64,000 nt of DNA from Eledone cirrhosa (Eukaryota). A model generated the notes under the pieces. That model saw only the letters and a list, made by a program, of their open reading frames with translations. It did not search any database and was not told the DNA's origin. Both the position numbers and the translations under genes were made by a program. Location of the stretch: assembly GCA_964016885.1 (NCBI GenBank), contig OZ024752.1, forward strand, positions 8,432,001 to 8,496,000. Direction: 5' to 3'. This document shows, piece by piece, positions 1-64,000 of this stretch; positions within the stretch are counted from its first letter, which is position 1, and each line of letters begins with the position of its first letter.

Positions 1-139
1 AAATTACTTTCTGGTTTATATTTACACTTATGTAAAGATCATCCTACGTTAAACATTTGTCATTTCATCTGCTTCCTTCCTCATATCGCTTTCACATTAA
101 CTAGCAATGGTTTGGTTTTTAGTCATGTAGTTCTCTTAA

Positions 140-480
140 TGGTTCAATGGATGAAAGAGAGAGAGAGAGGCAGAAGATGATGGGATTAGAGCCAATGATG
201 AATGTTGTGAAGAGAAATAGAATGAGATGGTTAGGTCATGTGTTGAGGAAGGATGAAAGTAACTGGATGATTTGAATAGAGCTAGTGGTGGATATTGTGA
301 AGAGAGATGGAATGAGATGGTTGGGTCATGTGTTGAGAGGAGTGATGAAAGGAGAAAACCAAGAAAAATATGGCAAAACATGAGGGAGGATGAAATGAAA
401 GCCATTGGGAATCAGATAATAGAGCAAAATAGAGAATCATGTCATATGGCTTGCAAGGTTAACCTCTGCTTTAACAGGGA
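140..480 (+). mobile_element. Old RTE LINE 3' fragment
   Basis: MGLEPMMNVVKRNRMRWLGHVLRKDES and RKPRKIW motifs, partly duplicated. Confidence 0.7.
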
Positions 481-1349
481 AAGTAGTCATAAAATATTTG
501 TTGTGTTGTTAAAACCTCTAAATGATTACCAACATCCTTTTTCTGTTAAAAAAAAAAGTACACATTCTTATAACTATTATAGTAACATTTCTGTACCTAT
601 TCTCAATTGGTGAGAGACAGTGCAAGCCTTATAATTGCGTCCATACACAACCAACATCAACATTTTATATCTATTTTCACAATTCTAAACATCTCAAATT
701 TCTGACAGTCATAACATAAAATGTTGGAAAAGATCTCAATTTAAGCTTCTCTCCTTGATAAACATACTTCTTATCTATTTGACATTGTTCCTTGTATGAC
801 CACATGCAGAGCTGAGTGGTTAGAAAGTTCTCTCTGTAGTTATAAGGTCTGATCCCTCTATGTAGCGTCTTGGGAAAGCCTTGTGAATAAAATTGGGCAA
901 ACATAAACTGTGTGGAAGCCTGTTGGATGGATTAAATCTGTAATTCACATACTGTGTGATACTGTTTGTGTCTAAGAGTTATGTTATAGGTTCACATTTC
1001 TGTACAATATTCAACTAGTAATGTGTTAATTGATGTCAGATATTCACTGAATACTCATTGTTGATACCATGGAGGTGGGGTGGGGATTCACCAGTGTTCC
1101 TTGCATCATCTCTCCTTCAGGCCTCTCTTTTATGACCCTCTCTACTATACCACACTCTTTCCAGTCCTCTCACCTTTTATGACCTTCTCTACTATATCAC
1201 ACTCTCCCTAATTGGTGTGTTGCTCCATTCATATTTCTAAGTTGAGGGTCACAGCAGGTACAAACCTTTTAATGTTGTAGTCTGTCTCCTTGTTACTCTT
1301 TTACCTGTTCTAGGCCGTGCTGGGGCACCACCTATTGTTAAATAGTGTT

Positions 1350-1622
1350 GCTTAATGAGTTTTTGAATTTGTATGTGGCGATAGGATTGCCATGGGTTCA
1401 GTTCCTGGACTGGGCTGTATGTTGTGTTCTTGAACAAAACACTTCATTTAAGATTGCTCCAGTATACTCAGCTGAAAATGTGTACCAGCAGCAATAGCTG
1501 GGAGTTTAACCCTGTGGTAAACTGGTGTCCTGTCCAGGGGGAAGTCTTGTACTCTCAGTTGCTTCACATCATAGAAACTGGGACAAACACCGGTCTGATG
1601 ATCTTTGGGGCTCAAAACAGAC
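1350..1622 (+). mobile_element. tRNA-derived SINE
   Basis: B-box-like gggttcagttcct, then gttgtgttcttgaacaaaacactt..actcagctg core; related copies at 5585-5805 (+), 43715-43910 (-), 47200-47320 (+) and 47495-47745 (+). Confidence 0.7.
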
Positions 1623-1630
1623 TTTAGACT

Positions 1631-1842
1631 TTAACCCTTTACCATTTACATTACTCTATATTTACTACTGTATTTTCACGGTAAAGGTTTTACCTCACAT
1701 AATATCAAATCTACCATATTTTGATATTATTTAGAGAACAATACTTTAACATAAGTATGAATAGCCAGTTACAGCCAGTTTGAACAGAAAGAGGTGAGAG
1801 AATTCTGGCCGGAAACGACCGGTTTAAATGCTAAAGGGTTAA
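1631..1842. mobile_element. piggyBac-type MITE (TTAA TSD)
   Basis: TTAA-CCCTTTACCATTTA ... TAAATGCTAAAGGG-TTAA. Confidence 0.85.
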
Positions 1843-1959
1843 GGGATTGTTCAACTTTCATACATGTCTTCTCCAACGTGTCCTGTATCTGAAGAGTTTG
1901 TCTACTTCTGGGGAAGGACTCAGTAACACAACCAACTGTCTATTTCCTGGTAGTTTGTC

Positions 1960-2491
1960 TGTTCACATCAGTAGTAAGTGATCAAATGACTGGCTGGGTC
2001 TCTGATGGCTTGACTATTCACATCAGAAGTAAGTAATCAAATAATTTGCTGGGTCTCTGATGGCTTGACTATTCACATCAGAAGTAAGTAATCAAATAAT
2101 TTGCTGGGTCTCTGATGGCTTGACTATTCACATCAGAAGTAAGTAATCAAATAATTTGCTGGGTTTCTGATGGCTTGACTATTCACATCAGCAGTAAGTA
2201 ATCAAATAATTTGCTGGGTCTCTGATGGCTTGACTATTCACATCAGAAGTAAGTAATCAAATAATTTGCTGGGTCTCTGATGGCTTGACTATTCATATCA
2301 GAAGTAAGTAATCAAATAATTTGCTGGGTCTCTGATGGCTTGACTATTCACATCAGAAGTAAGTAATCAAATAATTTGCTGGGTCTCTGGCGGCTTGGCT
2401 GTTCACAGTAGTTAGTGATCAAATAATTTGCTGGGTCTCTGATGGCTTGGCTGTTCACATCAGCAGTAAGTAATCAAATAATTTGCTGGGT
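1960..2491. repeat. 55-bp minisatellite, ~9.5 copies
   Basis: Unit cacatcagaagtaagtaatcaaataatttgctgggtctctgatggcttgactatt. Confidence 0.95.
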
Positions 2492-3287
2492 TAGTCTTAC
2501 AAATAGTAAAATTATTTCTATCACAACTGCAAGAGGCATGATTTCTCGTCATTTCAAACACCATATCCGTCATCTTCCATCATCTTCATGTACATCAGAG
2601 TAACCATTCTAAGAATATTTTTAATCTAATGCTGTGATTATAAAAGAGGACACATTTGCTCAGAATAAGTCAAAAGAATGCTTCAAGATTGGACATTTGA
2701 TTTGATTTCATTTTTTTTTTCATTAAGTATGCATTTATAAATAAAATTATCTTTGAAAAATACACTATTTTCTATATTTTGTATGATATATATATAGCAT
2801 CACTACTGTAATCCTTTGTGTTCTCAGGTCCCAAATAATAAGGGGGAGGGGAGGTCAGTAATTTTTCTAGGTTGTGCTGTGAAAACTGAGATACTCGTCC
2901 TCCCAAGGAAGCCTGTGCAGTGTACTCTACATGTGAATGGATAATTATGGGGGGCTGTGAAATACAATAATATATATAGTGCTAAAGGGTTAAGTGTTGG
3001 TATCTCAATAAAAGTCGATCTGTTAAGTGGTAACACTGGTGCTGCAATAAAAATACACCCAGTACACTCTGTAAAGTGGTAGTGCTGGTACCTCAATAAA
3101 ATACACCCAGTACACTCTGTAAAGTGGTTGGAGTTAGGACAGAAACGATGTCAACACAGGGAATATAAACGCAAGATGCGTTTTTTGTCTCATTTACTAA
3201 GAGACTGTGATGACACGTCCAGCACATGCCAGCAACAAAGGCAGATGTAAAATGATGATTGATTGTGTAAGGAAATAATAAACCACC

Positions 3288-3464
3288 ATAGGTGCTGAGC
3301 TAGCCAGCCGCAGGTGTGAGCCTCATGAGATGGAATGGCTCTTCCAGTGCATCCCCCTTACCATCCTCCAGGGAAACGCCTTCTCCATTCTGTCTGCCGG
3401 GGCTGTGGGGCGGCCAGCATGTAGGACCCAATTTGCTCATAGTACAGAGAGATGTGGAGGGTGA
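3288..3464 (+). mobile_element. C-terminal fragment of an RLE-type (CRE-like) non-LTR retrotransposon
   Basis: IGAELASRRCEPHEMEWLFQCIPLTILQGNAFSIL resembles the ..E..WLFQR.S.AVQRGNA.SIL RLE terminus. Confidence 0.55.
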
Positions 3465-4131
3465 GAGAGATGGAGGTGATGACTGGGAGTTTGGGTTCTT
3501 CTGTGTTCAGACATATTTATCATTTCTATGTTGCTGTTGATAATTAGTCCATAATAAGATTACTGTCGTATTTTATCGTTAGAATGTTTTCTATATCGGT
3601 GCAAATCTTCTTATAAAGAAGAATTTAGTTTAAAATAATAAACATATGAAGAATGACAACAACTGTATCAGATAGTTCATCAGCAAATAAACATATTTAA
3701 TAAGTTGTGAATAAGATGAATGGTTGAAAACCTATATCTTCAAAAATTGAGAGTTCACAATACATGTAGGTAGAAAATATCAGATACAGTGATATAGAAT
3801 CACAGGAACTATAAGTGTGGTTGATGTAGGGATCATGAGAATTATTACCATTCAACTTGACGACCACAATCACTGAAGTGGTGTCACATACATCAAAATG
3901 ATTCTGCTTAGTAGCTTTGAAATGTCACCATGCAGTAGCTTTGAATTTAAGAATATTTTTGCTCTAGCATCAAACTCAGTGGTTGGGGAAAATTGAAAGG
4001 AACATTGGTCACGAGAGTTGACAAGTGTTGATAGATATCTCAGTGTTGTAAAGTATGGTTGATGGTGGATCATAGAACTTTAATGTGATGGAAGTACAAA
4101 AGACAAATAAATTCAAATGTTATGTCTGTCC

Positions 4132-4217
4132 CTAATATCGTCTCATTTGTTTTTTAAATCTTTCATAATGGAAGTCATCAGTTGCTTTTTCTTCCGGTTC
4201 AACTGTAACTCTTCGGG
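4132..4217 (-). CDS. C9orf78: C9orf78 exon 9 (terminal)
   Basis: RRVTVEPEEKATDDFHYERFKKQMRRY then TAG; ttacag acceptor. Confidence 0.95.
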
Positions 4218-7200
4218 CTGTAAAATAATGAAAGTAAAATGTATAACCCTTCTATTACCATATTTCTAGTGAAAGACACTACCTATGTCATTAACCCTTT
4301 CGTTACCATATTTCTAATGAAAGACACTGTCTATGTCATTAACCCTTTCATTACCATATTTCTAATGAAAGACACTGTCTATGTCATTAACCCTTTCATT
4401 ACCATATTTCTAATGAAAGACACTATCTATGTCTTTAACCCTTTCGTTACCATATTTCTAATGAAAGACACTGTCTATGTCATTAACCCTTTCATTACCA
4501 TATTTCTAATGAAAGACACTATCTATGTCTTTAACCCTTTCATTACCATATTTCTAATGAAAGACACTGTCTATGTCATTAACCCTTTCATTACCATATT
4601 TCTAATGAAAGACACTGTCTATATCATTAACCCTTTCATTACCAATGGAATATACAGACACACACTGACACCCATGTAGAATAAAATAAATTTCAACTCA
4701 CATTTTTTATCCATTTCCCCAATTTTCTCAGCATCACCAACTCTTAAAAGTTTTGGTTTCAGAAGCAAATGTTTATCTTTCAATCTTGGTCCATTTTCTT
4801 CAATTGTAACTGGAAACAGAAACAGAAATTGTAAGAAAATAGTGAAGAATAACAAAACGTGATTTTAGATGTCAACAAACCTCATGTATATGTAGTTGAT
4901 CTCTCAATCTTTTACAAAGTGGTGAGGGGATAGAATTAATATAAAATAAGGTGTGCTTATGTACAGAGATGCTATAAAATAACTTATAAAATAGGGTGAA
5001 GACCCTTAAAGAGAGAAAAAGGAGTTGCCATCAGCTGTTATGAGGAATGAAACCCCATGTTTTCCTGAGGTTTAACTCTAGCATTTAAACCGGCTGTATC
5101 TGGCCAGAATTCTCTCACCTTTTTCTGTTCAAACTGACCATAACTGGCCACTCATATTTATGTTAAGGTATTATTCTCAAAACAAATAATATCAAAATCT
5201 CATAAATTCAATATTATGTGAGATAAAGTCTTTACCGTGAAAATACAATAGTATATATAGAGTAATGTAAATGGTAAAAGTTAATTTCTCATAGTGGCTG
5301 ATGGCAACTTTTTCAGTCTTTAAGGATCTTCCCCTTATTTTATAAGTTATGTTATAGTATCTCAGTACATGAACACAACATATTTTATAGGATTTCAAAT
5401 ATTTCAGTGAAATTTAAGAGATCTTTAATTTATAAGAAACAGAATAGGCAACTGTCATAAAATAACCAACATTTCTACATAAAAAATAAACAGAGATTTT
5501 CAATTCTTATTCTTGTGGGTAATATTTTGGTAAAGAACTGGTCATCAAAACATTGTATTTCTCCTTCAGCTAAGTATCTGTGGTGAAGCTACATAGTCTA
5601 ATGGTTAGGGTGCTGGACTTATGATCAAAATGTTGTTGGGTTCAATTCCTGGACAGGCTGCAGCATTGTGTTTTTGAGCAAAACACTTTAATTCCCACAT
5701 TGTTCCAGTACACTCAGCTGTGAGTGAGTACCAACAGTAGCTGGGGGAGTTACTCCTGCGATAGACCGGTTTCCTATCCAGGGATAGTCTTGTACACTCA
5801 GTCACTTTTAAAAATAATTGTTTCTACTTTTGGCATAAGGCCAGCAATTATCAGTGTATTACTGGTACTTTATTTTATCGACCCTGTAAGGATGAAAGGC
5901 AAAGTTAACCTCTCATCCTTACAGGGACAATAAAATAATGATGAAGAGAAAGAAGTAGACAAAGATATAGCGAGAAATACTTACAGCGATTATGCTGGAC
6001 AAAGTTCACAGCCATATTTGTTGGGACAAACTCGGACACTTCACTGTCCTTCTTCTTCATCATTTCTTGAACAAGCTTCTGTTTAGCATCTTCAGTATGT
6101 TCAATATTTCTGATTTTAGCACTGTCAAAAATAATACAAGTGAAATGATAACAAAAACCACTGGAATATAATTTTTAGTAAAATCAAATAAATTTTATAG
6201 CTGAAGGGAAGTAAATCTTGATATATATACAGAGGAGGACCTGCACAATTTCTCTCCCCTTGGTTTAAAAACGCCATCACGACACAAAGTCTTTACTTGG
6301 TCGCTCTACCAGCTAAAGATATCTTCAACAAAATAAATATATAAAAGCAGACTAAGAAATACCGACATATTCGCCATAATAATATTTATAATTCTTTAAT
6401 AAGACATTGTTAATGAAAAACAAGGAAGAAACGTCACTTCGTAGGAACCTTATACACATTGGATGTTGTTTGAGCAGACGATAGTTACTGCTGTGTATGC
6501 ATGTCACTGTCGCTGTGTGTGTGTGTGTAGTTGTGTATGTATGTCACTGTCGCTGTGTGTGTGTGTAGTTGTGTATGTATGTCACTGTCGCTGTGTGTGT
6601 GTGTAGTTGTGTATGTATGTCACTGTAGCTGTATGTGTGTCACTGTAGCTGTGTGTGTGTATAGCTGAGTATGTATATAGCTGAGTATGTATATAGCTGT
6701 GTGTGTGTGTGTATAGCTGTGTGTGTATGTGTATCACTAGCTGTGTGTGTGTATCTGCGTTTTCTCTTTCTCTCTCTCTCCCTCTAACTCACTCTTACTC
6801 TTTCTATCTCCCCCCCCCCCCCCCTCTCATTACACTGTATCTCCCACTCCGCTCATTACATCAACTCAATCAACCAACGTTTATTTCTCTCTCTCTCTCA
6901 GTTTACCCCCCCCCCCTTATATCCCTTTGTTACGTTCTATCTCCTCTCTCTTTTACTCTGTATATCTTTATTACTTTCTCATTCCCCTTACTCTCCCTCC
7001 CTCTCTCTGTGTGTTACTATCGCTTTCTCTGTCACTGTTATTCTCTTTCCCTCTCTCTATCTCTCTACGTTACTCTCCCTCCCTCTCTCTACATCACTGT
7101 GTTACTCCCCCCTTCCCTCTCTGTTACTCTCCTCCCTCTCTCTATCTCAGTGTTACTCTCCATCCCTCTCTCTATGTTATCATACGTGACGTAAGACCAT

Positions 7201-7538
7201 CACATCGTCGTCGGAGGTTTATATTTTAGACAGACGACACCACATGGAAACCTGCACCTGGTCATTCAACCTGCTAGAAATAGCAGCCAAATATCTATTG
7301 GGTGTTATAAAAGGAAAAAAACATCGGGAAGTATATATATATATATATAGGAAAAGGTATGACACCGACGGCAGAGCTCAAGCCGTTTCGACGGCTATTT
7401 CTGGACCAGAAATAACCGTCGAAACGGCTTGAGCTCTGCCGTCGGGCTCATACCTTTTCCTATTATCCACTCTACTACCCTAAGTATTGAGTACTCTGGT
7501 GCGTTATGGTCCATCTGGTTCCTTACCACAATTCCTTC

Positions 7539-7572
<34 letters not shown>

Positions 7573-10500
7573 ATAAATGTATAATAAACAATACAATATA
7601 ATTACCTCATTACCAGAGGTTTCCCGAATAAAACGAATACGAAAAACGTATGAAAGCACGCGTATAAACACACACACACACACACGCGCGCGCGCGGTCA
7701 CTTATATGCGGAAGATAAAGAGGGAAGGGAGTGTAATAGTAAAAAGAAGTGTCATTCTCGATATATATATAAAAATGAAACAATATATGAGAATGAAAAA
7801 ATTTTTTTAAATCAAAGAGAAAGTAATCAATTAACACTAGAGAAAAGAAAACAAACATAGGTACGCACGTACACACACATATATATATATAAAATATTTA
7901 TACACACAAATACGTACAGACAAAAGCGCATGCATGCGTACATACATACACACGAGGCACGTATATATATATATATATATATATATATCGCCTCATGTAT
8001 ATCTAATCACACGTACGTACGTGACTATATATATATACATATATACATACACACCCATACATACGTATACATATACACACATATACATACACATACATTC
8101 ACCCGCATACACACACACACGTATAAATAAGTATGTAAAAAACAGATATAAAAAAACTTAGATATAAAAACACACATACACACACATATATATACGTACA
8201 CACGCACACATACGGAGGTGTTCGTATACATATACAAAACGTATACACACATATGCACACTCACACGCATAGATACAGATTATAAACCAGCCGTATGAAT
8301 AAATGAGTACAAATATAAAATCGGCTGCGAAACAACAGAATATATCTGAAGTGTAAAACGCAAGTGACATGTGATATCAGGTAGTGAAAGAAAATGGGGA
8401 AGTAAAAGAGAATGTGAAGATATTAGGTAAGTGAATCGAAAAGTAGGGGGAGGGGTTACTGGTGGATGTAAAATAAAAATAAAATTAAAAATAAAGTTAA
8501 AAATGAAAGTAAATCAGAAAGAGAAATCTGTAAAGAGGATAATTTAAGGAAAGTGAAGAATAAGAGTTTATGGAGGATAAGTATCTGAAAGTGAGTTAAG
8601 TTTATATGAGCTGGAAAGTAAGTGTGATTTCATGTTTGGGCAACTGGTGAAAATTTCTGTTTTTGCATTTAGGCAGGTTTTTGGTGATTTAAGGTTCTGT
8701 AAAATCCAATATTTTTCACTTATGCAGAGTGCATCTTCTTGTTCCTCTTGCATATTCTTTAGATTGGTTCAAAATTGACCAATCCAATTTATATTGGATA
8801 CTTTGGTCTTTCAAATCCCATATTCTGCTAGCCAGAGCTGTTGGGAATCTTTTTTCTGGATGTCGAAAGGATGCGACATGTGAGTAATAACGGTTTTGAA
8901 TTTGTCTTGTGTCATACCCACATATCGTTCGCTGGTGGCTGGTAGGTTGTTGCTGATGGTTGTCACTTTAGCCGCATATACAATGGCTTTGGTGTTGCAT
9001 TTACCTTGTAATGGGCATTCACTTTTGACTCTACAGGAGCAATTTTGATGTTCTCTAGGTGATTTCTTATTGATGATATAAGATTTAATAGGGGGATCAC
9101 AGGAGTAGCTAATTTTGACACAGTTTCTATTGAAGATCTTATAGTATCTATGTGTTCTAGGGAAATGTTTATCTAAGAGCTCTATGAATTTTTTGCCTAC
9201 ATTAGTTTTAACTGCTAGAGAGTAGGGGGTGTGAACCAGATTATTTTTCTTTTCCTATTATTATGTTTAAAAGAGTTAGTATGGTTGGGTATGTACTTAA
9301 TCGGTTCGCTAAATCAGCTATTTTGAAGGGCTTTATTATAGTAGGGGGATGCCTTATTGAAAATAGCTTCTGAGGAAGAGAGGGTGGAGATCCTACGGCT
9401 AATATTAGGGATAAGGTTTTTAAAAACTATAGGAGGATGGCAAGAGCCTTTATTTATATATTTTAAATTTTCATTAGGTTTATGGTACGGTTTATAAGAA
9501 GCAGTAGGCAGATCTAGGTTTATATCTAGAAAATTAACATTGGAAAGGTTAGTGTCAATAGTAATTTTAAGATTAAAACTAGCGAAGGTTTTTATTAAGT
9601 CTTTCCTTAATCTAAGTTATGGCCTATGGTGGTATGGGAAAGTATTAGACCATCGTCGCGATAAAGTCCCAAAATATGGTTAGGGAATTTTTCTTTAAGT
9701 GTGTGTAGGAGGAATAGGCCGACTAAATCACAAACATCAGCACTGTCAAAAGAACCCATTGAGACATCGAATGGGTTCTCTGGGTTAGATATTTTTACCC
9801 AAGTGTCATTATCAGTAAAGAGTAGAGTGTTTCTAGCATGCAAGATGACATTCTCTTCAATATCAGAAATATTGGTAAACTTTCTAGAGAAATTTAAGGC
9901 TTTCGCTAAAAGAGTCTGAGTGATAGACGGGTAGAAATCTACAATGTCAAATTGGGTGAATCTAGAACTATTTTTATCTTTAATATTATTAAACAATGTA
10001 CTACGGAAGAGCTATTTATCCATTGGAGTAATTCAGACTGACTTCTAATCTGTGTGTTTATATTATTTAAAATTTTGTTGCTGGCAAGACCGATATCAGT
10101 CTTAGCAGGGTTGATTAATCTACAACTAGGACGATTAATAAAGTCAGGTTTGTGATCTTTAAGGGTGATATAGGTATTACGTTTAGCAAGTTTTTCTGTC
10201 CTATTATCTATTTTTAAAGAACTAGCTAATTCTTTAGCTTCCTTATTTATATTATTATACGTGTTTATATTAGCTATTTGGTATTTAGAGGTGATGTTAT
10301 CTATTAAGAGTTGGTCATGTTAATTATTATTAACTTCGTATAAGTTTTTAGTTTTGTCGGAGAAAATGAACTTATTTTTAGAAGATTTGAATATTGAAAT
10401 ATCATTAGATAGTTTAGATTGAAAAGGGTTAGAGTACTTACGAAAATTGATATTGTTGATTAGAATAACTAAGTCTAGTTCAAAAGCGGTCATATCTTTT

Positions 10501-10874
10501 ACTCTTTGCAGGTATTTATGAGTTATGTATATTCATTCTATTACACAAGTGACCTCCACAGGACTGGAACAGTTTCATTCGTAAGAAATCATTAGGGTGA
10601 TTTCTTACAAATGAAACAGCTCGTCATGTTGAGGTCACTTGTATAATAGAATGAATATATATATATAGATATATATATAGAAGTGGTTACACAACAGTAT
10701 ATATTTCAGGCTTAACTGGCCTTCGTCAGGACGGTCCCTCCCACCACTTGCGGGACCGTCCTGACGAAGGCCAGTTAAGCCTGAGATGCATACTGTTGTG
10801 TAACCACTTCTACCTAACTCGTCCCATGGACTGAGTGCTCTACCACTACGGATATTACCTTCCAGTGTTCTACC

Positions 10875-10945
<71 letters not shown>

Positions 10946-13900
10946 ACCACCTGATCACCTGATCACCTATAGATCAGGGGAGCACTCTAGTCAGTTAGAT
11001 TTTATCCTCATCAGAGGACGTGACAGATGGACGGTCGTAAACACAAAAGCCTTCCCTAGTGAGGAATGTACATCCCAACATAGCTTAGTTGTCAGCGACC
11101 TCACGGTCAGAACTAGACGAGCCCTGAAACAGAGGCCAACCTGGAGAAGAAAGATCTGGAAGCTGAAAGTCCCCTCAACCAGTAACAGATTTAAAGATAT
11201 TTTACTCAACGCCTACGACAGTAAAGAAGAACAGATAGAGACATTTAACGTAGAAGAGAACTGGGAGTTCCTAAAAAATAACTTACTAGAGGCGACGGAT
11301 GAGGTTTGTGGATGGAGTAAGACCTCAAGCAGGAGGAGAGTGACTTGGTGGTGGAACAATAAGGTAGATGAAACAGTCAAGGCCAAGAGACAGGCATGGA
11401 AAGAATGGAAGAACGGGGGGAGCAGGGTACATTACATAGAGACCAAGAGGGAAGCTAGGCGACAAGTATACTTAGCTAGGAGGGAAGCAGAGGATAGAAA
11501 ATTCAAGCATGTTTTACAACGTGAGGACCAGAAACAGGAGGTATTCAAGATTGCGAGGCAGTGTGTCAGAGATAGTTGTGATGTCATTGGAGAGAAGTGT
11601 ATCCGGAATGATAAAGGTGAGCTTGCCCTCACAAGTGCTGAGAAGAAAGATGCATGGAAGAGTCATTATGATAGATTACTAAATGAGGAGAATGCATGGG
11701 AAGAAGAGACCCTACCCCACGTAGACCCTATAGAGGGACCAGCAGTACAAGTCAGCGGCAGCGTAGTAAGTAAGGCAATCAGAGATATGAAGATAGGGAA
11801 GGCAACCGGTCCATCGGGTATAGCTGCCGAGATGCTGAAGGCATCTGGGTCTGTAGGTCACACTATAACCACACGTATCGTTAACCAGGTAATACTAGAG
11901 GGGGCCATACCAAAAGATTGGTGCAGTAGCATCATTGTCAACTGCTACAAAGGTAAAGGCGATGCACTAGATAGAGGAAACTATAGAGGTATAAAGTTGA
12001 TGGACCAGGTCATGAAAGTAACAGAAAGAGTTATAGCACAGCTGATTAGGGACCGGGTGAATATAGACGAGATGCAATTTGGGTTTGTACCAGGGAAAGG
12101 CACCACTGATGCGCTCTTCCTTGTGAGGCAATTACAGGAAAAGTACCTAGCTAAAAGTAAGCCACTCTACTTGGCATTTGTCGACCTTGAGAAAGCCTTT
12201 GACAGAGTTCCACGTGCAGTAATCTGGTGGGCTCTTAGAAAACTAGGAGTAGATGAATGGCTTGTGAAAGCGGTACAAGCCATGTATAGGGGAGCAGTCA
12301 GCAAAGTTAGGATTGGCAATGAGTATAGCGAGGAATTTAGCGTACAGGTTGGGGTCCACCAGGGCTCTGTTCTTAGCCCTCTCCTGTTCATCATAGTCCT
12401 GCAGGCAATAACGGAGGAGTTTAAGACCGGATGCCCATGGGAACTCCTGTATGCTGATGACCTCGCACTCATAGCTGAATCTATGGTAGAACTAGAGAAT
12501 AAATTCCAAACCTGGAAGCAGGGACTAGAGAGAAAGGGCCTCAAAGTCAACATGACAAAGACTAAGGTCCTTATAAGTAGACGAGAAAACAGAACCCAGA
12601 TCCCCTCAGGGAAATGGCCTTGCTCAGTATGTAGGAAAGGTGTAGGTAGGAACTCCATTCTTTGCCCCAAATGCAAACAATGGGTACACAAGAGATGTAG
12701 CGGGATCTCAGGAAGCTTAATTAAGAATGTAGGATTCACATGCAGCAGCTGTGCTGAAACAGCAAGCAAACAGCCACAGGAAACAAGTACCACCAATCTC
12801 TGGGAGGGCCCTGTAGAAACAGTAGACAGCTTCTGCTACCTAGGTGACCGAATTAGCAACGGAGGTGGGTGCTCAGAAAGTACAATAACTAGGGTAAGAA
12901 CGGGATGGAAGAAGTTTAGGGAACTACTACCACTGCTAGCTGCAAAAGGCTTCTCCCTCAGAATGAAAGGCAGACTGTATGATGCGTGTATCCGAACAGC
13001 GATGTTGCATGGTAGTGAGACCTGGGCGCTGAAGGTGGAAGACTTACGTAGATTAGAGAGAAACGAAGCCTGCATGCTCCGATGGATGTGTAACAGTAAT
13101 ATACGTGAACGACAAAGCATAAATGAATTGAGAGAGAGACTGAGCATAAGAGGAATCAAATGCTGCGTGCAGGAGAGGCGGTTACGCTGGTATGGACATG
13201 TGATGCGTATGAAGGATGACAGCTGCATAAAAAGGTGCAGAGCACTAGAAGTTGATGGAAACCGCGGAGTGGGGAGACCCAAGATGACTTGGGATGAGGT
13301 GATAAAAGCCGACCTTACCCAACTACACCTCTCAAAGTCAATGACACACGACCGTGACTTCTGGCGTCACGCAGTAATACAGGGTACCCGACCTCCCATG
13401 GGTACATGCTGAAGCATATAAACAATATGCCCCCCCCCCCCCACCGCAAGGTGGTCGTGGAGGTGCCACGGCAAAAAAGCACCCAGCCCACACTGTAAAG
13501 TGGACGTGTAGGCGCCACGAAAAAGCACCCAGCACTCACTGTAAATGAGGTTGGTGTTAGGAAGGGCATCCAGCTGTAGAAATCAAGCCAGATCAGTTCC
13601 TGTATGAGCAAGGCATGGTCAGCCGACCAGACACTGCCCACAACAGGACAACCCGTCTAACCCATGCTAGCGTGGAAGAACGGACGTAAAACGGTGATGA
13701 TGATGATGATGATGATTATTAATATTATTACGTTCAAAGTAAAAGAAATATAAGCTTTCGCCGTTTTTTTGACTAAAGAAATTTTAGCCTGGTATCAGGG
13801 TTTAGAACCCTGTAAGTCTTAGAGTCTAAGAAATGGAAAAAGATGAGTATTGATATACACTATCAGGCTAAAATATCTTTAATCAAAAATATGGCGAAAG

Positions 13901-16900
13901 CTTCTATTTATAATTTCAAACTCGCTTGCTATTTCAAAAACAATCTTACTTGTCACACACTCACACACACATATATACATATAGGAAAATGTTCAAGACC
14001 CCGACGGCAGAGCTCATGCCGTTTCTGGACAGAAATAGCCGTCGAAACGTCTTGAGCTCTGCCGTCGGGGTCTTGAACATTTTCCTATTACCCACTCTAC
14101 TACCCAAAGTATTGAGTACTCTGGTGCGTTATGGTCCACCTAGTTCCTTACCACACTTCCTTCATTATATATATATGTGTGTGTGTGTGTGTAAGTATGC
14201 ATATGTACACACGCACACACACACATATATACACATACATATGTACGTATGGGTTATATCAAACATTAATAATAATGTTCGATTCGTTTGTAAACGGCCC
14301 GATTAAAGCTATGCCGTGCCGATGACCGATCGTCACCTGTTTGTTCAACACTGGCTTCGAGGAACAATCAACATGTTTCTGAGTCATTACCCTTTAGCAG
14401 GACTGTATACTGCCAATGGAAGTTAAAGGCCAAAACACTTGCATATATATATAATAGAAGCTGCTACATACAATATATATGCATATATATAAGCGAAACC
14501 TACAGTCAGTAGGCACCTCTTAACCAAATATACACCCCATCCCACTACCCCTACCCTATCCTCACACTCCCACCAAAACCACCCTCTCTCTGTAAAGTTG
14601 GTACCACAACATCCAGTCCAGATAAATGAGATAATGAGATCGAGAACGAGATCGTGTAGGTGTCACGAGAAAAAACACACAGTCCACGCTGTAATGTGGC
14701 CGTGTAGGTAACACGGTAAAAAGTTCCCAGTTCCACACTGTAAATGTGGTTGGTGTTAGGAAGGGCATCCAGCCATAGAAAACCTGCCAGATAGTCCTAT
14801 ATAAGCAAGACACGGTCACCCGACCAAGCTTGCCTCAAATTGGGACAACTCCCGTCTAACCCATGCTAGCGTGGATGATGATGATGATGATGATGATAAA
14901 CGATGATGATGATGATGATGATGATATACAGTGTACCTCCAGCATTCACGGAATTTTCCTGAGACCCTAACTAATAATTGTTCGTGGAAACCCCCTCATA
15001 TTTGCGGAATCGTAAATATCTTCCACGAGTTTTGGAAGGTTTTTTCGAGGTGATATATATTTTTTTAACACTAAATTATCAATAACACTCTACCGTATCT
15101 GCCGGCCTATTAGACGCCCCTTCGCATAAGACTCTCCCTCTTTTTTTTATTTTATTATATTTTACGTTATATTTTGACGTTTATAGGCATTTTTATGGAC
15201 CACGCCCAATATTCGTGGTTTTTCACTCTTTGTGGGAGCTCTAGGAGTGTAAACCCCGTGAATACCTGGGACAACTATATATATATAATTTAAGCTGCTA
15301 CACACACTATATATATATAATTTAAGCTGCTACACACACTATATATATATAATTTAAGCTGCTACACACACTATATATATATAATTTAAGCTGCTACACA
15401 CACTATATATATATAATTTAAGCTGCTACACACACTATATATATATAATTTAAGCTGCTACACACACTATATATATATAATTTAAGCTGCTACACACACT
15501 ATATATATATAATTTAAGCTGCTACACACACTATATATATATAATTTAAGCTGCTACACACACTATATATATATAATTTAAGCTGCTACACACACTATAT
15601 ATATATAATTTAAGCTGCTACACACACTATATATATATAATTTAAGCTGCTACACACTCTATATATATATAATTTAAGCTGCTACACACACTATATATAT
15701 ATAATTTAAGCTGCTACACACTCTATATATATATAATTTAAGCTGCTACACACACTATATATATATAATTTAAGCTGCTACACACACTATATATATATAA
15801 TTTAAGCTGCTACACACACTATATATATATAATTTAAGCTGCTACACACACTATATATATATAATTTAAGCTGCTACACACACTATATATATATAATTTA
15901 AGCTGCTACACACACTATATATATATAATTTAAGCTGCTACACACACTATATATATATAATTTAAGCTGCTACACACACTATATATATATAATTTAAGCT
16001 GCTACACACACTATATATATATAATTTAAGCTGCTACACACACTATATATATATAATCTAACCTGCTACACTATATATATATATATCATCATCATCATCG
16101 TTTTACGTCCGTTCTTCCACGCTAGCATGGGTTAGATGGGTTCTCCTGTTGTGGGCAGTGTCCGGTCGGCTGACCATGCCTTGCTCATACGATATATATA
16201 CAATATATGTTTGTTTGAATGTATGTATATAGGGAGTAAAAGACCCCTAGCCTTTGTCAGGGCATTCTTCTAGAAGGCAACTCAGGAAACTGGGATAACT
16301 CCGACACAAAACCTGCAGCTCAGTAGTTACCGATGATGTTGATCTTTTTCTTCTTTTCGGGTTATAGCTACTGTCGCTCAGAGAGTGGGATTGGCTCAGT
16401 GCACAGTCTTTCCTCACTTTAAAAAAAATCTTCACGCACAGGCATTACATGATAGAATAAATTAATAATTATTAATAATGTTATATCGTGCAATGGCCCA
16501 TAGGAGGGGGCAGCCATCATGTATAAATTATATATATAATTTAATCTGTTACTTACTCAATTCCAAGATCAATTTCTGGAATACCAGACAGCATCTGGTT
16601 TGACAACATGTCCTCACTTTTCTTTGTAGAAGATTCAACTTTTAGATTTTCAGGAAGTTGGTAGAGTGCATCCTCTGCATGAGCTTGTCTGTTGAAAAAT
16701 AAAACAAGTAGAAATTATTTTGTTTGATATTAAATGACATTAAATAGAAAATGTTGTGGTGGCTGGTGTCATGATAAAATGTACCTTGTCCACTCTGTAA
16801 TGTGGTGGTGCTGGTGTTACAATAAAATACACCTTGTCCACTCTGTAATGTGGTGGTGCTGGTATTACAATAAAATACACCTTGTCCACTCTGTAATGTG

Positions 16901-19900
16901 GTGGTGCTGGTGTTACAATAAAATGCACCCTGTCCACTCTGTAATGTGGTGGTGATGGTGTTACAATAAAATGCACCCTGTCCACTTTGTAATGTGGTGG
17001 TGCTGGTGTCATGATAAAATACTGCCAGTACACATTGTAATGTAAATAAAATTTCAACAATTTTTTTATTTTATATTTCACAATCAGAAGTATTAGCAAC
17101 AAACTTTTGAAATATTTTATAAATCATACACTGTTCACTTTCCTGACATTTGTACATTATTCTATGTACTATACATGCACCTTTAATGAGTTCTAGTGTA
17201 CCTGAGCACTGTTCACAATAATTTACATTATTATTATAAATTGACGAGAAAAATGACTAAAACTTACTTTTCTTGACTCTTTTCTGTAACATGGCCTTTC
17301 TTCTTAGCTAATTCTTCTTCAACATATTTTAACCTGAAACAAAAATGACTCAGTCAAAGATTCTTCATAAAACCTTGAATTCTATCGTGTTGCATTTCTT
17401 TAGTAAAACAACTAAAATACTGTTAAACCTTCTGATACCAAACTGCCTGAAACTAATCCTTGTTTTACTATACATAGCTGTTTATTTGAAAATGTGTCTA
17501 CAGGTGTACTTCACCGTATGTCATTAATATATACAGGTATATCTCACCTTATATCATTAATATATACAGGTATACCTCACCTTATGTCATTAATATATAC
17601 AGGTATACCTCACCTTATGTCATTAATATATACCTCACCTTATGTCATTAATATATACAGGTATATATCACCTTAGGTCATTAATATATACAGGTATACC
17701 TCACCTTATGTCATTAATATATACAGGTATACCTCACCTTATATCATTAATATATACAGGTATATATCACCTTATGTCATTAATATATACAGGTATACCT
17801 CACCTTATATCATTAATATATACAGGTATACCTCACCTTATGTCATTAATATATACAAGTATACCTCACCTTATGTCATTAATATATACAGGTATACCTC
17901 ACCTTATGTCATTAATATATACAAGTATACCTCACCTTATGTCATTAATATATACAGGTATACCTCACCTTATGTCATTAATATATACAGGTATATCTCA
18001 CCTTATATCATTAATATATACAGGTATATCTCACCTTATATCATTAATATATACAGGTATACCTCACCTTATGTCATTAATATATACAGGTATACCTCAC
18101 CTTATATCATTAATATATTCAGGTATACCTCACCTTATGTCATCAATATATACAGGTATACCTCACCTTATATCATTAATATATACAGGTATATCTCACC
18201 TTATATCATTAATATATACAGGTATATCTCACCTTATATCATTAATATATACAGGTATACCTCACCTTATGTCATTAATATATACAGGTATATCTCACCT
18301 TATATCATTAATATATACAGGTATATCTCACCTTATATCATTAATATATTCAGGTATACCTCACCTTATGTCATTAATATATACAGGTAACCTCACCTTA
18401 TATCATTAATATATTCAGGTATACCTCACCTTATGTCATTAATATATACAGGTATACCTCACCTTATATCATTAATATATACAGGTATATCTCACCTTAT
18501 ATCATTAATATATACAGGTATATCTCACCTTATATCATTAATATATACAGGTATACCTCACCTTATGTCATTAATATATACAGGTATACCTCACCATATA
18601 TCATTAATATATACAGGTATACCTCACCTTATGTCATTAATATATACAGGTATACCTCACCTTATGTCATTAATATATACAGGTATACCTCACCTTATGT
18701 CATTAATATATACAGGTAACCTCACCTTATGTCATTAATATATACAAGTATACTTCACCTTATATCATTAATATATACAGGTATACCTCACCTTATGTCA
18801 TTAATATATACAGGTATATCTCACCTTATATCATCAATATATACAGGTATACCTCACCTTATGTCATTAATATATACAGGTATACCTCACCTTATGTCAT
18901 TAATATATACAGGTATACCTCACCTTATATCATTAATATATACAGGTATATCTCACCTTATATCATCAATATATACAGGTATACCTCACCTTATGTCATT
19001 AATATATACAGGTATACCTCACCTTATATCATTAATATATACAGGTATACCTCACCTTATGTCATTAATATATACAGGTATACCTCACCTTATATCATTA
19101 ATATATACAAGTATACTTCACCTTATATCATCAATATATACAGGTATACCTCACCTTATGTCATTAATATATACAGGTATATCTCACCTTATATCATCAA
19201 TATATACAGGTATACCTCACCTTATGTCATTAATATATACAGGTATACCTCACCTTATATCATTAATATATACAGGTATACCTCACCTTATATCATTAAT
19301 TGGTTCCAGAAGTCAAGACAAGTTGAACCCCCCCCCCTCCACTATAATAATTTGACAGCGAGCTTGTTGGTTGTCAGATTTGTTGAAAACAAACGAAAAA
19401 CCTTAATTATTATCAATTTTATTTAGTGTCATCAGTGGTCAACATACTAAAACACAAACTTCCTTTTTATAAAAGGTCAACAATTTTTGGGGAGGGGAAA
19501 GTCAATTAAATCGACCTCAGTACATTACTGGTACTTTATTTTATCGACCCCGTAAGGATGAAAGGCAAAGTTAACCTCGGCGGGATTTGAACTCAGAACG
19601 TAAAGGGTCGTAACTGAGTACATCAAACGATGATAAAACAATACTTACATTTCTGCATCCTCATCTCGGATGTTAGTCTCGGCAGCAAAGGCTGTTCCTA
19701 TTGATTCAATATCACCTCCCTGCAGAGATCTAGAGGAAACAATGTAGGAAATAGAAGTTTTGTTACAAGAGACTGATGAATGAAGGGACTAGATGAGTGA
19801 GGACCTAGCCCTGTGTAGACCCATCTGAGGGGCAAGCCATAAATGGGATGACGATGAAGGTGATAGGGATGATGATGATGATGATGGTGGTGATAGTGAC

Positions 19901-22456
19901 GATAGTAATGCTGATGATGATGATGGTAATGATGATGATGATGATGTTGGCGGTGGTGATGATGATGGGGATGGTAGTGATGATGATGAGCAAAAAGTAA
20001 CAAGTTGAATGCATTTCTAAATTTAGAAGAAATGAAGGTTGTACTTACACACTGTTCTTAAGGGCCTTCATATCAACTATACCTCCAGTTTTCATTTTGA
20101 AGGGGTCACTCTGAAAAGACAGGGAAAACATTGATCAATCTTTTCAAATTATTTCAAAACTCGTTACTGCCAGTTTCATAGTAAAAATAGGAGGAAAGGC
20201 ATCCAGCCTAGATAAACCAAACCAAAAATGAGTATACAAGCAAGAGATGGTCACTTGACCAGTCTAGCTTTTGTAGGTGACAAACCATCTAACTCATGCA
20301 AGCATGGAAAACAGATGTTAAACAGTGATGATGATGATGATGATGACTTTAACCCTTATACATTACTCTATATATACTATTATATTTTAATGGTAAAGAC
20401 TTTATTTCACGGTTAGAATGTCTTAGGAGAGAATCGCTGGACAGTTGATATTATCTATTTTGAGGACAATACCTTATTGTAGGTATGAATGGTCAATTGC
20501 ACAGAAAGGGGTGAGAAAATTCTGGCCGGATACAGCCAGTTTAAATGCTGAAGAGTTAAAGAAACAATAAGTAAATAGTTACACATACAGCTTCAATTTC
20601 ATCCTTCTTTGTATTTTCACCAAAAGCTAAACTGGCGGCATTAACTCCTCTTGGTTTTTCCCTCAGCTTCTGAAGAGTTTTTATATCAGTCAAGGAGCTT
20701 CTGTAATAAAATCCACAAAAACATTTCTATTTGAAGAAACACACATATACAATATGATTTTCACTTTATATTTATTACAAGTTATTCGTTAGTTTGTCAA
20801 AGTTCTTTTGTCACACATTCTGTGACCTCCTCAATGACTATTTATTCTCTTTTATGCCTCATCTTTCTGGTCTTAATAATTAATATTAATGTACACGAAT
20901 TGTGTAGGTGTCATGACAAAAAGTATCCAGCACACACTGTCAATGTAGTTGGCGTTTGGAAGGGCATCCAGTCGTAGAAAACCGCCTAAAAACACCCAGC
21001 ACACTCTGTCAATATGGTTGGCATTAGGAAAAGCATCCAACCTTAGAAAACCAGCCAGAAACTCTCCTATATGAGCGAGACACGGTCACTTGACCCAACT
21101 TGCTTCTAATTGGGGCAAACCCATCTAACCCATGCAAGAATGGAAGGTAGACGTTAATTGACGATGATGATGAGACATTGATCAACTATACATGGTAATC
21201 TATTGGTAAACTATACAACAAGGCGGTGAATTGGCAGAGTTGTAAGAACGTCAGATAGAATACTTTCTAGCATTTGTTCTGGCTCGCTGCTCTCTCAATT
21301 CAAATCCCACCGAGGTCAACTTTACCTTTCATCCTTTCGAAGTCGATAAAAAAAAGTACCAGTTTAGTACTGGGGTCAATTCTTTTAAACCTTGCAGAGC
21401 CCATCTCCTCTCCAGGCCTGAATACAGCAGATTCTTTCCAGAGAAGGATAGAGAGAGTGTGAGAATAGAAGTAAGAAAGAGATATAGAGGAAGAATCAAC
21501 CCCGGTACTAGACTGGTACTTTTTTATTGACCTCGAATGGATGAAAGCCAAAGTTGACCTGACTGGGATTTGAACTGAGAGAGCAGACCATTCTATCCGA
21601 CGTTCTAACCACTCTACCATTCTATCCGACGTTCTAACCACTCTACCATTCTATCCGACGTTCTAACCACTCTACCATTCTATCCGACGTTCTAACCACT
21701 CTACCATTCTATCCGACGTTCTAACCACTCTACCATTCTATCCGACGTTTTAACGACTCTACCATTCTATCCGACGTTCTAACCACTCTACCATTCTATC
21801 CGACGTTCTAACCACTCTACCATTCTATCCGACGTTTTAACGACTCTACCATTCTATCCGACGTTTTAACGACTCTATCAATGGCAGAACCTATCAATGA
21901 TATATTTTAATCTGTGGAATCTCATGAATTTTCTTCAAATTCTTTTGTGAAGATTCAAAACTATTCCCCATGACCATCATCCTGGCTGGTGTCATTCCGA
22001 GTTAGTTTCCACTCAACTGAAGTCAACGTGGAAGTTTCTATATGTTCACTTCTCTCAAATAATACCCTACTGTATTTAAAGAAAAAGTTATTTGACATTG
22101 TGTAATGTAGTCCTAAACACATGTCGAAAGAAAGAAAAGATGGAATGGTCAATGCTGGGATCTTTGATCAAGACATGCCTGGGGCTAAACATTTCACTAG
22201 AATGTTAAGAACAGCTACATGAAAACATACACCGTAATTGGATCAAAATCTCCACCGAAAAGGATAATTTACAATCTACTAGCTGATAATTCACACGGAA
22301 ATATAAATATCATTGTATATATGTGTGTGTTTATCCCGGGTCCATTCGGTAAGTAAGGGACTCAATACATAGCAGAGTATAAATATTTAATATAGAAATG
22401 GCTTCTACAGGACTAGAACTGTTTCATTCAGAGCCACGAAACATAGACCACATTGA

Positions 22457-22493
<37 letters not shown>

Positions 22494-25400
22494 CCCCCCC
22501 CCCCCCTCTTTGTTTCGGCCGCGGTTGGCCAACATAGCCCCCCCCCCCCTGCGCCCCATCCTCCAAACACAATCCAAAACTTCAGAGTTGGTACCATGAA
22601 TGTAGGCACCTTAAAAGGCCGCTCTAACGAGGTTGTAGAATTGCTTGAACGTAAGGAGGTTGATGTTTGTTGTATTCAAGAGACCAGGTGGAGGGGTGGG
22701 TCTGCTAGATTCATTGAGGGTAAAAAACGTTGCTATAAGCTTTTCTGGGTGGGGAATGACAATGGGATAGGTGGGGTAGGAATCATGTTAGCAGAAAAAT
22801 GGGTGGATAAGATAATAGATGTAAATAGAGTGAATGACAGAATAATTAAAATAAGACTTGTTCTAAACAGAACTACTGTGACAGTAATATCTGCATACGC
22901 GCCCCAATCCGGACTGCCTGGCGCTATAAAAGACAGATTCTATGAGACACTGATGCTCACTACCTCCCAAATAACCGACAGTGACTATATAATTATTGCT
23001 GGCGACCTAAATGGTTACGTTGGACAACATTGTGACGGCTATGACGGAATCCACGGAGGCTATGGGTTTGGTACTAGAAACGAGGAAGGCTCCAGAATCC
23101 TGGAATTCTGTGATGCAAACAACCTAACTATCTGTAACACTAACTTCAAAAAACGAGACAATCACTTGATCACCTACAGATCAGGGGAACATACCAGCCA
23201 GGTAGATTATATCCTTACCAGAAGACGTGACAGAGTGTCTGTTGTAAACACTAAATCCCTCCCCCATGAAGAATGCACCTCCCAACATAGACTGATAATT
23301 AGCGACCTCATAGTCAGGACGAGACGTACTAGACAGCAGAAGAGAACTATCCTCAGGAGAAAAATATGGAAGCTAAAGGATCCCACAGCCAGAAATAAAT
23401 TTCAAAGCATATTACTTGATGCTTTCGACAGTAAGGAAGAGCAATTAGAGTCGTACAAGGTAAAGGAACAGTGGGAATTCCTGAAAGCAAACCTGCTGAT
23501 GGCGGCAGACGAAGTCTGTGGCTGGAGCAGGCCTGTAGGCAGGAGGAGAGTAACATGGTGGTGGAACAGTAAGGTGGAGGGGTCAATCAAGGCCAAAAAG
23601 CAGGCTTGGAAAGCATGGCGGGATGGGGGAAGTAGAGAAGACTATCAAGTGGCCAGGAGGGAAGCTAGGAGACAAGTGTACTTCGCAAGAAGGGAAGCAG
23701 AGGAAAGAAAGTTCAAGCATGTTCTACAACGCGAGGACCAAAAACGTGAGGTGTTCAGGATTGCTAGGCAATGTGTCAAGGAAAACCGTGATATTGTCGG
23801 GGAGAAGTGTGTACTTAACGATGATGGCGTATTTGCCATCACTGACGCTGATAAGAAGGTAGCTTGGAAGTGTCACTACGAAAGGCTACTAAATGAGGAG
23901 AATAAATGGGAGAAAGACAGTCTCCCCCACATCGACTCAATAGAGGGACCAGCAGTGTTAGTTGAAGGTAGTATAATAAGTAAGGCAATCAAAGATATGA
24001 AGACGGGTAAGGCGGCTGGGCCTTCGGAAATAGTTGCTGAGATGCTGAAAGCCTCCGGTACGGTGGGACACACCATGGTCACCCGGATAGTAAACCAAGT
24101 CATACAGAATGGGGTTGTTCCGAAGGACTGGCGTAGCAGCATCATCGTTAACTGTTACAAGGGTAAAGGAGACGCCCTAGATAGGAGTAACTATAGAGGC
24201 ATTAAATTAATCGACCAGGTCATGAAGGTCACGGAAAAAGTAATAGCGCAACTAATCAGAGAGAGAATTGATCTAGATGAAATGCAGTTCGGGTTTGTGT
24301 CAGGCAAAAGAACCACAGACGCTCTTTTCATTGTACGACAACTACAGGAGAAGTACCTAGCTAAGAGTAAACCCCTATACTTAGCTTTTGTCGACTTGGC
24401 GAAAGCCTTTGACAGAGTCCCCCGTTCCATTATCTGGTGGGCTCTTAGAAAACTAGGTGTTGACGAATGGCTTGTGAGAGCCATACAAGCCATGTATAAA
24501 GAAACAGTTAGCAAGGTTAGAATTAACAACGAATATAGTGAAGAGTTTAGCGTAAAAGTTGGTGTCCATCAGGGCTCTGTTCTTAGCCCCCTACTATTTA
24601 TTATTGCCCTTCAGGCTATAACAGAGGAGTTCAAGACCGGCTGCCCATGGGAACTCCTATACGCAGATGATCTAACGCTCATAGCTGAATCAATGGCCGA
24701 GCTAGAGAAGAAATTCCAAACATGGAAGCACGGCCTAGAATCAAAAGGCCTTAAAATTAACCTGGCTAAGACTAAAGTTCTAGTTTGTAGGAAAGAAAAT
24801 AAGGCGCCGGTCCCCTCCGGGAAATGGCCATGCTCAGTGTGTAGGAGAGGCGTAGGTAGAAACTCCATTTTATGTCCCAAATGCAAAGTATGGGTGCATA
24901 AAAGATGTAGTGGCATCACAGGTAAGCTAACTAAGAACATAGATTTTACATGTGGCCGGTGCTCTGGTGCAATAATTAGCAGCAAGTGCCCACAAAATAC
25001 TAGCTCTTTCAATTGCGCAGAGGGTTCTATAGAAATAGTGGACAGCTTCCGTTACCTGGGTGACAAAATCAGCAGTGGGGGAGGGTGCTCTGAAAGTACA
25101 GTAGCTAGAGTCAGAACTGGATGGAAAAAGTTCAGAGAGCTTATACCACTATTAGCCGCTAAAGGGTTCTCCCTAAAAATGAGAGGCAGGTTGTATGATG
25201 CCTGCATACGAACAGCAATGTTGCATGGCAGTGAGACCTGGGCATTGTGTGCAGAGGATATATGCAGACTAGAGAGGAACGAAGCTTGCATGCTCCGCTG
25301 GATGTGTAATAGTAATATATGTGAACGGCAAAGCATAAACGAACTAAGGAAAAAATTAGAAATAAGAGGGATCAGATGTTGTTTACTCGAGAGAAGGCTA

Positions 25401-26109
25401 CGTTGGTATGGTCACATGATGCGCATGAAAGACGACAGCTGTATAACAAAGTGCAGGGCAATAAAGATAGATGGTAGCCACGGAGTAGGCAGACCCAGGA
25501 AAACCTGGGACGAGCTGATAAGTTCCGACCTCACACACTTACACCTCTCCAAGACAATGTCACTGGACCGAGACCTTTGGCGGTACTCAGTAACAGAGAA
25601 GACCCGCCTTATCTAAATACAAAGTAAAACCTACTAGTCAGTAGGCATCTCTAACAAAATACACCCCCGTACCACCACCCCCACCCCATCCACACCGCCC
25701 CCTTCAATGCAAAGTTATGTTGGTGCCACAACATCCAGGCCGAAACAAATGAGATCGTGTAGGTGTCACGACAAAAAACACACAGTCCACACTGTAATGT
25801 GGGCGTGTAGGCAACACGGTAAAAACCTCCCAGTCCCACACTGTAAATGTGGTTGGTGTTAGGAAGGGCATCCAGCTGTAGAAAACACGCCAGACAGTCC
25901 ACGCTGTAATGTGGCCGTGTAGGCAACACAGTAAAAACCTCCCAGCCCCACACTGTAAATGTGGTTGGTGTTAGGAAGGGCATCCAGCTGTAGAAAACCC
26001 GCCAGACAGTCCTATGCGAGCAAGACAACCACTCTTGCCTCAAGTGGGAAAACCCCCGTCCAAACCCATGCAAGCGTGGAACAGGGACGTTAAACGACGA
26101 TGATGATGA

Positions 26110-26177
<68 letters not shown>

Positions 26178-27433
26178 GCACATGGGTTAGTGGTTAGAGC
26201 ATTGGCCTTGCAATCTTGAAAGGTTGGGAGTTCAATTCTCAGACCAGGTGGTGTGTTGTTTCCATATCATTCCACTGCAAAGTGGTCGTGGAGGTGCCAC
26301 GGCAAAAAAGCACCCAGCACTCACTGTAAATGAGGTTGGTGTTAGGAAGGGCGTCCAACTGTAGAAATCAAGCCAGAATCAGTTCCCGTCCCACCCTTGC
26401 AAGCAGGGAAAAAGCGGATATAAAATGAAAAATGAATGAATATATATATATTCAATGTGGTCTATCTTTCGAGGTAGGGTCTATACCGTAGTTAGAACTC
26501 AATGTAATCCGTACATGTAATTTATACTACCAATAAAGATTCTAACTTCGAACCCATATATTATGTCTGATAGTATACAGTTCTCTAACTGCTATAGATC
26601 AGTCATGGCAGTATCAGTAGAGGGTCGGACGCCATGATTTGCAACATAGAGTTACGGCCCTTGATGATCTGAGTTCAAATCCCGCAGAGGTTAGCTTTGC
26701 TTTCATCCTTAGGGGGTTGATAAAATAAAGTATCAGTCACGCACTGGGGTCGATTTAATCGACTTTCCCCCCCAAAAAAAATTGCTGGCCTTGTGCCTAT
26801 ATAAGAAACCAATATATCAATATGACCCCCCCCCCCCCCAAACGATCGTAAAACAATGAAAGAAATATGTAAAATAACTTGCCTTTCTTATTATTATCAT
26901 TGTTAAACTAATATTTGAAAAAAACGGAGTTAAAGACTCACGTTAATTCCCTGTGTGTGTGTGTGTGTGTAATCAACTCATTGTTATATATATATATATA
27001 TATAAAGTGTGTGAGTGTGTAAAAGGTAAAGAGAAATAACAACACAATCGGTACAGTATATGGAAGGGATATATTAGGTTAACGCTTGCTATAGCAGGAA
27101 GAGGGTCTTAACGTTTCGGACGCTAGTCCTTCATCAGAAGAAGGAATGAGAAATAAGATATATTGGGGGGACGGGCGGGTTGGAATTGGAAAAAATGTCT
27201 TTAGATAAAAATAACAGGTTCATTCATGTTGACATACATCTCTAAACGTGAATATGGTGTTAATGACTTCTAGTAACCTTTCAAATGATTACATTCCGAA
27301 GTAAAATAAAAGATATTTAATTAACTTACAGAGCCGACTCCGTATTTCCAGATTCAATATCTTCATCCTCACTTTCGGACGATGTTGAACATCGACGTTT
27401 GCGAAAATTACGTTTTTGTTTACTAGAAGACAT
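4132..27433 (-). CDS. C9orf78: C9orf78/TLS1 (telomere length and silencing protein 1 homolog, splicing factor), complete 9-exon gene, 295 aa
   Basis: Exons 27433-27330, 20700-20589, 20110-20049, 19729-19649, 17333-17268, 16688-16557, 6121-5985, 4809-4702, 4217-4132. All introns are GT-AG, phases are consistent, total 888 nt. The translation has the C9orf78 motifs DPFKMKTGG, AETNIRDEDAEM, MLSNQMLSGIPEIDLG, FVPTNMAVNFVQHNRF and EKATDDFHYERFKKQMRRY*. Confidence 0.96.
4244..4645. repeat. 48-bp minisatellite, ~8 copies (C9orf78 intron 8)
   Basis: Unit ttaaccctttcattaccatatttctaatgaaagacactgtctatgtca. Confidence 0.95.
4702..4809 (-). CDS. C9orf78: C9orf78 exon 8
   Basis: FTIEENGPRLKDKHLLLKPKLLRVGDAEKIGEMDKK; ttccag acceptor, GTGAGT donor. 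Confidence 0.93.
5072..5284. mobile_element. piggyBac-type MITE, same family, inverted
   Basis: Reverse complement of the 1631-1842 element; TTAA ends. Confidence 0.8.
5585..5805 (+). mobile_element. tRNA-derived SINE
   Basis: A box tagtctaatggttagg, B box gggttcaattcc, core gagcaaaacacttt. Confidence 0.75.
5985..6121 (-). CDS. C9orf78: C9orf78 exon 7
   Basis: AKIRNIEHTEDAKQKLVQEMMKKKDSEVSEFVPTNMAVNFVQHNR; tgacag acceptor, GTAAGT donor. Confidence 0.96.
6490..7175. repeat. (TG)n and (CT)n low-complexity region
   Basis: GT-rich then CT-rich simple repeats. Confidence 0.9.
7346..7542 (+). mobile_element. Fold-back element (~115-bp hairpin plus ~80-bp tail) in (TA)n
   Basis: ataggaaaaggtatga...tcataccttttcctat palindrome; contains GAAA-CGGC-ttgagctct-GCCG-TC. 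Confidence 0.75.
7860..8280. repeat. (TA)n/(CA)n low-complexity region
   Basis: Mixed simple repeats. Confidence 0.9.
8568..10505 (-). mobile_element. Penelope-like retroelement (RT and GIY-YIG endonuclease), frameshifted
   Basis: Minus strand reads FSDKTKNLY, LKDHKPDF..PSCRLINPAK, FDIVDFYPSI, SMGSFDS, YRDDGL and LDINLDL; GIY-YIG region CNTKAIVYAAKV..YVGMTQ; C-terminal LCISEK..CLNAKTEIFTSC. Confidence 0.9.
10528..10659. mobile_element. Fold-back (inverted pseudo-LTR-like) hairpin with hammerhead 3' halves, adjoining the Penelope 5' end
   Basis: Arms atattcattctattacacaagtgacctc / gaggtcacttgtataatagaatgaatat; inner stem around a TTAGGG loop; minus arm reads GAAA-CTG-ttc-CAG-TC. Confidence 0.7.
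10678..10880 (+). mobile_element. Fold-back element in (TA)n with a hammerhead-like core
   Basis: ~60-bp inverted arms; CTGACGA-AGGC-cagttaa-GCCT-GAAA on the minus arm (GAGA on the plus arm); unique tail, then (TA)n. Confidence 0.65.
10948..13716 (+). mobile_element. RTE-clade LINE, 5'-truncated within the endonuclease domain, young
   Basis: Frame open 10956-13412 (HLITYRSGEHSSQLDFIL...YADD...); 3' UTR and (GAT)n tail; (TA)n 5' flank. Confidence 0.95.
10956..13412 (+). CDS. 5'-truncated RTE LINE ORF (RT and PHD-type finger)
   Basis: The 690-aa ORF at 11340 extends in frame 128 codons upstream with no stop; colinear with the 1006-aa ORF. Confidence 0.9.
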   Translation, partial: HLITYRSGEHSSQLDFILIRGRDRWTVVNTKAFPSEECTSQHSLVVSDLTVRTRRALKQRPTWRRKIWKLKVPSTSNRFKDILLNAYDSKEEQIETFNVEENWEFLKNNLLEATDEVCGWSKTSSRRRVTWWWNNKVDETVKAKRQAWKEWKNGGSRVHYIETKREARRQVYLARREAEDRKFKHVLQREDQKQEVFKIARQCVRDSCDVIGEKCIRNDKGELALTSAEKKDAWKSHYDRLLNEENAWEEETLPHVDPIEGPAVQVSGSVVSKAIRDMKIGKATGPSGIAAEMLKASGSVGHTITTRIVNQVILEGAIPKDWCSSIIVNCYKGKGDALDRGNYRGIKLMDQVMKVTERVIAQLIRDRVNIDEMQFGFVPGKGTTDALFLVRQLQEKYLAKSKPLYLAFVDLEKAFDRVPRAVIWWALRKLGVDEWLVKAVQAMYRGAVSKVRIGNEYSEEFSVQVGVHQGSVLSPLLFIIVLQAITEEFKTGCPWELLYADDLALIAESMVELENKFQTWKQGLERKGLKVNMTKTKVLISRRENRTQIPSGKWPCSVCRKGVGRNSILCPKCKQWVHKRCSGISGSLIKNVGFTCSSCAETASKQPQETSTTNLWEGPVETVDSFCYLGDRISNGGGCSESTITRVRTGWKKFRELLPLLAAKGFSLRMKGRLYDACIRTAMLHGSETWALKVEDLRRLERNEACMLRWMCNSNIRERQSINELRERLSIRGIKCCVQERRLRWYGHVMRMKDDSCIKRCRALEVDGNRGVGRPKMTWDEVIKADLTQLHLSKSMTHDRDFWRHAVIQGTRPPMGTC
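13981..14167 (+). mobile_element. Second copy of the fold-back element at 7346
   Basis: Same tail (ccactctactaccc..gtattgagtactctggtgcgttatggtcca) and hairpin. Confidence 0.75.
14490..14926 (+). mobile_element. RTE LINE 3' UTR-only copy
   Basis: Homologous to 25620-26113 (aaacctac..gtcagtaggca, gagatcgtgtaggtgtcacg, gttaggaagggcatccagc), with a (GAT)n tail. Confidence 0.85.
14927..15280. mobile_element. Possible Tc1/mariner-pogo-type MITE
   Basis: Imperfect TIRs taCAGTGTACCTCCAGCATTCACGG / CCGTGAATACCTGGGACAACTata with TA flanks. Confidence 0.45.
15275..16084. repeat. 32-bp minisatellite, ~25 near-identical copies
   Basis: Unit ctatatatatataatttaagctgctacacaca. Confidence 0.97.
16085..16190 (-). 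mobile_element. RTE LINE 3' tail
   Basis: Reverse complement matches 13600-13710. Confidence 0.85.
16557..16688 (-). CDS. C9orf78: C9orf78 exon 6
   Basis: QAHAEDALYQLPENLKVESSTKKSEDMLSNQMLSGIPEIDLGI; caacag acceptor, GTAAGT donor. Confidence 0.96.
16755..17045. repeat. 48-bp minisatellite derived from the LINE 3' UTR module
   Basis: Unit ggtgctggtgttacaataaaatacaccttgtccactctgtaatgtggt. Confidence 0.9.
17268..17333 (-). CDS. C9orf78: C9orf78 exon 5
   Basis: MLKYVEEELAKKKGHVTEKSQEK; tttcag acceptor, GTAAGT donor. Confidence 0.95.
17498..19300. repeat. 33-bp minisatellite, ~54 copies (C9orf78 intron 4)
   Basis: Unit tcattaatatatacaggtatacctcaccttatg. Confidence 0.97.
19470..19620 (-). mobile_element. 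SINE (second family)
   Basis: ctggtactttattttatcgacccc..aggatgaaaggcaaagtt..gggatttgaactcag; copies also at 26660-26810 (+) and 44480-44680 (-). Confidence 0.75.
19649..19729 (-). CDS. C9orf78: C9orf78 exon 4
   Basis: SLQGGDIESIGTAFAAETNIRDEDAE; ctctag acceptor, GTAAGT donor. Confidence 0.95.
19847..19990. repeat. (GAT/GGT)n microsatellite
   Basis: Imperfect trinucleotide repeat. Confidence 0.9.
20049..20110 (-). CDS. C9orf78: C9orf78 exon 3
   Basis: SDPFKMKTGGIVDMKALKNS; tttcag acceptor, GTAAGT donor. Confidence 0.95.
20349..20559. mobile_element. piggyBac-type MITE, same family
   Basis: ttaacccttatacattactctata...aaatgctgaagagttaa. Confidence 0.8.
20589..20700 (-). CDS. C9orf78: C9orf78 exon 2
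   Basis: ttacag acceptor; SSLTDIKTLQKLREKPRGVNAASLAFGENTKKDEIEA; GTATGT donor. Confidence 0.93.
20903..21173 (+). mobile_element. RTE LINE 3' UTR fragment
   Basis: gttggcgtttggaagggcatccag...ctaacccatgc...gatgatga. Confidence 0.8.
21222..21640. mobile_element. Tail-to-tail pair of SINEs
   Basis: Plus copy 21222-21382 and minus copy 21385-21640, homologous to 27562-27830. Confidence 0.75.
21587..21878. repeat. 29-bp minisatellite, ~10 copies, from a SINE head
   Basis: Unit ccattctatccgacgttctaaccactcta. Confidence 0.93.
22491..26113 (+). mobile_element. RTE-clade LINE, near full length, inserted in (TA)n in C9orf78 intron 1 (antisense to the gene)
   Basis: 1006-aa ORF, a 3' UTR with tandem modules and a (GAT)n tail; (TA)n on both flanks. 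Confidence 0.95.
22596..25616 (+). CDS. RTE LINE polyprotein: APE endonuclease, reverse transcriptase and PHD-type finger
   Basis: APE motifs NVGT, IQET, SAYAP, GDLNG, VDYIL, SQH; RT motifs QFGF, FVDLAKAFD, QGSVLSP, YADD, FRYLG; RTE C-terminal RLRWYGHMMR and GRPRKTW. The frame stays open upstream to 22491. Confidence 0.95.
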   Translation: MNVGTLKGRSNEVVELLERKEVDVCCIQETRWRGGSARFIEGKKRCYKLFWVGNDNGIGGVGIMLAEKWVDKIIDVNRVNDRIIKIRLVLNRTTVTVISAYAPQSGLPGAIKDRFYETLMLTTSQITDSDYIIIAGDLNGYVGQHCDGYDGIHGGYGFGTRNEEGSRILEFCDANNLTICNTNFKKRDNHLITYRSGEHTSQVDYILTRRRDRVSVVNTKSLPHEECTSQHRLIISDLIVRTRRTRQQKRTILRRKIWKLKDPTARNKFQSILLDAFDSKEEQLESYKVKEQWEFLKANLLMAADEVCGWSRPVGRRRVTWWWNSKVEGSIKAKKQAWKAWRDGGSREDYQVARREARRQVYFARREAEERKFKHVLQREDQKREVFRIARQCVKENRDIVGEKCVLNDDGVFAITDADKKVAWKCHYERLLNEENKWEKDSLPHIDSIEGPAVLVEGSIISKAIKDMKTGKAAGPSEIVAEMLKASGTVGHTMVTRIVNQVIQNGVVPKDWRSSIIVNCYKGKGDALDRSNYRGIKLIDQVMKVTEKVIAQLIRERIDLDEMQFGFVSGKRTTDALFIVRQLQEKYLAKSKPLYLAFVDLAKAFDRVPRSIIWWALRKLGVDEWLVRAIQAMYKETVSKVRINNEYSEEFSVKVGVHQGSVLSPLLFIIALQAITEEFKTGCPWELLYADDLTLIAESMAELEKKFQTWKHGLESKGLKINLAKTKVLVCRKENKAPVPSGKWPCSVCRRGVGRNSILCPKCKVWVHKRCSGITGKLTKNIDFTCGRCSGAIISSKCPQNTSSFNCAEGSIEIVDSFRYLGDKISSGGGCSESTVARVRTGWKKFRELIPLLAAKGFSLKMRGRLYDACIRTAMLHGSETWALCAEDICRLERNEACMLRWMCNSNICERQSINELRKKLEIRGIRCCLLERRLRWYGHMMRMKDDSCITKCRAIKIDGSHGVGRPRKTWDELISSDLTHLHLSKTMSLDRDLWRYSVTEKTRLI
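27106..27141 (-). ncRNA. Minimal type I hammerhead ribozyme motif (Penelope-type)
   Basis: Minus strand: TCTT-CTGATGA-a-GGAC-tagc-GTCC-GAAA-CGT-T-AAGA; stem I tctt/aaga; palindromic stem III (AACGTT). Confidence 0.65.
27330..27433 (-). CDS. C9orf78: C9orf78 exon 1
   Basis: MSSSKQKRNFRKRRCSTSSESEDEDIESGNTESA, then a GTAAGT donor, phase 2. Confidence 0.88.
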
Positions 27434-27561
27434 GTTAATACTTCTAAACTAACTTATTCACAGAAGATCGCTTCAATTCAGGCGGTGTCAACAGATTTTA
27501 ATTCCTATCCTATATATTATCCGATATATCTATTTTTTATTTATTCACGTAGCACTTTAAA

Positions 27562-27830
27562 AGGCGGTGAATTAGCAGAGTCGTTAGAACGCCGGATAGA
27601 ATACTTTGGGGTTTTCATTCCAGCTCTTTGAGTTCAAATCCCGCCGAAGTCAAGTTTGCCTCTCATCCTTTCAAGGTCGATAAAAAGAGTAACAGTCTAG
27701 TACTGGATTCGATTTTTCCCCTATATCTCTTTCTCATTTCTTCTCTCTCTCTCTCACTTTTTATCTGTCTCTGGAAGCAATCTGCTATATTCAGGCCTGG
27801 AGAGTGATGGGCTCCGCCAGGTTTAAAAAA
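27562..27830 (+). mobile_element. SINE just upstream of the C9orf78 start codon
   Basis: ggcggtgaattagcagagtcgttaga (A box), gagttcaaatccc (B box), tail ctggagagtgatgggctccgccaggtttaaaa. Confidence 0.8.
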
Positions 27831-28304
27831 TGCCCGAGAAACGCCGAATGTCAATATGCCTCCTACGACTCTATCAGGAGTTACGAGACCACACATACAT
27901 ACGGCATTAGAACAAAATATTTTGGTACACTTGATCCCTAAATTCAAAAGAAGTATTTATACGTGTGAGCATAACATAAAGTAAAAATTTAGATAATTAA
28001 GAATGTAGAAAAATTATTTGTACTTGCACGATTTCGGCTGGTCTCGTTTTGAGGATCCACCAAGATCAATTGGAGACAGTTGATTCTGACATGACCCACA
28101 GGAAGGTGTGCTTTGGGACTCTGCACGCACGACCCTCCCAGGAACATGTGGGCAGAGAAGATATGTGTTGCATTCTTTAGTCAATATAGTTATTCATGAG
28201 AAACATGCGCTTGTTTATTTTTATTTATTTTTGTTGCTGTTGCTGTTTTGTGTGTGTGTGTGCAATATGTTCGTTCTTAGTTAAGTTGTTTCCCCACTTT
28301 GACA

Positions 28305-28555
28305 GTTATACATTCTTCTTCTCCTCCCACTTATTCCTGAGAGAGTCGTGGGGGCAGAGTCCTGAAATACCCCTTCCAGCAGAAGCAACCGACTCCAACT
28401 GAAATGGCTGGAACCCCAACTGAGACCAGCCAAGCTCATGGATGTTATTCACCCATCTTGCTCGGGTTCTACTCCTGGGTTTCTTACTGGTTAGTGTTGC
28501 CCGTAAAATCTGTCCAATGATTTTTTCCGGAGACATTCTAACCACATGCCCATAT
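28305..28555 (-). mobile_element. 3' end of a second RTE-like LINE family (B)
   Basis: GHVVRMSPEKII..ILRATLTSKKPRSRTRARW, the typical RTE C-terminus. Confidence 0.7.
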
Positions 28556-30033
28556 TTCTTTTCTACTTACTAGGACCTTAGTCTTTGTCAGGTTGACTTG
28601 AAGACTCCTTGTTTCTAGGCCCTGCTTCCATGTTTGGAATTTCTCTAGTTCCACCATAGATTCCGCTATTAGTGTAAGATCATCTGCATATAGGATTTCC
28701 CATGGGCAGCCGGTCTTAAATTCTTTTATTATCGTACTGCAGACTATAATAAACAGGAGAGGGCTAAGAATAGAGCCCTGGTGGAAACCAACCTCCACGC
28801 TAAATTCCTCACTATAGTTGTTAATCCTAACGTTGCTGACTGCCACCCTATACATGGCTTGTACAGCCTTCACAAGCCACTCATCTACTCCTAATTTTCT
28901 AAGAACCCACCGGATTATGGCATGGGGCACTCTGCCAAAAGCTTTCTCCAGATCAACAAAATAGAGCAGTTTACTTTTAGTTAGGTATTTTCCATGTAAC
29001 TGTTTCACTAGGAAGAGAGCGTCTGTGGTGCTTTTGCCTGGCACAAACCAAAACTGCATTTCATCTGAACTATAACTCTTTCTGTTACTTTCATGACCTG
29101 GTCAATTAACTTGATGCCTCTATAGTTTCCTTTATCTAGTGCACTCCTTTACCCTTGTAGCAGTTGACAATGATGCTGCTGCACCAGTCATTTGGTATGG
29201 CACCAGTTAGTATTTTTTGGTTTCCAATACGTGTAGTTATGGTGTGACCTACCGACCCAGATGCTTTCAGCATCTCAGCAACTATTCCCGATGAGCCGGC
29301 TGCTTTCCCGGTCTTTGTATCCATAATTATCTTATGAACTACACTGCTGCTGACTTGTATGGCTGGGACCTCTGTAGGGTCTATTTCCCCCCATGTATTC
29401 TCCTCATTCAGTAATCTGCCATAATGATTCTTCCACGCAGCTTTCTTTTCAGCACCTGTAAGAGCAAATGCACCTTTGTCATCTCGGACACAATTCTCTC
29501 TAAGACACTGCCTCACAATCCTGAACACCTATTTCAGGTCTTCATGCTGCAAAACATGCTTGAATTTTTTATGTCTCTATGTAGTGTACCCTGCTTCCCC
29601 TATTCTTCCATTGTTTCCATGCATCTCTTAGCCTTAATTATCACACCTACCTTATTGTTCTACCACCAAGTCACTCTCCTTCTCTCTGTAGTTTTGCTCC
29701 AACAACAGATTTCGACTGTCACCTTCAGTAGATTATCTTTCAGGAACTCCCAATGCTCTTCTATATTGAATGTTTCTATCTGTTCTTTACTGTCATAGGC
29801 ATGAAGCAAAATATCTCTAAATTTGTTACTGGCTGAGGGATCTTTCAGCTTCCATATCCTTCTCCTCCAAGTTGGCCTCTGTCTCCCTGTTCATCTAGCT
29901 CTAACAGTGAAGTCGCTAACTACTAGGTTATGTTGGGAAGGATTTCATGTTTACTACTGACACTATCTGCTCCTCTGGTAAGGATAAAATCTATCTAGCT
30001 AGCATGTTCACCAGATCTACAGGTGATCAGGTG
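28556..30033 (-). mobile_element. Decayed RTE LINE fragment, same family as above
   Basis: Frameshifted ORFs with FVDLEKAFG, QGSILSP, YADD and NCYKGKG. Confidence 0.92.
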
Positions 30034-30262
30034 AGCATGTAGCTAGAATGTCTCAGGAAAGAATCATTGAATACATTTTACAGGCAAAAACCAACCAGCA
30101 GGAGTCCCAAGGGTAGACTGAGCTGGTTGGATATCATCCATGAGCTTGACTGGCCCCACTGGATCAGTTGGAGATGGTTGCTTCTGACAGGACCCACTGG
30201 AAGGGGTTTTTAAGGCTTCTGCCCCCTAGACCCTCTCAGGAATAAGTGGACGAAGAATAACA
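30033..30262 (+). mobile_element. 3' end of RTE-like family B (opposite orientation)
   Basis: catgtagctagaatgtctcaggaaaga...gaccctctcaggaataagtgg is homologous to the reverse complement of 28305-28555; another tail copy lies at ~28020-28165. Confidence 0.7.
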
Positions 30263-30304
30263 AACAGTACAAAAGCGGTTTAAGGCGTTCATGGAAATGT
30301 GATT

Positions 30305-33300
30305 AGTTACCCAACATACTATTACAGCTATACTATAGTTATCCAACATACAATTACAGCTATACTATAGTTATCCAACATACTATTACAGCTACAGTAG
30401 TTATCTAACATAGTATTACAGCTATACTATAGTTACCCAACATACTATTACATCTATAGTAGTTATCTAACATACTATTACATCTACAGTAGTTATCTAA
30501 CATACTATTACAGCTATACTATAGTTATCCAACATACAATTACAGCTATACTATAGTTATCCAACATACTATTACAGCTACAGTAGTTATCTAACATAGT
30601 ATTACAGCTATACTATAGTTACCCAACATACTATTACATCTATAGTAGTTATCTAACATACTATTACATCTACAGTAGTTATCTAACATACTATTACAGC
30701 TATACTATAGTTATCTGACATACTATTACAGCTACAGTAGTTATCTAACATACTATTACAGCTACAGTAGTTATCTAACATAGTATTACAGCTATACTAT
30801 AGTTATCCAACATACTATTACAGCTACAGTAGTTATCTAACATAGTATTACATCTACAGTAGTTATCTAACATAGTATTACAGCTATACTATAGTTATCC
30901 AACATACTATTACAGCTACAGTAGTTATCTAACATACTATTACAGCTATACTATAGTTATCCAACATACTATTACAGCTACAGTAGTTATCTAACATACT
31001 ATTACATCTACAGTTGTTATCTAACATACTATTACAGCTATACTATAGTTATCTAACATACTATTACAGCTATACTATAGTTATCCAACATACTATTACA
31101 GCTACAGTAGTTATCTAACATACTATTACAGCTATACTATAGTTATCCAACATACTATTACAGCTACAGTAGTTATCTAACATACTATTACAGCTACAGT
31201 AGTTATCCAACATACTATTACAGCTGCAGTAGTTATCTAACATAGTATTACAGCTATACTATAGTTATCCAACATACTATTACATCTACAGTAGTTATCT
31301 AACATAGTATTACAGCTATACTATAGTTATCCAACATACTATTACAGCTACAGTAGTTATCTAACAGAGTATTACAGCTATACTATAGTTATCCAACATA
31401 CTATTACAGCTACAGTAGTTATCTAACATAGTATTACAGCTATACTATAGTTATCTAACATACTATTACAGCTACAGTAGATATCCAGCATACTATTACA
31501 GCTACAGTAGTTATCCAACATACTATTACAGCTGCAGTAGTTATCTAACATACTATTACAGCTACAGTAGTTATCCAACATACTATTACAGCTACAGTAG
31601 TTATCCAACATACTATTACATCTACAGTAGGTATCTAACATACTATTACAGCTATACTATAGTTATCCAACATACTATTACAGCTACAGTAGTTATCTAA
31701 CATAGTATTACAGCTGCAGTAGTTATCTAACATAGTATTACAGCTGCAGTAGTTATCCAACATACTATTACGGCTATACTATAGTTATCTAACATACTAT
31801 TACAGCTGCAGTAGTTATCTAACATACTATTACAGCTAGAGTAGTTATCCAGCATACTATTACAGCTGCAGTAGTTATCCACCATACTATTACAGCTGCA
31901 GTAGTTATCTAACATACTATTACAGCTACAGTAGTTATCCAGCATACTATTACAGCTGCAGTAGTTATCTAACATACTATTACAGCTACAGTAGTTATCC
32001 AACATACTATTACAGCTGCAGTAGTTATCCAACATACTATTACAGCTACAGTAGTTATCCAACATACTATTACAGCTGCAGTAGTTATCCAACATACTAT
32101 TACAGCTGCAGTAGTTATCCAACATAGTATTACAGCTACAGTAGTTATCTAACATAGTATTACAGCTACAGTAGTTATCTAACATAGTATTACAGCTACA
32201 GTAGTTATCTAACATAGTATTACAGCTACAGTAGTTATCTAACATAGTATTACAGCTACAGTAGTTATCTAACATAGTATTACAGCTACAGTAGTTATCC
32301 AACATAGTATTACAGCTACAGTAGTTACCCAACATAGTATTACAGCTACAGTAGTTACCCAACATAGTATTACAGCTACAGTAGTTACCCAACATAGTAT
32401 TACAGCTACAGTAGTTACCCAACATAGTATTACAGCTACAGTAGTTACCCAACATAGTATTACAGCTGCAGTAGTTACCCAACATACTATTACAGCTATA
32501 CTATAGTTATCTAACATAGTATTACAGCTACAGTAGTTATCCAACATAGTATTACAGCTAGAGTAGTTATCCAACATAGTATTACAGCTACAGTAGTTAT
32601 CCAACATAGTATTACAGCTACAGTAGTTATCCAACATAGTATTACAGCTACAGTAGTTAGCCAACATAGTATTACAGCTACAGTAGTTAGCCAACATAGT
32701 ATTACAGCTACAGTAGTTAGCCAACATAGTATTACAGCTACAGTAGTTAGCCAACATACTATTACAGCTATACTATACTTATCCAACATACTATTACAGC
32801 TATACTATACTTATCCAACATACTATTACAGCTATACTATACTTATCCAACATACTATTACAGCTATACTATACTTATCCAACATACTATTACAGCTATA
32901 CTATACTTATCCAACATACTATTACAGCTATACTATACTTATCCAACATACTATTACAGCTATACTATACTTATCCAACATACTATTACAGCTATACTAT
33001 ACTTATCCAACATACTATTACAGCTACACTATACTTATCCAACATACTATTACAGCTACACTATACTTATCCAACATACTATTACAGCTACACTATACTT
33101 ATCCAACATACTATTACAGCTACACTATACTTATCCAACATACTATTACAGCTACACTATACTTATCCAACATACTATTACAGCTACACTATACTTACCC
33201 AACATACTATTACAGCTACACTATACTTACCCAACATACTATTACAGCTACACTATACTTACCCAACATACTATTACAGCTACACTATACTTACCCAACA

Positions 33301-36300
33301 TACTATTACAGCTACACTATACTTACCCAACATACTATTACAGCTACACTATAGTTACCCAACATACTATTACAGCTACACTATAGTTACCCAACAGACT
33401 ATTACAGCTACACTATAGTTACCCAACAGACTATTACAGCTACACTATAGTTACCCAACAGACTATTACAGCTACACTATAGTTACCCAACAGACTATTA
33501 CAGCTACACTATAGTTACCCAACAGACTATTACAGCTACACTATAGTTACCCAACAGACTATTACAGCTACACTATAGTTACCCAACAGACTATTACAGC
33601 TACACTATAGTTACCCAACAGACTATTACAGCTACACTATAGTTACCCAACAGACTATTACAGCTACACTATAGTTACCCAACAGACTATTACAGCTACA
33701 CTATAGTTACCCAACATACTATTACAGCTACACTATAGTTACCCAACATACTATTACAGCTACACTATAGTTACCCAACATACTATTACAGCTACACTAT
33801 AGTTACCCAACATACTATTACAGCTACACTATAGTTACCCAACATACTATTACAGCTACACTATAGTTACCCAACATACTATTACAGCTACACTATAGTT
33901 ACCCAACATACTATTACAGCTACACTATAGTTACCCAACATACTATTACAGCTACACTATAGTTACCCAACATACTATTACAGCTACACTATAGTTACCC
34001 AACATACTATTACAGCTACACTATAGTTACCCAACATACTATTACAGCTACACTATAGTTACCCAACATACTATTACAGCTACACTATAGTTACCCAACA
34101 TACTATTACAGCTACACTATAGTTACCCAACATACTATTACAGCTACACTATAGTTACCCAACATACTATTACAGCTACACTATAGTTACCCAACATACT
34201 ATTACAGCTACACTATAGTTACCCAACATACTATTACAGCTACACTATAGTTACCCAACATACTATTACAGCTACACTATAGTTACCCAACATACTATTA
34301 CAGCTACACTATAGTTACCCAACATACTATTACAGCTACACTATAGTTACCCAACATACTATTACAGCTACACTATAGTTACCCAACATACTATTACAGC
34401 TACACTATAGTTACCCAACATACTATTACAGCTACACTATAGTTACCCAACATACTATTACAGCTACACTATAGTTACCCAACATACTATTACAGCTACA
34501 CTATAGTTACCCAACATACTATTACAGCTACACTATAGTTACCCAACATACTATTACAGCTACACTATAGTTACCCAACATACTATTACAGCTACACTAT
34601 AGTTACCCAACATACTATTACAGCTACACTATAGTTACCCAACATACTATTACAGCTACACTATAGTTACCCAACATACTATTACAGCTACACTATAGTT
34701 ACCCAACATACTATTACAGCTACACTATAGTTACCCAACATACTATTACAGCTACACTATAGTTACCCAACATACTATTACAGCTACACTATAGTTACCC
34801 AACATACTATTACAGCTCCACTATAGTTACCCAACATACTATTACAGCTACACTATAGTTACCCAACATACTATTACAGCTACACTATAGTTACCCAACA
34901 TACTATTACAGCTACACTATAGTTACCCAACATACTATTACAGCTACACTATAGTTACCCAACATACTATTACAGCTACACTATAGTTACCCAACATACT
35001 ATTACAGCTACACTATAGTTACCCAACATACTATTACAGCTACACTATAGTTACCCAACATACTATTACAGCTACACTATAGTTACCCAACATACTATTA
35101 CAGCTACACTATAGTTACCCAACATACTATTACAGCTACACTATAGTTACCCAACATACTATTACAGCTACACTATAGTTATCCAACATACTATTACAGC
35201 TACACTATAGTTATCCAACATACTATTACAGCTACACTATAGTTATCCAACATACTATTACAGCTACACTATAGTTATCCAACATACTATTACAGCTACA
35301 CTATAGTTATCCAACATACTATTACAGCTACACTATAGTTATCCAACATACTATTACAGCTACACTATAGTTATCCAACATACTATTACAGCTACACTAT
35401 AGTTATCCAACATACTATTACAGCTACACTATAGTTATCCAACATACTATTACAGCTACACTATAGTTATCCAACATACTATTACAGCTACACTATAGTT
35501 ATCCAACATACTATTACAGCTACACTATAGTTATCCAACATACTATTACAGCTACACTATAGTTATCCAACATACTATTACAGCTACACTATAGTTATCC
35601 AACATACTATTACAGCTACACTATAGTTATCCAACATACTATTACAGCTACACTATAGTTATCCAACATACTATTACAGCTACACTATAGTTATCCAACA
35701 TACTATTACAGCTACACTATAGTTATCCAACATACTATTACAGCTACACTATAGTTATCCAACATACTATTACAGCTACACTATAGTTATCCAACATACT
35801 ATTACAGCTACACTATAGTTATCTAACATACTATTACAGCTACACTATAGTTATCTAACATACTATTACAGCTACACTATAGTTATCTAACATACTATTA
35901 CAGCTATACTATAGTTATCTAACATACTATTACAGTTATACTATAGTTATCCAACATACTATTACAGCTACAGTAGTTATCTAACATAGTATTACAGCTA
36001 TACTATAGTTATCTAACATACTATTACAGCTGCAGTAGTTATCTAACATACTATTACAGCTACAGTAGTTATCCAGCATACTATTACAGCTGCAGTAGTT
36101 ATCTAACATACTATTGCAGTAGTTATCTAACATACTTTTACAGCTGCAGTAGTTATCTAACATAGTATTACAGCTATACTATAGTTATCCAACATACTAT
36201 TACAGCTACAGTAGTTATCAAACATACTATTACAGCTACAGTAGTTATCAAACATACTATTACAGCTACAGTAGTCATCTAACATACTATTACGCTACAG

Positions 36301-39300
36301 TAGTTATCCAACATACTATTACAGCTACAGTAGTTATCTAACATAGTATTACAGCTATACTATAGTTATCCAACATACTATTACAGCTACAGTAGTTATC
36401 TAACATACTATTACAGCTGCAGTAGTTATCTAACATACTATTACAGCTGCAGTAGTTATCTAACATACTATTACAGCTACAGTAGTTATCCAACATACTA
36501 TTACAGCTACAGTAGTTATCCAACATACTATTACAGCTACAGTAGTTATCCAACATACTATTACAGCTACAGTAGTTATCTAACATACTATTACAGCTAT
36601 ACTATAGTTATCCAACATACTATTACAGCTATACTACAGTTATCCAACATACTATTACAGCTATACTATAGTTATCCAACATACTATTACAGCTACAGTA
36701 GTTATCTAACATAGTATTACAGCTATACTATACTTATCCAACATACTATTACAGCTACACTATACTTATCCAACATACTATTACAGCTACACTATACTTA
36801 TCCAACATACTATTACAGCTACACTATACTTATCCAACATACTATTACAGCTACACTATACTTATCCAACATACTATTACAGCTACACTATACTTATCCA
36901 ACATACTATTACAGCTACACTATACTTATCCAACATACTATTACAGCTACACTATACTTATCCAACATACTATTACAGCTACACTATACTTACCCAACAT
37001 ACTATTACAGCTACACTATAGTTACCCAACAGACTATTACAGCTACACTATAGTTACCCAACAGACTATTACAGCTACACTATAGTTACCCAACAGACTA
37101 TTACAGCTACACTATAGTTACCCAACAGACTATTACAGCTACACTATAGTTACCCAACAGACTATTACAGCTACACTATAGTTACCCAACAGACTATTAC
37201 AGCTACACTATAGTTACCCAACAGACTATTACAGCTACACTATAGTTACCCAACAGACTATTACAGCTACACTATAGTTACCCAACAGACTATTACAGCT
37301 ACACTATAGTTACCCAACAGACTATTACAGCTACACTATAGTTACCCAACAGACTATTACAGCTACACTATAGTTACCCAACAGACTATTACAGCTACAC
37401 TATAGTTACCCAACAGACTATTACAGCTACACTATAGTTACCCAACAGACTATTACAGCTACACTATAGTTACCCAACAGACTATTACAGCTACACTATA
37501 GTTACCCAACAGTCTATTACAGCTACACTATAGTTACCCAACAGACTATTACAGCTACACTATAGTTACCCAACATACTATTACAGCTACACTATAGTTA
37601 CCCAACATACTATTACAGCTACACTATAGTTACCCAACATACTATTACAGCTACACTATAGTTACCCAACATACTATTACAGCTACACTATAGTTACCCA
37701 ACATACTATTACAGCTACACTATAGTTACCCAACATACTATTACAGCTACACTATAGTTACCCAACATACTATTACAGCTACACTATAGTTACCCAACAT
37801 ACTATTACAGCTACACTATAGTTACCCAACATACTATTACAGCTACACTATAGTTACCCAACATACTATTACAGCTACACTATAGTTACCCAACATACTA
37901 TTACAGCTACACTATAGTTACCCAACATACTATTACAGCTACACTATAGTTACCCAACATACTATTACAGCTACACTATAGTTACCCAACATACTATTAC
38001 AGCTACACTATAGTTACCCAACATACTATTACAGCTACACTATAGTTACCCAACATACTATTACAGCTACACTATAGTTACCCAACATACTATTACAGCT
38101 ACACTATAGTTACCCAACATACTATTACAGCTACACTATAGTTACCCAACATACTATTACAGCTACACTATAGTTACCCAACATACTATTACAGCTACAC
38201 TATAGTTACCCAACATACTATTACAGCTACACTATAGTTACCCAACATACTATTACAGCTACACTATAGTTACCCAACATACTATTACAGCTACACTATA
38301 GTTACCCAACATACTATTACAGCTACACTATAGTTACCCAACATACTATTACAGCTACACTATAGTTACCCAACATACTATTACAGCTACACTATAGTTA
38401 CCCAACATACTATTACAGCTACACTATAGTTACCCAACATACTATTACAGCTACACTATAGTTACCCAACATACTATTACAGCTACACTATAGTTACCCA
38501 ACATACTATTACAGCTACACTATAGTTACCCAACATACTATTACAGCTACACTATAGTTACCCAACATACTATTACAGCTACACTATAGTTACCCAACAT
38601 ACTATTACAGCTACACTATAGTTACCCAACATACTATTACAGCTACACTATAGTTATCCAACATACTATTACAGCTACACTATAGTTATCCAACATACTA
38701 TTACAGCTACACTATAGTTATCCAACATACTATTACAGCTACACTATAGTTATCCAACATACTATTACAGCTACACTATAGTTATCCAACATACTATTAC
38801 AGCTACACTATAGTTATCCAACATACTATTACAGCTACACTATAGTTATCCAACATACTATTACAGCTACACTATAGTTATCCAACATACTATTACAGCT
38901 ACACTATAGTTATCCAACATACTATTACAGCTACACTATAGTTATCCAACATACTATTACAGCTACACTATAGTTATCCAACATACTATTACAGCTACAC
39001 TATAGTTATCCAACATACTATTACAGCTACACTATAGTTATCCAACATACTATTACAGCTACACTATAGTTATCCAACATACTATTACAGCTACACTATA
39101 GTTATCCAACATACTATTACAGCTACACTATAGTTATCTAACATACTATTACAGCTACACTATAGTTATCTAACATACTATTACAGCTACACTATAGTTA
39201 TCTAACATACTATTACAGCTACACTATAGTTATCTAACATACTATTACAGCTATACTATAGTTATCTAACATACTATTACAGTTATACTATAGTTATCCA

Positions 39301-40987
39301 ACATACTATTACAGCTACAGTAGTTATCTAACATAGTATTACAGCTATACTATAGTTATCTAACATACTATTACAGCTGCAGTAGTTATCTAACATACTA
39401 TTACAGCTACAGTAGTTATCCAGCATACTATTACAGCTGCAGTAGTTATCTAACATACTATTGCAGTAGTTATCTAACATACTTTTACAGCTGCAGTAGT
39501 TATCTAACATAGTATTACAGCTATACTATAGTTATCCAACATACTATTACAGCTACAGTAGTTATCAAACATACTATTACAGCTACAGTAGTTATCAAAC
39601 ATACTATTACAGCTACAGTAGTCATCTAACATACTATTACAGCTGCAGTAGTTATCTAACATACTATTACGCTACAGTAGTTATCCAACATACTATTACA
39701 GCTACAGTAGTTATCTAACATAGTATTACAGCTATACTATAGTTATCCAACATACTATTACAGCTACAGTAGTTATCTAACATACTATTACAGCTGCAGT
39801 AGTTATCTAACATACTATTACAGCTGCAGTAGTTATCTAACATACTATTACAGCTACAGTAGTTATCCAACATACTATTACAGCTACAGTAGTTATCTAA
39901 CATACTATTACAGCTATACTATAGTTATCCAACATACTATTACAGCTATACTACAGTTATCCAACATACTATTACAGCTATACTATAGTTATCCAACATA
40001 CTATTACAGCTACAGTAGTTATCTAACATAGTATTACAGCTATACTATAGTTATCCAACATACTATTACAGCTGCAGTAGTTATCTAACATAGTATTACA
40101 GCTATACTATAGTTATCCAACATACTATTACAGCTACAGTAGTTATCTAACATACTATTACAGCTATACTATAGTTATCCAACATACTATTACAGCTACA
40201 GTAGTTATCTAACATACTATTACAGCTACAGTAGTTATCTAACATACTATTACAGCTACAGTAGTTATCTAACATAGTATTACAGCTATACTATAGTTAT
40301 CCAACATACTATTACAGCTACAGTAGTTATCTAACATACTATTACAGCTATACTATAGTTATCCAACATACTATTACAGCTACAGTAGTTATCTAACATA
40401 CTATTACAGCTACAGTAGTTATCTCACATACTATTACAGCTACAGTAGTTATCTCACATACTATTACAGCTACAGTAGTTATCTAACATACTATTACAGC
40501 TGCAGTAGTTATCTAACATACTATTACAGCTGCAGTAGTTATCTAACATACTATTACAGCTGCAGTAGTTATCTAACATACTATTACAGCTGCAGTAGTT
40601 ATCTAACATACTATTACAGCTACAGTAGTTATCCAACATACTATTACAGCTGCTGTAGTTATCTAACATACTATTACAGCTACAGTAGTTATCCAACATA
40701 CTATTACAGCTGCAGTAATTATCCAACATACTATTACATCTACAGTAGTTATCCAACATACTATTACAGCTATACTATAGTTATCCAACATACAATTACA
40801 TCTATAGTAGTTATCCAACATACTATTACAGCTATACTATAGTTATCCAACATACTATTACAGCTATACTATAGTTATCCAACATACTATTCATCTACAG
40901 TAGTTATCCAACATACTATTACAGCTATACTATAGTTATCCAACATACTATTACAGCTACAGTAGTTATCCAACATACTATTACAGA
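30305..40987. repeat. 30/32-bp satellite, ~10.7 kb, intergenic
   Basis: Units agttatccaacatactattacagctacagt (30 bp) and agttacccaacatactattacagctacactat (32 bp). Confidence 0.98.
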
Positions 40988-41692
40988 CATGTAATTTACA
41001 ACTATACTTGAATATAAGCAGAGATCCCTATTTTGTCTGAGAAATGGGCAAAAATCTAAACCCCATTTATAAACCAAGGCAGCTAATCAACATGTCTAGA
41101 TACTTCCCATCCCCTGCCATTTTCCAGAGCTTCTTTTGGTCAGATCTTCATGTGACCTGCATGGATGAGGGAAGAAGTACCAGGAAATGCCAGTAGAAAG
41201 AAGCCGCAGTAGAGGTAGACTGAGAAAGACTTTTCTTGGGACATTCTAACCCATATCAGAGCTGTGATCTCTCAATTCGGAGAAGTAGCAGCTCTACCTG
41301 AAGTGACTCTTTGATCTCTGAGCTACACACTCTATCAAGTAACATTACTCCAAAGACCCTTTGGAGAATATTATTCAGGAAAAAAAAAAAAAAAAAAAAA
41401 AAAGGGGTTTTTTAATTAAATTAATTAAAAATAAAATCAGTCGTTAATTTTGCACTATCCTAATATTTGCTTGATAAAAATTACAAACTAAAGAAAATGG
41501 TCAAATAAAAAGAAACTTGATGGTTTCCAGTCAGTTTTCATGATGAGTATACAGATTAATTGGGCTACCTATCTGTTAAATGTGTACCTGTAACATAATG
41601 TTGATAATTGGGTTACCTGTTAAATGTGTACCTGTAACAATGTTGATAATTGGGTTACCTACCTGTTAAATGTGTACCTGTAACATTATGTC

Positions 41693-42055
41693 ACCTCTCT
41701 CTGTTCAAACCGGCTATAACCAGCTGCTCATACTGATGTTAACCCTTTAGCATTTAAATCAACCATATCCACCTCTTTCTGTTCAAACCAGCCATAACTG
41801 GATATTGATACTGACATTACGGTTTTATTCTCAAAATAAATAATATCAAAATCTTGTAGATTCAATATTATGTGAGGTAAAGTGTTTATCATGAAAATAC
41901 AATAGAATATATAGAGTAATGTAAATGCTAAAGGGTTAAGGTATTGTTCTCAAAATAAATAATATCAAAATCTCATAGAGTTGATATTATGTGAGGTAAA
42001 GCCTTTTCTGTGAAAATACAACAGTATATATAGAGTAATGTAGATGGTAATGGGT
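41693..42055. mobile_element. Nested piggyBac-type MITEs (inner copy 41739-41939)
   Basis: Inner copy flanked by TTAA interrupts the outer copy at its internal gTTAAgg. Confidence 0.85.
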
Positions 42056-43073
42056 AAATTTTCATATGCAGGGTTGGGTCAACCCAAGGCTAAAGTGAAA
42101 GACATGTCCAAGATGCCAAGCAGTGGTTTCGAACCTGTACCATGATTGCACTGAGAGAGAGAAAAATGATGACAAAAAATAAATAAAACAACAGGTAAAT
42201 TAAATAAAAACAAATACAAGGTGTTGATTAAACTTTGACCTAGTAAATTTTAATGAAGATAATGTGCAGATTTCACAGATTTTTCTTCAAAGGGGGAAAA
42301 ATTGTATAAAATAAAATAAAAAAAATTCATTCTTTTGTTGAATAATAAATAGCCGGACACACATACACACTTGTATATGAATTTATCTGCTACTACAGGC
42401 TCTTGTTTTGAAGTATGTTTGTGTGTATGTGTCTGTATGTGTGATTAGAAGAACAACACATACACACACACTCATACAGACAGACAGAATACTAAAGTCT
42501 TTGAACCAGTAGAGAAAAGGCAGAAGAAGGTTGTCAGTCATTTAACAATAATTCCATAGAATTATCTCTGAGTTATTTTATGTTCTTTTAAAAAAAAAAA
42601 AAACAGCATTGTCCAGTGGTGTACATGAGTGAAGTGAAGTGATGCTGAAGAGGATTGGTCAGAAAGTGCTCAACAGGAAAATGGCAGTACCAGTCAATAA
42701 AAATCTACTAGAGGCTTTTCAAGAATGACTGTTGATTTGAGTTTTGATTTTTTTCTATTTTTAAAAGATTAACTGCTTTTGTTGTTTTGTAGTTTACTAC
42801 GACACAATCAATACTGATTGGAGGTCGTGGTGAATAGAGAATGTATTTGATAGTGTAGCATGTATTAAACATGTGGGATGTTTGAGGAAAGGGATAGAGA
42901 GCACGGGAGAGAGGGGGGGGGGATAAAGAGAGAGCATGGGAGAGAGGAGAAAGAGACAGCCCTATTGTAGAATGACGTCCCATGAAGTGGTTGAACATCT
43001 ACAATTAGGATGTTTGTGGAGATAGATAGATAGAGAGAGAGAGACAGACAGACACCCCTATCATATCCTAGAC

Positions 43074-43217
43074 TCAATGACGGTAAGAATGACGTCCCAT
43101 GTAGTGGTTGTAGTGACCGATGTAAGGCAACGACTGGTTATGATGGCCATAGTGAGAATATGGCCGATGATATGAGTTCTGACTGTAGGGAGAGGACTGC
43201 ATTCGACCATAACGCCA
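43074..43217 (-). CDS. USP36: USP36-like terminal exon
   Basis: Strong T-rich acceptor ...tttcattgcag, phase 0; WRYGRMQSSPYSQNSYHRPYSHYGHHNQSLPYIGHYNHYMGRHSYRH then TGA. Confidence 0.7.
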   Translation of the reverse strand, partial: WRYGRMQSSPYSQNSYHRPYSHYGHHNQSLPYIGHYNHYMGRHSYRH

Positions 43218-46200
43218 CTGCAATGAAACAAAGAAAAAAAAACCATTGATATATATAAAAAAAAACATTGATATATATATAAAAAGTATTGAGAAATATA
43301 TAAAAAAAGTAACAAAGTATTTTTTAAAATTTCCCCTACACTACATCAACATTGTTTAATGTCTATCTTCCGCGCTAGCATGGGTTAGACGGGAATTGTC
43401 CCACTTGAGGCAAGATTGATCGGGTGACAGTGTCTCACTCATATAGGACTATCTGGCAGGTTTTCTACGGCTGGATGCACTTTCTAACACCAACCATATT
43501 TACAGTGTGGACTGGGTGTTTTTTACCGTGTTACCTACACGACCACTTCACAGTGTGGTTGATACAATGATCGATATTTTAGTGAATATATTTTGAGGCA
43601 AGATAGAAACTGGGAACAATACAATAATTAACACGGCTTGTAGTGAAGATAAAAAGTGCTGGTGTTGGCTAACTGGGGAAATTTCTACTGATTAGCTAAG
43701 ATGATATAAAGTCAGTCTCAAGCCAGGAGGCTCATCAGGTTGGTGCTGATCCCGGTTTCGTGGTGTGAAGCGACTGAGAGTACAATACTCCCTCCCTGGG
43801 CAGGACGCCAGTTCATGGCTTGGTAAAACCCCCAGCTATTGCTGGTATTCATTTTCAGCTGAGTATACATGTAATGAAGTGTTTTGCTCAAGAACACAAC
43901 ACGCAACCCAGCCCAGAGGTGTCTAGTACTGTCATGTCTGGCTTCTTGTTCTTAAATCGTGGATAAAGTGAAGTTATGATGGTCATGTTTCTTAGAGGCA
44001 TTACACTGTTAATTGAAATAAAAGAGCTTCAATTTGGGGAGGGTTTACAGTCTGGGTCAGTTCTTATTTGGATTTTCTGCCCTCCTAGGACAGGTCCTGA
44101 CAACTATGCTTTGCTACTTTTGGCATAATTTCTATGGTGGGATGCTCTTCCTAACAGCAACCACTGGTTACATTTCATGATGGCACCAACCACTAGATAT
44201 ATTATGTCTACAGCTTAACTGATCTCTGTATGTTACCTCTGATCAAATGTCAACAACTTAACTGATCTCTCTCTACATTACCTCTGATCAAATATCATCA
44301 ACTTGATAGAAACAAAACACGCAGTAAGCAGGTGAAAGGAACTCACCTTCTCTTTGTTACGTTCATTGTAAAGCCGCTGAAAATTATTTATTCCACTCTT
44401 GTACATATGGTTCAATCTCTGTTTTTTTATTTTTTTCACCTGTTTGAATAAATGGTTGAATTAATTATAGAATAATAATAATGGTTTCTGATATAGGCAC
44501 AAGGCCAGCAATTTGAAGGGGGGGGGGGTCGATTAAATCGACCCCAGTGTGCCACTGGTACTTTATTTTATCGACCCTGTAAGGATGAAAGGCAAAGTTA
44601 ACCATGGCGGGATTTGAACCCAGAACGTAAAGGGCCGTAACTATATGCCACAAAGCAGTGTGTCCGACGCTTTACTGATTATAATAACATTAAAGTTCAG
44701 TATGGCCAACTGGCTTGTCCCCCCCTCAAAGTGGTGTCATCCAGTCCCAGGTCAGGAAATATGGACAATTTCCCAAACAGCTTTATACATGGCAATACTA
44801 TAGAGGGGACACTACTAGTTTGAGACAAGCTCTACAGGATAGAAGACCCAACATCTAAACATGTCCACACTCACTGGTGAAAACACCCTACAGATCTGGC
44901 TATTACCCTAGTCTATAGTGAGCTGCCACCTTCCTTTAGAAGGGAGACATGGCAAGTCTTCCTCTGCCTGGTAACTATGGCAAAGGAAGCTGTATGGAAG
45001 ACATGTCTAAAAAGGTTTGAAGATTAGAACCGTCTCTCCAGTCAAGCCTTCATCAACTTAGAGAGGAAGGTACTACCTTCTTCTCCAGCCAAGCTTTTAT
45101 CAACCTAGAGAAGGTGCTACTTTCCTCTCCAGTCAAGCCTTCATCAACTTGGAGAGGAAGGTACTACCTTCTTCTCCAGCCAAGCTTTCATCAACTTGGA
45201 GAGGAAGGTACTACTTTCCTCTCCAGCCAAGCTTTCATCAACCTGCAGAGGAAGGTGCTACCTTCTCCAGCCAAGCTTTCATCAACTTGGAGAGGAAGGT
45301 GCTACCCTCTAGTGTATCTTATGGATGAGGGCATCCAGATTGAAGCTTCTAAGTTTTCAATAAATACTTATCTGCTTAACATTTCTAAAAATAGATCATT
45401 GTTAACAATTAAGTAAACAAATAATTCTAAGACAAACGAAAGAAGTTTATGTGCTCCTTCTATTAGGGAGGAACATTTGTATGGAAACTTCAATAAAATA
45501 ATATTGTAGGTTCAGCATAAATAGAAAGAAAATCCACTTACTTTTCCTCGATCATAATCCTCATTATAATCATGAGACATATACCGTTCATGTCTGCTGC
45601 GTTCTCGTTCAAGTTGTTGATCAAGGAGAGATTTACCACCTTCCCAAGACATCACTGCAACAATATCAAAATATAATTCAGTTAAACAAGACTTCAACTT
45701 TAACTCTTTACCATCTACATTACTCTATATATATACTATTATATTTTCACGGTAAACACTTTATTTCACATAATATCGAATCTGAGATTTTGATATTTAT
45801 TTTGAGAACAATACCTTAACATAAGTATGAGCGGCTGGTTTAAACAGAAAGAGGTGGGAGAATTCTGGCTGGATATGGCCAAGTTAATAATGAGACTTAA
45901 TCACATTTGTATATATATTTATATATATATTGGAACATTGGTTCACAAACATAATTCATTCCTGAAAGCCATTTGTTACCCGAAATGTTCATAAACTGAA
46001 ACTATTTTCCCCATACAAAATGTTGAGAGAGAGAGAGACTGTGTGTGAAAGACATATCACCATAGTAACTAACTACACAGCAAGTGACACTTTCCTGCCA
46101 ATCCCAACCGTTGTTGTCAGCTTGTGTATTTGTTACTCGAGGCACTCTTCATAAACCAAAATGTTTTATGTTTGGAGAAATTGTTTGTGAACGAAGGTTC

Positions 46201-49200
46201 CACTCTACTTCTCTCACATAGCCAGCGTGGAAACATGGATGTTAAACGGTGATGATGATGATGATGATGAATGTTGATAAGATATTTCCACCTTCTAAAA
46301 TACTCAGCAGTATAACAGCTATTTACTTATCTTTGGACAATAAAAACAAGGTCCAACCCTTGCTAGCAGGGAAACCAAACATTAAAACGACAATGGTGAT
46401 GATGATGATGATCTATCTATCTCTACTTTTCTATCTGTTTATCTATATATCTACCTATCAGTTTACTTATCTGCCTCACTGTCTGCCTACAACTACTTAT
46501 AGATATTATATTTACCAACATATCTACCTCCGGACAACAATAACAACGAAGTACAAATCCCAATGGCAGGTTGAAGATAGACACAATGGTAGAACAAAGT
46601 CATCGTAATTTAGTGGACATGTGGATATATTATGTTGGATAAGGATTGAAGAAAATTATTTCAAATGGACAAAATGAATGTAAAATATAGTAATGGTCAG
46701 TGACCAACGAGAGGTCCAGAAATATAGTAATGGACGACAAAAAGCATCCAGTCCACACTGTTAAGTGGTCATGAAGGTGTCACAACAAAAACCACGAAGC
46801 CCACACTGTAAAGTGGTCATGTAGGTGTCACGACAAAAAGCACCCAGTCCACACTGTAAAGTGGTCATTAAGGTGTCACAACAAAAGCACCTAGTACATA
46901 CTGTAAAGTGGTTGGCATTAGGAAGGATATCCAGCTGTAGAAACCAAGCCAGAAACAGTTCTGTATGAGCAAGACATGATCAGCTGATCTGGCTTGTCTT
47001 ACAATGGGACAACTCATCGAACCCATGTTAAATGGTGATGCTGATGACAATACCGGCTGACCTCCCTGTAACTTCTAATGGAGTTGACTTCAGTATTTAA
47101 AACCTGGTGGTACCCATCCCTCTCTAGTTTTGAAATCAATAGATTTATTCCATAAAAACATGTATATTGATATCTTTATCAATAAACATAACACCAAGTG
47201 AAGGCACATGGCTGAGTGGTTAGAGAATTGGATTTGCAATTGTGAGGTTGTGAGTTCGATTTCCAGACCGGGTGATGCGTTATGTCCTTGAGCAAGATAC
47301 TTTATATCACATTGCTCCTTCTACATGGAGTTATGACCGATAGATAGAAATAGCAATTGGAAAGACCAATGGAAACATTGTTTCCTCGGTCCGATTTGAT
47401 GAAAGTTGATCGACTGTCGATATCACCAAATTTTATTTCTTCATTAAAATAAATACATGTATGAGTATTAAAATATAAACATACCAAAGAAATTGTGAAG
47501 GTCATGAATTTGATTCTTGGCAGCGTGTTGTGTCCTTGAGCAAGACACTTTATTTCATGCTGCTCCAGTCAAGTCAACTGGAAAAAATGAGTTATCACAG
47601 TGTCACACTGAATCTCCCTGAGGATTATGTTATAGATACACATGTTTGTGGAATGCTCAGCCACTTGAACTTTAGTTTTACAAGCAGACTGTTTCAGTGA
47701 TCAAAACACGGAACATTTCACTGTCAGAACTGACAAAGACCCAATACAAACAAAATTAAATGTACAGTAATTACTTCTACATTTGATTAGAATTTTCTAA
47801 GGATAATTAATCTGACAATCAAAGTACTGTTGTAAGATGTAGTTCCAAGGAGATTTTAGCTGTTATTTCTAGCATGTTAAACATCCCTGCTAATTGACAT
47901 ACCTTAACCCTTTACCATTTACATTACTTTATATATACTATTGTATTTTTGTGGTAAAGGCTTTACCTCACATAATATCGATTCTATGAAATTTTTAGAT
48001 TATTTATTTTGAGAACAATACATTAACGTCAGTAAGAGTGGCCAGTTACAGCTGGTTTGAATAGAAAGAGGTGACAGAATTCTGGCGGGATATGGCTGGT
48101 TTAAATGCTAAAGGGTTAAGTTCAGCTGCCACTTAACATCTACATTGAGACAAAATTAATGGGGCAAAGAAAGAGTCTTCCTCTACTACATCTACCATGA
48201 GTTGGTTCCCACAACTTGTGTATAATACCCTAAGTTTGTTAGTTTGTCACCAGATAACTGCTCCCTAGTAAAGTTTGTATCACCTGAGAGTTGATTAATG
48301 TCAGAACAGGTCTTCTACTGAGTCTCCCGAGAGTTGGTTCCCACAATAGTAACTTGTATATAACATCCCTTAGTATGTTAGTTTGCCACAAAGATAGAAA
48401 ATATTCAACGATTCATTGTCTAATGAAGAACTGGTTTTTCTGAAATATTCCTAACAACATCTCCTTATTTTACAAGGTCTGTGTAATTGTCTGACCTGCT
48501 ATAAACAGCAGACAAACGCCTGTCAAATCACAGCCATCTTAAAAAATGCTACATTAAAGAGTGTAGGCTTGGTTGCAGAATATAATGCCTTGCAAAAAGG
48601 GATATCTAAAGGATGTATGAGGAATCTACCCTTGCGACCCTCTCAGTAATAATTGGGTGAAAAATAAGAAATAAACAAAGTATGTAAATACTTAAATATC
48701 AGGTTTTAGGCCGAAGACACCAAACCAAATGACTTTACTTTGACCATCATGGAACATTTGGTTATGTAGATAAACATTAGAGAAGAGCTGCCATCATCAT
48801 CCCCAATGGAAATATGAACCCATTTAAAGATATACTAAACTTTCTGGTACAAGTTAAACAAAGCATCGTCATCACTGTTTAATGTCAATTGTTCCATGCT
48901 TGCATGGGTTAGACAGGTTGTCCCATTATGAGACAAGTCAGGTCTCCGAAGAAAACATCTCACTCATATGGATGTGTATTTTGGCTAAGTTTCTACAGCT
49001 GCAGGCCCTTCCTAACACCAACCGCATTACAGTGTGGAGGTCTGGAGAAAACATCTCAATCATATGGATGTGTATTTTGGCTAAGTTTCTAGTAGGCCCT
49101 TCCTAACACCAACCACATTACAGTGTGGAGGTCTGGAGAAAACATCACACTCATTTGAATGTGTATTTTGGCTAAGTTTCTACAACTGGAAGCCCTTCCT

Positions 49201-49425
49201 AACCACATATGTTATAACATGGACCAAGTGCTATTTACCGTGACAACATAAAATAAATAATAGCAATCTAACCTTGTCCTCCATAAGCACGGTTGGAACA
49301 TTTCTCAAGTTCATTCCCCACTCTTGAACTTTTAGAGCCATCCCAATATAACTTATGGTTATCTGGTGTTTTGGCTGGACGCTTGTAACCATCATGGACA
49401 TGGCTATCCCAACGTTGACTGGGCA
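43074..49425 (-). CDS. USP36: USP36-like (scrawny-type) ubiquitin-specific protease, last four coding exons (5' part beyond the window)
   Basis: Exons 49425-49273, 45654-45542, 44439-44347 and 43217-43074 splice in frame. They read ELEKCSNRAYGGQVMSWEGGKS...DYNEDYDRGKVKKIKK...NNFQRL, matching the USP36 C-terminal signature as recalled (AYG.KV.TWDG...DEEFDRGK.KKIKK...NAFQKL). The catalytic domain is not in the window. Confidence 0.8.
43345..43560 (-). mobile_element. RTE LINE 3' UTR fragment
   Basis: gctagcatgggttagacggg...ggctggatgcactttctaacaccaacc. Confidence 0.8.
44347..44439 (-). CDS. USP36: USP36-like exon (n-1)
   Basis: VKKIKKQRLNHMYKSGINNFQRLYNERNKEK; aaacag acceptor, GTGAGT donor. 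Confidence 0.85.
44885..45060 (+). mobile_element. Decayed L1/Tx1-like ORF2 C-terminal fragment
   Basis: Reads ELPPSFRRETWQVFLCLVTMAKEAVWKT...SSQAFINL. Confidence 0.4.
45033..45310. repeat. ~47-bp minisatellite, ~6 copies
   Basis: Unit ctccagccaagctttcatcaacttggagaggaaggtactaccttctt. Confidence 0.9.
45542..45654 (-). CDS. USP36: USP36-like exon (n-2)
   Basis: VMSWEGGKSLLDQQLERERSRHERYMSHDYNEDYDRGK; ttgcag acceptor, GTAAGT donor. Confidence 0.85.
45700..45887. mobile_element. piggyBac-type MITE, right end eroded
   Basis: ttaactctttaccatctacattactctata... Confidence 0.75.
46730..47050 (+). mobile_element. RTE LINE 3' UTR fragment with tandem modules
   Basis: Repeated cacactgtaaagtggtc..aggtgtcac..caaaaagcacc modules. 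Confidence 0.75.
47904..48119. mobile_element. piggyBac-type MITE
   Basis: TTAACCCTTTACCATTTA...TAAATGCTAAAGGGTTAA. Confidence 0.85.
48864..49240 (-). mobile_element. RTE LINE 3' UTR fragment with internal triplication
   Basis: catgcttgcatgggttagacagg...cccttcctaacaccaacc, repeated. Confidence 0.7.
49273..49425 (-). CDS. USP36: USP36-like exon (n-3)
   Basis: ttgcag acceptor; PSQRWDSHVHDGYKRPAKTPDNHKLYWDGSKSSRVGNELEKCSNRAYGGQ; GTTAGA donor, phase 1. Confidence 0.8.
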
Positions 49426-51715
49426 CTGCAATAATGGAAGAAATCAATATTTACTTCAAGAAATAAATGACCCGAGTGAAAGATTTAATAAAAAAAAAAT
49501 TAATTAACCTACCAGATATTTAATACTAACAACGTTACTAAGATATTTATTCAACCTTTGTTAAACAAAATTGAAACAGCATTCATTTCTTACACCTTAT
49601 AACAATGCAGTTGATATTTCATTTTAAAATCTTTCAACATTTCATTTTATTTATCAAATCAATTATTACACCACAATAAAAATAAGCTATTATTTATTTA
49701 AGAGTTTGAAAATTTTCAAAATTAAAACTTTTGCAATGTAAACAAAAATATTTAAACGTAAACAATTTTATAGCTTAATTTTTGTTCTCTTGTTTTTTAA
49801 TTTTTTTTTTTGCCTTAATTCAAATATCTTTAAAAATCTTTAGAAATTTATTTTGGTTTAAATGGAAAATAAAATATCACTATAGCAAAGCTTTCATTAT
49901 GGGATAGAAATGGAGTTAGCAATATGCTAACAAGCAACAAACATGAAAGTAAGCAGAGATTGGCGTAGAAGCTTACAACAAATCACTTGCTTTCAATGTC
50001 TTCGATGCAATATAAAAAAAAAGTGGGCAGGTGCAGCAGGAAATAAAAGCATTCTAGTATGGCAGAGATTACAAGTGAACTAGTAGAAAAACAAAACATC
50101 TAAAGCAGAGACATTTTCACATTATTTTAGTTATCAAAATAAATCATAAGAAAGGAAATAAGTTATTAAGTGCCAGAGAAAGAAATGATCAAGGATTGAA
50201 GATTGAATTCAACCTTAATATATATTTTACTGTTAATCATCTAAGCTAAAATTGGTAGATTATTAAATGAGAAAGGGGATCTCACGCAGGAACACAAGGA
50301 GCAAATAAATAAAATAAAATAAAAAGAAATTTTTTTTTATATTAGCATAAGTGATAACAAAACATTGTAAATAAATATAACTCAAATAAAGTCAATATAC
50401 AAAATACCAACAAACACATGTACACACACTGACTAATTAACAAACATAATTATATAGATAGTACAAAAATATTAATTAGTAATTGATAATCTGAGATTTA
50501 AAGAGTGCATAAAACTGACTTCATAACCAGTTTAACACCCCCACACACACAGTGCAGCTTAATGTATTGAGGTACACACACACACACACTCTCACTATTA
50601 TGTGTTCCAGTCGACAGCCTGAGGCCATGCTGGGGCACTCCTATGGTTTTTTGTAGACCTATAAATATTAGTTAAATTCACATCAGTTTTTGTTTACCTC
50701 TTGATAGCTATTCAACACCAAAACTTCCCTTTTCTCCCCCTCATTACATTAAGACAACTATTTGATCATGTAGAACTACACCAAATCTACATCCATAACT
50801 TCTTTTTTCTTTCAATGTCAACAATTAAAGAAAATCATCTCCTCTATGAAGAAACACTACATTTCCCCTCCAATACAAATGAAGATGCTAGAAACAGCCA
50901 ACCAAAAACAGCAGCCAGATCTACCCACATTAACATCCCTATTTCAAATGATGGCAACACATGAGCCACAAGCTATTTATTAAGAAAACAGACAAAAGAA
51001 TTATGGTTAGAAAATTGAAGAGATTTGATATCAACTCTAACAGGCAACAACTGTCATGTGGTTCTCCAGATGTTCAGAATTGAAATATTCCAACCCAGAT
51101 TCAACTTAAAACATTTCATCTGAACAATTCAATGAACTAAGTAAGATATAGTGGGTATTAAAACAGAGTGTGCTGAACATTAACAGAACAGTTTTATGAA
51201 TTATATCATTTATCTAAATGACAGCTTACTTATAATAAATAGTGCAGGACCCTTCAGTTAGGTCAAGGGCCGACAGCTTCTCTTGTGGTGGGGCCATGAA
51301 AAATGCATCTAATACACCTTGTAAGATGGTTGTCAATAAAAAGGACAAGAAGACACTTTAGTTGTCAAGATCATGACAATCTACATGATAAACACACCCA
51401 CTACACTCTGTAATGTGGTTGGTAATAAGAAAGGCCTTCCAGCCATAGAAAACTTGCCAAAGAGTCAGGAGGGTTGTTAAGTCGCGCCACAGAGATGACA
51501 ACCTCCCCAGTGTTCTAGATCTATAAGATAAACTATCAGCCACTACACTCAGTAAAGTGGTTGGTGATAGGAAGAGCATCCAGCCATAGACAACCTGTTA
51601 TACAAAAAGATTGGGAAGATTCTTCAGCAAGAAAAGACATGACAATATCCCTAGTGTTGGTGTCATAATATGCTCACAGTAGAGTGCTGGATCACATGTT
51701 GACCCCTTGACCCAC

Positions 51716-54700
51716 CTGGGGATAGTGTATATATTGATGGGACATACTAAATACCGTCACCTTACTGGGGATAGTGTATATATTGATGGGACATACTTAA
51801 TACTGTCACCTTACTGGGGATAGTGTATATATTGATGGGACATACTTAATACTGTCACCTTACTGGGGATAGTGTATATATTGATGGGACATACTTAATA
51901 CTGTCACCTTACTGGGGATAGTGTATATATTGATGGGACATACTAAATACTGTCACCTTACTGGGGATATTGTATATATTGATGGGACATACTTAATACT
52001 GTCACCTTACTGGGGATAGTGTATATATTGATGGGACATACTTAATACTGTCACCTTACTGGGGATAGTGTATATATTGATGGGACATACTAAATACTGT
52101 CACCTTACTGGGGATAGTGTATATATTGATGGGACATACTAAATACTGTCACCTTACTGGGGATAGTGTATATATTGATGGGACATACTTAATACTGTCA
52201 CCTTACTGGGGATAGTGTATATATTGATGGGACATACTAAATACTGTCACCTTACTGGGGATAGTGTATATATTGATGGGACATACTTAATACTGTCACC
52301 TTACTGGGGATAGTGTATATATTGATGGGACATACTAAATACTGTCACCTTACTGGGGATAGTGTATATATTGATGGGACATACTAAATACTGTCACCTT
52401 ACTGGGGATAGTGTATATATTGATGGGACATACTAAATACTGTCACCTTACTGGGGATAGTGTATATATTGATGGGACATACTAAATACTGTCACCTTAC
52501 TGGGGATAGTGTATATATTGATGGGACATACTTAATACTGTCACCTTACTGGGGATAGTGTATATATTGATGGGACATACTTAATACTGTCACCTTACTG
52601 GGGATAATATATATATTGATGGGACATACTAAATACTGTCACATTACTGGGGATAGTGTATATATTGATGGGACATACTTAATACTGTCACCTTACTGGG
52701 GATAGTGTATATATTGATGGGACATACTTAATACTGTCACCTTACTGGGGATAATATATATATTGATGGGACATACTAAATACTGTCACCTTACTGGGGA
52801 TAGTGTATATATTGATGGGACATACTTAATACTGTCACCTTACTGGGGATAGTGTATATATTGATGGGACATACTTAATACTGTCACTTTACTGGGGATA
52901 GTGTATATATTGATGGGACATACTAAATACTATCACCTTACTGGGGATAATATATATATTGATGGGACATACTAAATACTGTCACATTACTGGGGATAGT
53001 GTATATATTGATGGGACATACTTAATACTGTCACCTTACTGGGGATAGTGTATATATTGATGGGACATACTTAATACTGTCACTTTACTGGGGATAGTGT
53101 ATATATTGATGGGACATACTAAATACTATCACCTTACTGGGGATAATATATATATTGATGGGACATACTAAATACTGTCACATTACTGGGGATAGTGTAT
53201 ATATTGATGGGACATACTTAATACTGTCACCTTACTGGGGATAGTGTATATATTGATGGGACATACTTAATAATGTCACTTTACTTGGGATAGTGTATAT
53301 ATTGATGGGACATACTAAATACTATCACCTTACTGGAGATAATATATATATTGATGGGACATACTAAATACTGTCACCTTACTGGGGATAGTGTATATAT
53401 TGATGGGACATACTTAATACTGTCACCTTACTGGGGATAGTGTATATATTGATGGGACATACTAAATACTGTCACCTTACAGGGGATGGTGTATATATTG
53501 ATGGGACATACTTAATACTGTCACCTTACAGGGGATAGTGTATATATTGATGGGACATACTTAATACTGTCACCTTACTGGGGATAATATATATATTGAT
53601 GAGACATACTAAATACTGTCACCTTACTGGGGATGGTGTATATATTGATGGGACATACTTAATACTGTCACCTTACTGGGGATAATATATATATTGATGA
53701 GACATACTAAATACTGTCACCTTACTGGGGATGGTGTATATATTGATGGGACATACTAAATACTGTCACCTTACTGGGGATAGTGTATATATTGATGGGA
53801 CATACTAAATACTGTCACCTTACTGGGGATAGTGTATATATTGATGGGACATACTTAATACTGTCACCTTACTGGGGATAGTGTATATATTGATGGGACA
53901 TACTAAATACTGTCACCTTACTGGGGATGGTGTATATATTGATGGGACATACTAAATACTGTCACCTTACTGGGGATAGTGTATATATTGATGGGACATA
54001 CTAAATACTGTCACCTTACTGGGGATAGTGTATATATTGATGGGACATACTTAATACCGTCACCTTACTGGGGATAATATATATATTGATGGGACATTCT
54101 AAATACTGTCACCTTACTGGGGATAATATATATATTGATGGGACATACTAAATACTGTCACCTTACTGGGGATGGTGTATATATTGATGGGACATACTTA
54201 ATACTGTCACCTTACCGAGGATAGTGTATATATTGATGGGACATACTAAATACTGTCACCTTACTGGGGATAGTATATATATTGATGGGACATACTTAAT
54301 ACCGTCACCTAACTGGGGATGGTGTATATATTGATGGGACATACTTAATACTGTCAGTATACTGGGGATAATATATATATATTGATGGGACATACTTAAT
54401 ACTGTCACCTTACAGGGGATAATATATATATTGATGGGACATACTAAATACTGTCACCTAACTGGGGATGGTGTATATATTGATGGGACATACTAAATAC
54501 TGTCACATTACTGGGGATAATATATATATTGATGGGACATACTAAACACTGTCACCTTACTGGGGATAGTGTATATATTGATGGGACATACTTAATACTG
54601 TCACCTTACTGGGGATAATATATATATTGATGGGACATACTAAATACTGTCACCTTACAGGGGATAATATATATATTGATAGGACATACTTAATACTGTC

Positions 54701-57700
54701 ACATTACTGGGGATAATATATATATTGATGGGACATACTAAACACTGTCACCTTACTGGGGATAGTGTATATATTGATGGGACATACTAAATACTGTCAC
54801 CTTACTGGGGATAATATATATATTGATGGGACATACTTAATACTGTCACCTTACTGAGGATAAGAGAAATATTGATGGGACATACTTAATACTGTCACCT
54901 TACTGGGGATAGTGTATATATTGATGGGACATACTTAATACTGTCACCTTACTGGGGATGGTGTATATATTGATGGGACATACTTAATACTGTCACCTTA
55001 CTGGGGATAATATATATATTGATGGGACATACTAAACACTGTCACCTTACTGGGGATAAGAGAAATATTGATGGGACATACTTAATACTGTCACCTTACT
55101 GGGGATAGTGTATATATTGATGGGACATACTTAATACTGTCACCTTACTGGGGATAGTGTATATATTGATGGGACATACTTAATACTGTAACCTTACTGG
55201 GGATAATATATATATTGATGGGACATACTTAATACTGTCACCTTACTGGGGATAATATATATATTGATGGGACATACTAAATACTGTCACCTTACTGGGG
55301 ATAATATATATATTGATGGGACATACTAAATACTGTCACCTTACTGGGGATAGTGTATATATTGATGGGACATACTTAATACTGTCACCTTACTGGGGAT
55401 AATATATATTGATGGGACATACTACATACTGTCACCTTACTGGGGATAGTGTATATATTGATGGGACATACTTAATACTGTCACCTTACTGGGGATAGTG
55501 TATATATTGATGGGACATACTTAATACTGTCACCTTACTGGGGATAGTGTATATATTGATGGGACATACTAAATACTGTCACCTAACTGGGGATAATATA
55601 TATATTGATGGGACATACTTAATACTGTCACCTTACTGGGGATAGTGTATATATTGATGGGACATACTAAATACTGTCACCTTACAGGGGATGGTGTATA
55701 TATTGATGGGACATACTTAATAATGTCACTTTACTTGGGATAGTGTATATATTGATGGGACATACTAAATACTGTCACCTTACTGGGGATAAGAGAAATA
55801 TTGATGGGACATACTTAATACTGTCACCTTACAGGGGATAGTGTATATATTGATGGGACATACTTAATACTGTCACCTAACTGGGGATAGTGTATATATT
55901 GATGGGACATACTTAATACTGTCACTTTACTGGGGATAATATATATATTGATGGGACATACTAAATACTGTCACCTTACTGGGGATAAGAGAAATATTGA
56001 TGGGACATACTTAATACTGTCACCTTACAGGGGATAGTGTATATATTGATGGGACATACTTAATACTGTCACCTTACTGGGGATAATATATATATTGATG
56101 CGAGATGCTTAATACTGTCACCTTACTGGGGATAGTGTATATATTGATGGGACATACTAAATACCGTCACCTTACTGGGGATAATATATATATTGATGGG
56201 AGATGCTTAATACTGTCACCTTACTGGGGATAGTGTATATATTGATGGGACATACTAAATACTGTCACCTTACTGGGGATAATATAAATATTGATGGGAC
56301 ATACTTAATACTGTCACCTTACAGGGGATAGTGTATATATTGATGGGACATACTTAATACTGTCACCTTACTGGGGATAATATATATATTGATGCGAGAT
56401 GCTTAATACTGTCACCTTACTGGGGATAGTGTATATATTGATGGGACATACTAAATACCGTCACCTTACTGGGGATAATATATATATTGATGGGACATAC
56501 TAAATACTGTCACCTTACTGGGGATGGTGTATATATTGATGGGACATACTTAATACTGTCACCTTACCGAGGATAGTGTATATATTGATGGGACATACTA
56601 AATACTGTCACCTTACTGGGGATAGTATATATATTGATGGGACATACTTAATACCGTCACCTAACTGGGGATGGTGTATATATTGATGGGACATACTTAA
56701 TACTGTCAGTATACTGGGGATAATATATATATATTGATGGGACATACTTAATACTGTCACCTTACAGGGGATAATATATATATTGATGGGACATACTAAA
56801 TACTGTCACCTAACTGGGGATGGTGTATATATTGATGGGACATACTAAATACTGTCACATTACTGGGGATAATATATATATTGATGGGACATACTAAACA
56901 CTGTCACCTTACTGGGGATAGTGTATATATTGATGGGACATACTTAATAGTGTCACCTTACTGGGGATAATAAATATATTGATGGGACATACTAAATACT
57001 GTCACCTTACAGGGGATAATATATATATTGATAGGACATACTTAATACTGTCACATTACTGGGGATAATATATATATTGATGGGACATACTAAACACTGT
57101 CACCTTACTGGGGATAGTGTATATATTGATGGGACATACTAAATACTGTCACCTAACTGGGGATAGTGTATATATTGATGGGACATACTAAATACTGTCA
57201 CCTAACTGGGGATAGTGTATATATTGATGGGACATGCTTAATACTGTCACCTTACTGGGGATAGTGTATATATTGATGGGACATACTAAATACTGTCACC
57301 TTACTGGGGATAATATATATATTGATGGGACATACTTAATACTGTCACCTTACTGGGGATAAGAGAAATATTGATGGGACATACTTAATACTGTCACCTT
57401 ACTGGGGATAGTGTATATATTGATGGGACATACTTAATACTGTCACCTTACTGGGGATGGTGTATATATTGATGGGACATACTTAATACTGTCACCTTAC
57501 TGGGGATAATATATATATTGATGGGACATACTAAACACTGTCACCTTACTGGGGATAAGAGAAATATTGATGGGACATACTTAATACTGTCACCTTACTG
57601 GGGATAGTGTATATATTGATGGGACATACTTAATACTGTCACCTTACTGGGGATAATATATATATTGATGGGACATACTAAATACTGTAACCTTACTGGG

Positions 57701-60700
57701 GATAATATATATATTGATGGGACATACTTAATACTGTCACCTTACTGGGGATAATATATATATTGATGGGACATACTAAATACTGTCACCTTACTGGGGA
57801 TAATATATATATTGATGGGACATACTAAATACTGTCACCTTACTGGGGATAGTGTATATATTGATGGGACATACTTAATACTGTCACCTAACTGGGGATG
57901 GTGTATATATTGATGGGACATACTTAATACTGTCACCTTACTGGGGATAATATATATTGATGGGACATACTACATACTGTCACCTTACTGGGGATAGTGT
58001 ATATATTGATGGGACATACTTAATACTGTCACCTTACTGGGGATAGTGTATATATTGATGGGACATACTTAATACTGTCACCTTACTGGGGATAGTGTAT
58101 ATATTGATGGGACATACTAAATACTGTCACCTAACTGGGGATAATATATATATTGATGGGACATACTTAATACTGTCACCTTACTGGGGATAGTGTATAT
58201 ATTGATGGGACATACTAAATACTGTCACCTTACAGGGGATGGTGTATATATTGATGGGACATACTTAATACTGTCACCTAACTGGGGATAGTGTATATAT
58301 TGATGGGACATACTAAATACTGTCACCTTACTGGGGATAGTGTATATATTGATGGGACATACTTAATACTGTCACTTTACTGGGGATAATATATATATTG
58401 ATGGGACATACTAAATACTGTCACCTTACTGGGGATAAGAGAAATATTGATGGGACATACTTAATACTGTCACCTTACAGGGGATAGTGTATATATTGAT
58501 GGGACATACTTAATACTGTCACCTTACTGGGGATAATATATATATTGATGCGAGATGCTTAATACTGTCACCTTACTGGGGATAGTGTATATATTGATGG
58601 GACATACTAAATACCGTCACCTTACTGGGGATAATATAAATATTGATGGGACATACGTAATACTGTCACCTTACTGGGGTTAATATATATATTGACGGGA
58701 CATACTTAATACTGTCACCTTACTGGGGATAATATATATATTGATGGGAGATGCTTAATACTGTCACCTTACTGGGGATAGTGTATATATTGATGGGACA
58801 TACTAAATACTGTCACCTTACTGGGGATAATATAAATATTGATGGGACATACGTAATACTGTCACCTTACTGGGGTTAATATATATATTGACGGGACATA
58901 CTTAATACTGTCACCTTACTGGGGATAATATATATTTTGATGGGACATACTTAATACTGTCACCTAACTGGGGATAGTGTATATATTGATGGGACATACT
59001 TAATACTGTCACTTTACTGGGGATAATATATATATTGATGGGACATACTAAATACTGTCACCTTACTGGGGATAAGAGAAATATTGATGGGACATACTTA
59101 ATACTGTCACCTTACTGGGGATAGTGTGTATATTGATGGGACATACTAAATACCGTCACCTTACTGGGGATAATATATATATTGATGGGAGATGCTTAAT
59201 ACTGTCACCTTACTGGGGATTGAGTATATATTGATGGGACATACTAAATACTGTCACCTTACTGGGGATAATATATATATTGATGGGACATACTAAATAC
59301 TGTCACCTTACTGGGGATAGTGTATATATTGATGGGACATACTTAATACTGTCACCTTACGGGGGATAACATAAATATTTATGGGACATACTTAATACTG
59401 TCACCTTACTGGGGATAATATATATATTGAAGGGACATACAAAATACTGTCACCTTACTGGGGATAGTGTATATATTGATGGGACATACTAACTACTGTC
59501 ACCTTACTGGGGATAATATATATATTGATGGGACACACTTAATATTGCCACCTTACTGGGGATAATATATATATTGATGGGACACACTAAATACCGTCAC
59601 CTTACTGGGGATAGTGTATATATTGATGGGACATACTAACTACTGTCACCTTACTGGGGATAATATATATATTGATGGGACACAATACTGTCACCTTACT
59701 GGGGATAGTGTATATATTGATGGGACATACTTAATACTGTCACCTTACTGGGGATAATATATATATTGATGGGACATACTAAATACTGTCACCTTACTAG
59801 GGATAATATATATCTTGATGGGACATACTAAATACCGTCACCTTACTGGGGATAGTGTATATATTGATGGGACATATTAAATACTGTCACCTTACTGGGG
59901 ATAATATATATATTGATGGGACATACTAAATACTGTCACCTTACTGGGGATAATATATATATTGATGGGACATACTAAATACTGTCACCTTACTGGGGAT
60001 AATATATATATTGATGGGACATACTTAATAGTCACCTAAATGGCCTTGCTCAGTATGTAGGAAAGGTGTAGGTAGGAACTCCATTCTTTGCCCCAAATGC
60101 AAACAATGGGTACACAAGAGATGTAGCGGGATCTCAGGAAGCTTAATTAAGAATGTAGGATTCACATGCAGCAGCTGTGCTGAAACAGCAAGCAAACAGC
60201 CACAGGAAACAAGTACCACCAATCTCTGGGAGGGCCCTGTAGAAACAGTAGACAGCTTCTGCTACCTAGGTGACCGAATTAGCAACGGAGGTGGGTGCTC
60301 AGAAAGTACAATAACTAGGGTAAGAACGGGATGGAAGAAGTTTAGGGAACTACTACCACTGCTAGCTGCAAAAGGCTTCTCCCTCAGAATGAAAGGCAGA
60401 CTGTATGATGCGTGTATCCGAACAGCGATGTTGCATGGTAGTGAGACCTGGGCGCTGAAGGTGGAAGACTTACGTAGATTAGAGAGAAACGAAGCCTGCA
60501 TGCTCCGATGGATGTGTAACAGTAATATACGTGAACGACAAAGCATAAATGAATTGAGAGAGAGACTGAGCATAAGAGGAATCAAATGCTGCGTGCAGGA
60601 GAGGCGGTTACGCTGGTATGGACATGTGATGCGTATGAAGGATGACAGCTGCATAAAAAGGTGCAGAGCACTAGAAGTTGATGGAAACCGCGGAGTGGGG

Positions 60701-63700
60701 AGACCCAAGATGACTTGGGATGAGGTGATAAAAGCCGACCTTACCCAACTACACCTCTCAAAGTCAATGACACACGACCGTGACTTCTGGCGTCACGCAG
60801 TAATACAGGGTACCCGACCTCCCATGGGTACATGCTGAAGCATATAAACAATATGCCCCCCCCCCCCCACCGCAAGGTGGTCGTGGAGGTGCCACGGCAA
60901 AAAAGCACCCAGCCCACACTGTAAAGTGGACGTGTAGGCGCCACGAAAAAGCACCCAGCACTCACTGTAAATGAGGTTGGTGTTAGGAAGGGCATCCAGC
61001 TGTAGAAATCAAGCCAGATCAGTTCCTGTATGAGCAAGGCATGGTCAGCCGACCAGACACTGCCCACAACAGGACAACCCGTCTAACCCATGCTAGCGTG
61101 GAAGAACGGACGTAAAACGGTGATGATGATGATGATGATGGGACATAATACTGTCACCTTACTGGGGATAGTGTATATATTGATGGGACATACTTAATAC
61201 TGTCACCTTACTGGGGATAGTGTATATATTGATGGACATACTAAATACCGTCACCTTACTGGGGATAGTGTATATATTGATGGGACATACTAAATACCGT
61301 CACCTTACTGGGGATAGTGTATATATTGATGGGACATACTTAATACTGTCACCTAACTGGGGATAGTGTATATATTGATGGGACATACTAAATACTGTCA
61401 CTTTACTGGAGATAGTGTATATATTGATGGGACATACTAAATACTGTCACCTTACTGGGGATAAGAGAAATATTGATGGGACATACTTAATACTGTCACC
61501 TTACTGAGGATAGTGTATATATTGATGGGACATACTAAATACCGTCACCTTACTGGGGATAATATATATATTGATGGGACACATTTAATACTGTCACCTT
61601 ACTGGGGATACTGTATATATTGATGGGACATACTAAATACTGTCACCTTACTGGGGATAGTGTATATATTGATGGGGCATACTTAATACTGTCACCTTAC
61701 TGGGGATAGTGTATATATTGATGGGGCATACTTAATACTGTCACCTTACTGGGGATAATATATATATTGATGGGACATAATACTGTCACATTACTGGGGA
61801 TAGTGTATATATTGATGGGACATACTAAATACCGTCACCTTACTGGGGATAGTGTATATATTGATGGGACATACTAAATACCGTCACCTTACTGGGGATA
61901 ATATATATATTGATGGGACATACTAAATACTGTCACCTTACCGGGGATAGTGTATATATTGATGGGACATACTAAATACTATCACCTTACTGGGGATAAT
62001 ATAAATATTGATGGGACATACTAAATACTGTCACCTTACTGGGGATAATATATATATTGATGGGACATACTAAATACTGCCACCTTACTGGGGATAATAT
62101 ATATATTGATGGGACATACTAAATACTGCCACCTTACTGGGGATGGTATATATATTGATGGGACATACTAAATACTGTCACCTTACTGGGGATGGTATAT
62201 ATATTGATGGGACATACTAAATACTGTCACCTTACTGGGGATAGTGTATATATTGATGGGACATACTTAATACCGTCACCTTACTGGGGATGGTATATAT
62301 ATTGATGGGACATACTAAATACTGTCACCTTACTGGGGATAGTGTATATATTGATGGGACATACTTAATACCGTCACCTTACTGGGGCTAATATATATAT
62401 TGGTGGGACATACTTCATACTGTCACCTTACTGGGGATAATATATATATTGATGGGACATACTTAATACCGTCACCTTACTGGGGGTAATATATATATTG
62501 GTGGGACATACTTAATACTGTCACCTTAATGTATATATTGATGGGACATACTAAATACTGTCACCTTACTGTATATATTGATGGGACATACTAAATATTG
62601 TCACCTTACTGGGGATAGTATATATATTGATGGGACATACTAAATACTGTCACTTTAGTGGGGATAATATATATATTGATGGGACACAATACTGTCACCT
62701 TACAGGGGATAATATATATATTGATGGGAGATGCTTAATACTGTCACCTTACTGGGGATAGTGTATATATTGATGGGACATACTAAATACTGTCACCTTA
62801 CTGGGGATAGTGTATATATTGATGGGACATACTAAATACCGTCACCTTACTGGGGATAGGGTATATATTGATGGGACATACTAAATACCGTCACCTTACT
62901 GGGGATAATATATATATTGATGGGACATACTAAATACTGTCACCTTACCGGGGATAGTGTATATATTGATGGGACATACTAAATACTATCACCTTACTGG
63001 GGATAATATAAATATTGATGGGACATACTAAATACTGTCACCTTACTGGGGATAATATATATATTGATGGGACATACTAAATACTGCCACCTTACTGGGG
63101 ATAATATATATATTGATGGGACATACTAAATACTGCCACCTTACTGGGGATGGTATATATATATTGATGGGACATACTAAATACTGTCACCTTACTGGGG
63201 ATGGTATATATATTGATGGGACATACTAAATACTGTCACCTTACTGGGGATAGTGTATATATTGATGGGACATACTTAATACCGTCACCTTACTGGGGCT
63301 AATATATATATTGGTGGGACATACTTCATACTGTCACCTTACTGGGGATAATATATATATTGATGGGACATACTTAATACCGTCACCTTACTGGGGGTAA
63401 TATATATATTGGTGGGACATACTTAATACTGTCACCTTAATGTATATATTGATGGGACATACTAAATACTGTCACCTTACTGTATATATTGATGGGACAT
63501 ACTAAATATTGTCACCTTACTGGGGATAGTATATGTATTGATGGGACATACTAAATACTGTCACTTTAGTGGGGATAATATATATATTGATGGGACACAA
63601 TACTGTCACCTTACAGGGGATAATATATATATTGATGGGAGATGCTTAATACTGTCACCTTACTGGGGATAGTGTATATATTGATGGGACATACTAAATA

Positions 63701-64000
63701 CTGTCACCTTACTGGGGGTAATATATATATTGGTGGGACATACTTAATACCGTCACCTTACTGGGGGTAATATATATATTGGTGGGACATACTTAATACT
63801 GTCACCTTAATGTATATATTGATGGGACATACTAAATACTGTCACCTTACTGTATATATTGATGGGACATACTAAATATTGTCACCTTACTGGGGATAGT
63901 ATATGTATTGATGGGACATACTAAATACTGTCACTTTAGTGGGGATAATATATATATTGATGGGACACAATACTGTCACCTTACAGGGGATAATATATAT
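51716..64000. repeat. 49-bp satellite, >12 kb, runs off the window, interrupted by a LINE at 60038-61140; probably intronic to the USP36-like gene
   Basis: Unit ctgtcaccttactggggatagtgtatatattgatgggacatactaaata. Confidence 0.98.
60038..61140 (+). mobile_element. RTE LINE 3' fragment (1.1 kb) inserted in the 49-bp satellite
   Basis: Colinear with 12612-13714 at a constant offset of 47426; the shared ORF translations are identical; (GAT)n tail. Confidence 0.95.

What the first reader, a model, noticed from the sequence alone, without database searches (positions are those of the whole stretch)
7346..7542. Fold-back retroelement that turns around at hammerhead-ribozyme stem II
Seen: a ~115-bp near-perfect hairpin plus a unique tail, inside (TA)n. 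The right arm reads gccgtc-like stem, GAAA, CGGC-ttgagctct-GCCG, TC, which is the 3' half of a type I hammerhead with a canonical GUC site. The 5' half (CTGANGA) is replaced by an inverted copy of the 3' half, pivoting on the stem-II-like hairpin gacggctatttctgg-a-ccagaaataaccgtc. Knowledge: Penelope pseudo-LTRs carry hammerheads, and Penelope insertions often have inverted partial pLTRs. Inference: cDNA snaps back on ribozyme stem II to self-prime second-strand synthesis, generating a class of tiny TA-targeted palindromic elements.
Basis: partly seen in the sequence, partly recalled or inferred. Interest (0 to 1): 0.75.

Follow-up and report, generated by a model that had tools for sequence, protein, structure and literature searches.

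The report
Penelope hairpins mark capped RNA start
This small DNA hairpin is one of thousands of stubs left by a known kind of jumping gene, and the stubs break off at one spot that likely marks where the gene's RNA begins, in the middle of its predicted self-cutting RNA fold, which gives a testable clue to how these poorly understood elements copy themselves.

Summary
The hairpin is real: 58-nt arms, a 79-nt tail, inside (TA)n. It is a minimal insertion of a Hydra-type Penelope-like retrotransposon (RT plus GIY-YIG, about 2.8-kb unit) with the published 'inverted pLTR plus tail' layout; at least 4,387 such tight fold-backs exist. Parents carry a complete predicted hammerhead, but with a UUGANAA (U3-A8) core, not CTGANGA. 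Pivots are far from random: 49 of 64 tail arms that reach the region stop in a 15-nt window within loop II, mode -40. Position -40 has an initiator-like motif with a TATA-like box 31 nt upstream and is followed by an extra cap-like base (34 of 60 versus 27 of 137 elsewhere), so it is likely the capped RNA start. Long ORF-bearing arms never stop there (0 of 20). Four template jumps fall at the predicted cleavage site. No RNA data. The scan noted similar RNA-start pile-ups in other genomes.

The parts
7332..7346 (.). (TA)n target, left flank
   Evidence: TA run within about 24 nt of the tail end in 88 of 91 tail-anchored copies
7347..7406 (-). Tailless arm: element positions +20 (outer end) to -39 (GUC cleavage base = 0); inferred cDNA from the +20 start site that ran off the RNA 5' end
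   Evidence: outer end at +20 in 51 of 67 inverted arms
7406..7463 (+). Tail-bearing arm, paired part: positions -37 to +20; shares one C (7406) with the left arm
7410..7418 (+). 3' strand of hammerhead helix II (one change from the parent sequence)
   Evidence: parent fold; alignment A1
7421..7443 (+). GAAA core, helix III (5 bp, 9-nt loop) and GUC triplet; predicted cut after 7443 in a complete parent, not in this half ribozyme
7444..7463 (+). 3' strand of helix I and its extension, ending at the +20 insertion end
7464..7542 (+). 79-nt tail (+21 to +99): start of the parent's 5' UTR; the ORF ATG lies at +191
   Evidence: (outer end +98/+99 in 78 of 90)
7543..7569 (.). (TA)n target, right flank; no target-site duplication can be read inside the repeat
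13981..14166 (+). Second copy of the same family in the window (other subfamily, asymmetric pivot, same +20 end and tail)

Best explanation
This is a minimal insertion of a Hydra-type Penelope-like retrotransposon, made of two head-to-head pieces of its terminal repeat with fixed outer ends 79 nt apart, and it likely formed when two reverse transcriptase reactions, primed from the two sides of a cut in (TA)n, both ran off the capped 5' end of the element's RNA and were then joined. Shown: parentage, the two fixed outer ends (+20, +99), the pile-up of inner ends at -39..-41, the symmetry between arms, the extra base after -40, the TATA-like/initiator-like spacing, and the absence of stops in long arms. 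Inferred: (1) the endonuclease cuts both strands and RT starts internally at +20 and +99, as shown in vitro for another PLE; (2) A(-40) is the transcription start, so the capped RNA begins inside hammerhead loop II and carries only half a ribozyme at its 5' end; (3) the two cDNA ends are joined blunt or by 1-2 nt of overlap, giving a dead-end palindrome; (4) long copies come from other RNAs (read-through or ribozyme-cut and possibly circular) that have no end at -40.
For: Parent ORFs with RT and YIG motifs beside the same repeat in L066, L067, L069, L074, L085; 315 homologues at E<=0.001, best 47% identity. Outer ends: +20 in 51 of 67, +98/+99 in 78 of 90. Tail-arm inner ends in -42..-37: 32 of 90, 2.3 expected under a constant stop rate; stop rate 0.13/nt against 0.002-0.008/nt outside -60..-33. 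Antisense arms reaching -34 in loci not selected on -39: 72 of 155 end at -39..-41. Base after an end at -40 is C on the cDNA strand (G on the RNA strand) in 34 of 60 versus 27 of 137 at other ends, p 6e-7; among bases not explained by the partner arm 16 of 25 versus 17 of 78, p 2e-4; an extra G is the cap signature of full-length L1 insertions (PMC11702581, passage). TTAGTC with A at -40 is the only one of 8 initiator-like hexamers in -700..+99 with a TATA-like motif 28-33 nt upstream (31 nt), the spacing given in PMC4581360 Table 1. Of 13 direct template-jump junctions among 44 5'UTR-bearing copies, 6 start at -39..-43 and 4 at +1 (read). Arms share the subfamily variant in 47 of 50 typed pairs, 42% expected if drawn at random. 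Both strands are cut and extended, from two internal start sites that bound the tail, in PAc in vitro (PMC11167929).
Against: No RNA evidence for a start at -40. None of 20 long arms running 500 nt or more into the ORF side stops in -47..-33, against 49 of 64 tail arms (p 3e-10): a simple 'all RNA starts at -40' model predicts some would, so a second template pool has to be assumed. The extra-C excess is weaker in the unselected set alone (12 of 27 at -40; unexplained 6 of 11) than in the set selected for reaching -39 (22 of 33; 10 of 14), and RTs can add C without a cap (recalled). Inner ends spread from -34 to about -60, over a weak hairpin. Both promoter motifs carry one mismatch to the published consensus and were defined by me after seeing the peak. 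Subfamily concordance also fits one arm copied from the other, or subfamilies active at different times. D. virilis Penelope has a TATA-less internal promoter (PMC2377424, passages).
Confidence: 0.7

Rival explanations
1. Same two-primer insertion, but RT stops at -40 because it meets a roadblock (the loop II hairpin held by the element's own protein) in the repeat where the complex was assembled; there is no RNA end there.
For: The inner hairpin spans -58..-37 and the stop rate stays raised to -60. It explains directly why long arms, arriving at a different, unbound repeat, pass (0 of 20). PAc hammerhead activity is protein-assisted (PMC11167929).
Against: No stop at the stronger 9-bp helix II met first (0.006/nt in -32..-21). 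Does not predict the extra base specific to -40 or the 31-nt TATA-like spacing.
Confidence: 0.18
2. One reading: one cDNA snaps back on stem II and primes its own second strand.
For: Pivots are close to helix II. Some junctions recur and look like 4-6 nt micro-hairpins (-40/-34 in 8 of 60). Self-priming was proposed for head-to-head PLE junctions (PMC3846280).
Against: Tailless arm longer in 27 of 60 tight fold-backs; at least 10 nt longer in 25 of 67 by script (16 after I set aside 9 with internal skips or ambiguous junctions by eye); 6 of the 8 -40/-34 junctions have the tailless arm at -40, which cannot template the tail. In L069 the tailless arm is full length and the tail arm truncated. 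Copies without inversion share the stop (7 of 23). A cDNA ending at -39 has not yet copied the 5' strand of helix II, so it cannot form it.
Confidence: 0.05
3. The -40 site is a splice acceptor or branch-point block of a 5' UTR intron.
For: AG at -40/-39 and a donor-like site near -202 are visible in parents; PLEs have 5' introns near the hammerhead (PMC4209133; PMC2377424).
Against: 0 genomic matches to the spliced junction pattern; no common upstream exon in about 90 junctions. PLE copies are known to keep introns, so this blank is weak.
Confidence: 0.04
4. A self-propagating non-autonomous family, or a DNA MITE.
For: High copy number (4,387 exact tight fold-back motifs); palindromic shape.
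Against: Outer ends are not inverted repeats of each other (+20 versus +99); 42 distinct inner junctions in 60 loci; continuous range of arm lengths up to full-length RT-encoding copies; stubs lack the upstream TATA-like box.
Confidence: 0.03

Closest known systems
EN+ PLE insertions with an inverted 5'-truncated copy and one-sided tail (PMC8557442 passages; PMC3846280 passages and Discussion; PMC8969392 passages)
   Same: Head-to-head truncated repeat pieces, tail on one side only, microsatellite target, partial tandems.
   Different: Tail is 79 nt rather than 30-40; most copies are cut down to about 200 nt by one sharp 5' end site; that site and its cap-like base are not described in what I read.
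Hydra clade of C-terminal EN+ PLEs (PMC8557442, section 11 read)
   Same: Unit under 3 kb, RW(R/K) and DKT motifs, CxCx5C linker, CxxC and CxH around the endonuclease E and N, hammerhead, (TA)n target.
   Different: RWR instead of RWK; hammerhead core is the U3-A8 variant rather than canonical; placement not tested by a tree.
Poseidon_Ac (PAc) of Anolis in vitro (PMC11167929, parts 1-2 of 4 read)
   Same: Two internal RT start sites bounding the tail, both target strands extended, AT-rich target.
   Different: Here the starts lie in the 5' UTR (ATG at +191), not in the ORF; PAc RNA-seq showed no reads ending at the hammerhead site, whereas 4 jump junctions here fall on it.
PLE minimal and atypical type I hammerheads, incl. 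the U3-A8 core of Schistosoma Cercyon elements (PMC4209133, parts 1-2 of 4 read)
   Same: U3-A8 core, long helix II, short helix I, palindromic loop III.
   Different: Stable 5-bp helix III and a 33-nt loop II that appears to hold the start site; helix II 5' strand overlaps the TATA-like box.
LINE-1 twin priming and cap-derived extra G (PMC11702581, passages)
   Same: Second RT primed from the other target end gives an inverted piece; extra G at ends that reach the cap.
   Different: In L1 the first priming is at the poly(A) end and the second next to the first cDNA's end; here both start at fixed internal sites and overlap.

Membership tests
EN+ Penelope-like element | Single ORF with RT and C-terminal GIY-YIG endonuclease | tested here: met
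   RDDG and VIY..AYIG motifs in ORF pieces of L066, L067, L069, L074, L085; BLASTP to intact homologue P0001 E 1e-105. Pfam: 0 hits for 5 of 5 own fragments, RVT_1 for 1 of 4 homologues. All copies seen are broken.
EN+ Penelope-like element | pLTR formed by partial tandem; inverted truncated copy; optional tail | tested here: met
   L069 direct repeat 2,834 nt apart, L206 tandem; 67 of 90 with inverted arm
EN+ Penelope-like element | Hammerhead motif in the pLTR | tested here: met
   Unconstrained minimum-energy fold is the three-helix junction for L037, within 0.3 kcal/mol for L041, 3.4 kcal/mol off for L046; core TTGANAA in 62 of 78 distinct upstream contexts with all four bases at N7
EN+ Penelope-like element | RT phylogeny groups with PLEs | not tested
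   No reference PLE set was at hand; no tree built
Hydra clade PLE | RWK and DKT motifs | tested here: met
   RLRWRTFF and SDKTG in L067/L085; RW[KR] in 111 and DK[TS] in 119 of 120 homologues
Hydra clade PLE | CxCx5C linker; CxxC and CxH flanking conserved E and N | tested here: met
   CNCPDRSTC, CNLC..E, CKH in L066/L067; 106, 116 and 109 of 120 homologues
Hydra clade PLE | Unit under 3 kb and insertion into (TA)n | tested here: met
   2.83 kb; 88 of 91
Hydra clade PLE | Absence of the CCHH motif; monophyly with Repbase Hydra families | not tested
   No alignment to Neptune/Poseidon endonucleases and no Repbase sequences
Active type I hammerhead ribozyme | Covariation of helices | tested here: inconclusive
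   95.5% of cells paired but 0 of 26 pairs with two-sided changes in 25 near-identical rows
Active type I hammerhead ribozyme | Self-cleavage after GUC | not testable with these tools
   Indirect only: 4 of 13 jump junctions at +1; no +1 peak among solo tailless arms
MITE (non-autonomous DNA transposon) | Terminal inverted repeats with fixed interior and TSD | tested here: not met
   Outer ends differ (+20, +99), interior varies, parent encodes RT; TSD unreadable in (TA)n
Non-LTR retrozyme | Tandem units each with a complete hammerhead (10.64898/2026.07.22.740005, part 1 of 5 read) | tested here: not met
   The window copy has two half ribozymes in inverted, not tandem, order

The most novel reading that the evidence does not exclude
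The promoter sits inside the ribozyme: the capped mRNA starts in loop II, so its 5' copy is half a hammerhead while its 3' copy is whole and cuts away the downstream RT start sites. The translated mRNA can then yield only tiny dead-end hairpins, and full-length transposition runs through a separate ribozyme-cut, re-ligated circular RNA. The hammerhead would thus sort PLE RNA into a messenger pool and a template pool; L221, with the same +366/+1 junction three times across both arms, would be a fossil of such a circle.
Probability: 0.25. Interest if true: 0.75.

Novelty: new variant of a known kind. Interest (0 to 1): 0.5.

Why it matters
How Penelope-like elements make their inverted-plus-tail insertions, and what their hammerheads do in vivo, are stated as open in the papers read (PMC8557442, PMC11167929, PMC4209133). 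This family gives base-level predictions from thousands of natural events: two RT starts (+20, +99), a capped start at A(-40) inside the ribozyme, a cut at 0/+1 by a U3-A8 core, and two template pools. One CAGE or 5' RACE experiment and one in vitro cleavage assay would test them. The object itself, a truncated PLE stub, is ordinary, and such stubs are easily misfiled as MITEs.

Tried and rejected
DNA search of the own genome with the 80-nt tail: no candidates (the tool skips common words), so patterns were used. CTGANGA within 5-35 nt upstream of the helix II 3' strand: 5 matches, fold-backs or unrelated flanks on reading; the real core lies further upstream and is TTGANAA. Rfam: 0. Pfam on own ORF pieces: 0 of 5; PDB sequences: nothing below E 0.4. 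Sequencing runs: no RNA holder listed; contigs of X1-X3, at most one sample, do not span the hairpin and say nothing on RNA ends. Spliced junction: 0. A +1 peak from hammerhead cleavage among ordinary truncations: the apparent excess at 0..+5 (24 of 52) was rejected because the pattern's gap limit selects internal skips (16 of 60 flagged); solo tailless arms are spread from -9 to +5 with 1 of 13 at +1 in the stored loci and about 3 of 32 distinct loci by eye in the full listing. The -1 peak was an artefact of a reference copy with a change at -2 and vanished. The Fisher tests used a wrong denominator (69); the corrected one is 49 of 64. Ends scored at -47 are partly alignment artefacts of -40/-34 junctions. 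Covariation: none. Second family (L176-L205): ends could not be mapped cleanly with one reference. Assembly artefact: rejected, the arms differ at 3 of 58 positions and thousands of loci have different junctions. Paper searches (listings only, except papers named as read) showed no report of a 5'-end hot spot or cap base in PLE fold-backs; most subscription papers are not searched, and supplements (for example file S2 and fig. S7 of PMC8557442, fig. S2 of PMC11167929) were not opened and may bear on this.

Full report
Observation. The window holds a hairpin with arms 7347-7404 and 7406-7463 (58 nt, 95% complementary), folding far better than shuffles (z -16.4, 0 of 200), followed by a tail to 7542 and set in (TA)n. 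A second copy lies at 13981-14166. Positions below are counted from the last base of the GUC triplet (0 = window 7443). The window copy is a left arm from +20 to -39 and a right arm from -37 to +99 sharing one C.

Family size. In the 3.0-Gb own genome, exact matches number 15,656 for a 27-mer of the arm, 7,829 for a 34-mer of the tail, 4,387 for a tight fold-back centre (palindromic, counted once per strand), 595 for a 28-mer at -75 and 44 for a 23-mer at +128. These are lower bounds. Samples below are the first-listed matches, mostly from contig C1, not random draws; only the 44 were examined in full.

Parent. Copies that extend upstream run into an ORF with RT and GIY-YIG-type motifs; L069 holds repeat-ORF-repeat with a 2,834-nt unit and L206 is a tandem. 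The ATG at +191 matches the commonest start of homologues. RWR, DKT, a CxCx5C linker, CxxC and CxH, a unit under 3 kb and (TA)n targeting (88 of 91) are the features listed for the Hydra clade (PMC8557442 section 11). No tree was built, and Pfam did not recognise the broken pieces. So the stub is a doubly truncated insertion with the published inverted-copy-plus-tail layout (PMC8557442; PMC3846280; PMC8969392).

Ribozyme. The parent has a complete predicted type I hammerhead: helix I (-89..-86 with +1..+4, extended to about +20), core at -85, helix II -75..-67 with -33..-25, GAAA at -22, 5-bp helix III, GUC. It is the unconstrained best fold for 1 of 3 copies tested and within 0.3 and 3.4 kcal/mol for the others. 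The core is TTGANAA in 62 of 78 distinct contexts, with all four bases at the free position 7 and none CTGANGA; this U3-A8 covariant is described for Schistosoma PLEs (PMC4209133). There is no helix covariation in these near-identical copies.

Ends. Outer ends are fixed: +20 in 51 of 67 inverted arms and +98/+99 in 78 of 90 tail arms (89 loci plus the window copy). Inner ends pile up: 32 of 90 tail arms in -42..-37 against 2.3 expected, 0.13 stops per nt against 0.002-0.008 outside -60..-33. Copies with no inverted arm stop there too (7 of 23). In 155 antisense arms reaching -34, ends peak at -39 (29), -40 (27) and -41 (16). The two arms' ends are not correlated (Spearman 0.18, p 0.14). Junctions are mostly blunt or have 1-2 nt of overlap (35 of 60) and are diverse (42 types in 60).

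Snap-back tested. One cDNA folding on itself can only give a second arm that is no longer than the first and has no sequence the first lacks. Among 60 tight fold-backs with one tail, the tailless arm reaches further in 27, equally far in 7 and less far in 26 (8 further loci with two tails or none were set aside). In the wider sample it is at least 10 nt longer in 25 of 67 (16 after setting aside 9 by eye), and in L069 it is full length. Two primings are therefore needed, as shown in vitro for PAc, which cuts and extends both strands from two internal starts that bound the tail (PMC11167929). Arms share subfamily letters in 47 of 50 typed pairs (31 of 81 pairs could not be typed), which fits one RNA or one source locus but does not prove it. 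Recurrent micro-hairpin junctions may reflect one cDNA end priming on its sister.

Why -40. Four lines point to a capped RNA 5' end. (a) A(-40) lies in TTAGTC with TATTTAT 31 nt upstream, the only such pair among 8 initiator-like hexamers in -700..+99; published spacing and consensus are in PMC4581360, and each motif has one mismatch. (b) After an end at exactly -40 the next cDNA base is C in 34 of 60, against 27 of 137 at other ends, and 16 of 25 against 17 of 78 when bases explained by the partner arm are removed; an extra G on the RNA strand is the cap mark in L1 (PMC11702581). The excess is weaker in the unselected subset (12 of 27). (c) Of 13 direct jumps from a repeat position to a downstream 5'UTR/ORF position among the 44 copies, 6 begin at -39..-43 (L220, L228, L229, L231, L245, L246), 4 at +1 (L221, L239, L241, L244) and 3 elsewhere (read); these can also be read as internal deletions, but the breakpoints are the same. 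(d) RT passes the stronger helix II without stopping. The reading that pivots record an RNA start was also noted by this scan for other genomes; the cap base, motif spacing, jumps and long-arm contrast were tested here.

Against a simple version. None of 20 long arms (500 nt or more into the ORF side; two are neighbours in one array) that reach -33 stops in -47..-33, against 49 of 64 tail arms (p 3e-10). Either long copies come from other RNAs, or the stop is a roadblock specific to the repeat on which the complex assembles. The first fits the anatomy: an RNA starting at -40 lacks the core at its 5' end but would contain the whole ribozyme at its 3' end, where a cut at 0 would remove the downstream +20 and +99 starts; long cDNAs would then need read-through or cut-and-ligated RNA, the circular route proposed in PMC4209133. 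L221 repeats one +366/+1 junction three times over both arms. This part is inference: ordinary truncations show no +1 peak, and no RNA run was listed.

Generality. A different TA-inserted family with the same layout and a canonical core (3,059 exact tail matches; related copy at window 10678-10876) has pivots mostly upstream of its core, so turning at stem II is not a rule.

Verdict. The object is a stub of a known kind of element and the inverted layout and a self-priming idea are in print. What I did not find in the papers searched is a start site inside the hammerhead read from insertion ends, with a cap-like base and a split between short and long copies. Novelty: new variant of a known kind; interest 0.5. 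Confidence: PLE stub about 0.95, two primings about 0.85, capped run-off about 0.7. Papers seen: PMC11167929 and PMC4209133 parts 1-2 of 4; PMC8557442 passages and section 11; PMC3846280 passages and Discussion; 10.64898/2026.07.22.740005 part 1 of 5; PMC2377424, PMC11702581, PMC13282606, PMC8969392, PMC4581360 passages; no supplements.

Noticed in passing
window 10678-10876: A fold-back plus tail in (TA)n from another family; both arms keep a canonical CTGACGA core with a short helix II, and the pivot lies upstream of the core. Its tail is shared with a family of at least 3,059 copies whose hammerhead region is different; no stored locus had this window copy's core.
   Followed up: partly
L180, L188-L190, L205 (about -90 to -45 from the family-2 cleavage site): A GCGCATGCGC palindrome and a CTTCCTG motif (NRF1-like and ETS-like, names recalled) lie just upstream of where family-2 arms tend to end, possibly another promoter.
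   Followed up: no
L221 (G000:C2:211682708-211685730): The same junction of +366 to +1 occurs three times, in both arms: possible copy of a small circular RNA whose 5' end is the predicted hammerhead cut.
   Followed up: partly
L214, L220, L241, L246, L247, L248: Arms or jump acceptors ending at about +177 to +185, just before the ATG: possibly a third RT start or an RNA 3' end.
   Followed up: no
L298-L348 (set): Many arms skip helix III and GAAA between short direct repeats, suggesting RT slippage across the hairpin.
   Followed up: partly
parents, about -202: Donor-like site CAG/GCAAGT (GTAAGT in L050) upstream of the ribozyme; no spliced copy found.
   Followed up: partly
L078:927-3206 (-): 760-codon leucine-rich-repeat ORF with a transmembrane-like end, resembling a Toll-like receptor (by eye), in a roughly 28-kb repeated block that also carries a family copy.
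   Followed up: no
L068:4312-5193 (-): A Tc1/mariner-like transposase ORF (by eye) inserted within a long copy of the element.
   Followed up: no
window 30001-42000: Strong sustained negative GC skew (to -0.61), probably a long tandem or simple repeat.
   Followed up: no
window 7248-7303: A second repeated sequence just left of the insertion (raised contig depth).
   Followed up: no
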